From assembly GCA_964355175.1 (NCBI GenBank), contig CAYHBZ010000002.1, positions 396,537-460,536 on the forward strand: 64,000 bases of DNA. The letters are read 5' to 3'. Position numbers and translations under genes: made by a program. Shown here piece by piece: positions 1-64,000 of this stretch; position 1 is the first letter of the stretch; the number at the start of each line of letters is the position of its first letter. Below the pieces are notes generated by a model. It did no database searches. It worked only from the letters and a program-made list of their open reading frames with translations, and was not told the DNA's origin. This DNA is from an uncultured Gammaproteobacteria bacterium (GTDB lineage Bacteria > Patescibacteriota > Patescibacteriia > Magasanikbacterales > GWA2-37-8).

Positions 1-1
1 T

Positions 2-574
2 TTGGGTACTACATTATTACTCCTGTTTGTGGAATGGAGTTTTTCCTGGGGTCTGGTAGCTTTGATCTATCTGATTTTTCCGTTTATCAGTTTTTGGCTG
101 TTACCGTCCAAGAGCCAGAACTTTTTGTCTTTTGTGCAAAAACCATATCGTCGTTGGCGATTTTGGATTACCTCTTTTGGGCTATATGGTATTTGGACCG
201 GCATATTTGCTTCGGTTTCTTTGCAGATTTTAAATATAAATTTTTGGTGGTTGTTAATTTCTGGCGCTGCCTTTACCGCCATAGTAAGTATGTGGTGGTG
301 GAAAGAGTATGGCATTGAGATGAAAGATAAATTGTGGTGGTGGGTCCTGGCAATCGGGGTATTCCTGTTGGAAATTTCCTGGGTTTTGTATTTATGGCCA
401 TTGGGATATTTTGTCAGCGCGCTGATGCTGGTGTGGCTGTGGTATGATATTTGGTTGATGGGCCGTTTTTATTTATTGCCAGCGGGCATTAATTGGAAGA
501 AACAAATTTCATTTTTCATTAGTAACGGGTTGTTGCTCTTGATTTTTTTGGCATTAATTGTTAAATGGAAGTAG
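2..574 (+). CDS. polytopic membrane protein, N-terminus outside window
   Basis: ORF open at window edge; Trp/Leu-rich translation with several hydrophobic helices; host-like AT-rich codons. Confidence 0.5.
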   Translation: MGTTLLLLFVEWSFSWGLVALIYLIFPFISFWLLPSKSQNFLSFVQKPYRRWRFWITSFGLYGIWTGIFASVSLQILNINFWWLLISGAAFTAIVSMWWWKEYGIEMKDKLWWWVLAIGVFLLEISWVLYLWPLGYFVSALMLVWLWYDIWLMGRFYLLPAGINWKKQISFFISNGLLLLIFLALIVKWK

Positions 575-607
575 TATCTTGAATCAACATTAGAAATTAT
601 AAATTTT

Positions 608-1669
608 ATGACCATCCCTCCACACATTCCCGCACCTAGTTGCAATATCTCTACTCACAAACAATGGCAGAATATCAGGGTCCTATTGTTGGCCGTAATT
701 TTCGGTTTGTTTGCTGGACTCACCGGAGCCGCTATTATGCTTGGTTGGATCTGGCCTAGTATTGGGGTGGGAGAAAGTTGGATTGGGACTTCTGATAATT
801 TGGTATCTTCTCGTGACACTCTGTCCGATAATGTGCGCGCCGAGAGTGAAGATCGTTTGGGCACGGTCTATCGTGAGGTGGCCAGTAGCGGCGGACTGAA
901 TTATCTCAGTAATGACAAAAAAATCGGTGAAGCGGTTTTTATTTCCAGTGATGGTTGGATGGCGATGTATTATCCAAATTTTGACGGTAATTATAAAAAT
1001 TGGAAAGTGCTTTTGAAAAACGGCGCTTATATGGGTGTGCAAAAAGCGCTCCATGATAGCTATACCAATTTGGTATATTTAAAAGTTGCGGCCACTCAGG
1101 CCGGCGCTCAATTCAAGGTGGCCAATTTTAATGATCAGCTAAAATCCGGACAGGATATGTTTATCCACACTTCGGTCAATTGGCGTCATAGTTTTTTTAA
1201 TGATTACTCTGCCCAGGCTTTTGTTTATCCGCATTTGGATACCGCTCCGAGTATAGTGCTCAAGCTCAATGACAGCTTTGAAACCGGTAGCTGGGTAGTA
1301 GACAGCAGCGGTAAATTTGTTGGAGTAATGGCCGGCGGCAATAATGTGTTGCCAAATAATTATCTGACTACGGTATTGTCGACAGTATTGAGCAATCAAA
1401 AAATATTTTATCGCACTTTGGGAGTAAGCGGTTGGTTTTCTATTGAACAGCCGATAGTGGTGGGCTCCGAACGCCTCAACGGTTTTGCCGTATCTAAAAT
1501 TATCAGTGCCAAGGAACTAAAAGTAGGGGATGTTATTATGTCTATAAACGGACAGCTAGTGTCGCCAGATAATTTGTGGTATAATATTAACAATTATCAA
1601 AGTGTTAAATTACAAGTTTGGCGCAAAGGTAAGCTAATCGAGTTAGTGGAAACTACTAAACAAATTTAG
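608..1669 (+). CDS. membrane-anchored PDZ-domain protein with degenerate trypsin/HtrA-like core
   Basis: N-terminal TM (VLLLAVIFGLFAGLTGAAIML); C-terminal PDZ-like GFAVSKII..VGDVIMSINGQLV; no clear GNSGG catalytic motif. Confidence 0.5.
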   Translation: MTIPPHIPAPSCNISTHKQWQNIRVLLLAVIFGLFAGLTGAAIMLGWIWPSIGVGESWIGTSDNLVSSRDTLSDNVRAESEDRLGTVYREVASSGGLNYLSNDKKIGEAVFISSDGWMAMYYPNFDGNYKNWKVLLKNGAYMGVQKALHDSYTNLVYLKVAATQAGAQFKVANFNDQLKSGQDMFIHTSVNWRHSFFNDYSAQAFVYPHLDTAPSIVLKLNDSFETGSWVVDSSGKFVGVMAGGNNVLPNNYLTTVLSTVLSNQKIFYRTLGVSGWFSIEQPIVVGSERLNGFAVSKIISAKELKVGDVIMSINGQLVSPDNLWYNINNYQSVKLQVWRKGKLIELVETTKQI

Positions 1670-1690
1670 TTTTTAATTTTTTGCTTTTTT

Positions 1691-2296
1691 ATGTTTGAAA
1701 TTTTGAGCCGTAGTTTTAAATTGATTTTAACTTGGGGAATTTTGGCGGCGGTATTATCGGCTGGTATTAGTTTGCTTTTTCCTTGGAAATATAGCGCGGA
1801 AAGTCAGGTGCTGATTATTTCACGCGATCGTACTGGTGTAGATCCATATACTCAATCCAAATCGGCTGAACGCATCGGTGATAACCTCACTCAGGTAATG
1901 CAGACAGCTGATTTTATGCAGAAAGTGATGGAAACACCCAACACCGCTTTTGACAAATCCCGTTGGCAGAATATGACTGATCGCAAAATGCGTAAACAGT
2001 GGAAACAAGATGTAGTTGGAGAGATGCAGTATGGTAGTAGTATTATGAAAGTGACTGTATATAGTACCAAAGATGATGTGTTGCCTTTGGCCAATTCGGT
2101 CACCGGTGCTGTGGTCACTCATGGTTGGGAATATGTCGGCGGTGATGTGGCTCTAAAAACTGTCAGCGCGCCACTCGTGTCCCGTTGGATTGCGAAACCA
2201 AATATTATTTTGAATGGACTTCTTGGATTTTTGGCCGGTGTAATTTTATCTTCGGCCTGGGTTATTAAATATCAGCGCCATTTGTTTGGCCGTTAA
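1691..2296 (+). CDS. Wzz/chain-length-determinant-like bitopic membrane protein
   Basis: TM at both N- and C-termini flanking a ~140 aa soluble domain, the architecture of short Wzz-like proteins. Confidence 0.4.
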   Translation: MFEILSRSFKLILTWGILAAVLSAGISLLFPWKYSAESQVLIISRDRTGVDPYTQSKSAERIGDNLTQVMQTADFMQKVMETPNTAFDKSRWQNMTDRKMRKQWKQDVVGEMQYGSSIMKVTVYSTKDDVLPLANSVTGAVVTHGWEYVGGDVALKTVSAPLVSRWIAKPNIILNGLLGFLAGVILSSAWVIKYQRHLFGR

Positions 2297-2309
2297 TTTA
2301 AATTATTTT

Positions 2310-2636
2310 ATGACGGACCAGAATATCTCAAACGAACAATCCGACGCGCAATTATTGGGCGCCAAGCTTGGTTTATTTATTTCCTCAATGCCAATTGACG
2401 ACGCGGCCAAAGCTTCGATGGTAGAAGCGGCTCTTTTGATGAATGAACAAGAATTGACGGAATTCGTCAGCGCGCTCGAAACCCAATATGCTACTTTCAA
2501 AACCGAGGGTTTTAAAGAAGAATTAAAACAAAATTTGTCGGGAGTAAAGAATAAATTTGATGCCAAACGAGAAGCTCTGAAGAAAGAAGCTTTGGCCGAG
2601 ATGTCCGATTTGGAAAAAGAATTGGATAACTTATAA
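2310..2636 (+). CDS. hypothetical acidic helical protein
   Basis: ATG at 2310 inside ORF 2286..2636; tightly spaced with the next two genes (operon-like). Confidence 0.45.
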   Translation: MTDQNISNEQSDAQLLGAKLGLFISSMPIDDAAKASMVEAALLMNEQELTEFVSALETQYATFKTEGFKEELKQNLSGVKNKFDAKREALKKEALAEMSDLEKELDNL

Positions 2637-2642
2637 ATTTTT

Positions 2643-2834
2643 ATGGAGGAAAATGTTGATCAAACTAAAAAAGATTCCGACGAGCGTTACCAAAAGTTGG
2701 TACAAGCTTTTTTGGCGGTAGAGCAGGAATTAGATCAACTCAAATCCGAAGGTTTTAATATCAAACACGATATATTTAAAGCAATCGATCACAACAAAAA
2801 GAAAAAAATAATAGACTTCATAAGTAAATTATAA
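2643..2834 (+). CDS. hypothetical small coiled-coil protein
   Basis: 63-aa ORF, 6 nt after previous stop and 4 nt before giant gene. Confidence 0.4.
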   Translation: MEENVDQTKKDSDERYQKLVQAFLAVEQELDQLKSEGFNIKHDIFKAIDHNKKKKIIDFISKL

Positions 2835-2838
2835 TTTT

Positions 2839-5800
2839 ATGGCTAGAAGTAATGCGGCCAAAAACCCCGCGCTCGAAACAGCAACGCCACCAGTGGTGCT
2901 GGTGGAAGACCTAAAAGAAAAGGAAATAAAACAAAAAAAAGAAATGAAGTTGGAAAAGATTGAGAGTGTCTTTGACGCGGCGAAGGAAAGGGTGAAAGGA
3001 AAAGAAGACCACCTGGCGGCGATGCACGCGGAATTGGTAGGTTTGCTTAATCAGATCCCGGATAAGGAAAATGGGGATTTTACGGTGCGATTACATAGAT
3101 TCGCGGATAGATTTGGAACTATTAAAAACCATTTAGATAATATGGTAGCCGAAAGCCAATTGCCGGAATTGGAATCGGGTGCTTTTGCGCCAGTGGATGC
3201 GACGGAGTCGTCGCCGGTGTCAAAGAGCAATAGTCATATTTCGGAATTAAAAAATTTCAAAGATACTAGTGGTGCTATTTTAAATGGGGCTGTAAATGAA
3301 AAAATAAAAGATAAACCGATTTTTCGCGGCAGCATGGTGTTTAAAAATGGTGACCATTATGTTGGTTTCTCTATTCTCTCAGCTGACGGATCTTATAAAT
3401 TTCACGGTGAAGGTTCTCTAGAAAAGGATGGGGGTAAGATGGCGCTTGAAGGTTTTTTTCAAAATGGCAAATTAAAAAATGGCCATCTGATTGAAAAATT
3501 AGCAGATGGTAGAACAAGAGTGGTATTTGCTGAAAATGAAAAAGCTGCGCGAGTTGAAACTGGATATTTTAATAGCAACAATCAGTTGGAAGGAGTGGGA
3601 GAAATTATTGATCAAAAACACGGTGTTAAAGAGCGTGGAGATTTTGTGAACGGCGAGCTTCGTGATGGTTATGTGGTAGATCTGATAAGCGGTAAACCGT
3701 TGGAAAAATGGGAAAATGGCAAACAAGTCGAAGCGGGAGAAAATTTACCAGCCGAAATCACTAATTCGGAAAAAAGTTTTGACAGAAGACTGGCTGCCAG
3801 AGAAAAAGAAAGAGAAATCAAAGTCGAAGAAGTTTTTGAAGCAGTCTCCGGTCTAGATGGTTTGGTAAACTTTGAGGATGTTTCCAATCAGGTTTTAAAT
3901 GGGAAAATCACTCACACGCCTAAAAGCGAACATATTTTTGACGGAGAAATAAAATCCGACAGTAGAGGCTATAAATACCAAGGCCAGGCTATTTTGGAAA
4001 GTGACGGTGTTTTCAGATTCCACGGCCAAGGAAAGCGTACCGCTGAGATGGCTTATGCAGGAAAGGTAGAACAGGAAGGTGAATTTTCCTATGGAACTTT
4101 TTTGAACGGTGTAGGAATATATACTGGCCAAGATATGGGCTACGGTGCAGATAAAGTTACAGAAAAAATGGAAAATGGCAAGACTGTAGAAAGAGTATTT
4201 TATCTTGAAAAATACAAAGATAAAAAGGATGTATTATTTGCCGGTCAGATGTTTGAAAAAGAATTTTCCAAAGACAATCTATATGTCGGTGAATTCACTA
4301 TGCCTAATGGCTCCGTATATAAAGGAGAGGCCTTTAAAAATAAAAAAGGTCAATTTGAATTGGTGAGCGGAAAGTCAGAGAGAATAAAATCCGCTACAGT
4401 GATAGATAAGTTTAAAGATTTATTTAGATTTGGTAGAAATAAAAAAGAAGAATCAAAATTAGCTACAGCCGAAGTTCAATCGGAAGTTGAGGCAGAAGCA
4501 GAACAGGCTCCGGAAGTTGTGGGCGAACAAGCGTTTCTTCTCGTCACTCCTGGAGGAGAAAATTACGCACTTAAAGGTATCGCCACTGATCAATCCGACG
4601 GCAGTAGGAAATTTAATGGAGAAATAAAAAATATTGATAACGGTGGTGAAGAGACTGGCTTCCAATATTCTGGTGAAGCAATTCTTTCTAGTAACAATGA
4701 AATAACTTTTCATGGCAAAGGAAAAAAGAGTGGCGCCTTTTTTGATGAAACCGGTGAATGGAATATGGGTGAGTTGGAAAATGGTGAAATCCATTCTAAA
4801 GATGGAGAACTTTTGAAAAAATATGTAAATGGACAAGAGGTGGCCGTGACCAAACCAGCTGAGAAGTCCAAAGAAAAAAGTTGGATCGGTAAAAAGTTGG
4901 AATCAGCCAAAGAGTCTGTAGCTTCCGCGTACAATTTTGTCACTACCAAAGAAGGAGCAAGGTTATCCAACCAAGCGGCCTATAAAATTGCCACTGGTTT
5001 TGTTGGTATTAAAATTGGAACGGATATAGCTTTGGCGGCCTATGCTGGCGCTTTGAATAAAGTTGGTGAAAAGGATTGGTTTTCGGAAGCTTTTAAAAAA
5101 CGATTGAAAGAGGAAGCGGCTGTAGCCGGAGAGTATAGTGATGTCTATAAACATCTGGGTGGTAGGGAGCAGATAGCTGCTATCAAAGCTGGATTTGCCG
5201 AATTTATGTCGGCCGTAAATCCAGAAGAAAATGAGAATGTGGAATTGAATCTGGTAGACGAGAAATATTCCGCTCTCAAAGCAAAAATCGAATCCTCCAA
5301 TAGAATCAACCAAGAAGCCAAAGGAAAATTTTTGGCTAAATTGGAAGAGATAAACCAAAAATTTGATCACAGAAATGAAAAGTTGGATGAACAGGAAGTG
5401 GCGGAAGCTAGCGCTTATATGAAAGCCTATATCGTAAATGATACGGCTGCTATGCAGATTGCCAGAGATAGTATCAGTGGCGTGGCCAAAGCGGTGATGG
5501 TTGGTGCCAGTGGCGGTAGCAGTCTTCTTTTGGCAGGAGCTATCGGCAGGGTGATGGGTATGGCCACTACCAAAGTAGTGGAGCGTGCGCAAAAAAGCCG
5601 CAGATTCAATGAACAAGCGGCATTGGAAAACAAAAAGACATTTAACGCCGCCGAGGATATCAAAGCCGCTTTGCTTGAGACAATGCACGGTTTGACTTTT
5701 AGTAAATTTAACGCGGGTAAAGATGTAAAGACCGGCAAAGATCTGGACAAGAAAGCTCTCTTTGCCAATTTTGCTAAATCGTTTGGTAATGTATTGATAA

Positions 5801-7815
5801 GCGCCGGTGTGGTGCTTGGTTTGGAAGGCAAGACTATCGGCAGTGCAATAAATGAGCTTGTCCATAAAATTTCCGGAGATGGATCAAATGCGGAATTTGG
5901 TCGTCAGATGGCGCAAAATGTTTCAGCCAAGGTTGCGGAAGCTAAAGGTGTAAATCTGGGTAAAATACCAGATAATGCTCCGGTCGCTGCCGCAATTGCC
6001 GCCGCCGAAGCCAAAGCAGCTGCTGTGGCAGCGGGCACAGCTTCAGATCATGTAGCGTCCAATGGTTTGGAAAACTCCGCCGATACCGGCGCTGGTGAAA
6101 ATTCAGCTTTGGAGACTTTCTACCAAGAGCATCCAAAATTATCGAGTGATGCCAAAGCTTTTTTTGATGATCTTGTAAAACAACATACTAAATTAAACAA
6201 TCCTGATTTTCTCAAAAAACTTTGGGAAGTTTCTGGTAATTCTAAATCTTCGCTTGATATCACCGGTGCCAAAGTACAGACCGCTATTTTCACCGAGATT
6301 ATTCACAGTGAGGGCAAGGAAGCGGCCGTAGCTTATTTGAAAGATGAAACTCATTTGCACGGTTTGGCTTTGCAAAAATTAGGAAAAGATGGCGTTGAAG
6401 CTTTTGTGGAAAGATATCTCAAAGGTGATGCTGGTGTGCAAGCCAAGTTGGAAAATAAATTATATGGGGCCATGAAAGCTGATATTGATACCGATCTTAC
6501 AAACAAAGGTTTTATCCAGAGACACGGTGATGGATCGGTTCGGGATGTCGGTGCGGCTAAAGGCCGACATTTCTTTGGGGTTGGTAAAGACGGCAAGCCT
6601 GTATTAGACGATGGTAAGGTTTCTAGGTTTACCCATCACAGCCCTGAACATTCGGTGGCCGGAAGTGGTAAAACAGCTTTGGACAAAATAGTATCCGGTG
6701 AAAAGTTACCTAAAGTTGGTTTACATGAACAAAAAATTGGCATTGGTCCAAATATTCAAAAAGGAATTCCAACTGGTTGGGCCGCCGCTAGTGAAGCAGG
6801 TCCAAAAGGGCAGGCTATGGTAAATGGTTTTATGGATGAACAGGGCCATGGAAGATTTTTAATTCATTCTACTGATCCTGGATCAGAATTTGATGTGGAT
6901 AGAGACATGCGCATGGTGGATTCTAATAGCGGCAAAATTTTTGATCTCGATGGAAATCATGTCGGTTATCTAAATGCTCCGATGGCAGAGAATACTCCAA
7001 CACCAGTGTCCGCAACTCCAGGCAGAGCTAGTTGGTCTAGTGGTGGAAATGGTTCTGAAAAAGGTAACGCCACCCAAAATGTAGTCAGAGCAGAAAGATC
7101 TGTTGATCACGGCGGCGGCGGTGCTCCGAAAGAACAAGCGGTAGTAGCTCCTGCAGAACAAGAACCTGCTCCAGAAGAGAAGAAGCCAGTTCGAGAAACA
7201 AGAGCACAAGTAAAAGCTCCCGGTATTGAAGACATGCTAAAAGCCGAACAAACTCTACAAGAAGATATGAAAGTTGGTAAATCCGTGGAGGCTGAACCTG
7301 TTCCGGTGGTAAAAGAAATTACTTCATTGGAGGATGGGCGTGAGGCGATTGCGGCTTTAGAATATTTGGACGGCGAAGAAAAAACTCGTTTGAGTAATTT
7401 TAGTTACTTACTCCAATGGCAACATGATCTCTATGGTCAAAACGGTTCAACTTTGCGCAACATGCTGGAAGGACAGGATGCGTTTGGTACTCTTGGTAAA
7501 GATCAGATCAATAGTATGATGGCCGAGTTGGCTCATAATAATGAACTGGCCAGTCGAGAGTTTATGAGAGCAGTATCAGATCATCAGCCGTATGATAAAA
7601 TTATAGAAAAATTGAATGATAAGATGCCTGGTTACGCGATGTTCCATGATGAGGATAATGCCGGCTTTGTCGATAAGATTATAAAAACGGATCTTTCGCA
7701 AAATGCAGGCGAAAATAAGGCCGCTTTTAGAGATTTGGAACTGGCAAGAGTGAAAGAAATGGTGGATCAGGCCGAGGTAAACAAGCTAATGCAGGCTCGA
7801 CAGGCAAAAAGATAA
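2839..7815 (+). CDS. giant 1658-aa protein: MORN-like repeat modules, central hydrophobic/Ala-rich region, Pro/Glu-rich spacer, C-terminal helical domain
   Basis: Single uninterrupted ORF; three ~60-aa modules (F.GEIK..G..Y.G.AIL.SDG...FHG.GK) at about aa 165-215, 360-420 and 585-645. Confidence 0.8.
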   Translation: MARSNAAKNPALETATPPVVLVEDLKEKEIKQKKEMKLEKIESVFDAAKERVKGKEDHLAAMHAELVGLLNQIPDKENGDFTVRLHRFADRFGTIKNHLDNMVAESQLPELESGAFAPVDATESSPVSKSNSHISELKNFKDTSGAILNGAVNEKIKDKPIFRGSMVFKNGDHYVGFSILSADGSYKFHGEGSLEKDGGKMALEGFFQNGKLKNGHLIEKLADGRTRVVFAENEKAARVETGYFNSNNQLEGVGEIIDQKHGVKERGDFVNGELRDGYVVDLISGKPLEKWENGKQVEAGENLPAEITNSEKSFDRRLAAREKEREIKVEEVFEAVSGLDGLVNFEDVSNQVLNGKITHTPKSEHIFDGEIKSDSRGYKYQGQAILESDGVFRFHGQGKRTAEMAYAGKVEQEGEFSYGTFLNGVGIYTGQDMGYGADKVTEKMENGKTVERVFYLEKYKDKKDVLFAGQMFEKEFSKDNLYVGEFTMPNGSVYKGEAFKNKKGQFELVSGKSERIKSATVIDKFKDLFRFGRNKKEESKLATAEVQSEVEAEAEQAPEVVGEQAFLLVTPGGENYALKGIATDQSDGSRKFNGEIKNIDNGGEETGFQYSGEAILSSNNEITFHGKGKKSGAFFDETGEWNMGELENGEIHSKDGELLKKYVNGQEVAVTKPAEKSKEKSWIGKKLESAKESVASAYNFVTTKEGARLSNQAAYKIATGFVGIKIGTDIALAAYAGALNKVGEKDWFSEAFKKRLKEEAAVAGEYSDVYKHLGGREQIAAIKAGFAEFMSAVNPEENENVELNLVDEKYSALKAKIESSNRINQEAKGKFLAKLEEINQKFDHRNEKLDEQEVAEASAYMKAYIVNDTAAMQIARDSISGVAKAVMVGASGGSSLLLAGAIGRVMGMATTKVVERAQKSRRFNEQAALENKKTFNAAEDIKAALLETMHGLTFSKFNAGKDVKTGKDLDKKALFANFAKSFGNVLISAGVVLGLEGKTIGSAINELVHKISGDGSNAEFGRQMAQNVSAKVAEAKGVNLGKIPDNAPVAAAIAAAEAKAAAVAAGTASDHVASNGLENSADTGAGENSALETFYQEHPKLSSDAKAFFDDLVKQHTKLNNPDFLKKLWEVSGNSKSSLDITGAKVQTAIFTEIIHSEGKEAAVAYLKDETHLHGLALQKLGKDGVEAFVERYLKGDAGVQAKLENKLYGAMKADIDTDLTNKGFIQRHGDGSVRDVGAAKGRHFFGVGKDGKPVLDDGKVSRFTHHSPEHSVAGSGKTALDKIVSGEKLPKVGLHEQKIGIGPNIQKGIPTGWAAASEAGPKGQAMVNGFMDEQGHGRFLIHSTDPGSEFDVDRDMRMVDSNSGKIFDLDGNHVGYLNAPMAENTPTPVSATPGRASWSSGGNGSEKGNATQNVVRAERSVDHGGGGAPKEQAVVAPAEQEPAPEEKKPVRETRAQVKAPGIEDMLKAEQTLQEDMKVGKSVEAEPVPVVKEITSLEDGREAIAALEYLDGEEKTRLSNFSYLLQWQHDLYGQNGSTLRNMLEGQDAFGTLGKDQINSMMAELAHNNELASREFMRAVSDHQPYDKIIEKLNDKMPGYAMFHDEDNAGFVDKIIKTDLSQNAGENKAAFRDLELARVKEMVDQAEVNKLMQARQAKR

Positions 7816-7841
7816 AAAATCTATATTGTAGTAATCATAGT

Positions 7842-7867
7842 AAAATCCCCTAATGTAGGGGATTTTT
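7842..7867 (+). terminator. intrinsic terminator after giant gene
   Basis: AAAATCCCCTA-ATG-TAGGGGATTTTT hairpin plus T-run. Confidence 0.6.
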
Positions 7868-7925
7868 ATTATTATATATTTTTGGCTAATTTTAGCCAAA
7901 ATAATTGATTTATTGGCCATACCCC

Positions 7926-7954
7926 TTGACAAAATTCGTAGATGGTGCTATACT
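7926..7954 (+). promoter_or_regulatory. sigma70-like promoter upstream of cassette A
   Basis: TTGACA (7926-7931), 17-nt spacer, TATACT (7949-7954). Confidence 0.5.
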
Positions 7955-8072
7955 AATCAGTTAAAATCAAATTTAACACCACGAATTATTGCGCCAGGTT
8001 TTGAGAGAGGCCCTAGCAATACATATAGACAGCTAGGTTAATTCTCTCTCAAAGGAGAATTTTTTACTTGTC

Positions 8073-8084
8073 GTTCTTTACAAT
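8073..8084 (+). promoter_or_regulatory. GTTCTTTACAAT box, copy 1 (followed by long leader hairpin, about 8093-8140)
   Basis: Exact 12-mer shared with 8941-8952 and 10397-10408. Confidence 0.5.
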
Positions 8085-8245
8085 AAATAGTGCTGAGCCC
8101 ACATGAGATCAAGAATTTCTTGATTTGATGCGGGTTCAGTGCACACAGCATTGACGTCCTCCGCGATTTTGCGGATTCGTTCAGTGCTGCGTACTGCAGC
8201 CAGGTCACGCGCCCACCTCAGTGGCGTTTCGTTCAGGAGTTTCCG

Positions 8246-8779
8246 ATGACCACCGCAAAGCACCCCGATCCGAACCATCCGGACCCCGGCACCACCGAAG
8301 AGCCCGTCGTCGACAAGGCGAAGGGCGACACGGTGGTGACCACGACGACCACCACGAGCGTTTCGTCGGCCGAGCCCATCAAGGCAAAGCCGGTGGCGAC
8401 CACCGACACCACGGCTGGCAAGACGGCGACCCAAGAGCCCAAGAAGGGTGGCTGGCCGCTCGGGACCATCGCCGGAGCTGTCGTGCTCGGTCTTCTGCTC
8501 CTCGGCGGCGTCTACTGGTTCGGCAGCCACAACAGCAGCACGCCGGTCGTCCCGCCCATCGCGGTCGCCGGTTGCTGTCTTCCCCAGGCCACCGTCGCGA
8601 GCCCCTGCTGCCCGCAACCGCCGGCTCCGCCCCCGCCGCCCGCCCCCGTCGTCAAGAAGAAGACGGTCGGCGAGTGCGTCGCCCAAGCCGTCGCCGGCAT
8701 GGAGGTCGCCCATGAGGACGACCGCCTCGCCGCGATGGACGGCGCCCGCGAAGAATGCGAGGAAGAATACGGCAAGTAG
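8246..8779 (+). CDS. GC-rich cassette A: bitopic membrane protein (Thr/Pro-rich N-terminal region, one TM, Cys/Pro-rich C-terminal region), no recognised family
   Basis: AGGAG 6 nt before ATG; strong G/C at codon position 3 in this frame only; TM WPLGTIAGAVVLGLLLLGGVYWF preceded by KKGG. Confidence 0.65.
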   Translation: MTTAKHPDPNHPDPGTTEEPVVDKAKGDTVVTTTTTTSVSSAEPIKAKPVATTDTTAGKTATQEPKKGGWPLGTIAGAVVLGLLLLGGVYWFGSHNSSTPVVPPIAVAGCCLPQATVASPCCPQPPAPPPPPAPVVKKKTVGECVAQAVAGMEVAHEDDRLAAMDGAREECEEEYGK

Positions 8780-8940
8780 CCGTTCCTGTCTCGCGTCGCT
8801 ATGTCGGTTCGGCGGGCCCTCAGCAATGAGGGTCCGCCGGCCGACTGGCTCGAATAGGACCTTTGTAGATTCCACTAGGGAAACTCCAAAGGTCCCCTAG
8901 ATTACATTCTTTTGGAAACAAGAGGATGTTGATAGGAAAA

Positions 8941-8952
8941 GTTCTTTACAAT
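8941..8952 (+). promoter_or_regulatory. GTTCTTTACAAT box, copy 2 (TTGATA 12 nt upstream)
   Basis: Exact 12-mer; about 35 nt upstream also similar to the copy 3 region. Confidence 0.5.
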
Positions 8953-9196
8953 TAAAACCAACAAAATTTTTTCCCACCTAAAAAGAATTATTATTTATAG
9001 TAATTCACTCTCGGTGGGAAAAAGTGTGGCGGAAATTCCGTTGCATAGCCTCCGACAGAGTCCCAATTGGGGCAAGTGCCCCGCGTGCGGGCTACTCTGT
9101 TACAGCGACCATTTCTGGGAAGCTGACCGAACGGCCCGCACGGCCGGTGTTCCAGTGTCTTGGTTTCGTGGGGTGAAAGTCCCCTGGAGTACAGCG

Positions 9197-10192
9197 ATGA
9201 ACAAGAATTCGAAGTTCCACAACCTCAGCATCTTGCTGACCCTGGCCATGGGGATCATGGTCGCTTCCAATTCCTACGCCGACGTGGCCACGGCTCGCGC
9301 TCGTGCCGAAGCCGCTCGTAGCCAGGCCAATCGGGCTGAGGTGAAAGCGGTCGACGCACAGACTGCGGCCAACGCGGCCAAGACCGGCGCCACCAACGCC
9401 CAGACCGCGGCCGATCAGGCCAAGGTCGAAGCGACCGCGGTGGGCACCAAGGCGGCCACTGACCTCGCTACGGCGATCCGCGCCCTCAACGGTGCGGTCG
9501 GCGGTGCGCGTGCGGCAGCGGTCAACGGTGATCGTCAGCTCGAGCGCAAGTTCAAGGCGGAGGCCGAGCGCCTTCAGACCGAGATCGAAGCGCTCAAGAA
9601 GCGGGCGCAGCACGAGTGTGCGGCGTTCGATGACAAGGGCAGCCAGGCGGCCTGTCTGACCATGCTCGAGAAGATCAACGCCAAGAACGGCGAAGTCACC
9701 ATGCACGGGCAAGACAAGGACACGGAGGTCCAGATCGCCAAGGTGGGACAGCAGTCCAAGGTGGTCCAGGAGATCTTCGACAACGCAAACCAAAACATGG
9801 ACGCCATCAAGGCGATCCAAATGGGTTGCGTCAACCAGGCCTTCGTCGACAAGGACGGCGTCAGCAAGAGCAAGTGGGAATGCCCCAAGGACATGAAGCG
9901 CGGCCCGCAGTTGCGCTACGAGCTCACGAACGTCTCGAAGTACGGCGACCACAGCGTCGTCATCGAGCCGGCCGAGAGCGGTGGCAATTCCAAGTGGGGC
10001 AAAGTGCTCGGCTTCGGCGCCATCGGTGGTGCTGCTGGCGGTGCTCTTGGCTGGGCCTTCTTCCCGAACCATGAAACCATGGAAGATGGCAGCGTCATGC
10101 ACCGGAATTACACCGGTCTCGTCGCTGGCACGGCCATCGGTTTCGTGGTCACGGCGGTGGCCACCCTGGTCATCGAAGAACTGACCGAATAG
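9197..10192 (+). CDS. GC-rich cassette B: secreted Ala-rich coiled-coil protein with C-terminal Gly-rich hydrophobic anchors, no recognised family
   Basis: GGAG 7 nt before ATG 9197; signal-peptide-like MNKNSKFHNLSILLTLAMGIMVASNSYA; GC3-biased frame; 9014-9196 treated as 5' leader. Confidence 0.65.
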   Translation: MNKNSKFHNLSILLTLAMGIMVASNSYADVATARARAEAARSQANRAEVKAVDAQTAANAAKTGATNAQTAADQAKVEATAVGTKAATDLATAIRALNGAVGGARAAAVNGDRQLERKFKAEAERLQTEIEALKKRAQHECAAFDDKGSQAACLTMLEKINAKNGEVTMHGQDKDTEVQIAKVGQQSKVVQEIFDNANQNMDAIKAIQMGCVNQAFVDKDGVSKSKWECPKDMKRGPQLRYELTNVSKYGDHSVVIEPAESGGNSKWGKVLGFGAIGGAAGGALGWAFFPNHETMEDGSVMHRNYTGLVAGTAIGFVVTAVATLVIEELTE

Positions 10193-10396
10193 GTCAACGG
10201 GTGAGGAGATCACCCCAAAGGATTGCAAGTGTGTTGGTTCACTTGCGCCAAATCTCGGTGTAGCTTATCTTGTCCCGCATTCGCGGTACGAGAGAAAGTT
10301 CACTAAACCGGTGGCGTGAACGATGGCTCAAATAGAGCTGTCGGTCACGCCCCAACAACTATCTTCTGTTTTTCAAACAGGGGATTGAGTTGGTAA

Positions 10397-10408
10397 GTTC
10401 TTTACAAT
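10397..10408 (+). promoter_or_regulatory. GTTCTTTACAAT box, copy 3 (TTGAGT 12 nt upstream; followed by hairpin, about 10426-10476)
   Basis: Exact 12-mer. Confidence 0.5.
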
Positions 10409-10641
10409 TTATTTCGTTAGATTTTCTCATACAGGACATAGGATATTTTTTGTATCTTGTGTCCTGTGTGAGAAGCCCCCAGTGGGGGTTGCCTGGGTGA
10501 AAACCCGACTAGGTCGGGGCGTTCGCTCCGGCAATTCCTCACTAGGGTGGTAAAAACGCCATCCGGACGGGTCAACTTCGACCTTTTCGGTAAAGTAGCA
10601 GTGTCTTTCTTTGTCCGCCCTTTAGTGGGCCGGAGGTTCTG

Positions 10642-12063
10642 ATGCGTAACCGGTTTCAATTGGTCGCGACTCTCGCGATGGCGGCTGCAGCCTGTGCAGC
10701 GTGTGGTGTCATCGAACATCCGGCCGATGCGGTCGTGATCGTGGTCGAAAAAGACGCCAGCAGCCAGGATGTCCAGCAGGACAACGGTCCGGCGCAGCAG
10801 CCCGAGATCGCGCAGACGGCCGACATCGCGCAGGACAACGGTCCGGCGACGAAGCCTGAGTGCGCGGTCGACAGCGACTGCGACGACAAGAACCCCTGCA
10901 CGACGGACGTCTGCGGCAGCAACGCCTGCGTCCACGTGGCCAACTCGGTCTCGTGCGACGACGGCAACGCCTGCACCAGCAACGACAAGTGCGGCTCCGA
11001 GAAGTGCTCGGGTGACCAGAAGGTCTGCGACGACAACAACCCCTGCACCGACGACGGCTGCGTCAGCGACGGCACCTGCCTGCACGGCGTCAACATCGTC
11101 AACTGCGACGACAGCGACGCCTGCACGGAAAAGGACCAGTGCGCCAACGGTAAGTGCGTCGGCCAGGTGAAGTCGTGCGACGACAAGGACAACTGCACGA
11201 CGGAATCGTGTGACAAGCTCAACGGGTGCTCGTCCACTCCGGTCGTCTGCCAGGACGCCGGGGATCCGTGCACGACGGAATCGTGCGACAAGGCAACGGG
11301 CAAGTGCTCGTCCACCACCGACTGCGACGACAAGGACGTCACCACGTTGGATGCCTGTGAACCGCTGCTCGAGACCGTGGGAATGGAGAAATGCCTCCAC
11401 ATCAAGATGCAGACCAAGTGCACCAAGAATGCGGATTGCGACGAGGACGGCGATCCGTGTTCGTTCGAGTTCTGTTCCCAGATCGGCTACTGCGCCAGCA
11501 AGTGGAAGTTGTGCGATGACGGAGACTACTGCACCCAGGACGAATGCGTCCCTCAGGCCGACTACGCCTGGTGCAAGAGCACTCAATACTCATGCGACGA
11601 CTACAACGCCTGCACGCTGGACTCCTGCACCAACGGCTACTGCCAACACAAGGGCAACGCCGCCATGTGCGACGACAAGGACTCCACCACCGCCGACTCG
11701 TGCAACCCTTCCCAGGGCTGCGTCAACACGCCGATTCCTCAACCCGGCGTGCCGAGCTCGACTCCTCCCTCGAATCCCTCGACCTGTGCGGCCTGGGGAG
11801 CGTGGATTTACTTGCCCACGGGCAACTGGCGCGGCGGCTATGACCTGACCGGTTCGTCTTCGCAAGAAACGGACCTGACAATCAGCGTCGACCAGTGGTA
11901 CGGCTTCAGCAACGCTCATTCTGTGTGGGCGTGGCTCAAGCCGTGGGGCAGTGCGGTACCGGCAAGCGTCAAGTGCACTGATCGGTGTGGTGTGGTCTTC
12001 CCCGCGAAGATCAGTGCCATGGCGGGTGGCTTCATCGCCATCTGCAGCACCGACCAGAAGTAG
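10642..12063 (+). CDS. GC-rich cassette C: Cys-rich repeat lipoprotein/secreted protein (tandem C-D-D-x-N-x-C-T-x-D-x-C units, Dicty_CTDC-like)
   Basis: GGAGG 5 nt before ATG; N-terminus MRNRFQLVATLAMAAAACAAC (signal/lipobox-like); 12 or more repeats of ~24 aa with spaced Cys; unrelated ~120-aa Trp-rich C-terminal domain. Confidence 0.75.
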   Translation: MRNRFQLVATLAMAAAACAACGVIEHPADAVVIVVEKDASSQDVQQDNGPAQQPEIAQTADIAQDNGPATKPECAVDSDCDDKNPCTTDVCGSNACVHVANSVSCDDGNACTSNDKCGSEKCSGDQKVCDDNNPCTDDGCVSDGTCLHGVNIVNCDDSDACTEKDQCANGKCVGQVKSCDDKDNCTTESCDKLNGCSSTPVVCQDAGDPCTTESCDKATGKCSSTTDCDDKDVTTLDACEPLLETVGMEKCLHIKMQTKCTKNADCDEDGDPCSFEFCSQIGYCASKWKLCDDGDYCTQDECVPQADYAWCKSTQYSCDDYNACTLDSCTNGYCQHKGNAAMCDDKDSTTADSCNPSQGCVNTPIPQPGVPSSTPPSNPSTCAAWGAWIYLPTGNWRGGYDLTGSSSQETDLTISVDQWYGFSNAHSVWAWLKPWGSAVPASVKCTDRCGVVFPAKISAMAGGFIAICSTDQK

Positions 12064-12330
12064 GCGGGGCTCAGGGGGTCTAACGGAAAAAGTTTTTGCT
12101 CTTTGGTAAAAGCAAACGGAAGGAGGTGTTCCTTTCGATAGGCCATTTCGGCCACCCATGCCAGAGGCGAGCGATCGCTAAAGGCTGGTCAACTAGGGGT
12201 GGTGTTGCTTCACCGCACACCACCCCGACCATCTCTAGCTCACAATATCTGTTGTGATCTGAAGATGGAAATAGCAATATGTCCATGACAAAAATACCAC
12301 CCTTCTCTCGGGCGGTTTTTTGTTTTTTAA

Positions 12331-12356
12331 GATTCCTCGCTACGCTCGGAATGACA
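12331..12356. repeat. REP-like element, half site (GATTCCTCGCTACGCTCGGAATGACA)
   Basis: Reverse-complement orientation of the GTCATTCCGAG...GAGGAATC family seen five more times. Confidence 0.6.
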
Positions 12357-12358
12357 AC

Positions 12359-13741
12359 TTAGACCTTGGCACTCCAATAACCCCATACTGCCCACCACCA
12401 CCAGATCACCGGGGTGTGGTGAAGCATGTTATCAGAAGCACTCAAAGTGAGATAAACAAAGATGCTAGTGATGAATACAAAATTTGTCCAAGCATTTTTT
12501 TTGCCCCATTTTATTTCTCGATAAAGTAAACTGATAAAAATTCCAATATACAGAGCTAGGCCTATAAGTCCGGATTCAAACCCAATTTTGAGATAATCAT
12601 TATGGGCCTCGGAAGTGGAGTCCCAGATGTTTTCCACCCCTTTATTATCATCCCAAACTTTGGCAAAGCTACCATAGCCGTAGCCAGTGAGAGGGTGTTT
12701 GCTCCAAAGTGGAATTACTTTATTAAAAAGATCCGCGCGCCAAGAGATAGAGTCGGCTTCCATGTTGCGGCTGGTCATACGGGCCACGAGCGGGCTTTGC
12801 TGTAGGTTTACATTTAGGGTAGTTTTGAGCCAATAATTTATTGGGAAGAATAGTCCATACAATATTAAAATTCCGGCGGTAAAAATAATGGTTTTTTCGC
12901 GAGCATATTTGAGGCCAATAGCCAATAAAAATATGGCCAAACCAATCCAGGCAATGCGGGTATAGGTAAGAGCGATAGCTACGGCCAAGAATACCATGGT
13001 CAAAACATATAGTTCACCTTTGGATTCTTTAAATAAATTTGGTTTAAATTTGAGCAGTTTGCTGGCGTGCTCTAGGTAATTATGATATTTATGAAACAAA
13101 AATATAAATAAAATTAGGGAAAAAGTGGCTAGGATATTGGGGTGGGCGAAAGTGCCATAGATGCGATTGGGGGTGCCGTCGATATCCATGCCGGTTTTGG
13201 TAATAAACTGGTAAATAGCCAGTAAGAATGTGGCAATGCCGGAAGAAATAAACAACCAAAAGAAAATTTTATCAAAAAATTCACCGTGTTTGCGGCGTAA
13301 AATATAGCTCATTCCAAACAGGGCAAATAGGTTGGCGCCTTTGAGAGTTTCGGTGATAGTGGCCATTGTATCAAAGCTCCAGAAAAAAGTGGCGCCACTC
13401 CAGACTATAAAAGCTATCCATATTCCGGTCAAAGGAACATTTTTAAATTCGCTAAAATGTTTGTAAAAAAATATTACGGACCAGGCTAATAGTAACAATG
13501 ATACGGCCGCGTTGAGATTGAGGTGAATGGCGTTGTAGGAAAAAATGACATAGTCGCGCCAGTAGTCCATGGTCGGGCGGGCTAGCAATAGGGTGAGTAG
13601 GGCATAGTCGCCAAAGAACTTGTAGAGTACGATGACCACGATGGCCAAGAGGGCTAGGATATCGCCGCCGGTGGTGGGATTGAAAATGGTAAAAATTAGT
13701 AGTCCGCCGATGAGCCACTGGGTAAGGGAGAGCTTGTTCAT
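12359..13741 (-). CDS. O-antigen ligase/Wzy-like polytopic membrane protein
   Basis: 460 aa, 10 or more TM helices with a large loop in the C-terminal half, typical of the Wzy_C/O-antigen ligase family. Confidence 0.6.
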   Translation of the reverse strand: MNKLSLTQWLIGGLLIFTIFNPTTGGDILALLAIVVIVLYKFFGDYALLTLLLARPTMDYWRDYVIFSYNAIHLNLNAAVSLLLLAWSVIFFYKHFSEFKNVPLTGIWIAFIVWSGATFFWSFDTMATITETLKGANLFALFGMSYILRRKHGEFFDKIFFWLFISSGIATFLLAIYQFITKTGMDIDGTPNRIYGTFAHPNILATFSLILFIFLFHKYHNYLEHASKLLKFKPNLFKESKGELYVLTMVFLAVAIALTYTRIAWIGLAIFLLAIGLKYAREKTIIFTAGILILYGLFFPINYWLKTTLNVNLQQSPLVARMTSRNMEADSISWRADLFNKVIPLWSKHPLTGYGYGSFAKVWDDNKGVENIWDSTSEAHNDYLKIGFESGLIGLALYIGIFISLLYREIKWGKKNAWTNFVFITSIFVYLTLSASDNMLHHTPVIWWWWAVWGYWSAKV

Positions 13742-13804
13742 AATTGGGGTTAAGTGATTTGATTATAGCATAAATTTAAGGTAAAATATAGTAGTATATA
13801 AATT

Positions 13805-13828
13805 GTCATTCCCGTGTAAACGGGAATC
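13805..13828. repeat. REP-like element variant (GTCATTCCCGTGTAAACGGGAATC)
   Basis: Hairpin variant of the same family; generates the spurious TTG-start N-terminus MSFPCKRESK of ORF 13803. Confidence 0.55.
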
Positions 13829-13841
13829 TAAAATTAATGTT

Positions 13842-14840
13842 ATGTCCCATACCAAAATGCCGATTGACTGCGTGGTAGCGCTCACCTACAACTGTAACGC
13901 CCGCTGTACCATGTGTGATATTTGGAAAATAAAAAACTCTCCGGAATTGACTTTGGAAGATTTGGCCAAATTGCCCGACTCATTGCGTGATGTGAATATT
14001 TCGGGCGGTGAAACTTTTTTGCGTAAAGATTTGCCGGAAATTGTGGCCGTGATTAAAAAAGCTTGCCCGAAAGCGCGTCTGGTAATTTCATCCAATGGAT
14101 TTTTGCCGCCGGTGGTAGATAAGGCGATGGACAAAATTCTCAAAATCGCGCCGGATATTGGCGTGGCGATTTCTATTGATGGTATGGGTAAGATGCATGA
14201 TGAAATGCGCGGCACTCCGGGCGGATTTGATCGCTGTATGGAAACCATTCGTATTCTGAAATCCAAAGGCATGACCAACTTGCGCTTGGCTTTTACTATT
14301 ACCGAATACAATGCGGAACATTTTCCGCTAGTGTATGATCTGTCTCAGGAGCTCGGCATTCAATTCACACACAGTTTTGCTCAAAGCAGTGAATTTTATT
14401 TTGGCGGCAAACAAAATATTAATAATCCGCCGCGTGAATTGTTGGTGAAAGGCTATACGCATATTATTCGCAGTGAGCTCAAAAGCTGGAATGTGAAGCG
14501 CTGTTTGCGTGCCTTTTTTGCCAGCGGTATGTTTCGGTTTATTACGAGCAAAAATCCGGTGCTCGATAATGCGCCGGGTCGTGACTTTTTCTTTTTGGAT
14601 CCGGCCGGTGATATTTATCCGTCCGTAGTGCACAATTTTATTTTGGGTAATATTCGCAAGGTAGATAATTTTCGAGAATTTTGGCTGAACCCTGACACCG
14701 ATGAGCGCCGTAAAAAGGTAGATGCGCTCAAAGTACCGGTATGGATGATCTGCACCGCGCGTACGGCTCTATACAATCATCCGTTTGCCGTAGGTTGGTG
14801 GATTTTTAGACATAAATTTTTTGGATTTAATATTCAGTAA
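13842..14840 (+). CDS. radical SAM enzyme
   Basis: CNARCTMC (CxxxCxxC) near N-terminus; ATG 13842 downstream of the REP element. Confidence 0.75.
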   Translation: MSHTKMPIDCVVALTYNCNARCTMCDIWKIKNSPELTLEDLAKLPDSLRDVNISGGETFLRKDLPEIVAVIKKACPKARLVISSNGFLPPVVDKAMDKILKIAPDIGVAISIDGMGKMHDEMRGTPGGFDRCMETIRILKSKGMTNLRLAFTITEYNAEHFPLVYDLSQELGIQFTHSFAQSSEFYFGGKQNINNPPRELLVKGYTHIIRSELKSWNVKRCLRAFFASGMFRFITSKNPVLDNAPGRDFFFLDPAGDIYPSVVHNFILGNIRKVDNFREFWLNPDTDERRKKVDALKVPVWMICTARTALYNHPFAVGWWIFRHKFFGFNIQ

Positions 14841-14847
14841 CAACAAT

Positions 14848-14902
14848 GTCATTCCGAGTGTAAGGAGGAATCTTTAAGATTCCTCACTTTGTTCGGGATG
14901 AC
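14848..14902. repeat. REP-like element, full palindrome (two inverted half sites)
   Basis: GTCATTCCGAGTGTAAGGAGGAATC-TTTAA-GATTCCTCACTTTGTTCGGGATGAC. Confidence 0.65.
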
Positions 14903-14911
14903 AAATTATAT

Positions 14912-16108
14912 ATGAAAATAGTATTGGTCAATAAATTTTGGTTTTCTCGCGGGGGAGCGGAAAAGGTGGCTATCCTTACCAAGGAGCTACTGGAGCAAGC
15001 CGGTCATACGGTGGAAGTTTTTGGTATGCGTCACCAAGATAATTTATTTGAGAATAAATATTTTACCGATTTTATAGATTACAATCAGGCTTCTTTTTGG
15101 CAGAAAATAAAATTTGCCGGCCGAACGATATATAATTTTCAAGCCGCGCGCAATTTCGAAAAGTTGTTGAGTGACTTTCAGCCGGATGTTGTACACTTCC
15201 ATAATATTTACCATCAGCTATCTTGCTCAATTATTGGTGTGGCCAAAAAGATGAATATCAAAACGGTAATGACTTTGCATGATTATAAATTAATTAGTCC
15301 AAACTATAATCTTTATCATCACGGTGGCGTGTCGGCGGAGTGTGTGGGTGGAAAATATTATCGTTGTTTACTTCATAATTGTATGGAGGATAGGGCACAG
15401 AGTGTGTTGGCTACTATAGAAGCATATTTTGTGGACCTGATGGGGTATAAAAAAATGGTTGGAAAATATTTGAGCCCTAGTGATTTTCTGCGTACCAAAT
15501 TTATCAACGCGGGATTTGATAGTGATGAAATACAAGTCTTGCCAAACCCACTGAGGGCCAATGAATTTGTTTTGGCGGGAGCGACTTCAGATTATGTCGG
15601 CTATATTGGGCGCTTGGCACCGGAAAAAGGGGTAGAATATTTATTGCAGGCCGCTGAGCTTTTGCCTGATATTGATTTCAAAATTGCCGGGGCCGGGCCA
15701 AGCCGAAAATATTTAGAAAATCTAATTGAGAAAAATAAAATTAGTAATGTGGAATTGGTAGGACAAAAACACGGAGCGGATTTGCAGAATTTTATTTTGC
15801 AGTCCCGTCTGCTAGCTGTGCCATCGGTATGGCATGAAAACGCGCCGATGAGCGTGGTGGAAGCCAAGGCACACGGCAAAGTGGTAGTGGCCTTTGCGAT
15901 GGGCGGAATTTCTGAAATTTTACCGCCGGAATTATTGGTAAAACCAAAAAATGTTTCCGAGTTGGCGCAAAAAATAAAAACTTGGTATGAAGCCGGCCCA
16001 GAAAGATTATTGGATATGGGCAAGGAATTACAAGCTCAGGCGAAACAAAATAACAGTCCGGAAGTGTATTTGGAAAGATTGTTGAAAGTTTATAAAGATG
16101 AAAAATAA
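14912..16108 (+). CDS. glycosyltransferase, GT4/GT-B family
   Basis: 398 aa; N-terminal KFWFSRGGAEKV and C-terminal E..P.SVVEA..G.VVV motifs typical of GT4. Confidence 0.8.
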   Translation: MKIVLVNKFWFSRGGAEKVAILTKELLEQAGHTVEVFGMRHQDNLFENKYFTDFIDYNQASFWQKIKFAGRTIYNFQAARNFEKLLSDFQPDVVHFHNIYHQLSCSIIGVAKKMNIKTVMTLHDYKLISPNYNLYHHGGVSAECVGGKYYRCLLHNCMEDRAQSVLATIEAYFVDLMGYKKMVGKYLSPSDFLRTKFINAGFDSDEIQVLPNPLRANEFVLAGATSDYVGYIGRLAPEKGVEYLLQAAELLPDIDFKIAGAGPSRKYLENLIEKNKISNVELVGQKHGADLQNFILQSRLLAVPSVWHENAPMSVVEAKAHGKVVVAFAMGGISEILPPELLVKPKNVSELAQKIKTWYEAGPERLLDMGKELQAQAKQNNSPEVYLERLLKVYKDEK

Positions 16109-18095
16109 ACTGATACTCTATAGGTCAGCCGTCGCGATATTTTTGGGGATTTTTATCTCAGTTTTTTGTTATTTCAATTCGTATGTTTATGGTGCTCCAA
16201 TTTTGGCCAACTATATTTTGGGTACATTGCCACAAGATAGCGACTCGATTGCCCAGCTGGCCAAATTTGATTTGCTCATAGTTTCCGCCGAGCAGGGAGT
16301 GGTGCGCAAAGCAGTTTTGCAAAAAGTGCGTGAACTAAATCCAAAAATAATTTTGTTGGCCTATGTGCCGTCGCAAAGCACCAATGATTCCTGGAAAGAA
16401 TATCCGGCCAATACTTTGTATGGAAATTTTCAGATGAATGATAACTGGTGGCTACGTGATACGGCCGGCCGTCAGATTTCTGATTGGCCGCGTCTGCACA
16501 ATGTTGATCTTAGTCAGGGTTGGTCCGATTACCTGATTGGTTATGTAAAAAATAATATTTTATCTCAAGGACTTTGGGATGGAATATTTTATGATATGTT
16601 TTATGACAGTATTGCGGATAGAAATCATGGCGATATTGATCTCAATCGTGATGGCATGAGAGATGATGCGAGTTGGGCCAACGCGCAGTGGGTGAGTAGG
16701 ATGAGTTATTTGCTCAGCGCCAGCCAACAGCGCCTCGGAGTGAAATATATTATGATCAATGGAAATTCGATTCCTTCTTTGCAAAGTATGGCCAATGGCC
16801 GTATGTATGAAAATTATCCGACTCCGTGGGAAGTTGGTGGTAGTTGGACCGGTATTATGACCGGTCTCAAACGCAATCAGTCGCTCAACGCCAAACCTCA
16901 GCTCTATGTCTTCAATGCTAATACGGCCAATACCGGCAATCAAAAAGATTATCGTCGGATGCGCTTTGGTTTTGCCAGCAGTTTGATGCTAGACAATGTT
17001 TATTTTAGTTTTGATTACGGGGATAGAGATCACAATCAGATCTGGTGGTATGATGAGTATGGTGTAGGGCTGGGAAATTCCGTTGCCAATCCAATTTCCC
17101 AAAACGGTCAGGTGCAATTTAATGCCAGCGATATTTGGCGTCGTGATTATGAGCATGGTATTGCTTTGGTCAATCCTAGTGGCAACACTCAGACGATTGA
17201 TCTAGGAAATGAGTACGAAAAAATTATCGGCAAACAAGATGCTTTTACCAACAACGGTGAAATCACTTCCAATGTTACTATTCCGGCTCGTGATGGATTA
17301 ATAATGCTCAAAACTTCCCAAACTTTACAAAATGTTTCTTTTAAAAATGGTAGTTTTGTCAGATTCTTTGATATGTTTGGCAAAAGAGCGCGTAACGGTT
17401 TTTTTGCCTTTGAAGATAGTAGTCCCGGTGGCGCAATAGTTTTTCGTGGGGATTTAAATAATGACAATACGGTAGAAAAGGTAATGTCTTCCCAGGGTAG
17501 ATTTCAAATTTTTAATACAGCGGGTCAGATTTGGTATGATAATTATCCATACAATGGTAATTATAATTCTGATCTTCGGTTTGCGGTAGGCCAGAGTTTT
17601 GGTCAAGAAAATCAGATATTAATTTCTCCGGCATCGGGTGGCAAGGCGGTTTTGTATAATTATCACGGGGGTGTGCTAAAGGATGATTTCTACCCTTTTG
17701 GTGCCAAATATAAAATGGGTTTTTATGGCGGTTTGGGACATTTTGATAGCTTGGACAGCTGGCAAATGGTTTTTGGATCAGGGGGAAAACAGGCTGGAGT
17801 AGTGCTTATTTATGATACCCAGGCAAACAAAGTGAAACAAAAGTTCTATCCTTTCAGTATAAAGTACTTGGGAGCGGTGAAAATTGCTGTCGGTAATTTG
17901 ACCGGTGACACCCATTCGGAAATAGTAGCTATGGCTAAGATTGGCCATAAAAATATTGTTCGAGTCTTTGATATGAAAGGTAAACAACTCTCTGAGTTTT
18001 CCGTCGGCGGTCCATTTGATGGGGGTGACCTAAATATCTATACTTCGGATATAAATTTCGATGGTTTCTCAGAACTGGTAATAGTAGGGGAATAG
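16098..18095 (+). CDS. exported protein: putative glycoside-hydrolase-like (GHL15-type) N-terminal domain plus FG-GAP/VCBS-like C-terminal repeats
   Basis: Signal anchor; N-terminal half resembles the hypothetical glycosyl hydrolase-like family; C-terminal D.N.D...E repeats. Confidence 0.45.
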   Translation: MKNKLILYRSAVAIFLGIFISVFCYFNSYVYGAPILANYILGTLPQDSDSIAQLAKFDLLIVSAEQGVVRKAVLQKVRELNPKIILLAYVPSQSTNDSWKEYPANTLYGNFQMNDNWWLRDTAGRQISDWPRLHNVDLSQGWSDYLIGYVKNNILSQGLWDGIFYDMFYDSIADRNHGDIDLNRDGMRDDASWANAQWVSRMSYLLSASQQRLGVKYIMINGNSIPSLQSMANGRMYENYPTPWEVGGSWTGIMTGLKRNQSLNAKPQLYVFNANTANTGNQKDYRRMRFGFASSLMLDNVYFSFDYGDRDHNQIWWYDEYGVGLGNSVANPISQNGQVQFNASDIWRRDYEHGIALVNPSGNTQTIDLGNEYEKIIGKQDAFTNNGEITSNVTIPARDGLIMLKTSQTLQNVSFKNGSFVRFFDMFGKRARNGFFAFEDSSPGGAIVFRGDLNNDNTVEKVMSSQGRFQIFNTAGQIWYDNYPYNGNYNSDLRFAVGQSFGQENQILISPASGGKAVLYNYHGGVLKDDFYPFGAKYKMGFYGGLGHFDSLDSWQMVFGSGGKQAGVVLIYDTQANKVKQKFYPFSIKYLGAVKIAVGNLTGDTHSEIVAMAKIGHKNIVRVFDMKGKQLSEFSVGGPFDGGDLNIYTSDINFDGFSELVIVGE

Positions 18096-18125
18096 CAGTT
18101 ATTTTAGCGGGTATTTGCTTGCATA

Positions 18126-18154
18126 TTGACAGGCGCTGGTTTTTTTGATTTAAT
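18126..18154 (+). promoter_or_regulatory. sigma70-like promoter of cassette D
   Basis: TTGACA, 17-nt spacer, TTTAAT; same hexamers as cassette E promoter. Confidence 0.55.
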
Positions 18155-18306
18155 AATAAGTCGTTTGTTCTTTATTTGGCAGGATAATTTTGGATTAAAA
18201 TTTTTAATTCAGAGTTATCGTGCCAACTTTCTCAATGCGTGTCGGCGAAATGCGTCGATATGTAAAGAGAGGTGCGAGAGCCTACATGGTAGGCAGGAGA
18301 GCAGGA

Positions 18307-19122
18307 ATGGCAGACAGCAGCCACAACGTTACTCAGGTCGGCATCACCGTCGGGCCGCCCAACGCCGATCTCGGCAGTGTGGTGGTTCGTCAGGAGGCGG
18401 CCAGGGCGGATCTCAATGAGCGGCGTACGCATCTCAGCTTGGTTGTCAAGCCCTCGGTCGATGATCTGGTCGCGCGGCTGAATGTCGAGCGGCAGGAAGT
18501 CGACCGCATCGGCGCGCTGGTCGATGCGGTAGAGCGCGAACAGGCGAAGAGCGTCAAGCACTTCGAATCGACGCTCGGCGGGCAGGCGCGGCTCTGGAAG
18601 AAGGGTTTCGACGCCCATGAGCGCTCGATCTTCTGGGTCAAGCTCCTCGGCGTCGTCGGCCTGGTCCTGGTCGGTATCGTCCTGGTCCTGAACCTGTCGT
18701 CCTCCTCGGACATCTCCACGGCCAAGTCGGAAGCCATCTCGGCCAAGACCACCGTGGCGGAGTTCAAGAAGGCCACCCAAGGCGAGGTCGTCAAGATCAA
18801 GAAGAGGCTCGATGCCAACAAGCTCGACATGGATCAGCTCAAGGATCAGATCAAGGTCGTCGGGCTCAAGGCTGACAAGAGCGTCGTCACTCGCATGGGC
18901 GAAGAGCTCAAAGAAGCCAACATCGAGCAGGACGGTCGGATCCAGGACATCGCCACCGCGATCATGGGCAAGGCCGACATAGCCGATCTCAAGAGCGTGA
19001 GGAGCGCAGTCGCGCAGGTTCGCCGGGCCAACGGCAAGGTGAACACGAAGATGACCAGGCTCGAAGCTCAGGTCCTGGAGCTCAAGGCCCAACTCCAGGC
19101 CCAACAGCCCAAGACCATGTAG
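18307..19122 (+). CDS. GC-rich cassette D: bitopic membrane protein with extracytoplasmic coiled coil, no recognised family
   Basis: AGGAGA 6 nt before ATG 18307; TM WVKLLGVVGLVLVGIVLVLNL; heptad-like K/D/L-rich C-terminal half; GC3-biased frame. Confidence 0.65.
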   Translation: MADSSHNVTQVGITVGPPNADLGSVVVRQEAARADLNERRTHLSLVVKPSVDDLVARLNVERQEVDRIGALVDAVEREQAKSVKHFESTLGGQARLWKKGFDAHERSIFWVKLLGVVGLVLVGIVLVLNLSSSSDISTAKSEAISAKTTVAEFKKATQGEVVKIKKRLDANKLDMDQLKDQIKVVGLKADKSVVTRMGEELKEANIEQDGRIQDIATAIMGKADIADLKSVRSAVAQVRRANGKVNTKMTRLEAQVLELKAQLQAQQPKTM

Positions 19123-19185
19123 TCCGTTCCCGATCTGTTCGGGCACTTGTAGTTTAGCCTTGATTTCTGAAGGCAAAAGCTCGGT

Positions 19186-19300
19186 GAGGACGCAAAATCC
19201 CCCCAAGGGTGTGTCGTTTACTCGACACTACCTGCTTAGTTCGCAAAAAATTGTTTGCTGAGCAGAATAAAAAATCCGCTATTATGGTGGATTTTTTAAT
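19186..19300 (+). repeat. 3' repeat R1, copy 1 (three hairpins, the last a terminator)
   Basis: About 80% identical to 20118-20238; bulged hairpin GGTGTGTCG-TTTACT-CGACACTACC; ends AAAAAATCCGC...GGTGGATTTTTT. Confidence 0.6.
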
Positions 19301-19330
19301 CTAAAATATGCTGTTTTTAGGTCAGTAGTA

Positions 19331-19359
19331 TTGACAAAGTAGGATTTTTATGTTTTAAT
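19331..19359 (+). promoter_or_regulatory. sigma70-like promoter of cassette E
   Basis: TTGACA, 17-nt spacer, TTTAAT. Confidence 0.55.
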
Positions 19360-19504
19360 AGTTCATTAGATTGTTCTTTTTAATCAATTCGCGCGACAAT
19401 TATAAATTAAAATTTTTCAATTTATAATCGTCGTGCGAATTTCAGTTTATCAATGACGGCCAGTCGGAGGTTCCGATTGGTTCAGCTCTTTCTGCGAGGT
19501 GAGC

Positions 19505-20074
19505 ATGGTTGATTTCAATCCCCCGGATCCAGTGGATCCAGAGAAGAAAAAGAAGCCTTCGTCGGCTGTGGAGACAGACCACAATTGGGAAGCCTGGGCC
19601 AACGATAATTCGGTCGATGACGGCAGTCATCCTCTGCCTGGTGAAGCCGAATACGTCGGACGGTCCGACCTTCCCATGACACGGGCACAGAAAGAGCGCA
19701 TCGCCGCGATCGTAGTCGGTACGGCCTTCCTGGTGTTGGTTTTCTTTGTCATCAATTTCGCTATCGGCAACAAGCTCAAGCATTCTGAAGCGGCCTCGTC
19801 CAACGAGGCTGGCAAGCAGAGCGCTCAGGCAAGTGCCGAAGTAGAATTGAAGGCAGAAGAAGCCGCCTCAGAGCAGGATCATACGGTCTCGCTGCCGGAT
19901 CACGCTTCGCAGGAAGATGATCTGGACGATGCTCGCGCGACCATCAAGGTCGTCGGTTTGGAGAAACGGCGCGTTCGAGATCCAGAGATGGAGCGGATCG
20001 CCGCAACCATCAAGATCGTGCCACTGCGTGTCAGTCCTGTCGCGGTACCGCTTCCAGCGGCCGCTACTCAGTAG
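19505..20074 (+). CDS. GC-rich cassette E: bitopic membrane protein with acidic C-terminal region, no recognised family
   Basis: GAGGTG just before ATG 19505; TM IAAIVVGTAFLVLVFFVINFAIG preceded by RAQKER; GC3-biased frame. Confidence 0.6.
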   Translation: MVDFNPPDPVDPEKKKKPSSAVETDHNWEAWANDNSVDDGSHPLPGEAEYVGRSDLPMTRAQKERIAAIVVGTAFLVLVFFVINFAIGNKLKHSEAASSNEAGKQSAQASAEVELKAEEAASEQDHTVSLPDHASQEDDLDDARATIKVVGLEKRRVRDPEMERIAATIKIVPLRVSPVAVPLPAAATQ

Positions 20075-20117
20075 TAGTCAAACATACTTTGAACCTAAAA
20101 GTGTGTGAGACTCCTGA

Positions 20118-20238
20118 ACAGGACAAAAAATCCCCAAAAGGGTGTGCCGACTGAAAAGTCGGCACTACCTGCTTAATCAATAAAACATTGTTTATTGAGC
20201 AGAATAAAAAATTCACTTTGAAAGGTGGATTTTTTAAT
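20118..20238 (+). repeat. 3' repeat R1, copy 2
   Basis: Same three-hairpin layout as 19186-19300; stem 1 differs by paired substitutions (GGTGTGCCGAC / GTCGGCACTACC). Confidence 0.6.
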
Positions 20239-20245
20239 TAGTTTT

Positions 20246-21136
20246 TTATTGTCCGGTAATTAGGCACGCTACCGGTCCGTTAAATTTCCAATTATTTTTT
20301 ATGGCTTGATGTAATCCTGCCACGGCCAAAGCGCTGTTGGGTGAAAGTTTTATTTTTTCTGTTCTAGATGTCAGTTGTATTGCTGAGGTTATTTCTGTAT
20401 TGCCGGCTACCCAACCAAACCCACGATTTTGTTTTAACGCTTTTAGTACGGCTGGTTTTCTGAGTGCGATTTTATCCACTATCGCTGTTGCCAGAGATTC
20501 ATTTTCTATTTCACAGCGTAATTGTGAAAAATTTTGCGCCATTGGATGTACTGATGCGGTCTGTACTATATGTATCTGAATTTTTAATTTTAATTTTTTA
20601 AATCCTTCGTCGAGACCCAGAGCGGTAGTACCAGAAGAAGTCGGCACAAACACCGCGGACAGGTTTTTTATTTTGGATAATTCTTTGGCCAGTTCAAAAT
20701 ATCCAAGTAGAGCGATGTCATCGGTCGATTGACGCAGCCATAGCGCTCGATTATTTTTTTCTAACTGAAAAGCGGATTGTTTGGGTTTTTTTATTTGGGT
20801 CAGAGTGATATTTCTATCCACTAGTTTTTGTAATTTTTTTAGTTTGGCTAAATCTATTTTTTCACCCACAAAGATTTGCAGAGTAATTTTATTTTTACTT
20901 TTCTGGTTCAGTTTTTTGATATAGAACGCGCTGGCGAGAGCCGCGTTGCCGGAAGACGAAACTACAAAATCCTTTGTCCCTGTTTTGAGGTGAGCATCAA
21001 TCATGATTGGCAAAGAGCGGCCCTTGTGTGACAGTAGCGGGTGTAGATCTTCACGCTTAAAATACAGCGGCTGTGAGAGGCCGATGGTCTGGGCTAATTT
21101 GGGATGTTTGGTTTGGGGAGTGAGCATACTTGCCAA
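20246..21136 (-). CDS. PLP-dependent enzyme, Trp-synthase beta-like fold (threonine synthase/cysteine synthase-like)
   Basis: LLSHKGRS (Lys) and VSSSGNAALA motifs typical of PALP-family enzymes. Confidence 0.55.
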   Translation of the reverse strand: MASMLTPQTKHPKLAQTIGLSQPLYFKREDLHPLLSHKGRSLPIMIDAHLKTGTKDFVVSSSGNAALASAFYIKKLNQKSKNKITLQIFVGEKIDLAKLKKLQKLVDRNITLTQIKKPKQSAFQLEKNNRALWLRQSTDDIALLGYFELAKELSKIKNLSAVFVPTSSGTTALGLDEGFKKLKLKIQIHIVQTASVHPMAQNFSQLRCEIENESLATAIVDKIALRKPAVLKALKQNRGFGWVAGNTEITSAIQLTSRTEKIKLSPNSALAVAGLHQAIKNNWKFNGPVACLITGQ

Positions 21137-21193
21137 AAGGCTAATTTTATGGTATGATTATGTTCGTTTCTCTTATATATTAATCTAATCTTT

Positions 21194-21358
21194 ATGTTAC
21201 TAGTTTGTCCAGAATGCAAGAACCAAATTGATTTGGTTTCCTACCCGGATCTAGAAGTGGGTCATGTGGTAGAATGTGAAATGTGTGGAATCACTTTAGA
21301 AGTGAACAATATGGACGGTGATCAGGTACAGGCTGGAATCGTAGACGAAGGTAAATAA
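21194..21358 (+). CDS. LysW-like zinc-ribbon carrier protein (54 aa)
   Basis: MLLVCPECKNQIDL...GHVVECEMCGITLEV...; CxxC...CxxC ribbon plus acidic tail; below the ORF-track length cutoff. Confidence 0.45.
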   Translation: MLLVCPECKNQIDLVSYPDLEVGHVVECEMCGITLEVNNMDGDQVQAGIVDEGK

Positions 21359-21366
21359 ACTTTTGG

Positions 21367-21397
21367 AAATCCCTCGACTTAGTCGGGGGATTTTTTT
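21367..21397 (+). terminator. intrinsic terminator with CGACTTAGTCG core
   Basis: AAATCCCTCGACTTAGTCGGGGGATTTTTTT. Confidence 0.6.
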
Positions 21398-21415
21398 ATT
21401 TACAAACACTCTGTT

Positions 21416-21964
21416 TTATTCCGGGAATAATATTTTTTTGAATTCACCGAGTTTTTTATCCGCCTTTAGTTTGTTCAGATAAAATGATAGCCAATTGCGG
21501 CGCCAATCGCTGGTATAAAATTCCACGAATTCTTCAAAGGACATTTCTACCAATTTTATTTTTTCACCGTTGTCCAATTTTGGTTCGGATACTTTTTCAC
21601 AATCGTGGGCAATATATAGGTGCATATCCCAATCCATTTTTACCAAAGGCTGACAGCTATGGAAAAGTTTCCATTTTTTGCTGGCCAGTCCGGACTCTTC
21701 TTTTAATTCTCTTTTAGCGGCTTTGAGTGCCGGTTCATTTTTTTCACAGCGACCGCCTAGCAGTGATAATCCGCGTTTGATACCGGGCTGGGCTTCGTCG
21801 GCCATGATTATTTTATTACCTTTGATAGGAATTACTTGTACCGTATCCACTCGGCTAATCATTTCAAAAGTGGCGGTAGAGCCGTCAAACATTTTTTGCG
21901 GCCATTGGTAAATATCAAATATTTCTCCGGAAAATACCTTTTTGGCTTTTTTAGGTAACTTCAT
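21416..21964 (-). CDS. NUDIX hydrolase
   Basis: Nudix box GGRCEKNEPALKAAKRELKEESGL. Confidence 0.8.
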   Translation of the reverse strand: MKLPKKAKKVFSGEIFDIYQWPQKMFDGSTATFEMISRVDTVQVIPIKGNKIIMADEAQPGIKRGLSLLGGRCEKNEPALKAAKRELKEESGLASKKWKLFHSCQPLVKMDWDMHLYIAHDCEKVSEPKLDNGEKIKLVEMSFEEFVEFYTSDWRRNWLSFYLNKLKADKKLGEFKKILFPE

Positions 21965-21969
21965 AAAAT

Positions 21970-23331
21970 TTATTTTATAACTTCTTCAATCATTCCGCGG
22001 AAACTATGACTGCCCATAAAGACGACAGCGTCATCTGGGCCAGGATTAGTTCTCAGGTAGTTTACCAGATCGGCATCATTTTCTATATAGCGCGTGTTGG
22101 TGTGGGTTTTGGCAATTATTTCGGCTAGTCCTGGTCCGTCTATGCTGCCTGGAGTTTTTACGGTGGTGAGGCGGGGGATTATTACTTCGTCGGCGCCATT
22201 AAAATGATTATCATATTCCGGAAAAGATTCGCTTTGGCGATTGCCGGTGTTGGGCTCAAATACGGCAAAAACTTTCCCTGGATAAATATTTTTGAGATTA
22301 TTTAAAATGGCTTGGGCCTTGGCGGGTGAGTGGGCAATATCATCATAGACATCCGCACTGTTTACAGTGGCGCCGCGTTTTTCTAGGCGTCGCTTTATTC
22401 CTTTAAAATTTTTAATTGCTTCAATGATGCGTTTTGGCTCTACTCCTAGTTCTTTGGCCATGATAAAAACCCCACAAATATTTTTAGCTGTAAAATCTCC
22501 CAGCATTGGCGAAGATAAATTAAAGTATTCGCCAAAATTTTCAATAGTAAAATCAACACTATTTTTAGTTTGGCTAATGTCTTCGTACATGTAGTTACTG
22601 TCGGTCGCGCCGTATTTTACTACCGGAGCCTTGGCGCCGGAAATTATTTTGCGAATATTTTCTTCGTCAATATTAGCGACTATCAAACCGGTTTCTGGTA
22701 CGGAAGCAATTAATTTTTCAAAGGCCTCTAAATATGATTCTTCGGTGGGGTAGACATCGGCGTGGTCCCATTTGATGCCGGTAAGCAAGAGGTGGGTAGG
22801 TTTGTAGGAAAAAAATTTGGCGCGCAGATCATCGCGACTGGTTTTGTATTCGTCACCTTCAATCACACTATATTCGCCACCCAAATCATCGGCGCTCAGA
22901 TCTAGAGAACTGGAAATCCCACCAAACATATAGGCTGGATCCAAGTTGGCTTCTTTGAGCACATAGGCGAGCATGGCGGTGGTGGTGGTCTTGCCATAAG
23001 TACCGGCACAGACGATAGAATTTTCTCTGATCAGATTTTGAGCGATTAATTCCGGATAAGAAACATGAGGAATGTTGTTCGCCAAAACATATTGCAATTC
23101 TGGATTATTGCTTCCAGCAACATTGCCCACTACTACCAAATCAGGTGTACCCATTTTTTCTGTGTGCCAGCCCGGATAGTATTCAATCTTATGTTCATTG
23201 AGGTGGGTTGAAACCGGCGGATAAAAACCAACATCACTGCCAGTGACTTTCCAACCTTTTTTCTGCCACAAAATCGCCAAGGCACTCATCCCAACTCCGC
23301 AGATACCGATAAAGTGTATGTGTTTGTTCAT
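21970..23331 (-). CDS. Mur ligase family protein (Mpl/MurC-type)
   Basis: HFIGICGVGMSALA N-terminal Rossmann motif and GTYGKTTTT P-loop. Confidence 0.8.
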   Translation of the reverse strand: MNKHIHFIGICGVGMSALAILWQKKGWKVTGSDVGFYPPVSTHLNEHKIEYYPGWHTEKMGTPDLVVVGNVAGSNNPELQYVLANNIPHVSYPELIAQNLIRENSIVCAGTYGKTTTTAMLAYVLKEANLDPAYMFGGISSSLDLSADDLGGEYSVIEGDEYKTSRDDLRAKFFSYKPTHLLLTGIKWDHADVYPTEESYLEAFEKLIASVPETGLIVANIDEENIRKIISGAKAPVVKYGATDSNYMYEDISQTKNSVDFTIENFGEYFNLSSPMLGDFTAKNICGVFIMAKELGVEPKRIIEAIKNFKGIKRRLEKRGATVNSADVYDDIAHSPAKAQAILNNLKNIYPGKVFAVFEPNTGNRQSESFPEYDNHFNGADEVIIPRLTTVKTPGSIDGPGLAEIIAKTHTNTRYIENDADLVNYLRTNPGPDDAVVFMGSHSFRGMIEEVIK

Positions 23332-23717
23332 AATTCATTTGTTGAGGCCAGTAGTTTTATTTGTTTTTTATAGATTAGTACTGGAACTAATATCACTAGC
23401 ACTGGTGTTGTCAATAAAAATATTATGTATATTATTGCTGGAAAACCTTTTAGATGTACAATGGGTAGTACAGGTAATAAAATTAAATTATACTCAAAAT
23501 TGTTAAATAACGCCTGGCCAAAAGTACATTCGTTTGATTCTTCCTTTCCCCAATCATAACAAGAGTACGTATTATTTTTATTTAAATTAGATAATTTTTG
23601 AGAGTTTTTATTTGGCCAAGAAATTATTAACGCTACTGTAAAAAATATTATTAAAAATGAGGCAAATATTTTATAAATTATAATTTCAGTTGCCGCTAAA
23701 GCCTGTTTGTTTAACAT
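23328..23717 (-). CDS. hypothetical membrane protein
   Basis: 129 aa, two hydrophobic helices; start overlaps upstream stop. Confidence 0.4.
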   Translation of the reverse strand: MLNKQALAATEIIIYKIFASFLIIFFTVALIISWPNKNSQKLSNLNKNNTYSCYDWGKEESNECTFGQALFNNFEYNLILLPVLPIVHLKGFPAIIYIIFLLTTPVLVILVPVLIYKKQIKLLASTNEL

Positions 23718-24127
23718 AAAATTTTGTTTAAATCCCCATTTAAAACAGTCGGTTTCATCGCAATAATCTCTGTTTCGTAATAAGGCATTTTTGGAATTGG
23801 GTTCAAAAGATAAATTGGTTTTTTCAAAATATACGCAAAACCCATTTCTAAAAAACTATTACCGCCAATGTATCCAGGGATGTCGTGTTTTTCAATATTT
23901 AACACCAAAACTTTGTCGCATTTTTCAATTACACTCCAATGTTCGCGCATCGCGTCTTTTTCGTATTTGTGAAACAATTTTAATTTTTCTTGTTCGTCTT
24001 CACTTAGTCCCAAATATTGATTATTGAAACTAGAAGCAAACGCCTCATGTCCGGCGGCACGAAAAAAATCTTCTGCCTCTCGAGCTTTCTGTGCGTGTTG
24101 CATGCTGTGACAAATCGCTATCCTCAT
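23711..24127 (-). CDS. hypothetical protein, possibly nucleoside 2-deoxyribosyltransferase-like fold
   Basis: 138-aa ORF; pattern VLVLN...GYIGGNSFLEMGFAY..KPIYLL; weak recall only. Confidence 0.3.
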   Translation of the reverse strand: MRIAICHSMQHAQKAREAEDFFRAAGHEAFASSFNNQYLGLSEDEQEKLKLFHKYEKDAMREHWSVIEKCDKVLVLNIEKHDIPGYIGGNSFLEMGFAYILKKPIYLLNPIPKMPYYETEIIAMKPTVLNGDLNKILC

Positions 24128-24128
24128 A

Positions 24129-24830
24129 TTATTTCAACTCTTTCTTCAGGCTGGCCAAATCCGCATGCCAGCTATTACCATCAAACCACTCCAATCCAGC
24201 AAATTGCAATTTGTAAGTGTCAGTGGGGCGAGAAGCAGAGCCGAGATAAATATATTTTTTATCAGCTTCTTGCGCCAGGACTATAGCTTTGAGCATCATG
24301 CCTAGGCCTAAATTTTGGATTTTGGAATCCAAATGATAAAAAGGATAACAATAATGCAAAGTATTTTTGGTTTCCAGAGCAATACAATATCCAATAGGAT
24401 ATCCGTTGGCATGTTTATCGTCTGAATCTTTGAAAGCAATGTGTTTCAGTATCTTTATAGGAGCAAAATAATTCAGCACCCTGTTAAAATTACTTTTTTC
24501 TTTATCCGTAATCAATTCTTTTATTTTTTGAGCGGAAAAAGTTTTCTCACCAAATTTTCTGGAATAAAAATCTTTGCCAAGTTTGTGGATAGTCCAGTCG
24601 TAGTCAGGATAGGGAATAATACTAGCGCTTATTTCCACGCTCTCCACATGTTTGAGTACCCGGCGATTTTCACTATTCAGTTTAAATTTATCCAAATTAA
24701 TTCTCAAACTACGCGTCTGATACATATCACCCCTGCCAGTACGAGTAAACAAAAATCCCTCATCATAAAGAGTCTCAATATTTTTATCAGAAAAATCGTC
24801 AATGGTTTTTGTCTTCCAAGTCAGGTACAT
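24129..24830 (-). CDS. putative aminoacyl-tRNA-protein transferase (ATE/Bpt-like) / GNAT-fold protein
   Basis: ATG at 24830 chosen because 24841-24872 belongs to a palindromic repeat arm; motif recall is weak. Confidence 0.4.
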   Translation of the reverse strand: MYLTWKTKTIDDFSDKNIETLYDEGFLFTRTGRGDMYQTRSLRINLDKFKLNSENRRVLKHVESVEISASIIPYPDYDWTIHKLGKDFYSRKFGEKTFSAQKIKELITDKEKSNFNRVLNYFAPIKILKHIAFKDSDDKHANGYPIGYCIALETKNTLHYCYPFYHLDSKIQNLGLGMMLKAIVLAQEADKKYIYLGSASRPTDTYKLQFAGLEWFDGNSWHADLASLKKELK

Positions 24831-24840
24831 ATTTATCAGA

Positions 24841-25008
24841 ATTATTAGACGGTATTTTTTTACATTGAACAAGCGAGGAAATAATTTGTGAGCCGTGAGG
24901 CGTGGCTAGCCCTGCTGTTTGAGGAGCCGAGCGACGAGTTCAGGGCTAGAGCCGAGTGGGTTGCAAATTATCCGAGCGGTTCACTGTAAAAAAATACCGT
25001 CTAATAAT
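24841..25008. repeat. palindromic GC-cored intergenic element E1
   Basis: Perfect 24-bp terminal inverted repeat (24841-24864 / 24985-25008); ~100-nt core homologous to 35968-36066. Confidence 0.65.
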
Positions 25009-25028
25009 TCGCAACTATGTAACTGTAA

Positions 25029-26141
25029 CTAGTAAAACACCGCCCAAATCCCCACAACCACCATAAAAGCATGAATAATCCAAAACCGCATCACAATCTT
25101 TTCTTCACTCCACCCCTTAAATTCAAAATGATGGTGCAACGGCGCCATTTTAAACAAGCGTTTTCCCAGCAAGCGGCGTGACATTATTTGTAAAATGACA
25201 ACCGCGGTTTCCAAATAAAAAATAAAACCAAAAAATGGAATGAATAAAGTTTTATCAATCGCGATCATATTTATCGCCAGCAATGCGCCTAATCCGAGCG
25301 ACCCCACATCGCCCATCTGAAAGCGTGCCGGTTTGACATTGAAATAAGTGTAAGCTAAAAGTGCTCCTGCCACCGTGGCATTGAGCGGTGCAAAAGCGGT
25401 GCGGCCTTCAATCCAGCTCACTACGGTAAGACCAACAAAAGTAATAATCAAAGATCCGCCAGCCAAACCATCCAGACCGTCCGCGATATTCACGGCGTTG
25501 GCCGTAAACATTACAAAGAAAATAATCAAAGGAATAATCAGCCAACTGACATCGAGGCGACCATCAAATGGTACGGCCATGGTATGCCAATGATTGTCTA
25601 ATTTAGTGTATACCCACCACGCCGCCACCGCGCCGGCGGCAAATTGTAATAATAATTTTTCATGCACCTGGACACCGCGTCCCGGATGTGAACCGAGGAT
25701 ATGAGCGAATCTTTTAAATACCGCCCATGGCAAAGTGATGATATGCCATAATCTGGTATACCAATGACGATGGACCTTGATCAGGGTAAAAGTTTGAGAA
25801 AGGGTGCGAAGACGACGCTTGGCCCCAAAAGTATTGAGCAGATCATCGGCCGCGCCGAGCAATGCGGCGATACCCATCACGCCTATTGGTACATAGGTAT
25901 ATTTACGACTCCAATTGAAAAGCATGGTGATGGCGGTGACTACTATTATTACCAGCAGCCCGCCCATTATTGGTGTGCCTACTTTTACTTGTCGGTCGCC
26001 ATAGAGAGTGAAATCATATTCAGAGCGACGGGTAATTTTGAATTTATAAAGTAATTTGGTCAGCAAGGGTGCCAACAAAAAAGAGAGGGCGCAAGCCCCG
26101 ATAAAAAACAGTAAAGATGTTTCTAAAAGACTAATAGACAT
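25029..26141 (-). CDS. mraY: phospho-N-acetylmuramoyl-pentapeptide transferase
   Basis: NAVNIADGLDGLAGG and PLHHHFEFKGWSE motifs. Confidence 0.9.
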   Translation of the reverse strand: MSISLLETSLLFFIGACALSFLLAPLLTKLLYKFKITRRSEYDFTLYGDRQVKVGTPIMGGLLVIIVVTAITMLFNWSRKYTYVPIGVMGIAALLGAADDLLNTFGAKRRLRTLSQTFTLIKVHRHWYTRLWHIITLPWAVFKRFAHILGSHPGRGVQVHEKLLLQFAAGAVAAWWVYTKLDNHWHTMAVPFDGRLDVSWLIIPLIIFFVMFTANAVNIADGLDGLAGGSLIITFVGLTVVSWIEGRTAFAPLNATVAGALLAYTYFNVKPARFQMGDVGSLGLGALLAINMIAIDKTLFIPFFGFIFYLETAVVILQIMSRRLLGKRLFKMAPLHHHFEFKGWSEEKIVMRFWIIHAFMVVVGIWAVFY

Positions 26142-26190
26142 GGCTAAATATTAGCTTAAATTCAAGGAAAAATCAAGTTTTTGCGAAAAA

Positions 26191-27483
26191 CTAATCACTC
26201 CACTCCTTGGTTTGGCGCACCAATAATTTGGGAGCGTCGAGTGGTTCGGCCATCACTTCTTTGACAATTTTTTCCATGCGCATGCTCTGGGATCCTTTGA
26301 TGAGTACCACATCGCCTTGATTTAATTTTTCTTGAAGAAATTTTCCGGCCGTTTTGCTATCGGCAAAAGAGGCAATTTGATTATCATCCATTCCGGCTTC
26401 GCGCGCGGCGATAGCCGTATGTTTACTGGATTCGCCCACGGTAATCAGGAAATCTATTCCTAGTTCGGCAGTCTTTAAACCCACTTCACGATGAGTATTT
26501 TCCGTTTCTGATCCGAGTTCCAACATATCCGCCAACACCGTAATGCGTTTACCACCATCGTGGGGGGTGATTTTTGATAAAGTATAGAGCGCCGATTTTA
26601 CCGGCTCCGGACTGGAATTGTAGGTATCGTCGATGAGTAAAGTGTTTTTAATTCCATTGATAATGCACATGTGTCCAGGCAGTGGCTCTATTTTTCGAAG
26701 TGCGATAGCGGCTTCTACTACATTAATACCTAAGATATGTCCGACTGCTACCGCGGACAAAGCCGAAGGAATAAGGTGGACAGCGATTGCTCCCGGTAAA
26801 AACATCGGAACAATATTGCCGTCGTAATTTAGTTTGAAATTTAAGCCCGATGGCCAGCCGGTTTTTTCGTCGATAATAATATTGATATCAGTAGCCTGGA
26901 AAGTAGCACCATCTTTAAAACCAAAAGTGACCACTTCGGCTTTGGTGGTATTGCCATTTTGCATTACCATGTCATTGTCATAATTTAAAACCGCAAAACC
27001 ATCGCGTTGTAAATGTGAAATGATAATACGTTTTTCTTGAGCGATTTTTTTAATGGTTTTGAAAGTCTCGGTATGAGCGTGAGAAATATAAGTAAGCACA
27101 CCAATTTTACAAGGAGCAAGTTCGGTAAGGTAAGCAATATCTCCCGGTTTGTCAGCGCCCATTTCCAATACCAAAATTTCGGGATAATTTTTGTCGGTAA
27201 CGAGAAGCAGCTCAATGGCTTTTATTATCACCATTATCCAGCCGAACACTGAGCTATTTGGAGATTTTTCTACGCCAATAATTGCCAGCGGTATGCCAAT
27301 TTCGTTGTTGTAATTTTTAAAACTTTTGCGAACATTAAATTTGCTTTTCAAAACTAAATAGATTGCTTCCTTGGATGAAGATTTTCCAATCGAGCCGGTA
27401 ATGCCAATCACATCTGGATGATATTTCTGGATAATTTTTTTGGAGAGTGATCGTAGTATCAAATTTAAGAAATTTCTAAACAT
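26191..27483 (-). CDS. murF: UDP-MurNAc-tripeptide--D-Ala-D-Ala ligase
   Basis: Mur ligase P-loop GITGSIGKSS; position between PBP gene and mraY. Confidence 0.8.
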   Translation of the reverse strand: MFRNFLNLILRSLSKKIIQKYHPDVIGITGSIGKSSSKEAIYLVLKSKFNVRKSFKNYNNEIGIPLAIIGVEKSPNSSVFGWIMVIIKAIELLLVTDKNYPEILVLEMGADKPGDIAYLTELAPCKIGVLTYISHAHTETFKTIKKIAQEKRIIISHLQRDGFAVLNYDNDMVMQNGNTTKAEVVTFGFKDGATFQATDINIIIDEKTGWPSGLNFKLNYDGNIVPMFLPGAIAVHLIPSALSAVAVGHILGINVVEAAIALRKIEPLPGHMCIINGIKNTLLIDDTYNSSPEPVKSALYTLSKITPHDGGKRITVLADMLELGSETENTHREVGLKTAELGIDFLITVGESSKHTAIAAREAGMDDNQIASFADSKTAGKFLQEKLNQGDVVLIKGSQSMRMEKIVKEVMAEPLDAPKLLVRQTKEWSD

Positions 27484-27499
27484 ATTCTATAGGGTTATT

Positions 27500-29227
27500 T
27501 TATTTATCATTTGGTACCGCGTAGTATTGCAGAGCAAAAGTAAGTAGATCACGAAATATTGGTAGGGTAGTCTGCTCCGCCCACTGACGCTGGGGCTCTT
27601 CATATTTTACCACCAAAACAAATTGTGGGTTAGAGGCGGGTGCAAAACCAGCAAAGGTGTGGTTGGTGCGATCCACACTATATTTGCCCGCTTCGGCAAT
27701 TTGAGCGGTACCGGTTTTGCCGGCCACATAATAGCCAGGGATCTTGGCAGCGCGGTAATGGTTTTCCACCACTGATACTAGCATACCACTAACTAACTTG
27801 GCAGTGCGAGCCGAGATTACGGATTCGGAAGTCAAAGGGGAAGTGATTTCTTTTTTCCCATCGGGATAGTGCACTTCCGAAATGATATATGGTTTTGGCA
27901 TGAGGCCTTGGTTCGCTATAGCAGAATAAGCGGAAGCGAGTTGCAATGGAGTAGCGGTGAGACCCTGGCCAAATGATCCTACGGCGGCATAGATCTGACC
28001 TTTTTTGTCCAGCGAAGAAATATCCGCACCAGATTCAGGAGATAGTTCAATGCCGGTTTTTTGGCCAAAGCCAAATTTTTTAGCGTAATCAGACAAGCGT
28101 TCGTGACCAAGTTTATCGGCCACAAACATCATCCCGGTATTTACCGAGTTTTCCAAGACCTGAGTCATATTTATAGTGCCGTAACATTTATTTTGAGCGT
28201 TGCGAATTGGGAAGCCGCCATACACGCGCACGCACGGATCGGTAAAAGTGGTGTTGGGTGAAATCAGGCCGAGGTCTATGCCGGCCGACATAGTGATAGG
28301 TTTAAAAACCGATCCTGGTTCATAAGGAGTAAAAATAGCGGTGTTGTTGTACTGTCGAATATCTTTTACTTGTGAATAATCGTTCGGATTAAAATCCGGC
28401 AGACTGCACATCGCTAGGATAGCGCCGGTCTTTGGATTCATCATTACCAGTGACGCGCTTTTGGCTTGGTATTCTTCCAAACCTTTTTGTAATAGCAAAC
28501 AAGCTTTGTATTCTAGGCTACGGTCTATGGTTAGCACTATGTCCGCGCCGTCTTGAGCGTTCACTTGAGAATGGTCTGACATGGCTACCAAACTACCAAA
28601 AGCGCCGCGTTCACCAATGGCAAAACCTTTGCGTCCGGATAAAATTTTATTCCAATAACCTTCGGTGCCGTAGCTGCCGATTTGTTCGGTGCCGCTGTCG
28701 TCTAGTCGGCAAAAGCCCAAAATTGGACCGGCTAAATTTTGTTCGGGATAATAACGGTATTCCTGTTCGTTGGCATAAATTCCCGGTAATTTTTCCGTTT
28801 TTAATTTTTCGTAAGTATCACTATCAATTTTTTTGGCAACCGGTTCGTAGAGGTCGTTACTTTTGGATAATTTTTTATTTAAAATTTCTCGATCGGTTTC
28901 TGGCAAGTTTAATATTTTTATTAATTTGTCCACGGTCATGGCTATCTCTTCCGGTTTTATATTTTTGGGTATAGCATAAATTAGATAATATTGGCGATTG
29001 ATAGCCGCCGGGAAAAGAGTTTTGGTGCGAGTATCTTGGAAAAATATTTCTCCGCGTTTGGGGTGAAGTTGTTTGTAAATTTCATGGCTGTTTAGTGCCA
29101 GAGTGTGATAATAATTATATTGTACTATTTGCAACAAAAATAATTTGATAATTATTATCAAAGCTACCGCTAAAAAGAAAACAGCGATAAAACGTAAACG
29201 GTTATCAGTTTTTTCTTTGTGCGTCAT
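27500..29227 (-). CDS. class B penicillin-binding protein (FtsI/PBP2-type transpeptidase)
   Basis: N-terminal TM; SVFKP (SxxK), SVN (SxN) and KTGT motifs. Confidence 0.85.
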   Translation of the reverse strand: MTHKEKTDNRLRFIAVFFLAVALIIIIKLFLLQIVQYNYYHTLALNSHEIYKQLHPKRGEIFFQDTRTKTLFPAAINRQYYLIYAIPKNIKPEEIAMTVDKLIKILNLPETDREILNKKLSKSNDLYEPVAKKIDSDTYEKLKTEKLPGIYANEQEYRYYPEQNLAGPILGFCRLDDSGTEQIGSYGTEGYWNKILSGRKGFAIGERGAFGSLVAMSDHSQVNAQDGADIVLTIDRSLEYKACLLLQKGLEEYQAKSASLVMMNPKTGAILAMCSLPDFNPNDYSQVKDIRQYNNTAIFTPYEPGSVFKPITMSAGIDLGLISPNTTFTDPCVRVYGGFPIRNAQNKCYGTINMTQVLENSVNTGMMFVADKLGHERLSDYAKKFGFGQKTGIELSPESGADISSLDKKGQIYAAVGSFGQGLTATPLQLASAYSAIANQGLMPKPYIISEVHYPDGKKEITSPLTSESVISARTAKLVSGMLVSVVENHYRAAKIPGYYVAGKTGTAQIAEAGKYSVDRTNHTFAGFAPASNPQFVLVVKYEEPQRQWAEQTTLPIFRDLLTFALQYYAVPNDK

Positions 29228-29228
29228 G

Positions 29229-30233
29229 TTAACTGATATTTTTTAGGAAATCTTTTAAGACCAGTTCTGGCTTTGCTCCGTTCCAAACAATTTCATGGAC
29301 AACTTTGGCTAGCGGCATGGTGACGCGGTATTTTTTGGCCAAAGCCAAAACGGTTTTGCAAGTTTCGACACCCTCTACGGTTTGGCCGATAGCTTTGGCA
29401 GCTTGTTCTTTGTTTAAATATTTTGGCAAACAGGCGCCAAAGCGACGGTTGCGGGAATGCTCGGACATCGCGGTGCCGATGAGATCGCCGAGTCCGGCCA
29501 AATCATAGACGGTTTTTTCGTGTCCGCCCATTTTTTTCACCAAGGTGGAAATTTCTTTGAGGGCGGAAACAAAAATTGCGGCCTTGGTATTCATCGGATA
29601 GTCATAACAGTCGCACAATCCGATAGCGATAGCATAAACATTTTTGAGAGAGCCGGCTACTTCGGTGCCAACCAAATCATCACTTTTTATCAGACGCAAA
29701 TTATCATTTTCCAAAACTTTTTTGGTGAGCGCGACGGCGGATTTGGCGCCGGCAATATTCATGGCGGTAAAATAATTTTTTACCATGTCGGTCGCTACGG
29801 CCGGACCGGAAATTACCACAATATTATTTCGCAGGTTGGATGGTAAATTGCGAGATATTATTTTGGAGACAGTGGATAGACTCATGCTGTCGAGCCCTTT
29901 GGAAGCATTAACGCAGACAGTTTTTTTGGAAAGATAAGGGGAAATTTTTTTTGTCACCTCGCCAATAAATCCACTCGGCACGGCTAAAAATATTATGTCA
30001 GTTTTGGAAACAGCAGTGAATAATTCTTTTTCTACTTTGATGTTTTTGGATAATTTTATTCCCGGTAAATATTTTTTATTTTCACCAGTTTGGCTGATCT
30101 GATTTAGTGGTTCTACATCACCTTCGTAGTTCCATAGTCTTGCTACGAAGCCATTGTTGGCAATTATATTTGCCAAAGCGGTGCCCATGTTGCCGGCACC
30201 GAGCACAGTGACTGAAATATTTTTTGTTGCCAT
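29229..30233 (-). CDS. gpsA: NAD(P)H-dependent glycerol-3-phosphate dehydrogenase
   Basis: VTVLGAGNMGTALA dinucleotide fold and overall GpsA-like sequence. Confidence 0.85.
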   Translation of the reverse strand: MATKNISVTVLGAGNMGTALANIIANNGFVARLWNYEGDVEPLNQISQTGENKKYLPGIKLSKNIKVEKELFTAVSKTDIIFLAVPSGFIGEVTKKISPYLSKKTVCVNASKGLDSMSLSTVSKIISRNLPSNLRNNIVVISGPAVATDMVKNYFTAMNIAGAKSAVALTKKVLENDNLRLIKSDDLVGTEVAGSLKNVYAIAIGLCDCYDYPMNTKAAIFVSALKEISTLVKKMGGHEKTVYDLAGLGDLIGTAMSEHSRNRRFGACLPKYLNKEQAAKAIGQTVEGVETCKTVLALAKKYRVTMPLAKVVHEIVWNGAKPELVLKDFLKNIS

Positions 30234-30242
30234 ATTAGATTT

Positions 30243-31292
30243 TTAAACTTTATCTTTATTGGCCAACTGTCCGCAGGCGGCGGCGATATCCAGACCTTGT
30301 GAACGACGCACGGTGCAGACAATATCTTTGTCGTTCATTTTTTGTTGCCAATGTTTGATGGTTTCCATCGGAGTGGTACCAAAAAAATCATTACTGCTAG
30401 CCGGATTGTAAGGGATCAGGTTCACGCGTACGGAGCCCATTTTGTGAACTAGTTTTATGAGAGCGTCGAGATTTTTTGGAAAATCGTTGACGCCACCAAG
30501 CATGATATATTCAATGCCGATAAAATGCGTGCGACTAGGAAAGGCTTTGTGATAACGGCGCGCCCAGTCTACCAAAAATTCCAAAAAGTCACTGCGGTTG
30601 GAAGGCATGATGGAAGTACGGTTTTCGTTGATGGCGCTGTGGAGTGACAAAGCAAAACGGACCGGTGGCCAATTTTTATCATCTACCATTTTGTCCATCG
30701 TAGTGGCCAAGCCGACGGTGGATACTGTAATTTTGCGTGGACCCATTTTGGCGGCCTTGATCAAAATATTAATAGCCTGTTTTACATTGTTATAATTTAA
30801 GAGTGGCTCACCTTGGCCCATAAAAACAATGTTATCTACTTCACCTTCGTTATTTTTCCATAGTATTTGTTGCCAGTAGCGCATCTGATCCACAATTTCG
30901 CGATAAGTAAGATTGCGCGCAAAACCCATTTTACCGGTAGCACAAAAAGTACAGGCCATCGGACAGCCAACTTGAGACGATACACAAATAGTATAGCGCG
31001 GACGATCCCCAGGAATCATTTTTTTGCTCACACGCGGCATCAGCACACTCTCGATTACTTTGCCGTCACTAAATTCTAGCAAGGCTTTGCGAGTGCCGTC
31101 GATTTTGCTCTGCAATAATACTTTTTCTTTTACTGTCACCCAAGGAATGTCCTTGAGCTTGGCGCGTAGATCTTTGGATAGGGTAGTGATCTCTTCAAAC
31201 GAATTTATTTTTTTATCAAACCAGGATAAATAAATTTGTTGGCGGCGAAAGGCCGGTTCGTCTTTGAGGATTTCTTCTAAATTATCGTTCAT
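30243..31292 (-). CDS. rlmN: 23S rRNA/tRNA adenine-C2 methyltransferase (radical SAM)
   Basis: CPMACTFCATG cluster motif and RlmN-like N-terminal domain. Confidence 0.85.
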   Translation of the reverse strand: MNDNLEEILKDEPAFRRQQIYLSWFDKKINSFEEITTLSKDLRAKLKDIPWVTVKEKVLLQSKIDGTRKALLEFSDGKVIESVLMPRVSKKMIPGDRPRYTICVSSQVGCPMACTFCATGKMGFARNLTYREIVDQMRYWQQILWKNNEGEVDNIVFMGQGEPLLNYNNVKQAINILIKAAKMGPRKITVSTVGLATTMDKMVDDKNWPPVRFALSLHSAINENRTSIMPSNRSDFLEFLVDWARRYHKAFPSRTHFIGIEYIMLGGVNDFPKNLDALIKLVHKMGSVRVNLIPYNPASSNDFFGTTPMETIKHWQQKMNDKDIVCTVRRSQGLDIAAACGQLANKDKV

Positions 31293-33793
31293 ATTTTTTT
31301 AGGTCTTAAGGCCAATCCGGTCAAGATCATAGCGGATATGGAAATGGTGATTAAAGCTAAGAATTGATTTTGATTTATTTTTACAAGGTGAAATATTTCT
31401 CTGAGCTGTGGTATCGACATTATGAGCGTGAGAGCTATGATTGTTAGTACCCAAATGCTCATCAACAGGAAATTATGTTTTATTTGTTCCCATTCGCGGG
31501 TGACCATTATTAGTGTGACCTGGGTGATGGTGAGCGAGGCAAAAGTAAAGGTGCGGGCCATATCAGTATCATGTCTATAAAGGGCGTGGTAGCAGTAAAA
31601 ACTAGCCGCCACGGCCGTGATAGCCAATCCTTGAATAATAACTTTTTTAAATAGTTTGGGATTTATTAGCGGTTCTTTAATTGGTCGGGGTTTTTCGGTC
31701 ATGAGGCCTTTGCGGGCTCGATCGCGTTCAAATCCTATTACGGAAGCGGGGTCGCAGAATAATTCCAGGAATACTACATTGATAGGGAAGAAGACCAATG
31801 GTTCGCCCAGGATCAGAGGAAATATAGCCATAGCCACTATCGGAATATGAAAAGAAAATAAAAAGACAAAAGCTTGGCGCAGATTATCATAGATGCGACG
31901 TCCTTCTTGTATGGCACTGACGATAGTATTGAAATTATCATCAAGTAAAACTATGCCGGCAGCGGCCCGAGCCACTTCGGTGCCTTTTTCGCCCATAGCG
32001 ATACCGATGTTGGCTTTTTTTAGAGCAGGGGCATCGTTCACTCCATCGCCGGTCATGGCTACAATTTCACCTTGTTTTTGCAGAGCTTCCACAATTTGAT
32101 ATTTTTGTTCCGGTTTGACACGAGAAAAAATATCGTGGTTTCGGACAATTTCGTCGAATTGATCGGCGGAAATATTTTCCAATTCATGGCCGATAATTAT
32201 TTTTTCGTTGTGTTTTAGTCCAATAGACACGGCGATATTTTTGGCGGTCAGATGATTATCACCGGTAATCATGATTACACGGATGCCGGCTTTTTGACAG
32301 ATGTCGATAGCTTCCTTCACATTAGCGCGCGGCGGATCGCTCATCGCTAGCAAGGCCACAAATTCCAGATCATATTTTTCAATTTGTTTTTTGTCTCCCA
32401 GATTTTTTTGGGCAATCGCGATTACGCGGTAGCCTTGTTCAGCCAAAGCTTCGTATTTTTTTTGGATTTCATCTTTTTCGATGACGGATAAATTTGATTT
32501 GGCAATAATAGATTCGGGAGCGCCGGCACTATATTGAACTGAAATTTTTTCAGGATTTTGAAATAGGTGATGAAGAGTCTTGGTGGTGGATTCAAAGGGG
32601 TGGGTCTCGAGATGAGCGTGTTCGTTGAAATGGTTGGTGGTATCAATGCCGAGACTGGTGGCAAATCTCTGCACTTCTACTTCCATCGGATCGGCGGCGA
32701 TGCGTTCGAGCGACAATAGAGTTATTTTCATTAATTCCTTTAGATCTTCTCTGTTGGTCGCAAAATCTTTTTTACTATAGTTTTTATTTTGATAAAAAAT
32801 TTCTTCCAAAGACATTTTGCCTTCAGTGAGCGTGCCGGTCTTGTCGGTGCAAATTACGGTAGCCGATCCCAAAGTTTCTACCATCGCCATTTCGCGCACC
32901 AAAGCTTTTTGTTTGGTCATGCGCCATACGCCCATGATGAGAAATACACTGAACACAATCGGAAATTCTTCCGGTATCAGAGCCATAGCCAAAGTGACCG
33001 AGCCGAGTAGTCCATTTACCAAAGAAGTTTTTAAAGCAATTAAAATACCGACCAAAAAAGAGGTGCTGATGGCGATGATAGCCACGCTCTTTATTAGTCG
33101 GCGAATATTTTTTTGTAGAGGAGTGTCCAAGCGTTCGATATTTTCCAATAAATTTCCCAGTTTGCCATAGGCAGTATGGGCGGCCGTGTCGGTGACCAAC
33201 AGGTAACCTTCGCCTTGAGCGATTAAAGTTCCTTGAAAAAGTTTATTTTCTTCGGTTATTTTTTGCAGGTCTTGGGTGGAATTTTTGGAAACTACTATCG
33301 ATTCACCGGTTAGCATTGATTCGTCTACCAATAAACCGACCGAATCTAGCAAAACACCGTCCGCCGGAGCTTTGTCGCCGGCATTTAGATACACCAGATC
33401 ACCCGGTACTAAATTTTTTATTTCAGTTTTTTGGATTTTTTCATCGCGAAATACGCGGCAAAAATCTACTACAATTTTATCCAATGCTTCGATGGCTTTG
33501 TCCGTGCGTCTTTCTTGAATAAATTCAATAATTAAAATTGGAACAATTGAAACCAGCAATATGATGGTATCCACATGGTCGCCCAAAAAAAGATAGGCCA
33601 AAGCGGCTATAAACAATAACAAGATCATCGGCTCGGAAATTATCTTGGCCAGACGCTTGAAACTACTTTGTTTTTTCTTGGCGGGACGCAAATTCAGACC
33701 GTATTTTGCCAAGGCAATTTTATATTGCTCAGAAGACAGGCCTTTGTATTTTGTTTTTAACGCTAAAACTGCTTCCAAAATTTCGGTATTCAT
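31289..33793 (-). CDS. cation-transporting P-type ATPase (type II-like)
   Basis: DKTGTLT, MITGDN and GDGVNDAPAL motifs; 834 aa. Confidence 0.9.
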   Translation of the reverse strand: MNTEILEAVLALKTKYKGLSSEQYKIALAKYGLNLRPAKKKQSSFKRLAKIISEPMILLLFIAALAYLFLGDHVDTIILLVSIVPILIIEFIQERRTDKAIEALDKIVVDFCRVFRDEKIQKTEIKNLVPGDLVYLNAGDKAPADGVLLDSVGLLVDESMLTGESIVVSKNSTQDLQKITEENKLFQGTLIAQGEGYLLVTDTAAHTAYGKLGNLLENIERLDTPLQKNIRRLIKSVAIIAISTSFLVGILIALKTSLVNGLLGSVTLAMALIPEEFPIVFSVFLIMGVWRMTKQKALVREMAMVETLGSATVICTDKTGTLTEGKMSLEEIFYQNKNYSKKDFATNREDLKELMKITLLSLERIAADPMEVEVQRFATSLGIDTTNHFNEHAHLETHPFESTTKTLHHLFQNPEKISVQYSAGAPESIIAKSNLSVIEKDEIQKKYEALAEQGYRVIAIAQKNLGDKKQIEKYDLEFVALLAMSDPPRANVKEAIDICQKAGIRVIMITGDNHLTAKNIAVSIGLKHNEKIIIGHELENISADQFDEIVRNHDIFSRVKPEQKYQIVEALQKQGEIVAMTGDGVNDAPALKKANIGIAMGEKGTEVARAAAGIVLLDDNFNTIVSAIQEGRRIYDNLRQAFVFLFSFHIPIVAMAIFPLILGEPLVFFPINVVFLELFCDPASVIGFERDRARKGLMTEKPRPIKEPLINPKLFKKVIIQGLAITAVAASFYCYHALYRHDTDMARTFTFASLTITQVTLIMVTREWEQIKHNFLLMSIWVLTIIALTLIMSIPQLREIFHLVKINQNQFLALITISISAMILTGLALRPKKI

Positions 33794-34000
33794 ATCGGAT
33801 ATTCTATCAGAAATAAGGGTATTTTACAAGGAATAAAAAATACCCTACCAAAGGTAAAGTATTTTTATAATAATGCCTATTTTACCGAGATCTCCTGTTA
33901 AATTTTTACCAATATATTTGATAAAGATTTAGCATTGGGAGATCTTGGTGGACCGCGACCTCCCAACGCCAGACTTGCGTCGGTCTGTCGGTAGGCGAGT

Positions 34001-34354
34001 CTACCAGGCGCCCATGGGCTGAGACGTAGGCTTGGCGACTTCCAGTTCCTGGGCCGTGGCCAGACGCGCTCCGGCACAGGTGCCCAGCACCCACTGGATC
34101 ACGAGCAGGTCACCGACCTTGGTCTCCTTGGGGACGAACAACGGGAAGCCGCTGCGGTCCTCGTCGGCTCCGCGCTTGTGTTCGTTCTCTGCGAAGTAGC
34201 GATGGCCGCTCTTGTCGCTACGTCCGAGCACGTAGAAGATCGGAGTCTCCGGATGCTGGTCGGCGTTGTTGCTGTCGCGACGGATGAGTTTGCCTTGGGG
34301 TACAAAGATACCGACACCGGTTTCGAGCCGGAAGACACCGTGAAAGATAAGCAT
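34001..34354 (-). CDS. GC-rich cassette F: 117-aa soluble protein, no recognised family
   Basis: AAGGA 6 nt before ATG; GC3-biased frame on minus strand; own promoter and leader hairpin. Confidence 0.6.
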   Translation of the reverse strand: MLIFHGVFRLETGVGIFVPQGKLIRRDSNNADQHPETPIFYVLGRSDKSGHRYFAENEHKRGADEDRSGFPLFVPKETKVGDLLVIQWVLGTCAGARLATAQELEVAKPTSQPMGAW

Positions 34355-34401
34355 TGATTGTCCTTGAGTTGCATCAACCGAAACGCTCGGCTGATATGAT
34401 G

Positions 34402-34430
34402 TATATACACTGATTTTAGCAAAAAGTCAA
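34402..34430 (-). promoter_or_regulatory. sigma70-like promoter of cassette F
   Basis: Minus strand TTGACT (34430-34425), 17-nt spacer, TATATA (34407-34402). Confidence 0.5.
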
Positions 34431-34502
34431 TGGTAAATTGGTTTTTTGAGATAATAAAATAAAAAATCCCCTATTTTATTAGGAGATTTTAGTTTTAATT
34501 TT

Positions 34503-35906
34503 TTAAGAAAAATATTTTTTTTCCAGCGATTTTATTTTTTCACTCAGTTGGTCTATGGAAAGTGGTGGATTAATCTGAGATTTTTCTAGTAACTCGATTA
34601 TTGTTTTTAGCAGTTGTTTGGCGCCGGGTATAATATGATTATTACGATCTTCCGCGTATGATAAGCGCAGATAGCCACTTCCGCCACTGCCAAAATCGCT
34701 GCCTGGTATGGCCGCAAAGCCTTTTTCTTGTAGTAGCCAGCGGCTGAAATCTTTATCATTTTTTATTTTTAGATCTTCAGCCACATATTTTAATTTCAAA
34801 ATGTTTTCAATATTTGGAAACAAATAAAAAGCGCCCTCGGCTTGATTTGGTAAGATAAAAGGGGAGAGCAGTGAGAGAGATTCGAATAAAAATTTACCTT
34901 TTTTCTCGTACTCGGCAAAATCGGTTTGTAAAATTGGTTCAATTTTTTCGCGTACCGATGGATAGTGGCATCCGTCCAAATCGACATCGCCAAAAATCGT
35001 GCCCGCCACAATCTGGTTGGCGCGACTGACACAACTCCATTTATTTACTGCGAGTTGTCCGAAAATTTCTATGAGCCACTCGGGTGCTATCACAAATCCC
35101 ACACGCCAGCCGGTCATCGCATAATTTTTGGAACAACCATTGAGATTGATAGTAAAATCAAGCATGCCCGGCACCGATAAAATGCTAAAATGCTTGCGAC
35201 CGTCAAAAGTAATTTGATCGTAAATGTCATCAAACACCACCATGAAGCGATATTTTTTGGCCAGTTCGGCCACAGCGCGCAATTTTTCTTCGCCCATCAT
35301 CATGCCGGTCGGATTTTGCGGCGTGTTGAGAAAAAGTAATTTTATATTTTTATTTTCCAATAAGATTTTTTCCAAATCCGATACATTAAAATCCAAAGTT
35401 TTATCATCCGGATTTTGTCGGGCTGTCCATTCCAAAGGTTTTTTGCGCGTATAAAAATTAGAGAGCGAAGCGTAGATAGGATACGAAGGATTTTGGACAA
35501 TAATTTGATCATCTTTATTCACCAAAGCTTGCAAAGATAATTCAATTGCCGGTTTGCCGCCCGGTTCAAGCAAAATATTTTCTTTTTTAATTTCCACCCC
35601 ACGCGTAGTCGTCCAAAATCGCGCAATGTTTTCGCGCACCTGCGGATACCCCAAGAAATGCCCATATTTGGTCTGCTTATCTCGAAGAGCCTGAATCGCC
35701 ACCTCAATAATCGGTTCCGGAGTCTTTGGACCAGTATCCCCAATATGAAATTTATAAACAGTCAAAAACTTTTTCGAAGCCTCCACTTTCGCCACCTCCA
35801 CCCCAAAAGCAAACGAAGATTCATCCCCCAAAAAATTCAAATCACGATTATAATCCACCTTCGGAGACATTTCATCATTATTCAAAAATTTCGCAGACAA
35901 TTTCAT
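34503..35906 (-). CDS. class I/II aminotransferase
   Basis: NTPQNPTG and SKNYAMTGWRVG (PLP Lys) motifs; ATG at 35906. Confidence 0.8.
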   Translation of the reverse strand: MKLSAKFLNNDEMSPKVDYNRDLNFLGDESSFAFGVEVAKVEASKKFLTVYKFHIGDTGPKTPEPIIEVAIQALRDKQTKYGHFLGYPQVRENIARFWTTTRGVEIKKENILLEPGGKPAIELSLQALVNKDDQIIVQNPSYPIYASLSNFYTRKKPLEWTARQNPDDKTLDFNVSDLEKILLENKNIKLLFLNTPQNPTGMMMGEEKLRAVAELAKKYRFMVVFDDIYDQITFDGRKHFSILSVPGMLDFTINLNGCSKNYAMTGWRVGFVIAPEWLIEIFGQLAVNKWSCVSRANQIVAGTIFGDVDLDGCHYPSVREKIEPILQTDFAEYEKKGKFLFESLSLLSPFILPNQAEGAFYLFPNIENILKLKYVAEDLKIKNDKDFSRWLLQEKGFAAIPGSDFGSGGSGYLRLSYAEDRNNHIIPGAKQLLKTIIELLEKSQINPPLSIDQLSEKIKSLEKKYFS

Positions 35907-35927
35907 ATCCAATTTAAAGTATAAAGA

Positions 35928-36104
35928 AAATAAATATTTCCCCTGAACGAGCCGCTGAAAATCCGAGCAAATAATTTGTGAGCCGACGAGGCGTCTCTGG
36001 CCGTGCTGTTTGAGGAGCCGCGCGACGAGTTCACGGCCAGAGTCTCGACGGGTTGCAAATTATGCGAAGATTTTCACAGGCGAGAGAAGGGGAAATATTT
36101 ATTT
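35928..36104. repeat. palindromic GC-cored intergenic element E2
   Basis: 16-bp perfect outer inverted repeat (35928-35943 / 36089-36104); core homologous to E1 with paired substitutions. Confidence 0.65.
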
Positions 36105-38324
36105 GATAATAGCACGAAGAATTTTAGATTCAATTTCCGGCGGAGTCAAATGCGCCAATTCATAAACCTCATCCACATTCCCAGACTTCAAATAAGTATC
36201 AATACAAATAGAGCGCTTCTCATAATTCTTCGGCAACATGAAAGGATACAAAAATCCTTTCCAGCCATTGTGCAAAGCCACCACCAATTCACGCTCATGA
36301 TCCGGCAAAATTTGTTGAGCCACGCGCTCGTTGGTATGGCGTAGTTCTTCAAATAACTCCGGAGAAGTGACGCAAATAATTTTTACATCATAATCTTTTT
36401 CCAAATTTGGCAGAATCTCCAGAGTGTTAAACAGCATATGCGCGCCACAAATCGCCAATACAGTTTTTTGTTGGCCGTTTTCTTTGAAAGGTTTGTAAAC
36501 ATAGGCGCCCCAAGTGGCCGCGATAGCTGGCGGCACATCACCGCCGCGTTTGATTACCGGAGTATCCGGACGCATGGCCGAGAGCGCGATTGGTTCACCT
36601 TTTTCTAGAGCATAAAATAACATTTCTACCATTTCATTGGCATCCATTGGTTTGTATACTTTTATTCCTGGAATAGCATTATACAAACTCATCCAGTACA
36701 AACCCTGATGAGTAGGGCCGTCTTCACCAGTTTCCGGGCCGTCATGGGCCGCGTACATTATGAAGAAGCCTTTGTGAGCGGGGAAGAGATGGTTGTTAAT
36801 TACCGCCAAGCGCACACAGTTGGCTATCATGGTAGTGAACACAGCATAAGTACCAAATACGGAAATAGGATGAAATCCGCCCGGCAAAATATCCTGGGTC
36901 AAAGTCGCGCTCATCATCGCCATGTTTTGCTCGGCAATACCAAAGCGAATACCGCGACCCAAAGGATTTTTTGGCGTAATTAAGCCATAGACATTTTCCG
37001 CTGCCGCCGTGAGTACGGATCCGGAAAGATCGCCCGCACCGGCATAAAAAAAGGCGGTTTGAGTCATGAGCCATTTATACCACGCGCCCGCGGCTTTGCG
37101 AGTCGCTACTTTTGACCCCTCTTCAAAAATTAATTCCGGTGGCAAAGTTTCCGGGCGGCGCACGGAGGTGGGATTTACCAAGGCGCGTCCGTTTAGAGCC
37201 AGAGCCATTTGGCGTACCAATTCAGATTCCGGTTTTATTTTTTTAGCGGCAATATCCAATTTTTCCAAAACATATTTTTCATCTTCCGGTGAAATATTTT
37301 TTAGGATCACTTCAATATCTTTTATCGCTTCACCTTTTATTCCCGGAATATCAAAGCCGAGATTTTTCATGACTTCGATGTATTCTTCATGTTTTATCGG
37401 AGCACCGTGACTGGCCGCGGTATTTTCTTTACTGCCATATAATTTACCTTTTAGCGTGTGGCAAATTATTACCGTTGGTCTGTTATTATTAAAAATTTTT
37501 GGTGCGAGGCGATAGGCGTACATTACTTCAAGTACATTATGTCCATCTACTTCGATCATATTCCAGCCCATGCCACGCCAATGATCAATATAAGTAGAAT
37601 TCATCGCTTCTTCTATCGGGCCATCAATACCAAAATGGTTGTAATCCAAACTGACGATCATATTATCCGTACCGGTAGCGGCCAAGACATTGCGGGCTTC
37701 ATAAGTCATACCTTCTTCGCTTTCGGCGTCACCCATCATTACATATACTTTAGTTGGCAAGCCACAAGATTTGTGGACTATTGCCATACCGCCGGCCCCA
37801 GAAAAGCCGTGACCAGATGGGCCGGTAGAGGTGTCGGCTAAGGGATAATGGCCCTCAGCGTGGCCTTGTGGGCCATCAGTGTGGCGAAAGCGTAAAAGAT
37901 GTTCTGGGAAAACCGGCTGAACCACCGCTTCCGAAAATTGTCGGCCACTGCGGCGTAGAATTTCATAGATTAGAGAATTCATCGCGAAAAGACCGGGCGT
38001 ACAATGTCCCGCGCTCCAAATAATACGATCGCGTCCGGAATTTTTAGGATTGATTGGGTCAAAAGCTAAATTTTCTCCCAGCACCAAAGCCAATAGTTGC
38101 TCTACTTTGCCGCTACTGCCACCGGGATGTCCGCTTTGACCAGCTTCGACCGCCACAAAAATAAAAGCACGCAAAATCTGAGCCAAATGTTGCAGTCGCT
38201 TCACATCTACTCCGGGAAGATCCGTTAAATCTGTGCCGGATAAATTTATGTAGTTTCCGTTTACCCTGTTTTTATCTTTGGAAAATTTTTTCCAATCTTT
38301 TTCTTCAAACAAATTCAAACTCAT
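36099..38324 (-). CDS. tkt: transketolase (741 aa)
   Basis: SGHPGGS thiamine-diphosphate motif region and full-length transketolase-like sequence. Confidence 0.85.
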   Translation of the reverse strand: MSLNLFEEKDWKKFSKDKNRVNGNYINLSGTDLTDLPGVDVKRLQHLAQILRAFIFVAVEAGQSGHPGGSSGKVEQLLALVLGENLAFDPINPKNSGRDRIIWSAGHCTPGLFAMNSLIYEILRRSGRQFSEAVVQPVFPEHLLRFRHTDGPQGHAEGHYPLADTSTGPSGHGFSGAGGMAIVHKSCGLPTKVYVMMGDAESEEGMTYEARNVLAATGTDNMIVSLDYNHFGIDGPIEEAMNSTYIDHWRGMGWNMIEVDGHNVLEVMYAYRLAPKIFNNNRPTVIICHTLKGKLYGSKENTAASHGAPIKHEEYIEVMKNLGFDIPGIKGEAIKDIEVILKNISPEDEKYVLEKLDIAAKKIKPESELVRQMALALNGRALVNPTSVRRPETLPPELIFEEGSKVATRKAAGAWYKWLMTQTAFFYAGAGDLSGSVLTAAAENVYGLITPKNPLGRGIRFGIAEQNMAMMSATLTQDILPGGFHPISVFGTYAVFTTMIANCVRLAVINNHLFPAHKGFFIMYAAHDGPETGEDGPTHQGLYWMSLYNAIPGIKVYKPMDANEMVEMLFYALEKGEPIALSAMRPDTPVIKRGGDVPPAIAATWGAYVYKPFKENGQQKTVLAICGAHMLFNTLEILPNLEKDYDVKIICVTSPELFEELRHTNERVAQQILPDHERELVVALHNGWKGFLYPFMLPKNYEKRSICIDTYLKSGNVDEVYELAHLTPPEIESKILRAIIK

Positions 38325-38680
38325 ACGGTAATTGTATACTCTTTGCCTTCACGCACTTTGCGTTTATCTTTTTTATCTTTTTCGCGTTGCATTACTTTGT
38401 GTTTTTTTAGCTCACTTTCCAGATAATCGCGTACTTTGTCTATCGCTTTGTAAACATCTTTTTCATTTTTGGAAGCAAACAGGTCGTTGCCCGGCACTTC
38501 CAGTTTACATTCGCATATAAAAATTTTTCCTTTCAAGTGGTGGTTGGTTTCTAAACCCACTCGTACTTGAGCGCGCATTATTTTATCGTAAAATTTATCC
38601 AAACCATTAATTTTCTTTTCTACGTATTCTTGAATAGAGGAGGTGAGCTCGATTCCTTTGCCGGTAATTTGGATTTGCAT
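38321..38680 (-). CDS. hpf: ribosome hibernation promoting factor / RaiA family
   Basis: MQIQITGKGIELT..I.EYV.KK...L.KF, typical of HPF. Confidence 0.8.
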   Translation of the reverse strand: MQIQITGKGIELTSSIQEYVEKKINGLDKFYDKIMRAQVRVGLETNHHLKGKIFICECKLEVPGNDLFASKNEKDVYKAIDKVRDYLESELKKHKVMQREKDKKDKRKVREGKEYTITV

Positions 38681-38708
38681 AGCATTAGGGCTAGTGAATT
38701 AAAACTTT

Positions 38709-39650
38709 TTATTGGACTATTTCTACTTCCGGTTCGATATTTAATTTAAACTTATTATACGCTTTTTCTTTCATTATTTCAACAATTTTTAGCACATCTT
38801 CCTGTTTGGCGTTGTTGAAGTTGATCACGAAGTTTCCATGTTCGTCGGATACTTTGGCGCCGCCGATGGTGAGGCCTTTGAGATCCAGTTGTTCCATTAC
38901 CCAGCCCACCGGTATCATACCGCGTTCACGGAATAGCTCTGGTAATTCTTCTTTATTTCCCGGCCATTTGGATATTTGGATATTTTTGAAGAAACTTCCG
39001 GCTGATGGGGTATGTGGGTAGCGTCCGGATCTTTGCTTCATATAGGTAGTGGCGCGTTGCATTATTTCTTTTTTGTCGCCAGGCTTCAGCTTGAACCAAG
39101 CGCGTAGTACAATGTCACCATTAAATTTGAAATGACTTTCGCGGTAATCAAATCCACACTCGGAATTTTGTAATTCAATCACTTCGCCGTCACGCCAGAT
39201 CTGTACTTTTTCCATACAGGTGGCAATATTTTTGCCCATGGCTCCGGCATTGCCGCGCACCGCTCCGCCTACCGTACCTGGCACGCCCACGCCCCATTCC
39301 AGTCCTTCTAGGCTATGAGCCAGAGATAAATTTATTAGAGTACCAAAGCCTACCCCAGCATCGGACATGATGGTGGTGTCGTCTGCCATCTCTACTTTTT
39401 TGGTTTGAATTTTTACGGTGACGCCCTCGATATCTCGGTCCGGCATGAGTAAATTACTACCGCCTCCCAAGATAAAAAAGTCTACGCCATTATTTTTGAG
39501 ATAATTCAGCAAGCCAACCAATTTTTCGGTATCGGTCACGGTGACCAACCGCTGGGCCATTTCTCCCACCGCAAAAGTAGTCATTTTTTTGAAAGATACG
39601 TTGGTCTTTACGTCACCAAAATTTTGTAATTCTTTGTACAGGTCATCCAT
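38709..39650 (-). CDS. murB: UDP-N-acetylenolpyruvoylglucosamine reductase
   Basis: FAD-binding ILGGGSNLL motif and MurB-like C-terminus. Confidence 0.85.
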   Translation of the reverse strand: MDDLYKELQNFGDVKTNVSFKKMTTFAVGEMAQRLVTVTDTEKLVGLLNYLKNNGVDFFILGGGSNLLMPDRDIEGVTVKIQTKKVEMADDTTIMSDAGVGFGTLINLSLAHSLEGLEWGVGVPGTVGGAVRGNAGAMGKNIATCMEKVQIWRDGEVIELQNSECGFDYRESHFKFNGDIVLRAWFKLKPGDKKEIMQRATTYMKQRSGRYPHTPSAGSFFKNIQISKWPGNKEELPELFRERGMIPVGWVMEQLDLKGLTIGGAKVSDEHGNFVINFNNAKQEDVLKIVEIMKEKAYNKFKLNIEPEVEIVQ

Positions 39651-39695
39651 AGTATATAATTGCCAAAAGGTGGTTATTTTAGTATAATCTCCTAT

Positions 39696-40901
39696 ATGCC
39701 ATTTTCTCTAAAACAGCCAATAATTTATGTAGCGCGGGATCTAGAGCGAACTCTGGGATTACCTCTGAGTACCCCTGGCAACTATATTATCTCAAATTTT
39801 ACTTCCTTTGCCAATAGTTTGGCCAGAGGGCATAAAAATGTTTTATTAATCAAAAATAAGGCGCTTTTGGATACCAGGGATCTGCTCACACATCCAAAGG
39901 CCGAGAAGTTTATCGCGGGTTTAAAAAATCCCGGGATTTTGGTTTTTAAAAATACGCCACTATTGGAAAAAATCTGTGTTCAAAAAGGATACCGACTGCT
40001 AAATCCTAGTGCTGAGCTGGCCAATACCGTGGAAGAAAAAGTCACTCAGGTAAAGTGGCTGGGAAATTTGAGAAAATTTTTGCCACCGCATGAAATAAAA
40101 CCATCCAAAGAAATAAAATGGAAAGGTAAGAAATTTATTTTACAATTTAACCATGCCCATACCGGCAACGGCACTTTGCTCATTACCAATGAAAATCAGC
40201 TCAAAGAAGTGCAAAAAAATTTTCCCGACCGACCGGTGCGCGTGACCAAATATATCGATGGTATTATGCTTACCAATAATAATGTGGTGGCCGATAAAAA
40301 AATATTGTGTGGAAACATCAATGTGCAACTCACCGGCATTCTTCCTTTTACTATTCGGCCGTTTGCCACTGTCGGCAATGATTGGGCCTATCCTCACAAA
40401 ATTTTAAATAACGCGCAAAAAAAGAGCTATGAAAAAATAGCCAAAGCCGTGGGGGAGAGATTGTATCAAAATAATTGGCGCGGGCTATTTGGGATTGATG
40501 TTATTTTTGAAAAAAGCACCGGCAAATTATTTTTAATTGAAATCAATGCGCGTCAACCGGCCAGCACCAGCTTTGAATCTATTTTGCAGATGAGAAAAAA
40601 TAAAATAGGGCTGACCACTTTTCAAGCGCATCTTTTGGCTGTGACCGGTATGAAAATCGGCGGCAAACTTACGACCATAAAAAATGGCGCCCAGATCACT
40701 CAAAAAGTTTTGGATAAAAAAATTGATAATAAAAAATTGAATAAGGAAGTGGCACGATTGCAGAAAGCAGGTTTTGGTGTATTTAAGTATGACAATACGG
40801 AAGTTGAATCGGATTTTGTGCGTATGCAATCGAACCAGGGGATTTTGGAAAGTGAAAATGTTTTAAATAGCGTCGGTAAGAAGCTAATATTGAATATATA
40901 A
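39696..40901 (+). CDS. ATP-grasp domain protein
   Basis: C-terminal GLFGIDVIFE...LFLIEINARQ ATP-grasp motif; ATG 39696 preferred over TTG 39660. Confidence 0.6.
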   Translation: MPFSLKQPIIYVARDLERTLGLPLSTPGNYIISNFTSFANSLARGHKNVLLIKNKALLDTRDLLTHPKAEKFIAGLKNPGILVFKNTPLLEKICVQKGYRLLNPSAELANTVEEKVTQVKWLGNLRKFLPPHEIKPSKEIKWKGKKFILQFNHAHTGNGTLLITNENQLKEVQKNFPDRPVRVTKYIDGIMLTNNNVVADKKILCGNINVQLTGILPFTIRPFATVGNDWAYPHKILNNAQKKSYEKIAKAVGERLYQNNWRGLFGIDVIFEKSTGKLFLIEINARQPASTSFESILQMRKNKIGLTTFQAHLLAVTGMKIGGKLTTIKNGAQITQKVLDKKIDNKKLNKEVARLQKAGFGVFKYDNTEVESDFVRMQSNQGILESENVLNSVGKKLILNI

Positions 40902-40920
40902 GAATGATACAGAATTTATT

Positions 40921-41718
40921 ATGTTATCTACAAAAGCTCAAAAAGTTTTAAATGATTATTTCAATCTTCCCTTTGAAGGTTTGTCTGGCGTGCGTTGTCC
41001 TTATTTTAATAATGCCCGCCTCAAACAGCGCGCGCAATTGCGGGTGTTGGTAGGCAAAGGATCCCCGGCCGAGATTGTGGAGGAGGCCAAAATTATTTCC
41101 GTGCAATACCATGCGGGATTATTTGATAAAGCCGGACATTGCTGTCTGCATAATGAGCACACCGGTGAAGAAATTACTGCGGAGCAATTGCGTAAATTTT
41201 TAATCGATAATAATCTGGGGATTGAATGTTCCGGTTTTATCACTCAGATTCTGCGCGCGCACTTTTTGGAAACCCGGGATGTGGATATAGCGCGTAAGTT
41301 TTTTATAGTTTCGCCGCGACATGTTTTCCGCTATTTTATTTCTCTTTTGCGCCCGGTAGAAAATATCGGTGTAAAACATTACAGCGATGATCGCAATACC
41401 AAGAAAATTTCTTGGAACGAGGCTCAAACCGGCGATGTGGTGGTAATGCTCGAAGCCGGTGCCAAAAATAACTTCAATCATATTTTGCTGATTACCGAAA
41501 AAACTGCTGATGTTATCAAATACGTCCATGCCCGCACCTGGGATAGTGAAGGCAGATATGGTCATGGCGTATCTCTAGGAGAAATAAAAATTTCCCAACC
41601 CGTCGGTTCGCTACTGGATCAGCGCTGGGTAGAGCAAGGATTGGAAGGAGAAAAAAATGAAACTTTTGTGGAAGCCAAGCAGGCAAAAATTTTGGAAGTA
41701 AGGAGAATAAGATACTAA
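40921..41718 (+). CDS. NlpC/P60-like (papain-fold) cysteine amidase, no signal peptide
   Basis: GIECSGFITQIL resembles the G-x-D-C-S-G catalytic Cys motif; downstream NHILLI His candidate. Confidence 0.45.
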   Translation: MLSTKAQKVLNDYFNLPFEGLSGVRCPYFNNARLKQRAQLRVLVGKGSPAEIVEEAKIISVQYHAGLFDKAGHCCLHNEHTGEEITAEQLRKFLIDNNLGIECSGFITQILRAHFLETRDVDIARKFFIVSPRHVFRYFISLLRPVENIGVKHYSDDRNTKKISWNEAQTGDVVVMLEAGAKNNFNHILLITEKTADVIKYVHARTWDSEGRYGHGVSLGEIKISQPVGSLLDQRWVEQGLEGEKNETFVEAKQAKILEVRRIRY

Positions 41719-41719
41719 T

Positions 41720-42946
41720 ATGGATAAGAGAAGATTTGTAGATATTAATGCCATCGGCATTGATCCCAACAAAGATGTAAGTAAAAAATTTGTAAATGTC
41801 GGTCCTTTAGAAATATTTTTTGGTAAAAAAGAACAAAAAATTACTCAAGCCGATGTTGCGGCCTATGCTCGAGAAATTTTGTCTGTTTGTAAAAGATTTG
41901 TCGATAGTAATCAGTCCGATTTAGGTATTTCTTTTTTGATTCATTCTCTATCTACCGATAAATTATTTGCCGATCTTGGATTTACCGCCACCTCACTGTT
42001 TTATTATCCCCGAAAGGAAGATTTTGAAGAGAATGCCGATGTCGCTTTAAACAGATTGCGCGCCGGGCTAATGGAAGAAATTAAAAAACAGCTTAATTCT
42101 AGTGAAGAATTTGCCAATTTGAATCAAGATGATATTTTCATGAAAAATTTTAGTGCCAGTGATTTTGGTGTAGAAAATGAGGTTGGAGAAATTACCAATA
42201 TTCCAGGGAAGCAATTTTATTTTAAAAGATTGAAGTTAAAAAATTTGGATAGAGAAGATTTGGAAAAACTTAATAGAAGCCGTTTAGAATTTTTGACCAA
42301 GGCTCAGGAAGATAAGAAAAAAGGTACATTGCCTCCATCTATTTTGCTTCCTCAGTCTGCCAGTCCCGAGTCCACTGAATTACTTAGTGTGAAGCGTGAA
42401 ATGTTTGTCTTGAATGATTTAATTCAAGTAATAAAAAGTAATAAAGGAATTGACCACAAAAAAGTGTTAGAGGATTTATCAGTGGCTGTCCAAATGATTT
42501 TGGATGCCGCGCGCGGCTGTCTTTATATTCAGGAGCAGGGTTTTGTTTTGATGGATATCGATCGATATAATATTGGTTATGATATGCAAGACAAACACGG
42601 GATTATGTTTGATTGGGATTGTATGGCCAAAATTGGCGATGAAATCGGGGATGATAGATTGCATAAAGCGCCTTTGTATAGGGATGATAAATTTAAGTAT
42701 GGTAAATATGCCCATGCTCAGGAAATGGTTTTTCAATTAGGTGTGGCCCTCAAAGAAGTCGCCAACCTGGGTAAAAATTATTTATCGGATAAAGTTTTTG
42801 GAGAGCTTTACGCTCTATCTTTAATGATGGTAAAATTTGATGGGAGAGAGGGGCAAACAGATGTCACACCTTTATCCTCCAAGATCGGTCAGCCCGATTT
42901 GAAGCGGGTAATAGAGGTGCTAGAGGAAAATCATAAGGAAATATAA
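41720..42946 (+). CDS. hypothetical protein, possibly protein-kinase-like fold
   Basis: VLMDIDRYNIGYD ... MFDWDCMAK resembles catalytic-loop and DFG-like spacing; weak. Confidence 0.35.
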   Translation: MDKRRFVDINAIGIDPNKDVSKKFVNVGPLEIFFGKKEQKITQADVAAYAREILSVCKRFVDSNQSDLGISFLIHSLSTDKLFADLGFTATSLFYYPRKEDFEENADVALNRLRAGLMEEIKKQLNSSEEFANLNQDDIFMKNFSASDFGVENEVGEITNIPGKQFYFKRLKLKNLDREDLEKLNRSRLEFLTKAQEDKKKGTLPPSILLPQSASPESTELLSVKREMFVLNDLIQVIKSNKGIDHKKVLEDLSVAVQMILDAARGCLYIQEQGFVLMDIDRYNIGYDMQDKHGIMFDWDCMAKIGDEIGDDRLHKAPLYRDDKFKYGKYAHAQEMVFQLGVALKEVANLGKNYLSDKVFGELYALSLMMVKFDGREGQTDVTPLSSKIGQPDLKRVIEVLEENHKEI

Positions 42947-42950
42947 TTTT

Positions 42951-43454
42951 ATGTCATTTTATTTTACTCTATTGGCCTGTGTAGTGTTGTTAGGGTTTAT
43001 TTTTTCACCATTGTTTTTGGGTGTGCCATTTTTGCCGACCCATCGTCGTCAAGCTCGCAAGATGATGGAGTTGGCAGAAATAAAGCCCGGTATGAAAGTG
43101 ATCGATTTGGGATCAGGGGCTGGCCGGCTGTTGTTTATGGCAGCGAATCAAGGGGCGACGGCTATTGGCTATGAACTCAATCCATTTTTGGTTATTTGGA
43201 CAAAACTAATGATTTTATTAAAAGGCAAAAGGGGACAAATAAAAGTTTTTTATAAATCAATTTATGACGCGGATATCGCTGATGCCGATGCTATCATGAT
43301 GTTTTTGTATCCACCTCACATGAAAAAATTGGAAAGTAAGATATTTAACGAGGCCAAGCCGGAAGTGAAGATACTATCATATGTTTTTCAATTCCACAAT
43401 TATACACCGATAGCCAATGAGCAGGGGATTTTTATTTATAAAAAAACACTATAA
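42951..43454 (+). CDS. class I SAM-dependent methyltransferase with N-terminal TM
   Basis: VIDLGSGAGRLL motif I. Confidence 0.6.
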   Translation: MSFYFTLLACVVLLGFIFSPLFLGVPFLPTHRRQARKMMELAEIKPGMKVIDLGSGAGRLLFMAANQGATAIGYELNPFLVIWTKLMILLKGKRGQIKVFYKSIYDADIADADAIMMFLYPPHMKKLESKIFNEAKPEVKILSYVFQFHNYTPIANEQGIFIYKKTL

Positions 43455-43541
43455 ATATTGACCAAACCGTTTTTTTGTTGTAGTATTTGGAAATATTTGG
43501 CCCGTGAGACACTTCGTGTCCGGTCGGGCCGGCATTCACTT

Positions 43542-43616
43542 GGCCCGTTCGTCTATCGGCTAGGACATGGCCTTCTCAAGGCTAGAAGAGGGGTTCGACT
43601 CCCCTACGGGCTACCA
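43542..43616 (+). tRNA. tRNA-Glu (anticodon CUC), CCA encoded
   Basis: Hand-folded cloverleaf: acceptor GGCCCGT/ACGGGCT, anticodon loop TTCTCAA, T-arm AGGGG-TTCGACT-CCCCT, 3' ACCA. Confidence 0.85.
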
Positions 43617-43617
43617 C

Positions 43618-43655
43618 AAAAACACTCTCCTTAAATAGGAGAGTGTTTTTGTTTT
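43618..43655 (+). terminator. intrinsic terminator after tRNA-Glu
   Basis: AAACACTCTCC-TTAAAT-AGGAGAGTGTTTTTGTTTT. Confidence 0.65.
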
Positions 43656-43737
43656 GAATTTTTTAACCAATGTGGTGTGGCACTGAAGACGGCCCGTGGA
43701 TTTTTTTTGGCTGGTTGTAAAAAAGTACAATGTATAT

Positions 43738-43977
43738 TTAGTTTCCGTTTGTCTGTTGTGTCGCCGGTGCTGGAGATGGTTGCGGAGTCGGCAATTGAAC
43801 GTTAATATTGGTAGTAGGTTTTTGCGTTGGTTTTTGGTAATTTCGTATCATAGGCAAACCGTAGGCGAAAAACACAAAAAAGAGAGAGGCTAAAATCAGA
43901 ATAGTAACCACAACGGCAGCCACTCCGGAAGAAGAATTATCGTTGCCTCCAGCTGGGGTATTTACTATAGTTGTCAT
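43738..43977 (-). CDS. small bitopic membrane protein (Pro/Thr/Gln-rich tail)
   Basis: 79-aa ORF with one TM, downstream of the ArsR gene on the same strand. Confidence 0.45.
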   Translation of the reverse strand: MTTIVNTPAGGNDNSSSGVAAVVVTILILASLFFVFFAYGLPMIRNYQKPTQKPTTNINVQLPTPQPSPAPATQQTNGN

Positions 43978-43997
43978 ATATTTTTAGTTAGAATAAA

Positions 43998-44336
43998 TTA
44001 AATTTGTTTTGCTATTTTTTCAGATTGCTGAATCGTTTTAATAACCAGCTTAACGATCGGGCTGCTGTGTTCAAGTTTGGCAAAAACTTTTTCCCCTTTC
44101 CTTTCCTTTTGGATAAGGTTGGTATTAGTTAAGATTCTCAAATGTTGCGACGCTAAAGATAAGGAAATGTCCAAAATTTGCGCGATATTAGTAATGGAAA
44201 GCTGTGGCTGTTTGAGGAGAATCCGAAACATTCGATATCGATTAACGTCGCTTAGAACTTTAAAGACCAGTGTCATTCTTTTGTCAGTTTCGCTAAATAT
44301 TTTACGATTTTTTAGAATTTCTTTTTTTTCAAGCAT
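43998..44336 (-). CDS. ArsR/SmtB-family transcriptional regulator
   Basis: Winged-helix pattern LSDVNRYRMFRILL...SITNIAQILDISLSLASQHLRIL. Confidence 0.75.
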   Translation of the reverse strand: MLEKKEILKNRKIFSETDKRMTLVFKVLSDVNRYRMFRILLKQPQLSITNIAQILDISLSLASQHLRILTNTNLIQKERKGEKVFAKLEHSSPIVKLVIKTIQQSEKIAKQI

Positions 44337-44682
44337 AGATGTTTAAATTTAATACTTGTTTAATATTTAAAGTGGACGCCTGATTGGATAACCTGTCAAG
44401 GATTCACATCGGTATGGTTGCTTTATTAGTGGAGTTTTTTTAATCTCAGAAAGCTTCACGTCTTTCCGTTGACTTTTCAAAATACTGTTATCATTGACAG
44501 GTTTCCGTTTTAGATATATAATTGAATAGTTAAACAAGTATTTAATTATAATTATCTATGCTCGATGATAAAGAATTGCGAAAAGCACGCCGGATACTGA
44601 GCAAAACTAATAAAAACATGGCGGTGGCATTAAAGATAGCATAAGAGAGTGGATTTAGTAGCTAATTAATTGAAATTATTAT

Positions 44683-45738
44683 ATGAAAAAAAGTAAAAAA
44701 ACAGCAGTGTTCTTTCTAGTAGCCCTTTCGTTCGCGCTTGGGCTTGTCGGTCCACTGGCCGCATTGGCTGGTCCAACCAAGATTGAACTTTTGTCGGCCG
44801 ATAATTTTGCCATCCTTGCCGGTTCCACCATTACCAACATTGGATCGAGCATCGTTGGCGGAGATCTTGGCTTGAGCCCGGGTACCGCGGTCACCGGGTT
44901 TCCACCGGGAATTGTGAACGGAACCCAGCATGTGGCTAATGCCGTTGCCGCTCAGGCGCAGTTAGATGTCACTACCGCTTATACGACAGCGCTTGGATTT
45001 GCGTCTATTTCCACTATACCAACCGAACTTGGCGGAACGACTAAAACCCCTGGTGTTTATGATTCCGCGGCTGGGACTTTTGGAATCACTGGTACACTAA
45101 CGCTCGACGGTGAGGGTGATGCGAACGCGGTGTTTATTTTTAAAACCGCTACCACTTTTATCATGGCCGCAGGGAGTAAGGTGGTTCTTGTGAACGGCGC
45201 GCAAGCGTGTAACATCGTTTGGCAAGTAGGTAGTTCAGCGACGCTTGGAACAAATTCTACGTTACAAGGCAGTATTCTAGCGTTTACTTCCGCCACGCTT
45301 AATACTGGCGCACATGTCCAAGGGCGAGTATTAGCTCGCAATGGCGCCGTTACTTTAGATTCTAGTACTGTTACCAAAGCTACTTGTGCTGTGCCTGTTG
45401 TGGAACCAATTGTGGTATCAGCGCCTCAGCCCACATCGACTCCTAATTTTTCGACATCCACTCCTACATCCGTGATAATACCATCGTTTTCAACTTCAAC
45501 ATCAATGCCAGCGCCCAGCACAACACCATTGGTATTCTCAGCCACTGTGACAGCTTCGCCTACACTGAATGTTGCTCCGCTTGTGTCTACATTTATTCCT
45601 GATTTTCCCAATACCGGTCTTTCTCCACAAGAGACAAGTATGTGGTGGGGTAGTCGATTGTTTGTCGCTAGCGCGCTTTTGATTTTGACTTTATTGTTGG
45701 TAATCTTAAAAAAACGTTCATCATCTTTGGGTGTTTAA
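44683..45738 (+). CDS. ice-binding-like (DUF3494) surface protein with sortase sorting signal
   Basis: Signal peptide; FAILAGSTITNIGSSIVGGDLGLSPGTAVTGFPPG motif; C-terminal FPNTG plus hydrophobic helix plus KKR. Confidence 0.75.
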   Translation: MKKSKKTAVFFLVALSFALGLVGPLAALAGPTKIELLSADNFAILAGSTITNIGSSIVGGDLGLSPGTAVTGFPPGIVNGTQHVANAVAAQAQLDVTTAYTTALGFASISTIPTELGGTTKTPGVYDSAAGTFGITGTLTLDGEGDANAVFIFKTATTFIMAAGSKVVLVNGAQACNIVWQVGSSATLGTNSTLQGSILAFTSATLNTGAHVQGRVLARNGAVTLDSSTVTKATCAVPVVEPIVVSAPQPTSTPNFSTSTPTSVIIPSFSTSTSMPAPSTTPLVFSATVTASPTLNVAPLVSTFIPDFPNTGLSPQETSMWWGSRLFVASALLILTLLLVILKKRSSSLGV

Positions 45739-45739
45739 T

Positions 45740-46342
45740 ATGTCTAGTCGTGTAAAGATGAGTCTCGTTGCCTTAGTTGTTTTTTTCTTCATTCTCGGCC
45801 TGTCTGTCTCTGAACTCTATACGAAGGTACCTTTGTCCGCAAATACGCTTGCAACCTCGACGCAGTTGATAGTCCCATCAGAGCAAACGCTTCTAGGCTT
45901 GCCGATACATCTCACGATCCCACGGATCCATGTCGATGCCTCCCTTGAATATGTTGGCCTCACAGCGACCGGGGCAGTGGATGTGCCAACAGTGCCAGCG
46001 AATCCAGCCTGGTACTCGCTGGGGCCGCGTCCGGGGCAAACTGGCAGTGCGGTGATTGTCGGGCATTTCGGCTGGAAAAAAGGGATGCCAGCGGTTTTTG
46101 ATGATTTGTCTACTCTGCGTAAGGGCGATAAGTTGTATGTCAAAAATGAACACGGAGCGACTACTACTTTTATAGTACGCGAGTTGCGAAGCTATAGCGC
46201 GCATGACAGTGCTGTGGAGGTATTTAGCTCTAGTGATGGGAAAGCGCATCTGAATTTGATCACCTGTGAAGGAACTTGGAATAAAATTGAGGAGAGTTAT
46301 TCAAAGCGACTGGTGGTATTTGCTGATTTAGAAGATAGATAA
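45740..46342 (+). CDS. sortase (class E/F-like)
   Basis: N-terminal TM; VIVGH His, LITCEG (TLxTC-type Cys) and C-terminal Arg; overlaps end of its likely substrate gene. Confidence 0.8.
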   Translation: MSSRVKMSLVALVVFFFILGLSVSELYTKVPLSANTLATSTQLIVPSEQTLLGLPIHLTIPRIHVDASLEYVGLTATGAVDVPTVPANPAWYSLGPRPGQTGSAVIVGHFGWKKGMPAVFDDLSTLRKGDKLYVKNEHGATTTFIVRELRSYSAHDSAVEVFSSSDGKAHLNLITCEGTWNKIEESYSKRLVVFADLEDR

Positions 46343-46439
46343 AATTTGATGGTTATTTTTAATAAAAGGTGTATAATAAAATATAGAGCTAGTGTTAATG
46401 GTTAAAGGTCGGAAATTTAATTTATTAACTTATAATTGT

Positions 46440-46595
46440 ATGATACAATTTTTTGATCCACCAGCAGAGGAATTGGAAAAAGAAGCTCGTGAACATACCA
46501 AAGAAACAGTAAAAGAAGCAGTAGAAGAAGGGGCTAAAGAAGGTAAAGAAGAAGGAGAAAGAGAAGCAAAAGATGATATCCATAATGAAGAATAA
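46440..46595 (+). CDS. small highly acidic Glu/Lys-rich protein (51 aa)
   Basis: ATG 46440 within ORF 46392..46595; followed by hairpin terminator; low-complexity product. Confidence 0.3.
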   Translation: MIQFFDPPAEELEKEAREHTKETVKEAVEEGAKEGKEEGEREAKDDIHNEE

Positions 46596-46765
46596 TGGAG
46601 AAAAATCTAAATAAAAAATCAGTCATATTGTGGCTGATTTTTTATTTTCTTAATTATAAGTATTGACAAAAATCCTAGCATTTTTTGACTAGGCACTTGA
46701 CCAATTTTCAAAAACCCCTTATAATTGTTATAGTAAATTTAATTATTAATTAATTTTATCCATAT

Positions 46766-47047
46766 ATGGCTAAAATGACAAAGTCAGCGATCATCGCTTC
46801 TCTTGCCGAATCCACTGGTTTGAGCAAGAAACAGGTAGACGGTTTACTCGGTGAAATGGCCACTTTGGCTTACAAGGAAGTCAAAAAGAGTGGTGAATTC
46901 GTAGTTCCAGGTTTGGGCAAATTGGTGAAAATCAAGAGAGCTGCTCGTCAGGGACGCAACCCAGCTACTGGTGAAACTATCCAGATTGCCGCCAAGACTG
47001 TGGTGAAATTCCGCGTTGCTAAGGCTGCCAAAGAAGCTGTATTGTAA
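46766..47047 (+). CDS. hup: DNA-binding protein HU
   Basis: Full-length HU pattern incl. RNPATGE..I; upstream TTGACC-17-TATAAT (46697-46725). Confidence 0.9.
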   Translation: MAKMTKSAIIASLAESTGLSKKQVDGLLGEMATLAYKEVKKSGEFVVPGLGKLVKIKRAARQGRNPATGETIQIAAKTVVKFRVAKAAKEAVL

Positions 47048-47062
47048 TTTTTACAACAATCA

Positions 47063-47093
47063 AAGAATCCCGACTAGTCGGGATTCTTTTTTT
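47063..47093 (+). terminator. intrinsic terminator after HU gene
   Basis: AAGAATCCCGACTAGTCGGGATTCTTTTTTT. Confidence 0.7.
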
Positions 47094-47134
47094 ATGGTAA
47101 AATCTTGTCACCGTTAATTTATAAAAATCATTTT

Positions 47135-47485
47135 ATGCAAGACCTACAGCAGATCTTCAATCACATTCAGGAAATCAAAAAAAAACAGAAAGATATTAAA
47201 GCCGCTTATCGTGATGCTTTGGCCGCCAGCAGTGAATATAAAAATTTAACCGACAAATCCAAAGAATTACGCGGGCGCAAAAAAGAAATTGAAATGTCGG
47301 TAAAGTCGGATTTTTCTAGTGAGTTTCAAAAATTGGATGATTACAAAGTAGATTTGGAATCAGATATGACCATGCTCTCGGATGCCGCTATGACCAAACT
47401 AATGAAAGGTGAGACGGTGCAGGTCACCGATGAGTATAATACTAATTACGAACCGGTATTCAGCGTGAAATTTAAAAAAGCATAA
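47135..47485 (+). CDS. hypothetical coiled-coil protein
   Basis: ATG 47135 within ORF 47105..47485. Confidence 0.45.
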   Translation: MQDLQQIFNHIQEIKKKQKDIKAAYRDALAASSEYKNLTDKSKELRGRKKEIEMSVKSDFSSEFQKLDDYKVDLESDMTMLSDAAMTKLMKGETVQVTDEYNTNYEPVFSVKFKKA

Positions 47486-47514
47486 TTGTCTTGGCAAAAT
47501 CGTAGTTAATATTT

Positions 47515-48708
47515 ATGAATAAACAAAAGTGGACCATTGCCTTTACGGTACTGATGGATGTGATTGGGCTTGGTATCGTATTGCCGTCGTTGCCTTTTTA
47601 TATTGCCAGATTTGGCGGCTCGGCCGTGGAAATTACTTATCTATTTGCCGCTTACGCGGTTTGTTCGTTTTTAAGTACGCCGATGTTGGGCGCACTTTCT
47701 GATCGTATTGGTCGTCGTCCGGTGTTGATGGCTAGCATTGGTAGTACGGCCATAGGTTGGCTGGTATTTGCTTCGGCCAAAGCTTTGCCGATTTTATTTT
47801 TGGGTCGCATTATTGATGGTTTGGCCGCCGGTAATTTTTCTACTGCCCAAAGTTATTTGGTGGATATATCCAAGGATGAAGTGGATAGAACCCATAATTT
47901 GGGAATGATTGGTGCTTTGTTTGGAATTGGATTTATTATTGGCCCAATACTTGGCGGTGTGCTGGGCGCTATTTCGCCATCGCTGCCTTTTTGGGTAGCG
48001 GGTGCTTTGGCTGGTTTGAATTTTATTGCCGCTTATTTCTTTTTGCCTGAAACCAATCACAATCGCAATACGGACAAGATGTCTATTAATCCTTTTCGTC
48101 CGATAGTGCGCGCTTGGGCTAATAAGCAGTTACTTCCTTATTTTATAGTTTGGTTTTTATTTGGCGTGGCCGTGTCGGGTGTTTTTTCAATAAACTCTAT
48201 TTATTTCGCGGATAGATTTGGTTTTAACGCCTTTACTATCGGTGTCATCATGGCGATACAGGGAGTAATTATGGCCGTAAACCAAGTGGTCTGGCTCAAG
48301 CGTTTCTGGCTGTATCGTTTCAAAGAGCCGCAGTTGGTATTGATGATGTTCTTGGCGTTTGCGGTTGGTTATGTTTTGATGGGAATGTATTATGCTATTT
48401 TCTTTTTTACCGGAATTTTATTTTCTGTTTTCGCGCAGTCCATTTTGCGGGCGGTGTTTACTAGCGAAGTAATTGGTTTGGCGGAGCCAAAAGTAAAAGG
48501 CGAAGTGATGGGTATTCTGGGTTCGGTGACATCTTTGGGAATGGTGGTGGGGCCACTGATTGCTGGTGTGGTTTATAGCTACCGAGATAATCTTTCTTTT
48601 ATAGCCAGCGCGGTCTATATGTTTATTGCTTTTGTAATAATTTATCGCCATCGTCAGAAATTGACCAATGTGGTGCCTGACGAAAATGCCGAAGTGAATG
48701 TAGTTTAA
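47515..48708 (+). CDS. MFS transporter
   Basis: 12-TM profile; GALSDRIGRRPV loop 2-3 motif. Confidence 0.8.
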   Translation: MNKQKWTIAFTVLMDVIGLGIVLPSLPFYIARFGGSAVEITYLFAAYAVCSFLSTPMLGALSDRIGRRPVLMASIGSTAIGWLVFASAKALPILFLGRIIDGLAAGNFSTAQSYLVDISKDEVDRTHNLGMIGALFGIGFIIGPILGGVLGAISPSLPFWVAGALAGLNFIAAYFFLPETNHNRNTDKMSINPFRPIVRAWANKQLLPYFIVWFLFGVAVSGVFSINSIYFADRFGFNAFTIGVIMAIQGVIMAVNQVVWLKRFWLYRFKEPQLVLMMFLAFAVGYVLMGMYYAIFFFTGILFSVFAQSILRAVFTSEVIGLAEPKVKGEVMGILGSVTSLGMVVGPLIAGVVYSYRDNLSFIASAVYMFIAFVIIYRHRQKLTNVVPDENAEVNVV

Positions 48709-48778
48709 ATTTAAACCTGCCATTTTGGCAGGTTTTTTAATAGTTGATCTTTGATTTTTTTAGGTATATTATAGAGCC

Positions 48779-49879
48779 ATGTCCAATTTTAGATTTAAAT
48801 TTTATCGGAATACTTCCGACGCTCTGGCCGCCATGCGTGAGGCGATTTTGGGCGCGCAAAAATCTATTTACTGGGAAATTTATACTTTGATAGATGACCA
48901 GGTCGGCGGTCAATTTTTGGATATACTATGCGACAAGGCCCGAGCTGGAATGGAAGTAAAGGTAATAGTGGATGGAATTGGGAGCTTTGAGCTGTCGCGT
49001 AGTGGCTTTGATCGTCTGTTGGCGGCAGGTGTGGATGTGGTTACTTATAATCCGTTATTTCGCGGCTGGTCTTTGCGTGGCTGGATGCGTTCTTTTTGGT
49101 ATAGGAACCATCGCAAAATTTTGGTGGTGGATGAAGATATAGTATTTATCGGCGGAGTAAATGTGGCTCATATGTATGCCGCTTGGGATGATCTGCATGT
49201 GCGTCTCACCGGCCGAGTGGTGTCGCCGCTATTGCGATCTTTTGCCCAATCCTATGTGCGCGGCGGGGGAGATAAAAATAAAGTCAAACATCTTTTGCGA
49301 CTGCCTTTTAAAAAAGAATGGGAAGAGTTTAAAAATCGCTATAGTTTTATTTTGAACTCACCTTTGCAAAATAAAAAGCCGCGCGCGCAAAAAGTTTTTT
49401 TTAATAGTTTGGCCAAAGCCAAAACACGTTTTAGTATCTTGACGCCGTATTTCGTGCCGGATAAAAGTTTTTTTAAATTGGTAAAAGAAGCCAAAGCGCG
49501 CGGGGTAGTGGTAGAATTATTTTTGCCTATTCGCCAGGATAAAAAATATTTGGAGTGGGTATTGGGTTTGTATTCTACTATCGCTCACAAAAAAGGCATT
49601 GATGTGTATCTTTCCGAGAAAATGCATCATGGCAAAGCAATGATTGCCGATGATGTGGTGGGTTTTATTGGGAGCACCAATTTTACCTATCGTAGTTTTT
49701 TTATCAACGATGAAGCTGGGATTGTTTTTCATGATACTGCCATGATTAGAGAGCTCAGTACTGTCTTTGAAGATTTGCGTCATACTAGTATCAAATTAAC
49801 TGAAAAAAATTATTTGCATCACGGTTGGCTAGGAAAAATTAAAGATTGGCTGGGTAAAAAATTTGGAGATTTAATATGA
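48779..49879 (+). CDS. phospholipase D/cardiolipin synthase-like protein
   Basis: Two HKD motifs (NHRKILVVDE; HHGKAMIADD). Confidence 0.75.
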   Translation: MSNFRFKFYRNTSDALAAMREAILGAQKSIYWEIYTLIDDQVGGQFLDILCDKARAGMEVKVIVDGIGSFELSRSGFDRLLAAGVDVVTYNPLFRGWSLRGWMRSFWYRNHRKILVVDEDIVFIGGVNVAHMYAAWDDLHVRLTGRVVSPLLRSFAQSYVRGGGDKNKVKHLLRLPFKKEWEEFKNRYSFILNSPLQNKKPRAQKVFFNSLAKAKTRFSILTPYFVPDKSFFKLVKEAKARGVVVELFLPIRQDKKYLEWVLGLYSTIAHKKGIDVYLSEKMHHGKAMIADDVVGFIGSTNFTYRSFFINDEAGIVFHDTAMIRELSTVFEDLRHTSIKLTEKNYLHHGWLGKIKDWLGKKFGDLI

Positions 49880-51129
49880 CAAACTTCGCGCCTTTACCGG
49901 ATAGAATGCGTCCGCAAAATTTTGAAGAATTCTTTGGGCAGGAAGAAATTGTGGGCAAAGGGAAAATGCTCAGGAATCTAATTGAATCGGATCAATTGTC
50001 TTCGATAATTCTTTGGGGACCGCCGGGAGTGGGCAAGACTACTTTGGCGCAAATTATTGCCAAACAAACCAAAGCCCATTTTGTTTCCATTTCGGCCGTA
50101 ATGGGCGGCAAAGACGAATTACGCAAAGCCGTGGAAGATGCCGAATATCATCGTCGTTTGGAAAATAAACGCACGGTCTTATTTATTGATGAAATCCATC
50201 GCTGGAACAAAGCTCAGCAGGACGCACTTTTGCCGTATGTAGAAAAAGGTTTAATAATTTTGATTGGCGCTACTACTGAAAATCCTTCTTTTGAAATTAT
50301 CGGCGCTTTGCTTTCGCGCTCGCGGGTTTTTATTTTGAAATATTTGGAGAAAAAAGATTTGGTAAAAATTATCAATCAAGCTTTGGCTGATAAAGAGCGG
50401 GGGCTTGGAAATCTGAATATTAAAATTGAGAAAAAAGAAATAGAGATGCTGGCGGATTTGGCTTCAGGTGACGCGCGCGCCGCGCTCAATAGTCTAGATT
50501 TGGCCGTGAAATCCAAAAGTAATGTCGCCAACAAAGCTGTCATCCCGAACAAAGTGAGGGATCTTATAAAAATTACCGCCGAAGACATCAAAGAGGCTCT
50601 ACAAAAAACTCATTTGGTTTTTGATAAAAAAGGCGAAGAGTTTTATAATCTAATTTCAGCCTTGCATAAAAGTATGCGTGGCAGTGACGCGAATGCGGCA
50701 ATTTATTGGCTCGCTCGCATGCTCGAGGGCGGAGCAGATCCACTATATATCGCGCGTCGGGTATTGCGTTTTGCCAGCGAAGATATTGGTATGGCTAATA
50801 GCGAAGCGATGATCCAGGCCAACGCCGCCTATGATGCCTGTCATAAAATTGGTTTTCCGGAATGCAGTGTGCATTTGGCACAGGCGGTAGTGTATTGCGC
50901 AAAATCCAAAAAATCTAATTTGCTATACAGTGCCTACAACGAAGCCAAAGTGGATGCGCTGGCCACTTCACATTTGGGTGTGCCTATCCATCTGCGCAAC
51001 GCGCCGACGAAATTTATGAAAGAGATTGGGTATGGCAAAGATTATAAATATAATCCGGATTTTGATGAGCCGGTGGAGCAGGATTATTTGCCGAAGGAAT
51101 TGAAAGGGAGGAAGTATTTCGGAAAATAG
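49876..51129 (+). CDS. rarA: replication-associated recombination protein A (AAA+ ATPase)
   Basis: [13 protein letters not shown] Walker [12 protein letters not shown] Walker B; contains an in-frame REP-like insert at 50539-50563. Confidence 0.85.
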
Positions 51130-51130
51130 C

Positions 51131-51329
51131 GATAAAAAAATAAAACAAAAAAATACCGTGCAATTTTTACCTGATAAAAGTTCGCATAATTGGCTATAAA
51201 TTTTCGTTACGGCTCTAAGGGTAGAGCCGTTGCCCTACGGGGCACCACTCAAATTTATTTAACGCCAATTAGGGGCTCACTTTTATGTGGTAAAAATTGC
51301 ACGGTATTTTTTTGTTTTATTTTTTTATC
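51131..51329. repeat. palindromic intergenic element E3 (41-bp perfect inverted repeat, branched GC-rich core)
   Basis: 51131-51171 is the exact reverse complement of 51289-51329; lies between convergent rarA and tsaE; right arm overlaps the tsaE stop. Confidence 0.65.
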
Positions 51330-51745
51330 GTTATTTTCCTCTGATTATCTTCGGAATGCTCGATGGTGATGGTTGTGGTTTTTTTGTCTTTTAATAGGTT
51401 GGCAATTTTTTCTGGCCATTCTATGATGCAGAGTGTGTCAGGCTTGCCGAGATAATCTTCTGCGCCAATTTCGATTAATTCTTGCTCGTCTTTCAGGCGG
51501 TAGGTATCAATGTGTACTAGAGTTTTTATTTTTTCTAAATCTACCGGATAGGTATTTAGTAGGGTGAAAGTGGGGCTGGTGATTTCATATTTTATTTTTA
51601 ATCCGATAGCCAAGCCTTTTACTAGGGTGGTTTTACCGGCGCCAAGCTCGCCTTCCAATAATAAAATATCGCCACCTTGTAGCTGGGTGGCTAATTTTTT
51701 ACCGAATTCAGTGGTTTCCTCGGTTGTTTTGGTGATTATTTCCAT
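51317..51745 (-). CDS. tsaE: tRNA t6A biosynthesis ATPase TsaE
   Basis: GELGAGKTTLVKG P-loop; 142 aa. Confidence 0.8.
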   Translation of the reverse strand: MEIITKTTEETTEFGKKLATQLQGGDILLLEGELGAGKTTLVKGLAIGLKIKYEITSPTFTLLNTYPVDLEKIKTLVHIDTYRLKDEQELIEIGAEDYLGKPDTLCIIEWPEKIANLLKDKKTTTITIEHSEDNQRKITIKK

Positions 51746-51785
51746 ATGGGGTCTGGCGGGTTGTAAGTTTTAGTTTAGAAAAAAA

Positions 51786-52001
51786 TTAATTTCTTTTTTT
51801 CAAAAACATTGTTTTTAATACAAGGGTGGTTTTTCCATCGCGGCATTCAATTGTTTCGGTGTCATCTGTAATTCGGATATTTTTAAAAACGGTTCCAATT
51901 TTATAAGTAGTGGAAGAACCTTTTAGTTTTAAATCTTTATTGAGTTGCACAGAATCGCCCTCATTTAGTACATTGCCGTTGCAATCTTTTGTTTCTGACA
52001 T
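51786..52001 (-). CDS. PhnA/YjdM C-terminal-domain-like small protein
   Basis: DCNGNVLNEGDSV..NKDLKLKGSS...KIGT..KNIRI pattern; ATG at 52001. Confidence 0.55.
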   Translation of the reverse strand: MSETKDCNGNVLNEGDSVQLNKDLKLKGSSTTYKIGTVFKNIRITDDTETIECRDGKTTLVLKTMFLKKRN

Positions 52002-52155
52002 AGGTTTATAATTAATTTTTATAAAAAATATCACTAATTTATGTCGTTATTGTGATACAAATACACTCTAGTGTCAAGTTTAACTTTTAGAATCATTAGG
52101 TTTGCTTTTTTGCCAAGTATTTTGTATAATAGCCACATCGTTTTTATAGAAATTT

Positions 52156-52455
52156 ATGTCTTTATCCATTGAAGAAGTACGAAAGATTGCTCTGTTGGCT
52201 CGTCTGAAATTGACTCCGGCCGAAGAAAAGCGTCACGCCGAAACCATTTCCACGGTTTTGGATTTTGTTGCCCAATTAAATGAAGTAGATACAGAGGGGG
52301 TAGAGCCGACCGCGCAGGTGACCGGGCTGGAGGATGTGTCGCGCGAAGATTTGTCGCGTGATTGTGCGCACAAAAAAGAACTTTTGGCGCAGATGCCGAT
52401 GGTAGAAAATAATCTATTAAAGGTGCCGGCTGTTTTTAAAGATAGTGAAGAGTAG
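52156..52455 (+). CDS. gatC: Asp/Glu-tRNA amidotransferase subunit C
   Basis: IEEVRKIALLARLKLTPAEE start typical of GatC; precedes gatA. Confidence 0.85.
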   Translation: MSLSIEEVRKIALLARLKLTPAEEKRHAETISTVLDFVAQLNEVDTEGVEPTAQVTGLEDVSREDLSRDCAHKKELLAQMPMVENNLLKVPAVFKDSEE

Positions 52456-52459
52456 ATTT

Positions 52460-53884
52460 ATGAAATTAAATGAACTTACAATTAAAGAAGCTCGCTCTGG
52501 TTTGGATAGCAAAAAATTTACAGCGGTAGAATTGACCGAGGCTTGTCTAAAAAGAATAAACGAAAGAAATAAAGAAATCAACGCGTTTATTACGGTGTCG
52601 GATGATTTGGCCCTAGGGCAAGCTCGCGCGGCAGATAAATTAATTAGCGCCGGGAAACAAATGCCGCTTACAGGTATTCCTTTTGCCGTGAAAGATGCTA
52701 TTTGTACCGCTGGTGTACGCTCTACCGCTTCGGCCAAAATTCTTGATACTTATACGCCGCCATATAATGCCACTGTAATTCAGAAAATTTTGGATCAGGG
52801 TGCGGTGATGATTGGTAAAACAAATTGTGATGCTTTTGGTCATGGAGCCAGTAATGAAAATAGTATGTATGGCTCGGTAGCCAATCCGCATGATCTGACC
52901 AAAGTATCCGGTGGTTCATCTGGCGGTTCAGCCGCGGCGGTGGCCGATAATATGTGTTTGTTTGCGATTGCCGAAGATACTGGTGGATCTATTCGTCAGC
53001 CGGCTAGTTTTTGTGGCATTGTGGGTTTGCGTCCTAGTTATGGTCGTAATTCTCGTTTTGGTATTATGCCGATGGCTTCTTCTTTTGATACTGTCGGTCC
53101 AATGACCAAAACCGTGGAGGATATGACCGTAGTAATGCAGGTGATGGCTGGACAAGATGAACTGGATGCTACGACCGTGCCAGAAATTGTGCCGGATTAT
53201 TCCGCAGAATTTGAAAAAGATATTACCGGTTTGCGCGTCGGTGTGCCACGAGAATATTTTGAAAATGAAAGTATCGACGCGGAAGTAAAACAAGCAATGG
53301 AGAAACAGATAAAAAATTTAGAATCGCAAGGTGCAAAAATTATTGATGTATCTTTGCCAATGACCAAATACGCCATTTCTGTTTATTATATTCTGGTGCC
53401 GAGCGAAGATAGCTCTAATTTGGGACGCATGGATGGTGTGCGCTATGGTGTGCGCGCGGATGGAAAAGATTTATTGGATCTCTATGCCAATAGTCGCGAG
53501 CAGGGTTTTCCTGAAGAAGTAAAGCGTCGTATCTTAATCGGTACTTACGCTTTATCGGCCGGATATTATGATGCTTATTACAAAAAAGCTCAGCAGGTGC
53601 GTACTTTAATTCGTCGTGATTTTGATCGTGTGTTTAGTGAAGTGGATGTGTTGATCACGCCAACCTCACCATTTGCCGCTTTTAATATCGGTGAAAAATC
53701 CAGCGATCCTATGCAAATGTATTTGGCAGATGTGTTTGTGTCTCCGGCTTGTAGTGCCGGCATCCCGGGTATTTCCGTGCCCGCCGGTATGACCAAATCC
53801 GGTTTGCCTATAGGCGCTCAGATTATGGGGCCGCGTTTGAGCGAAGGTTTGGTAATGCGTGTTGCTAATAAAATTAAAATTTAA
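52460..53884 (+). CDS. gatA: Asp/Glu-tRNA amidotransferase subunit A
   Basis: Amidase signature GGSSGGSAAAVA; ATG 52460. Confidence 0.9.
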   Translation: MKLNELTIKEARSGLDSKKFTAVELTEACLKRINERNKEINAFITVSDDLALGQARAADKLISAGKQMPLTGIPFAVKDAICTAGVRSTASAKILDTYTPPYNATVIQKILDQGAVMIGKTNCDAFGHGASNENSMYGSVANPHDLTKVSGGSSGGSAAAVADNMCLFAIAEDTGGSIRQPASFCGIVGLRPSYGRNSRFGIMPMASSFDTVGPMTKTVEDMTVVMQVMAGQDELDATTVPEIVPDYSAEFEKDITGLRVGVPREYFENESIDAEVKQAMEKQIKNLESQGAKIIDVSLPMTKYAISVYYILVPSEDSSNLGRMDGVRYGVRADGKDLLDLYANSREQGFPEEVKRRILIGTYALSAGYYDAYYKKAQQVRTLIRRDFDRVFSEVDVLITPTSPFAAFNIGEKSSDPMQMYLADVFVSPACSAGIPGISVPAGMTKSGLPIGAQIMGPRLSEGLVMRVANKIKI

Positions 53885-53889
53885 TTTCT

Positions 53890-55311
53890 ATGCCAAAAGC
53901 CAAAGTAAAAACTTTTCCGCTGAAATCGCTAGGCACTATGCCGATGCCAGAGCCGCTTGAGGTGACCATGCCTATCATGACCATCACCTCGCCGACTGAG
54001 CGTATTTTGCCGCCGGAAAATTTTACTACGGCTGGTGAAGTGGTGAATTTTCGTGATAGTTGGAGAATTTTCAAAATTATCAGCGAGTTTATTGACGGCT
54101 ATGATTTTCTCAAACAATTCAAACGCGAAGTTACTATTTTAGGTTCGGCGCGTTTGCCAAAAAATGACCACTATTACAAAGAAGCACAGGAGCTCGGCTA
54201 TATGTTGGCCAAGCATGGCTTCACTACTATTACTGGTGGTGGTCCGGGCATCATGGAAGCCGCCAACCGTGGCGCGTTTGAAGGCGGCGGTGAAACTGTG
54301 GGTATTAATATCCAATTGCCATTTGAACAGCGCATCAATCCTTATGTGAAACATTCGGTCGGTTTTTATTATTTCTTTACTCGCAAGGTGATGCTCACTT
54401 CGCCGGCCAATGCCTTTGTGTTTTTCCCGGGCGGTTTTGGTACGCTTGATGAATTTTTTGAAGTAGTGGATTATATGGAGCTTGGCTATATGCCGAAGTC
54501 GCCGATAGTTTTGGTCGGTCGTACTTTTTGGGATCCGGTAATTAAATTTTTAAGAGAAAATTCTAGCGGTTTAGTGCACTGTGTATCGGAAGAAATTATC
54601 GATAGCTGGAAAGTAGCCCATACGGCGCAGGAAGCTTTTGAATTTATCAAGGATTCAGAAGACAGACCAAATGATTTTGATACTACCCCTGATCAAATCC
54701 AATCTAAAGGCGGGCCAGATTGGCGCGTATTTCGTATCATGGCCGAATTGGTAGATGGTTTTGAATTTTTGGCCACGATGAAAAATGAAGTCACTGTTTT
54801 TGGCACCAAAAGTATTTTACCAGGATCTTCGTACTATCAAGCCGCTCAGGCGACCGGAGAATTATTGGCAAAAAACGGATTCTCGGTTATTACCGGCGGG
54901 GGAGCCGGCACGATGGAAGCGGCCAACCGTGGCGCGTTTGAAGCGGGTGGTGAAAGTGTCGGTATGACTATTGTGCGTGAGAATGCTATTCAGAATAATA
55001 ATTATCTCACGAAATCAATTGGCTTTTCTTTTCCATTTGTGCGCAAATTAATTATTACCGCCCCTTCCAAAGCCTTTATATTTTTCCCGGGCGGTTTTGG
55101 TACGCTTCATCAATTATTTGAACTCCTTACTTTGCAAGAAACCGGGAAGATGCCTTTGACTCCGGTAATTTTGTTTGGCCGAGATTTTTGGCATCCAATG
55201 ATTGAATACTTCCATATGCTCTATGGTAACTTTAAGACCATCAGCATGGTAGATCAGAAATTGGTAAATGTTGTAGACAGGCCGGAAGAAATTTTGAGAT
55301 TTATCAAATAA
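53890..55311 (+). CDS. tandem-duplicated LOG/TIGR00730-family (Rossmann-fold nucleotide-binding) protein
   Basis: Two copies of GGGPG.MEAANRGA ... PGGFGTL(D/H)E within one 473-aa ORF. Confidence 0.75.
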   Translation: MPKAKVKTFPLKSLGTMPMPEPLEVTMPIMTITSPTERILPPENFTTAGEVVNFRDSWRIFKIISEFIDGYDFLKQFKREVTILGSARLPKNDHYYKEAQELGYMLAKHGFTTITGGGPGIMEAANRGAFEGGGETVGINIQLPFEQRINPYVKHSVGFYYFFTRKVMLTSPANAFVFFPGGFGTLDEFFEVVDYMELGYMPKSPIVLVGRTFWDPVIKFLRENSSGLVHCVSEEIIDSWKVAHTAQEAFEFIKDSEDRPNDFDTTPDQIQSKGGPDWRVFRIMAELVDGFEFLATMKNEVTVFGTKSILPGSSYYQAAQATGELLAKNGFSVITGGGAGTMEAANRGAFEAGGESVGMTIVRENAIQNNNYLTKSIGFSFPFVRKLIITAPSKAFIFFPGGFGTLHQLFELLTLQETGKMPLTPVILFGRDFWHPMIEYFHMLYGNFKTISMVDQKLVNVVDRPEEILRFIK

Positions 55312-55312
55312 T

Positions 55313-56116
55313 ATGATTCCATATTTCCAAGCCAATGCTTTTGCGATTGGGCCAATCACTATCCAAGTGTGGGGGTTGATGGTGTCACTTGGAATGTTGG
55401 TAGGATTGGTGATTTCTTATAAATATGCCCGTCGATATTTTTTGTCCGAACAGGTCATTTTGGATTTAGCGCTCTGGAGTATTATTGGCGGATTTATCAT
55501 GGCTCGAATTTTCCATATAATTTTTTACGCGCCGGATTATTATCTTTTACACCCGTCGGAAGTAATTTATTTTTGGCAGGGTGGAGCTTCGTCTATTGGT
55601 GGATTTGTCGGAGCCGCTTTGGCGATTTATATTTTTGCCAAAATAAAAAACTTTTCTTTTGTTGAGTTGCTGCCATATTTTGATGTGATGGCGGTGGGAT
55701 TGTGGATTGGATGGGCGATAGGGCGTATCGGCTGTTTCCTTATTCATGATCATCCAGGCACATTATCGCATTCGTTGTTGGCAGTGAGGTTTCCGGATGG
55801 CGCTCGATTTGATTTGGGTTTGTTTGATTCCATTTTAGCTTTTTTCATATTTTTTATTTCTGTTTTGTCTTTTAAAAAATTGGTTAAAATCCGTTATGGC
55901 CTGATATCCAAACTATCTTTTATGATATATGCTTTCGCGCGTTTTTGGTTAGATTTTCTGCGCGCATCGGATTTGAGTCAGTCTGATATGCGTTATGCCC
56001 ATCTCACGCCGGCGCAATGGGGGATGGCTGTGATTTTTATAGGATTGACTTTTTCTCTCTTTTTTGATAAAATCAAGTCCGATGTCATCCCGAATGAAAT
56101 GAGGGATCTTAAATAA
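55313..56116 (+). CDS. lgt: prolipoprotein diacylglyceryl transferase
   Basis: GRIGCFL motif and multi-TM profile; last 9 codons derive from a REP-like element. Confidence 0.85.
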   Translation: MIPYFQANAFAIGPITIQVWGLMVSLGMLVGLVISYKYARRYFLSEQVILDLALWSIIGGFIMARIFHIIFYAPDYYLLHPSEVIYFWQGGASSIGGFVGAALAIYIFAKIKNFSFVELLPYFDVMAVGLWIGWAIGRIGCFLIHDHPGTLSHSLLAVRFPDGARFDLGLFDSILAFFIFFISVLSFKKLVKIRYGLISKLSFMIYAFARFWLDFLRASDLSQSDMRYAHLTPAQWGMAVIFIGLTFSLFFDKIKSDVIPNEMRDLK

Positions 56117-56121
56117 TCACT

Positions 56122-56206
56122 GGAGAGGTCGCATAGTGGCCGAGTGCGCCGCCTTGGAAAGGCGGTATACCGCAAGGTATCGAGGGTTCAAATCCCTCTC
56201 TCTCCG
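56122..56206 (+). tRNA. tRNA-Ser (anticodon GGA), long variable arm, CCA not encoded
   Basis: Hand-folded: acceptor GGAGAGG/TCTCTCC, anticodon stem CCGCC/GGCGG with loop TTGGAAA, 16-nt variable arm, T-arm GAGGG-TTCAAAT-CCCTC. Confidence 0.85.
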
Positions 56207-56244
56207 CTGGGTCACGCTTATATGAGCAAAGGGTTCATATTCCA

Positions 56245-56276
56245 AAAACATCTCGACTAAGTCGGGATGTTTTTTT
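56245..56276 (+). terminator. intrinsic terminator after tRNA-Ser
   Basis: AAAACATCTCGACTAAGTCGGGATGTTTTTTT. Confidence 0.65.
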
Positions 56277-56405
56277 ACCAGATAAAAAAATAATTCTTCA
56301 TAAAAACACACCGTCGGGTGTGTTTTTATATTGACAAAAATGTATTTTTAGTATAGGCTCTAGCCTGATCGTTCTCGCGGATTTCTCGCGCTACAGGAGG
56401 ACATC

Positions 56406-56774
56406 ATGGCAGATTCTCTGCCGTTCCAAGAAGATCTGCGTAAGCCATTCCACATCTCAGTCTGCGACCGGATCGCTCTCTGCCTCACGGCAATGAGCAT
56501 CTCCGGTGGAAGGGAGATCCCGCTCGGCATCCAGGAGGTGACCAGAGACCTGGATCTCTTGGACAAGACCAAGGTCCCGGCCAAGGAACTGCCCAGTGTG
56601 ACAAAGGCCCTCTACGGCCTGCGGGTGATGTACGGCCCTCTCATGCCGACGGTTTCTCAGCGCCTGACCCAATCGATCGACCTCTTGGTCGTGTATCAAG
56701 AGGAGCTGGCCGAGGATGGCAAGCTGGATCGCGACCTCGTGTGGTTGCCGCCTGTCGTCGACCCGGTAGCCTAG
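56406..56774 (+). CDS. GC-rich cassette G: 122-aa soluble protein, no recognised family
   Basis: AGGAGG 5 nt before ATG; GC3-biased frame; TTGACA at 56331. Confidence 0.6.
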   Translation: MADSLPFQEDLRKPFHISVCDRIALCLTAMSISGGREIPLGIQEVTRDLDLLDKTKVPAKELPSVTKALYGLRVMYGPLMPTVSQRLTQSIDLLVVYQEELAEDGKLDRDLVWLPPVVDPVA

Positions 56775-56900
56775 CTGGTCTGTAGATTTTCACCCGGTCT
56801 TCGTCTATGTCCGGGTTGAGAGGTGTTCATACACCACTCCGTCCCGACTTAGTCGAGACGTGAATCACCGCAAGGTAGTGACGAGAACATCAGACATTCA

Positions 56901-56970
56901 GACTGTTCGCGCTCACTTAAGATTATAACTTGATTATAGTTTTAAGTGACGAACAGTCTTTTTGTTTTTT
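56901..56970 (+). terminator. long hairpin terminator of cassette G
   Basis: AGACTGTTCG..TCACTTAA-(AT-rich apex)-TTAAGTGACGAACAGTCT followed by TTTTTGTTTTTT. Confidence 0.6.
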
Positions 56971-57041
56971 CTAAAGGATATTTTATAGATACGGATGGCA
57001 ATACTTTTGGTTTGCATCAGCCGGATGAAAAGGCGGCATAA

Positions 57042-57070
57042 TTGACTTTTTTGAATTTAATCGCTAAAAT
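57042..57070 (+). promoter_or_regulatory. sigma70-like promoter of cassette H
   Basis: TTGACT, 17-nt spacer, TAAAAT. Confidence 0.55.
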
Positions 57071-57105
57071 GGTGTTCAGCCATTTTGGCTTTTTGGAGTT
57101 TCGCC

Positions 57106-57327
57106 ATGAGTGTAAAATATCGTCCGGGAACCGGCAGGGAGCCGCGCATCTTCCATGAGAGTATGGGCTTGCCCAGCCGGACGGTCGTTCAGATCGACTG
57201 GTGGACCTGTCCGAACCTGATCGTGAAGGATGAGCAGTTCGGAAATCGCGAACTCTGTGACTTTCAGAACCCGTCTTGGGAACACAAGTGCCAGGGTTGC
57301 GGTGCCGATCGTCCCGATAAGTCCTAG
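57106..57327 (+). CDS. GC-rich cassette H: 73-aa protein with RanBP2-like zinc-ribbon (WWTC...C-x3-N-x6-C-x2-C-GA-x-RP)
   Basis: TGGAG 7 nt before ATG 57106; GC3-biased frame; C-terminal motif shared with cassette I. Confidence 0.6.
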   Translation: MSVKYRPGTGREPRIFHESMGLPSRTVVQIDWWTCPNLIVKDEQFGNRELCDFQNPSWEHKCQGCGADRPDKS

Positions 57328-57335
57328 GAGGACTC

Positions 57336-57362
57336 ATGCGTATCCGCGCACCCCCGCCTTAA
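57336..57362 (+). CDS. putative arrest-type mini-ORF MRIRAPPP*
   Basis: Stop of cassette H embedded in TAGGAGGA; ATG 3 nt after the SD; 8 codons ending RAPPP-stop; homologous to 58764..58793. Confidence 0.4.
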   Translation: MRIRAPPP

Positions 57363-57387
57363 AAAAGGCACAGGGAAGTAGCGGAAT

Positions 57388-57453
57388 AAAAACCGCCGCC
57401 AACCTGTTTTGTTTCCAAATACAATTGGAGATGGGATAGGCTGGCGGTTTTTT
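57388..57453 (+). terminator. long hairpin terminator of cassette H
   Basis: AAAACCGCCGCCAACCTGTTTTGTTTCCAA...TTGGAGATGGGATAGGCTGGCGGTTTTTT. Confidence 0.6.
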
Positions 57454-57455
57454 GT

Positions 57456-57484
57456 TTGACTTCCAGAGAGGGATTTGATAGTTT
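57456..57484 (+). promoter_or_regulatory. sigma70-like promoter of cassette I
   Basis: TTGACT, 17-nt spacer, TAGTTT; -35 abuts the terminator T-run. Confidence 0.45.
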
Positions 57485-57523
57485 TGATGGGCGCAAATTT
57501 CGCGCCAACCAGTGAGGAACACA

Positions 57524-57925
57524 ATGACTTGTGGTCAACGTCGCAAACTGCGTCTTGATATGATCGTGGTCAAGGGCTGGAACGGTCGTCGCCTCTCCAA
57601 GGGGTGTCGGAAGTACATACGCCGTCACCTGCCTCTGGAATGGCAGGCGATCGAGGATCGTGCTCAACAGGAGCGTGAGCTGGTGCGGCAGATCGAGCTG
57701 CACAAGGCGGCTGCTCGCAACAAGCAGACGGCTACGCGGCCGAGCTTCTCCGCGCCGTCGTTCGCTACGGCGAAGCCTGCACCGGTGCCGGTCAAGCCTC
57801 CGCGGGATCCATGGTGGACCTGCAAGGCCGAAACCAAGGGAGGTTATTTCTCCGGCGCCTGCAACGAGCTGAACTACAGTAATACCTCCTGCACCTACTG
57901 TGGTGCGGCTCGCCCGGCAGCGTGA
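57524..57925 (+). CDS. GC-rich cassette I: 133-aa basic protein with C-terminal RanBP2-like zinc-ribbon
   Basis: GAGGA 5 nt before ATG 57524; C-terminus PWWTC..(11)..C-NEL-N-YSNTS-C-TY-C-GAARP, paralogous to cassette H tail. Confidence 0.6.
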   Translation: MTCGQRRKLRLDMIVVKGWNGRRLSKGCRKYIRRHLPLEWQAIEDRAQQERELVRQIELHKAAARNKQTATRPSFSAPSFATAKPAPVPVKPPRDPWWTCKAETKGGYFSGACNELNYSNTSCTYCGAARPAA

Positions 57926-57931
57926 GGAATC

Positions 57932-57958
57932 ATGCACTACTCCACCGGACCGCCTTGA
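57932..57958 (+). CDS. putative arrest-type mini-ORF MHYSTGPP*
   Basis: Stop of cassette I embedded in TGAGGA; ATG 3 nt after; 8 codons ending GPP-stop. Confidence 0.35.
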   Translation: MHYSTGPP

Positions 57959-57988
57959 AATATAGGTGGGCAGGGCGGAGGAAGATTA

Positions 57989-58053
57989 CATCGACCACCA
58001 AACTGCTTTGTATGAAAATTTTTTATATAGAGCAGAGTGGTCGATGTTTTTTT
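57989..58053 (+). terminator. long hairpin terminator of cassette I
   Basis: CATCGACCACCAAACTGCTTTGTAT...ATATAGAGCAGAGTGGTCGATGTTTTTTT. Confidence 0.6.
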
Positions 58054-58064
58054 ATTTGAAATAC

Positions 58065-58093
58065 TTGACAAAAGCTCTATTTTTGTCTATAAT
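58065..58093 (+). promoter_or_regulatory. consensus sigma70 promoter of cassette J
   Basis: TTGACA, 17-nt spacer, TATAAT. Confidence 0.6.
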
Positions 58094-58197
58094 CATTAGT
58101 TAATTAATGGTCATCATATGATGCACGCCCAAAGAGGTTGGTCGTGTTTCATACCGTGATCCGTTAAGGAACATGGGCAACTCGCGTAGGGGGAAAT

Positions 58198-58746
58198 ATG
58201 TTGGAAATCATTTTGGAACCGAAGCTCAAGAACAAGTTCCTGACCGCTCGGGTCAAGGCGCATTGCGGGGTCATGACATGGTCGTTTTGCACCGCTGAAG
58301 GCGGTGTGGCGATCATCGAAGCGTTCGTCCGCGAACGCGTCTGGGGCTGGCAGGAAACTCGTCCGCTCTGCCGCCAGATGGAAGCGACTTTCCCCAAGGA
58401 TGCCAGCAAGTTGGCCGCCTGGCTCAACATGTTCGAGTCCTCCTCGTGCGATGTGGCCGTTCAGCCCATCCATCTCGTGGATCAAGCCGGCGCTTCCCTC
58501 GCTATCAGTGGCAACCAGCTGCATGATGGTGTGGTCGCTACGATCGGTACGGCCGTCTGCATGCTGGATCACTACCTCGTTCGCGGGGTGTTGCGCAACG
58601 GCGACTGCATCTCCGCGACGCAGCAGATGCTCCAGGCTGGCATGACCGACGTCATTTCGGAAAAGGCGTTTCGTGCTTTGACCGGTGGCATTCCGCTGTC
58701 CGGTTTCAACGAGTACGACTACCGTCGGATGGTCGGTCAACTCTAG
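58198..58746 (+). CDS. GC-rich cassette J: 182-aa soluble Cys-containing protein, no recognised family
   Basis: GGGGG 4 nt before ATG; clear GC3-biased frame. Confidence 0.65.
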   Translation: MLEIILEPKLKNKFLTARVKAHCGVMTWSFCTAEGGVAIIEAFVRERVWGWQETRPLCRQMEATFPKDASKLAAWLNMFESSSCDVAVQPIHLVDQAGASLAISGNQLHDGVVATIGTAVCMLDHYLVRGVLRNGDCISATQQMLQAGMTDVISEKAFRALTGGIPLSGFNEYDYRRMVGQL

Positions 58747-58763
58747 TCAAAGAGGAGGAGAAC

Positions 58764-58793
58764 ATGGTTTCTATCCGTGCTCCGCCCCGATAA
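58764..58793 (+). CDS. putative arrest-type mini-ORF MVSIRAPPR*
   Basis: AGAGGAGGAG then 3 nt then ATG, 17 nt after cassette J stop; 9 codons containing IRAPP. Confidence 0.4.
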   Translation: MVSIRAPPR

Positions 58794-58824
58794 AGGGCGA
58801 TAGGAAGGAGTACGGAGACAAAGA

Positions 58825-58888
58825 AAGCCGCGCACCAACCTATTTTGTTTCTAAATTTTTGGAAATAGAATAGGGTGCGTGGCTTTTG
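58825..58888 (+). terminator. long hairpin terminator of cassette J
   Basis: AAAGCCGCGCACCAACCTATTTTGTTTCTAAAT...GGAAATAGAATAGGGTGCGTGGCTTTTGTTTT; homologous to 57388-57453. Confidence 0.6.
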
Positions 58889-58947
58889 TTTTCCCCTATA
58901 CAAAACCTCATTTTTTGTGTAGGATAAGGGTTGATAACTTAATCAAT

Positions 58948-59919
58948 ATGTACGAAATAGTCTTATTTTATAAATACATTCACATAGCCGATCCGGAAGC
59001 CTTGATGAAGGCTCAGCGACAGGTGTGTACCGACCTTGGTCTCAAAGGCCGTCTTATTATTGCTACCGAGGGAGTCAATGGTACTTTTGAAGGTACTAAA
59101 GAAAATATTGCCAAATATATTGCCATCCTCAAAAAAGATGAGCGTTTTAATAATATTCATTTTAAATTAAGTTCCGGTACGGGGGGTGCTTTTCCTAGAT
59201 TATCTATAAAAGTGCGCAATGAAATTGTGAGCTCTCATCTTGGTGAAAAAGATATTGATCCTCGCACTACGACTGGTAAATATCTACAAGCCGAAGAATT
59301 ACACGAATGGATCCATGGTGGCAAAGAATTTTATATCGTGGATATGCGTAATGATTATGAATTTGAAGTTGGCCGCTTTGCCGGTTCGATTTTGCCACCG
59401 CTGAAAAATTTTCGTGATTTATCTGGAATTTTGCCGTCTCTAAAAAGTCTCAAAGATAAAACTGTGCTTACGGTTTGTACTGGTGGTGTGCGCTGTGAAA
59501 AGGCGTCAGGGTTTTTGGTAGACAATGGTTTTGCCGATGTGTATCAGCTGTACGGTGGTATTGTGACTTATATGGAAAAATATCCAAATGAAGATTTTAA
59601 AGGCGCACTGTATGTTTTTGATGGTCGTGTCACCATGGGTTTTAATTTGACTGATCCAAAACACGAAGTGGTAGGGAAGTGTTGGTTGTGCAAAAATCCC
59701 GCTGAAAAATATTTGGATTGTGCCTTTTTACACTGTCGCGGCAAGCGTCACTTTCTCTGCTGTCAGAGTTGTGAAAAAACCAAACAAGGATATTGTGGCA
59801 CAATTTGTAAATTGAAAGAAAAATTAGGACCAGTATCGTTGACCATTGAACGTTTTTACTATAAAATAAGTAGTGTAATCAAAAAATACCATGTCCAAAA
59901 AAACCACTCTACAAATTAA
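58948..59919 (+). CDS. trhO: rhodanese-domain UPF0176/TrhO-family protein (tRNA U34 hydroxylase-like)
   Basis: N-terminal LFYKY..I.DPE...GL.GR.I.A.EG.NGT and CTGGVRCEKAS rhodanese loop; ATG 58948. Confidence 0.7.
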   Translation: MYEIVLFYKYIHIADPEALMKAQRQVCTDLGLKGRLIIATEGVNGTFEGTKENIAKYIAILKKDERFNNIHFKLSSGTGGAFPRLSIKVRNEIVSSHLGEKDIDPRTTTGKYLQAEELHEWIHGGKEFYIVDMRNDYEFEVGRFAGSILPPLKNFRDLSGILPSLKSLKDKTVLTVCTGGVRCEKASGFLVDNGFADVYQLYGGIVTYMEKYPNEDFKGALYVFDGRVTMGFNLTDPKHEVVGKCWLCKNPAEKYLDCAFLHCRGKRHFLCCQSCEKTKQGYCGTICKLKEKLGPVSLTIERFYYKISSVIKKYHVQKNHSTN

Positions 59920-60658
59920 AAATCTTCAAGCTTCAATCGATGGTATTAAAATTCTCAACGGTGTTTCTTTAAATGTCACTTCTGGTGAAGTGCATGTGAT
60001 AATGGGGCAAAATGGCTCTGGAAAATCCACTCTGCTTTCGGTACTCATGGGCCATCCTAGATATGATGTCGATGGCGGCAGTGTGATGCTCGACAAAAAA
60101 AATATTTTGAAAATGTCTCCGGATGAGCGTGCTCACGCTGGATTGTTTTTGGGTTTTCAGCATCCGCAAGTTGTGGCCGGTGTATCGTATGGAAATTTTT
60201 TGCGTACTGCTCGCAATACTGTAGCGACTGCCCGTGACAAAAAAGCCGCTGCAATTTCTCCAATGGATTTTTCCAAAGCCATGAAAGAAGAAATGGGCCG
60301 ATTAAAAATTGATCCAATTTTTATTTCTCGTTCTGTAAACGAAGGATTCTCGGGCGGTGAAAAGAAAAAATCCGAAGTGTTGCAGATGGCGATGCTCGAG
60401 CCCACAATCGCATTTTTAGATGAAATAGATTCTGGATTGGATATTGATGCTCTAAAAATTGTCGCCAAAGAATTAGTCGCACTTCATAAAAAACAAAAAA
60501 TGGCTTTGATTGTAGTAAGTCACAATCCAAAATTGATTGCGCTATTGTCTCCAAAAAAAGTACATGTAATGTCCAAAGGTAAAATAGTGAAAAGCGGTGG
60601 CAAAGATCTGGTAAAAAAAATTGAAAAAGGCGGCTACGACGCGTTTCTAAAAAAATAA
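59891..60658 (+). CDS. sufC: Fe-S cluster assembly ATPase
   Basis: GQNGSGKSTL Walker A, ABC signature FSGGEKKK; precedes sufB. Confidence 0.9.
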   Translation: MSKKTTLQIKNLQASIDGIKILNGVSLNVTSGEVHVIMGQNGSGKSTLLSVLMGHPRYDVDGGSVMLDKKNILKMSPDERAHAGLFLGFQHPQVVAGVSYGNFLRTARNTVATARDKKAAAISPMDFSKAMKEEMGRLKIDPIFISRSVNEGFSGGEKKKSEVLQMAMLEPTIAFLDEIDSGLDIDALKIVAKELVALHKKQKMALIVVSHNPKLIALLSPKKVHVMSKGKIVKSGGKDLVKKIEKGGYDAFLKK

Positions 60659-60667
60659 TTTTGGCCT

Positions 60668-62086
60668 ATGGCCGTACCTCAAAAAACCAAAAAGCTTCTT
60701 GCCAATACCGGTGACTCTTCCGCTTTTAGTTTCAAAACAGAAACTAAAAGTGTTTTTCAATCTCAGCGTGGTCTTACCGAGCGAGTGATTCGTGAAATTT
60801 CCGCTTTCAAAGATGAACCGCAGTGGATGCTCGACTATCGTCTCAAAGCCTATAAAATTTTTCTAGAAAAATCTATGCCGACTTGGGGCGCGGATTTATC
60901 CGGCATTGATTTTGAAAATATTCGCTACTATGTGCGTCCGCAAGATAAAGCCAAAACCAAATGGGAAGATGTCCCGTCTGAAATTAAAGATACTTTTGAA
61001 AAATTAGGCATCCCCGAAGCCGAAAGAAAATTTTTGGCTGGTGCGGGCGCGCAATTTGAATCGGAAATGGTATATCACTCGGTACAAGAAAGCCTTTCTA
61101 AACAAGGTGTGATTTTTGAGTCCACTGATGATGGGTTGAAAAATCATCCTGAACTTTTTAAAAAATATTTTGGTACAATTATTCCAGCGCATGATAATAA
61201 ATTTTCCGCACTCAATTCAGCGGTATGGTCCGGTGGATCTTTTATCTATATTCCCAAAGGTGTGCATGTAGAATTACCACTACAAGCATATTTCCGTATC
61301 AACACTGAAAACATGGGTCAGTTTGAGCGTACCTTAATTATTGCCGACGAAGGCAGTAGTGTGCACTATGTAGAAGGCTGTACCGCTCCGACTTATTCCT
61401 CTGATTCTCTACATAGCGCGGTGGTAGAAATTATTGTAAAAAAAGGCGCGCGTGTGCAATATACTACTATTCAAAATTGGTCTAGTAATGTTTATAATCT
61501 GGTGACTAAGCGTGCCTTTGCGCATGAAGACGCTGAGATGTTTTGGCTAGATTGTAATTTGGGATCCAAAGTGACGATGAAATATCCAAGCATTATTTTG
61601 GGAGGCCGTCGCGCCAAAGGTGAAATTCAGTCCTTGGCTTTTGCGGCGCACGGTCAACATCAGGATGCGGGTGGTAAAGTAATTCACTTGGCTCCGGATA
61701 CTAGCTCCACAATTATTTCCAAATCTATTTCCAAAGATAACGGTCGCTCTACTTATCGCGGACTCGTAAAAGTAGTGAAGGGTGCCACCAATGTAAAAAC
61801 TCGTGTGGTTTGTGACGCGCTCATGCTTGACGCGTCTTCTCGCTCCGATACCTATCCTACTATGGATATTAAAGAGCAAGATGTAGCCGTAGCGCACGAA
61901 GCCACTGTGGCCAAAATTGGCGAAGAAGAATTATTTTATCTCATGAGTCGTGGACTCACCGAAGAACAGGCGGCGACAATGATAGTAAATGGTTTTGCCG
62001 CTCCGATTGTAAAACAGTTGCCGATGGAATATGCGGTTGAGCTTAATCGTTTGTTGGCGCTGGAAATGACCGGATCAGTTGGATAA
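60668..62086 (+). CDS. sufB: Fe-S cluster assembly scaffold SufB
   Basis: 472 aa with conserved SufB C-terminal half (HEATV.KI.EE.LFYL.SRG). Confidence 0.9.
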
Positions 62087-62090
62087 TTTT

Positions 62091-62702
62091 ATGAAACAAG
62101 AAATTCGTTTTATTGAAACTATACCGGACGAAACTATTACCTTGGCTCCCAAGGCTGATTTAGTTTTGGTAGCACTGGTGACTAAAGGTTGGGAAGGTAC
62201 GCGTGAATTTAAAGTAGATGCTTCCGGGGAGGGAAGTATCTTTAGAGGAATATTTTTTGTGCTGGGAGAAAAGAGTGATTCCTTTTTGTTAAACATTACC
62301 ACTATTCATAGTGCCAACGATACTCTGATTCATACCCGCATGCGCGCGGCTCTCACCGATAGCGCGGTTTGTAATGTGTCGGGTGTAGCTAAAGTACAAG
62401 AAAAAATAATTGGCGCTGATTCGTATTTCTCTCACCATACATTATTGCTCTCGGGAAATTGCTCCGCTAAAGCGGCACCAAATTTGGAAATAAAAAGTGA
62501 TAGTGTAAAAGCCGGACATGCCGCCAGTGTGGGTAAAGTAGATGAAGAAGCTTTGTTCTATTTATTATCTCGTGGTATTAGCCGGAAAGACGCGAAAGCA
62601 TTATTGGTGCAAGGATTTTTTGAAACTGAAATGAGTGAGATTGAAGATGAATATATTAAAAGCGCTATTCGCGAAGCTCTCACTAAATTTCTTTTTAAAT
62701 AA
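62091..62702 (+). CDS. sufD: short SufD-like protein
   Basis: HAASVGKVDEEALFYLLSRGI motif; only about 200 aa; position between sufB and sufS. Confidence 0.6.
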   Translation: MKQEIRFIETIPDETITLAPKADLVLVALVTKGWEGTREFKVDASGEGSIFRGIFFVLGEKSDSFLLNITTIHSANDTLIHTRMRAALTDSAVCNVSGVAKVQEKIIGADSYFSHHTLLLSGNCSAKAAPNLEIKSDSVKAGHAASVGKVDEEALFYLLSRGISRKDAKALLVQGFFETEMSEIEDEYIKSAIREALTKFLFK

Positions 62703-62704
62703 TT

Positions 62705-63925
62705 ATGCCTCTCAATATCCAAAAAGATTTTCCAATTCTCAAACGCCGCATCAATGGCAAACGATTGGTGTATTTGGATAACGCCGCTACTTCTCAAAAA
62801 CCAAAAGTAGTTTTGGATGCTTTACAAAATTTTTATACTACGATGAATGCCAATATTCATCGCGGTGTGCATACATTGTCCGAAGAATCCACGGCCGCCT
62901 ACGAAGCGGTGCGTGAAAAAACTGCCAAATTTATCGGCGCTAAATCTGCCGGTGAAGTTGTATTTACCAAAAACGCGACCGAATCTATCAATTGTGTGGC
63001 CGTCAGCTGGGCCAAGAAAAATATTAGAAAAAGGGACGAGGTAATCGTGAGTGCGCTGGAGCACCATGCGAATCTAGTGCCGTGGCAAGAACTTTGCCGT
63101 GAAACTGGAGCGGTGCTAAAAATCATTCCATTGACCGAAGATTTTTTATTGGATATCGAAGGATTTCAAAAATTATTAAACCTCAATACTAAATTGGTTT
63201 GTGTCGCCGGTATGTCCAATGTTACCGGCAGTATTGTGCCAATAAAAGAAATTATTGAACTATCCCATGTTGTAGGAGCAAAAGTTCTAGTAGATGCTTC
63301 TCAAAGTATCGTGCATAGCGCGGTAAATGTGCAAAATATTGGTTGTGATTTCTTAGTTTTTTCTTCTCATAAAATGCTCGGCCCGATGGGAGTGGGTGTT
63401 TTATATATTAAAGAAAGTTTGATTGCCGCAATGGATCCGTATATGTACGGTGGTGATATGATTGAAACCGTAGATCAATATACTTCCAAATATAAAACTG
63501 ATTATTCCAAATTTGAAGCTGGTACACAAAATGTGGCGGATGTGATTGCTTTTGGTGCGGCTTTAGATTATCTTAAAAAAATTGGTATGAGCGCGATTGA
63601 AAAGCATGATCGTGAATTGCTTGTTTACGCCAAAACTCAATTTAGTAAATTTAAACAAGTAAAATTATTTAGTCCAAAAAATATTAAAAATTGCGGACCA
63701 GTATTATCGTTTGTAGTAGCTGGTGTGCATCCGCATGATATTGCTAGTGTATTTGATAGCGAAGGCGTGGCGATTCGTGCCGGTTTTCACTGTGCGGAGC
63801 CGCTAGTGCGTCGCTTGGGCGTGGCTTCTACTGCCAGAATGAGTTTTTATCTGTATAATACCAAAGCGGATGTCGATGTGGCCATGAAAGCTCTGCAAAA
63901 AACTCTTAAGATTTTTAAGGTTTAA
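62705..63925 (+). CDS. sufS: cysteine desulfurase, SufS type
   Basis: HKMLGP PLP-Lys motif and RAGFHCA active-site Cys region. Confidence 0.9.
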   Translation: MPLNIQKDFPILKRRINGKRLVYLDNAATSQKPKVVLDALQNFYTTMNANIHRGVHTLSEESTAAYEAVREKTAKFIGAKSAGEVVFTKNATESINCVAVSWAKKNIRKRDEVIVSALEHHANLVPWQELCRETGAVLKIIPLTEDFLLDIEGFQKLLNLNTKLVCVAGMSNVTGSIVPIKEIIELSHVVGAKVLVDASQSIVHSAVNVQNIGCDFLVFSSHKMLGPMGVGVLYIKESLIAAMDPYMYGGDMIETVDQYTSKYKTDYSKFEAGTQNVADVIAFGAALDYLKKIGMSAIEKHDRELLVYAKTQFSKFKQVKLFSPKNIKNCGPVLSFVVAGVHPHDIASVFDSEGVAIRAGFHCAEPLVRRLGVASTARMSFYLYNTKADVDVAMKALQKTLKIFKV

Positions 63926-63930
63926 TTGAT

Positions 63931-64000
63931 ATGGATCTTTATTCCGAAAATATTTTGGATCATTATCAAAATCCGCACAACAGCGGTGAAATTAGCGATC
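63931..64000 (+). CDS. sufU: SufU/IscU-like scaffold, 3'-truncated by window edge
   Basis: MDLYSENILDHYQNPHNSG N-terminus typical of SufU/NifU-like proteins. Confidence 0.6.
   Translation, partial: MDLYSENILDHYQNPHNSGEISD

Follow-up and report, generated by a model that had tools for sequence, protein, structure and literature searches.

Small genes of an uncultured Magasanikbacteria bacterium are each followed by a mini-gene, a hairpin and a strong terminator that may form a translation-controlled switch

Introduction

Three small genes in the genome of an uncultured member of the Magasanikbacteria (CPR) are each followed by a mini-gene of 8-9 codons, a hairpin, and a strong terminator, and this arrangement raises the question of whether translation of the mini-gene decides if transcription ends there. 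The original prediction, made for the window (the whole stretch of 64,000 nucleotides that was analysed), held that the three 3' modules, here termed H, I, and J, fold into the mutually exclusive hairpins 1:2, 2:3, and 3:4, and that a ribosome stalled on the Pro-Pro codons would free segment 2, prevent terminator formation, and permit read-through. Among relatives the parts of the module seem to co-evolve as expected of a translation-controlled terminator switch, with an anti-terminator pairing that is predicted to be weak.

Anatomy and folding of modules H, I, and J

All 16 of the 16 segments on which the prediction was built match the DNA in coordinates and sequence, and all parts of the modules described here lie on the + strand. 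Gene H (57106-57327), encoding a zinc-ribbon protein of 73 amino acids, is the carrier of module H. Its TAG stop codon (57325-57327) is overlapped by the Shine-Dalgarno sequence GGAGG (57327-57331; direct reading of the start-codon context), and the mini-ORF MRIRAPPP* (57336-57362) contains the RAPP arrest motif, with a predicted stall when the first Pro codon (57351-57353) is in the P-site. In the minimum free energy (MFE) fold, hairpin 1:2 (P1, 57343-57385) pairs GCCTT (57356-57360) with AAGGC (57365-57369) and CCC with GGG, the TAA stop codon being placed in the loop. Segment 2 (57370-57384) consists of the covarying core ACAGG (57370-57374) and GCGG (57381-57384), and segment 3 (57393-57407), consisting of CCGC (57393-57396) and CCTGT (57403-57407), is part of the left arm of the intrinsic terminator (57388-57453), which comprises an A tract, a 23-bp hairpin with 7 G-U pairs, and TTTTTT.

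Module I is carried by gene I (57524-57925), encoding a zinc-ribbon protein of 133 amino acids, whose TGA stop codon (57923-57925) is overlapped by the Shine-Dalgarno-like sequence GAGGA (57924-57928). In its mini-ORF MHYSTGPP* (57932-57958) TGA stands directly after Pro-Pro, and hairpin 1:2 (57940-57980) pairs CCGCCT (57950-57955) with AGGTGG (57964-57969), with outer pairs CTCC/GGAG. The intrinsic terminator (57988-58054) is formed by a 28-bp hairpin (57988-58047) and TTTTTTT, and its left arm contains segment 3 (57995-58007) with CCACC (57995-57999) and CTGCT (58003-58007). Gene J (58198-58746; 182 amino acids) carries module J, whose Shine-Dalgarno sequence GAGGAGGAG (58752-58760) is located 6 nt past the TAG stop codon (58744-58746). 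The mini-ORF MVSIRAPPR* (58764-58793) is predicted to stall with CCG (58782-58784) in the P-site, hairpin 1:2 (58774-58816) pairs CGCCC (58783-58787) with GGGCG (58795-58799) and has an outer stem CCGTGCTCC/GGAGTACGG, segment 2 (58800-58815) consists of the covarying core ATAGG (58800-58804) and CGG (58813-58815), segment 3 (58828-58843) of CCG (58828-58830) and CCTAT (58839-58843), and the intrinsic terminator (58825-58893) of a 29-bp hairpin (58825-58885) and a TTTTGTTTT tract. In all three modules a GGAGG-like site precedes the mini-ORF by 4-6 nt and itself adjoins or overlaps the stop of the gene before it. A Pfam search of the carrier genes yielded no match except a sub-threshold RanBP2-type zinc ribbon in H.

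Unconstrained folding of 57325-57455, 57923-58055, and 58744-58890 gave MFE values of -54.3, -56.4, and -63.8 kcal/mol and z-scores of -4.5, -8.5, and -7.2, respectively, and none of 200 dinucleotide shuffles folded equally well. The same two elements are present in each MFE structure: the Pro-Pro codons pair with the bases right after the stop codon, and a hairpin of 23-29 bp with a U tract follows. In the copies collected (see below), terminator stems of about 22-34 bp have energies of -27 to -42 kcal/mol and end in T4-7 or TTTTGTTTT. The terminator hairpins are strand-specific; owing to 4-7 G-U pairs, the + strand is 8-16 kcal/mol more stable than the - strand. Other GC-rich genes of the window also have structured 3' regions with a CCCC..GGG hairpin and no ATG (19122-19297 and 20074-20234).

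Distribution of the modules

Twenty distinct module copies were collected, all of them from a narrow clade of Candidatus Magasanikbacteria. A scan of species-representative genomes gave only two loci, both in Magasanikbacteria, a metagenome scan gave 74 loci with true modules in only six (L028/L073, L039, L053, L058, and L062), and profile searches with two neighbouring protein families retrieved 6 and 10 proteins among 5.8 billion. On these results the element is confined to this clade, and a large alignment is unobtainable from these collections. Some copies were found with patterns demanding x-[A/G]-P-P and a CCAAMCTRYTTTGT box; copies reached via neighbouring proteins, and hence unselected for the motif, also encode IRA[P/S]P. 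Because MAFFT alignments of whole modules (A1, A4, and A5) misaligned mini-ORF and linker, motif-anchored windows (A6 and A7) were used and were checked by unanchored RNAalifold (A8).

Patterns of mini-ORF plus terminator found nothing in three scans of viral contigs, which were searched for a phage origin. In Rfam only two tRNAs of the whole window pass in gathering mode, and in E-value mode the best match within 56700-59000 is SpF43, a generic long hairpin with 33 bits against a threshold of 70. An integron attC-like recombination site, i.e., a cassette with a 3' palindrome, was considered and rejected, since every unit comes with a promoter and a U tract of its own, G-U pairs make the hairpins specific for the RNA strand, and no R''/R' core sites were seen.

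The mini-ORFs look translated

A Shine-Dalgarno sequence and an ATG or GTG at the right spacing are present in 19 of the 20 copies, and among 12 distinct IRAPP cores all five third codon positions vary, compared with one of the ten first and second positions (hypergeometric p=0.002). Judged by these two features, the mini-ORFs look translated. Their peptides are of two types, either xIRAPPx*, containing the RAPP arrest motif of ApdA/ApdP, or xxxxTGPP*. The 16 copies of the IRAPP type all keep Ile-Arg-Ala with synonymous changes, 13 of them as RAPP and three (L092, L093, and L095) as RASP, where the RNA pair is retained via G-U; one RASP copy, MRIRASPQ*, lacks a known stall motif. The four or five TGPP copies are without the Arg of RAPP. 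The orthologue of the module H mini-ORF in L088, MRIRAPPPY*, has synonymous changes in its Ala and Pro codons; relatives of the module I mini-ORF read MRYSTGPP*, MKHPTGPP*, and MRTTTGPP*; and orthologues of the module J mini-ORF read MVSIRAPPQ*, (GTG)VSIRAPPQ*, and MYSIRAPPR*, with the Ala codons GCT, GCA, and GCC. The stop codon is TAA in RAPPx* copies (TAG in L096) and TGA in those TGPP* copies that keep one. In L039 and L097 the stop codon has been lost and everything else kept, as would be expected if ribosomes rarely pass the Pro codons.

That the module is nothing other than a structured 3' UTR with a terminator, in which an untranslated mini-ORF arises as a by-product of a C-rich strand pairing with a G-rich strand, appears very improbable. 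Such a reading would accommodate the exchange of Pro for Ser (CCG to TCG) in two sub-lineages, which keeps a G-U pair and breaks the peptide motif, and the ATG-less hairpins elsewhere in the window. Against it speak the three-base periodicity of the variation, the well-spaced ribosome-binding sites, stop codons that are specific for each peptide type, the use of all four third bases in the Ala codon, and the match to a motif that is rare, experimentally defined, and avoided by bacterial proteomes (PMC12992588).

Arrest motif and nature of the proposed stall

RAPP and RGPP are robust arrest motifs, at which peptidyl-RAP-tRNA occupies the P-site and Pro-tRNA the A-site; ApdP reads ..KCIRAPP and a minimal RxPP is reported to be sufficient (PMC10951233, PMC12992588). 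Known RAPP arrest peptides are far longer than the present ones, and their N-terminal residues tune the arrest (PMC10951233), whereas the mini-ORFs of 8-9 codons would present a chain of seven residues without a hydrophobic segment at the predicted arrest point. For the TGPP* type, peptide release after a C-terminal Pro is reported to be inefficient (PMC7246954).

In the form originally proposed, the module would be a conditional proline sensor like mgtP and mgtL of Salmonella: a shortage of Pro-tRNA(Pro) or of EF-P activity, and nothing else, would make the ribosome pause at the Pro codons, giving the antiterminator. In a further variant, limited to module J, the pause might provide feedback on TrhO. 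TrhO hydroxylates U34, and the tRNAs concerned include readers of Pro, Ala, Ser, and Val codons. These codons fill the mini-ORF of module J, and in four species trhO is the gene immediately downstream of this module. In 17 of the 20 copies the consecutive Pro codons do not vary, the TGPP* type without Arg looks like an EF-P-type or termination-type pause, and mgtP shows that Pro-codon attenuators exist (PMC3641672). Nevertheless, a conditional proline sensor seems rather unlikely: a pure Pro-codon sensor would not need the Ile-Arg-Ala that every IRAPP-type copy keeps, there are two or three Pro codons only, and the same mini-ORFs precede unrelated genes. As RAPP/RGPP arrest is reported to be refractory to EF-P (PMC12992588), an EF-P-sensitive stall is doubtful for the IRAPP type.

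Covariation of the three helices

All three helices, 1:2, 2:3, and 3:4, covary. Hairpin 1:2, in which the Pro-Pro codons pair with GGYGG, is predicted in 19 of 19 copies folded; its inner helix is 88% paired in 17 non-identical window rows, and in these rows the second Pro codon covaries at its third base with the pairing partner (CG 8, UA 5, and UG 3). The linker motif YAG covaries with CTR of the left and YAG of the right terminator arm, and since the linker YAG is unpaired in hairpin 1:2, this hairpin cannot explain the covariation. In 18 non-identical window rows the Y:R pair of 2:3 is CG in 12 and UA in 6, never broken, and the core helix is 87% paired. The observed score was reached by none of 500 shuffles, and slid controls fell to 21-57% paired with almost no covariation. 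RNAalifold predicts the 2:3 helix independently, without a supplied pair list, and folds of the nascent transcript with the ribosome masked contain the same helix in nearly all copies.

The double change from ACAGG/CCTGT in H to ATAGG/CCTAT in J, which had been read as compensatory, is real; relatives show joint changes in these two columns, and the core proposed for H and J is exactly the covarying pairing. For module I the proposed alternative of GGTGG with CCACC did not hold up. It is not conserved, being GGCGG with CCACC (a C.A mismatch) in L058, L090, L091, L093, L095, and L096 and absent in L012, and as a 2:3 helix it would, in addition, begin within the footprint of the stalled ribosome, its position being +12 to +16. 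The conserved pairing in module I is that of the adjacent GGCAG (57969-57973) with CTGCT (58003-58007), so that segment 2 is redefined, by nascent-transcript folding and covariation, as 57969-57981 with GGCAG, GG (57977-57978), and GG (57980-57981).

Segments 2, 3, and 4 read C/G/C in module I of the window and T/A/T in its orthologue L007, T/A/T in L073, and T/A/T in the J clade versus C/G in H, which makes at least three independent three-way changes on the tree. The chance of a single column matching this three-way pattern is 5e-4, or about 0.01-0.02 allowing for some 25 linker columns. The sample comprises only about 20 related sequences and three covariation events. The YAG/CTR/YAG covariation in these sequences is the signature expected of mutually exclusive 2:3 and 3:4 pairing.

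In all copies the distance from the P-site of the predicted stall to the covarying Y is +18 to +22 nt, which places Y just beyond the ribosome footprint and does not depend on how many codons follow Pro-Pro; for a RAPP-type ribosome that had advanced to the stop codon, Y would be at +10 to +16. A direct steric block of the terminator by the stalled ribosome was rejected, since its leading edge remains 14-33 nt before the stem base.

Energetics and downstream genes

When the bases covered by the ribosome (about 15 nt on each side of the P-site) were masked, the terminator still formed with p>=0.99 in most copies, and the state with enforced 2:3 is 9-17 kcal/mol less stable than the terminator state. 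The consensus energy of 2:3 is only -2.3 kcal/mol (RNAalifold). Of seven copies, five have an estimated barrier of 3-7 kcal/mol for refolding from 2:3 to the terminator, low enough to imply that refolding takes milliseconds, and the other two have one of 11.5-13 kcal/mol. Helix 2:3 spans only the terminator base, leaving the 10-11 bp at the apex free to nucleate and displace the helix. A linker shuffle test is weakly in favour of 2:3, as any G-rich linker pairs with the C-rich arm and shuffled linkers do so almost as well (mean z -1.2). At equilibrium, then, the terminator is favoured over 2:3, and with mostly low barriers any effect of 2:3 must be kinetic and perhaps partial.

The genes downstream of the modules are unrelated to one another and to proline metabolism, and directly after most modules there are promoter-like sites for the next gene, which leaves less need for regulated read-through. 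The chain of read-through from H to I to J that had been envisaged is not required, as I and J have their own promoters. Only trhO-suf is without a recognisable one: trhO starts at 58948, and in four orthologues the stretch from the J terminator to trhO contains no -10-like element, so that trhO-suf may depend on read-through.

These energies and promoters would suit a stall that acts post-transcriptionally beside a constitutive terminator. A ribosome arrested after the stop codon of the main gene might stabilise the 3' end or, by colliding with ribosomes that terminate on the main gene, trigger cleavage and decay or limit re-initiation, with 1:2 only tuning access to the mini-ORF and 2:3 being a folding aid or coincidence. 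The terminator indeed wins every equilibrium fold, terminators followed by promoters look like insulators between transcription units, and the module is always located 4-25 nt past the upstream gene, whatever genes stand downstream. In addition, a ribosome arrested with its P-site at 57351 would span about 57336-57366 and thus cover the start codon of the mini-ORF and abut a ribosome terminating at 57325-57327. We nonetheless consider this explanation unlikely, because it accounts neither for the three changes that a linker base, although it has no partner in the mature RNA, underwent together with both terminator arms, nor for the constant spacing of this base from the stall site; moreover, nothing in the sequences bears on mRNA half-life.

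Discussion

The reading that we prefer, to which we give slightly less than an even chance, is that the small orphan genes each carry, at their 3' end, a module working as a translation-dependent attenuator. A ribosome would reach the mini-ORF probably by re-initiation, since the Shine-Dalgarno site touches the stop codon of the upstream gene, and would arrest at Arg-Ala-Pro|Pro as an intrinsic RAPP-type stall, or at Pro-Pro-UGA in the TGPP* type. Without a ribosome, the Pro-Pro codons would pair with GGYGG after the stop codon and the Ile-Arg-Ala codons with a GGAG-rich stretch, and hairpin 1:2 would act as anti-antiterminator, allowing the long terminator 3:4 to form and transcription to end. 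The arrested ribosome would melt hairpin 1:2, and the freed YAG(G) plus GG(A)GG, starting 18-22 nt downstream of the P-site, would be able to pair with CTR plus CC.CC in the basal part of the left arm as it emerges. Through this 2:3 pairing the base of the terminator, next to the U tract, would close later, and some read-through would be permitted. Arrest on so short a peptide, a lowering of termination by 2:3, and the signal sensed are what we infer; our most economical guess is that the signal is whether translation of the upstream gene and the mini-ORF keeps pace with transcription. The earlier interpretation is thus partly supported, and the modules would represent leader-peptide attenuation in a new variant. 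Its anatomy, a mini-ORF with a coding signature and a published arrest motif, the covariation of 1:2, 2:3, and 3:4, and the constant spacing from stall site to YAG stand, whereas folding energies, the pairing in module I, the role of EF-P, and the read-through chain speak against parts of it.

Like the trp, his, phe, and leu attenuators of enterobacteria, the modules have a short ORF in segment 1, here with a ribosome-binding site and coding periodicity, predicted overlapping pairings 1:2, 2:3, and 3:4, and an intrinsic terminator of hairpin and U tract as the last of them. In both, a ribosome stalled in segment 1 would free segment 2, and a module ribosome at the stop codon would cover it. 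The modules differ in that the stall is predicted to come from a nascent-peptide arrest motif, in place of repeated codons for the amino acid under control, and in their location at the 3' end of a preceding complete gene instead of a promoter-proximal 5' leader. Their antiterminator is much weaker than the terminator, and control codons matching the function of an operon are not found, the downstream genes having nothing to do with proline metabolism and mostly possessing their own promoters.

The drug-dependent leader peptides of bmrB-bmrCD and mef/mel control intrinsic terminators (PMC4191407, PMC4335068). In these, as in TnaC, stalling of a ribosome on a very short ORF settles whether transcription terminates downstream, and the stalls need an antibiotic or free tryptophan, whereas no ligand is indicated for the modules. 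The TnaC stall has Pro in the P-site and UGA in the A-site, similar to what is proposed here for TGPP* modules. TnaC blocks Rho, in contrast to the intrinsic terminator of the modules. The Salmonella leaders mgtP (mgtCBR) and mgtL (mgtA) also contain short ORFs with consecutive Pro codons, whose translation picks the stem-loop controlling downstream transcription (PMC3641672, PMC5299641, PMC6460261). In contrast to the modules, they are 5' leaders of enterobacterial Mg2+ transporter operons, respond to the supply of Pro-tRNA or EF-P, and lack the Arg-Ala context.

The RAPP/RGPP arrest peptides ApdA, ApdP, ApcA, CruR, and those of Streptomyces have a core identical to that of the modules, including the preceding Ile of ApdP (..CIRAPP); it likewise stands near the C-terminus of a small ORF, separated from the stop by one or two codons (PMC7897499, PMC10951233, PMC10987492, PMC12992588). 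Known members are described as small proteins that reach about 300 residues at most. They usually contain a signal peptide or a membrane segment, the export of which releases the arrested ribosome, and they mostly unmask a downstream ribosome-binding site. The module ORFs have no such longer chain with an N-terminal signal or membrane segment on which a relieving pulling force could act; they lack a targeting signal, their output would be an intrinsic terminator, and their host is a CPR bacterium. It is conceivable, if on balance doubtful, that they are the shortest natural RAPP-type arrest ORFs, with seven residues, and the first in CPR, serving not as secretion monitors and instead as a generic gate at the terminator that asks whether the message is being translated. 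Such a gate would couple the expression of small orphan genes to that of units lying downstream, among them the trhO-sufCBDS operon without a promoter of its own, and the stall in module J may also report the decoding capacity of TrhO-modified tRNAs.

Should the antiterminator prove ineffective, a conserved programmed arrest site right after orphan genes would still need explaining. If the preferred attenuator reading is true, RAPP arrest works on a chain of seven residues, which bears on the need for the N-terminal "regulator" part of arrest peptides, and RAPP peptides would control intrinsic termination in addition to translational unmasking. The modules would then be among the first cis-regulatory mechanisms described for CPR/Patescibacteria, in which gene regulation is almost unknown.

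Modules Behind Small Orphan Genes

The window, from Candidatus Magasanikbacteria (CPR/Patescibacteria), has an overall G+C content of about 40% and contains three G+C-rich islands (55–62% G+C) at 8–12.2, 18.2–20.1, and 56.4–58.75 kb. The islands (8000–12200, 18200–20100, and 56400–58750) encode orphan proteins that lack a Pfam family, the one exception being a 473-amino-acid protein (10642–12063) with cysteine-rich repeats of the Dictyostelium CTDC type, and each island gene is equipped with an A+T-rich promoter of the host type and an unusually long hairpin terminator. The third island is bounded by tRNA-Ser(GGA) (56122–56207) and trhO-sufCBDS and contains four small orphan genes, i.e., G (56406–56774), H (57106–57327; 73 amino acids), I (57524–57925; 133 amino acids), and J (58198–58746; 182 amino acids), of which H and I encode proteins with a common C-terminal zinc ribbon (W-x-C...C-x-x-C-G). 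Gene content between tRNA-Ser and trhO varies among relatives. Of a glyoxalase-family gene that the related loci L009 (821–1219) and L011 carry complete at this position, only about the last 22 codons (ending in DTDGNTFGLHQPDEKAA and a stop) are left at 56975–57041, and the third island has therefore been rearranged.

Directly behind each of the genes H, I, and J lies one module, comprised of a GGAGG-like Shine-Dalgarno sequence touching the preceding gene's stop codon, a mini-ORF, a hairpin 1:2, a purine-rich linker, and a terminator hairpin 3:4 of 23–29 bp followed by a U tract. The mini-ORFs encode MRIRAPPP (H, 57336–57362), MHYSTGPP (I, 57932–57958), and MVSIRAPPR (J, 58764–58793), and their Pro-Pro codons (segment 1) pair with GGYGG just past the stop codon, which places the stop codon in the loop of hairpin 1:2. 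Every segment quoted in the original prediction was checked and lies where it had been placed, and modules H, I, and J fold far better than shuffles (z-scores of -4.5, -8.5, and -7.2, respectively). The terminators are strand-specific because each contains 4–7 G-U pairs.

Related modules were collected in several ways. Exact-protein look-ups and a search for J homologs provided the orthologous loci L007, L009/L010, and L011 (74–86% protein identity), two degenerate-pattern scans, one of a genome collection and one of metagenomes, provided L012, L028/L073, L039, L053, L058, and L062, and contig look-ups based on profile searches for the two remaining carrier-protein families provided L088–L097. 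The metagenome scan yielded 74 loci, all of which except the true modules were chance matches. In total, 20 distinct modules were obtained, and the small proteins encoded ahead of them belong to three unrelated families. A pool of 5.8 billion proteins yielded only 6 and 10 members of the profiled carrier families, mini-ORF/terminator pattern scans of a viral collection gave no modules, and no matching family was found in Rfam, which together indicate that the element is confined to a narrow clade.

Covariation of the Alternative Pairings

Every copy that was folded is predicted to form hairpin 1:2, with regional energies of -15 to -25 kcal/mol. Of its inner helix, 88% is paired, and the wobble position of the second Pro codon forms CG (8), UA (5), or UG (3) pairs. 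In the terminator, pairing reaches 96.5% over the columns tested, and three pairs have changed at both partners. For the proposed antiterminator 2:3, the bases covered by a stalled ribosome were masked and only RNA transcribed before the right terminator arm was included, and nearly all copies then adopted the same structure. Two stretches of segment 2 are engaged in it. The linker motif, [G][C/T]AG[G], which hairpin 1:2 leaves in its internal loop, is bound by C-CT[G/A]-Y from the conserved CCAAMCTRY box in the left arm (segment 3), and GG(A)GG is bound by CC.CC or CCG at the base of the terminator. The helices previously proposed for H and J (ACAGG:CCTGT and ATAGG:CCTAT) are the ones recovered here; for module I, GGTGG:CCACC had been proposed, and the helix found instead joins GGCAG (57969–57973) to CTGCT (58003–58007).

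Covariation in 2:3, the absence of which would have told against the original prediction, is present. The six-pair core of the helix shows 87% pairing in motif-anchored windows, the observed pairing or covariation is reached by none of 500 shuffles, and on sliding the partner by 1–3 columns pairing falls to 21–57% and covariation almost vanishes. For the Y:R pair, 12 rows have CG and 6 have UA, with no row broken, and RNAalifold recovers the helix from an unanchored alignment without a supplied pair list. Moreover, the right arm (segment 4) changes in step with segments 2 and 3. The three positions read C/G/C in module I of the window, T/A/T in its L007 orthologue (92% identical overall), in L073, and in all four J copies, and C/G/(C or T) in H and L088. 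A neighbor-joining tree resolves these changes into at least three separate events; the probability that a single three-change column, varying independently, would match the pattern is 5 × 10−4, or about 0.01–0.02 if some 25 linker columns are allowed for. Hairpin 1:2 cannot explain the three-way pattern, because it leaves the YAG of the linker motif unpaired.

The Mini-ORF Peptide and the Predicted Stall

Two types of mini-ORF peptides exist. The IRAPP type (MRIRAPPP, MRIRAPPPY, MVSIRAPPR/Q, MYSIRAPPR, MPIRAPPR, MNIRAPPK/R, MSIRAPPK, and MSIRAPPQQ) ends at TAA (TAG in L096) 1–2 codons after Pro-Pro, in MRIRAPPP directly after the third Pro, and the TGPP type (MHYSTGPP, MRYSTGPP, MKHPTGPP, and MRTTTGPP) in every case ends at TGA directly after Pro-Pro. 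Within the Ile-Arg-Ala-Pro-Pro core (ATC/ATT, CGT/CGC, GCN, CCG/CCC/CCA, CCN), all five third codon positions vary, and variation elsewhere is limited to one of the ten remaining positions (p = 0.002), a pattern that recurs in copies retrieved through neighboring proteins and hence not selected by motif. RAPP is a published ribosome-arrest motif, at which the P-site peptidyl-RAP-tRNA is unable to react with A-site Pro-tRNA; ApdP contains KCIRAPP, and a minimal RxPP is reported to be sufficient (PMC10951233, PMC12992588). The stall had been thought sensitive to EF-P, and this needs correction, as RAPP arrest is reported to be refractory to EF-P (PMC12992588). Inefficient peptide release after a C-terminal Pro has also been reported (PMC7246954).

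Three copies have RASP instead of RAPP (CCG to TCG), with the RNA pair retained as G-U, and one of these, MRIRASPQ, contains no known stall motif. The RASP copies (L092, L093/L094, and L095) lie just behind genes for 138 and 157 amino acids and represent two sub-lineages; in two of three sequences (MRIRASP and MSIRASP) the stop has shifted to directly after Pro. In two other copies the mini-ORF no longer ends in a stop codon, and the frame continues into the terminator: in L039 (10348–10425) TGA has become GGA, and in L097 (about 1258–1324) no stop precedes the contig end. Such losses are consistent with ribosomes rarely passing the Pro-Pro codons, but they may be assembly errors.

Counted from the first base of the P-site codon in the predicted stall, the covarying base is at +18 to +22 nt in all 20 copies, whatever the number of codons after Pro-Pro, and thus just past the ribosome edge at about +15. 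Were a RAPP-type ribosome to reach the stop codon, the distance would shrink to +10 to +16, which is within the ribosome or at its edge. Trp-type attenuators are arranged in this way. A direct steric block of the terminator by the stalled ribosome is ruled out, as the leading edge stays 14–33 nt short of the terminator base.

Energetics of the Proposed Switch

By predicted stabilities, the antiterminator 2:3 is a weak competitor. The terminators reach -27 to -42 kcal/mol, and with the ribosome mask extended to +12, +15, or +18, basal terminator pairs form with p ≥ 0.99 in most copies. The 2:3 consensus energy is -2.3 kcal/mol, forcing 2:3 costs 9–17 kcal/mol relative to the terminator state, and shuffled linkers pair with the C-rich arm nearly as well (mean z -1.2). 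To return to the terminator, an estimated barrier of 3–7 kcal/mol has to be crossed in five and of 11.5–13 kcal/mol in two of the seven copies tested. The apical 10–11 bp of the terminator still form in the 2:3 state, so that strand displacement should be easy. At equilibrium, 2:3 therefore cannot compete with the terminator in energy, an outcome that the original prediction had named as telling against it, and any function of 2:3 must be kinetic and probably partial.

Promoters and Downstream Genes

Sigma-70-like promoters precede H (57042–57070) and J (58065–58093, a perfect TTGACA-17-TATAAT), and gene I has an element TTGACT...TAGTTT that is retained in L039. In relatives, a TATAAT-like box, often with TG in front, follows most modules within about 35 nt, so that the read-through chain envisaged to link H, I, and J is not needed. 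Between the J terminator and trhO, no -10-like hexamer occurs in the 60 nt of four orthologues, and at 58894–58947 neither a sigma-70-like promoter nor a Shine-Dalgarno sequence is recognizable ahead of trhO. Expression of trhO-suf may depend on read-through from J. The sequence CATTTTTTGTGTAGGATA, located at 58894–58947 and retained in relatives, could be an unconventional promoter of trhO.

Other Structured Stretches

The 5′ untranslated region of gene J (58094–58197, about 105 nt, containing CAGTTAATTAATGGTCATCATATG and TTCATACCGTGATCCGTTAAGGAACATGG) has counterparts in L007 (490–595), L009 (1660–1768), and L011 (330–432), is at least as conserved across the four species as the coding sequence, and may be a structured leader; Rfam gave nothing at an E-value cut-off of 5. 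The structured 3′ region of gene G (56775–56975, about 200 nt) ends in a long hairpin terminator, contains no mini-ORF, and is conserved in L009 (553–760) with apparently compensatory changes (CCCGACTTAGTCGAGACG versus CCCGACTCAGTTGGGATG). Behind two GC-rich genes, a repeated 3′ module (19122–19297 and 20074–20234; family D6, 75% identical over 76 nt) consists of an ATCCCC(CC)AA..GGG hairpin, a hairpin with an ACCTGCT box, and a separate terminator. This box is similar to the CCAAMCTGCT box of the H, I, and J modules. No ATG mini-ORF is present in D6, which may be related in design to those modules but lack their mini-ORF. A 55-nt G+C-rich repeat, GAGGCGTGGCTAGCCCTGCTGTTTGAGGAGCCGAGCGACGAGTTCAGGGCTAGAG (family D16, 87% identical), occurs far apart at 24897–24951 and 35988–36042, in intergenic or gene-end positions.

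A Putative Attenuator Behind Genes

Comparison of the sequences favors a stall-controlled switch among 1:2, 2:3, and 3:4; the original interpretation is thus partly supported, and it needs correction in the helix given for module I, the sensitivity to EF-P, and the chain of read-through. The element would act like a trp-type attenuator, but with a predicted RAPP-type arrest as the source of the stall. In contrast to trp-type attenuators it is not a 5′ leader, and compared with known RAPP peptides its ORF is far shorter and devoid of a targeting signal, and for these reasons it is a full member of neither family.
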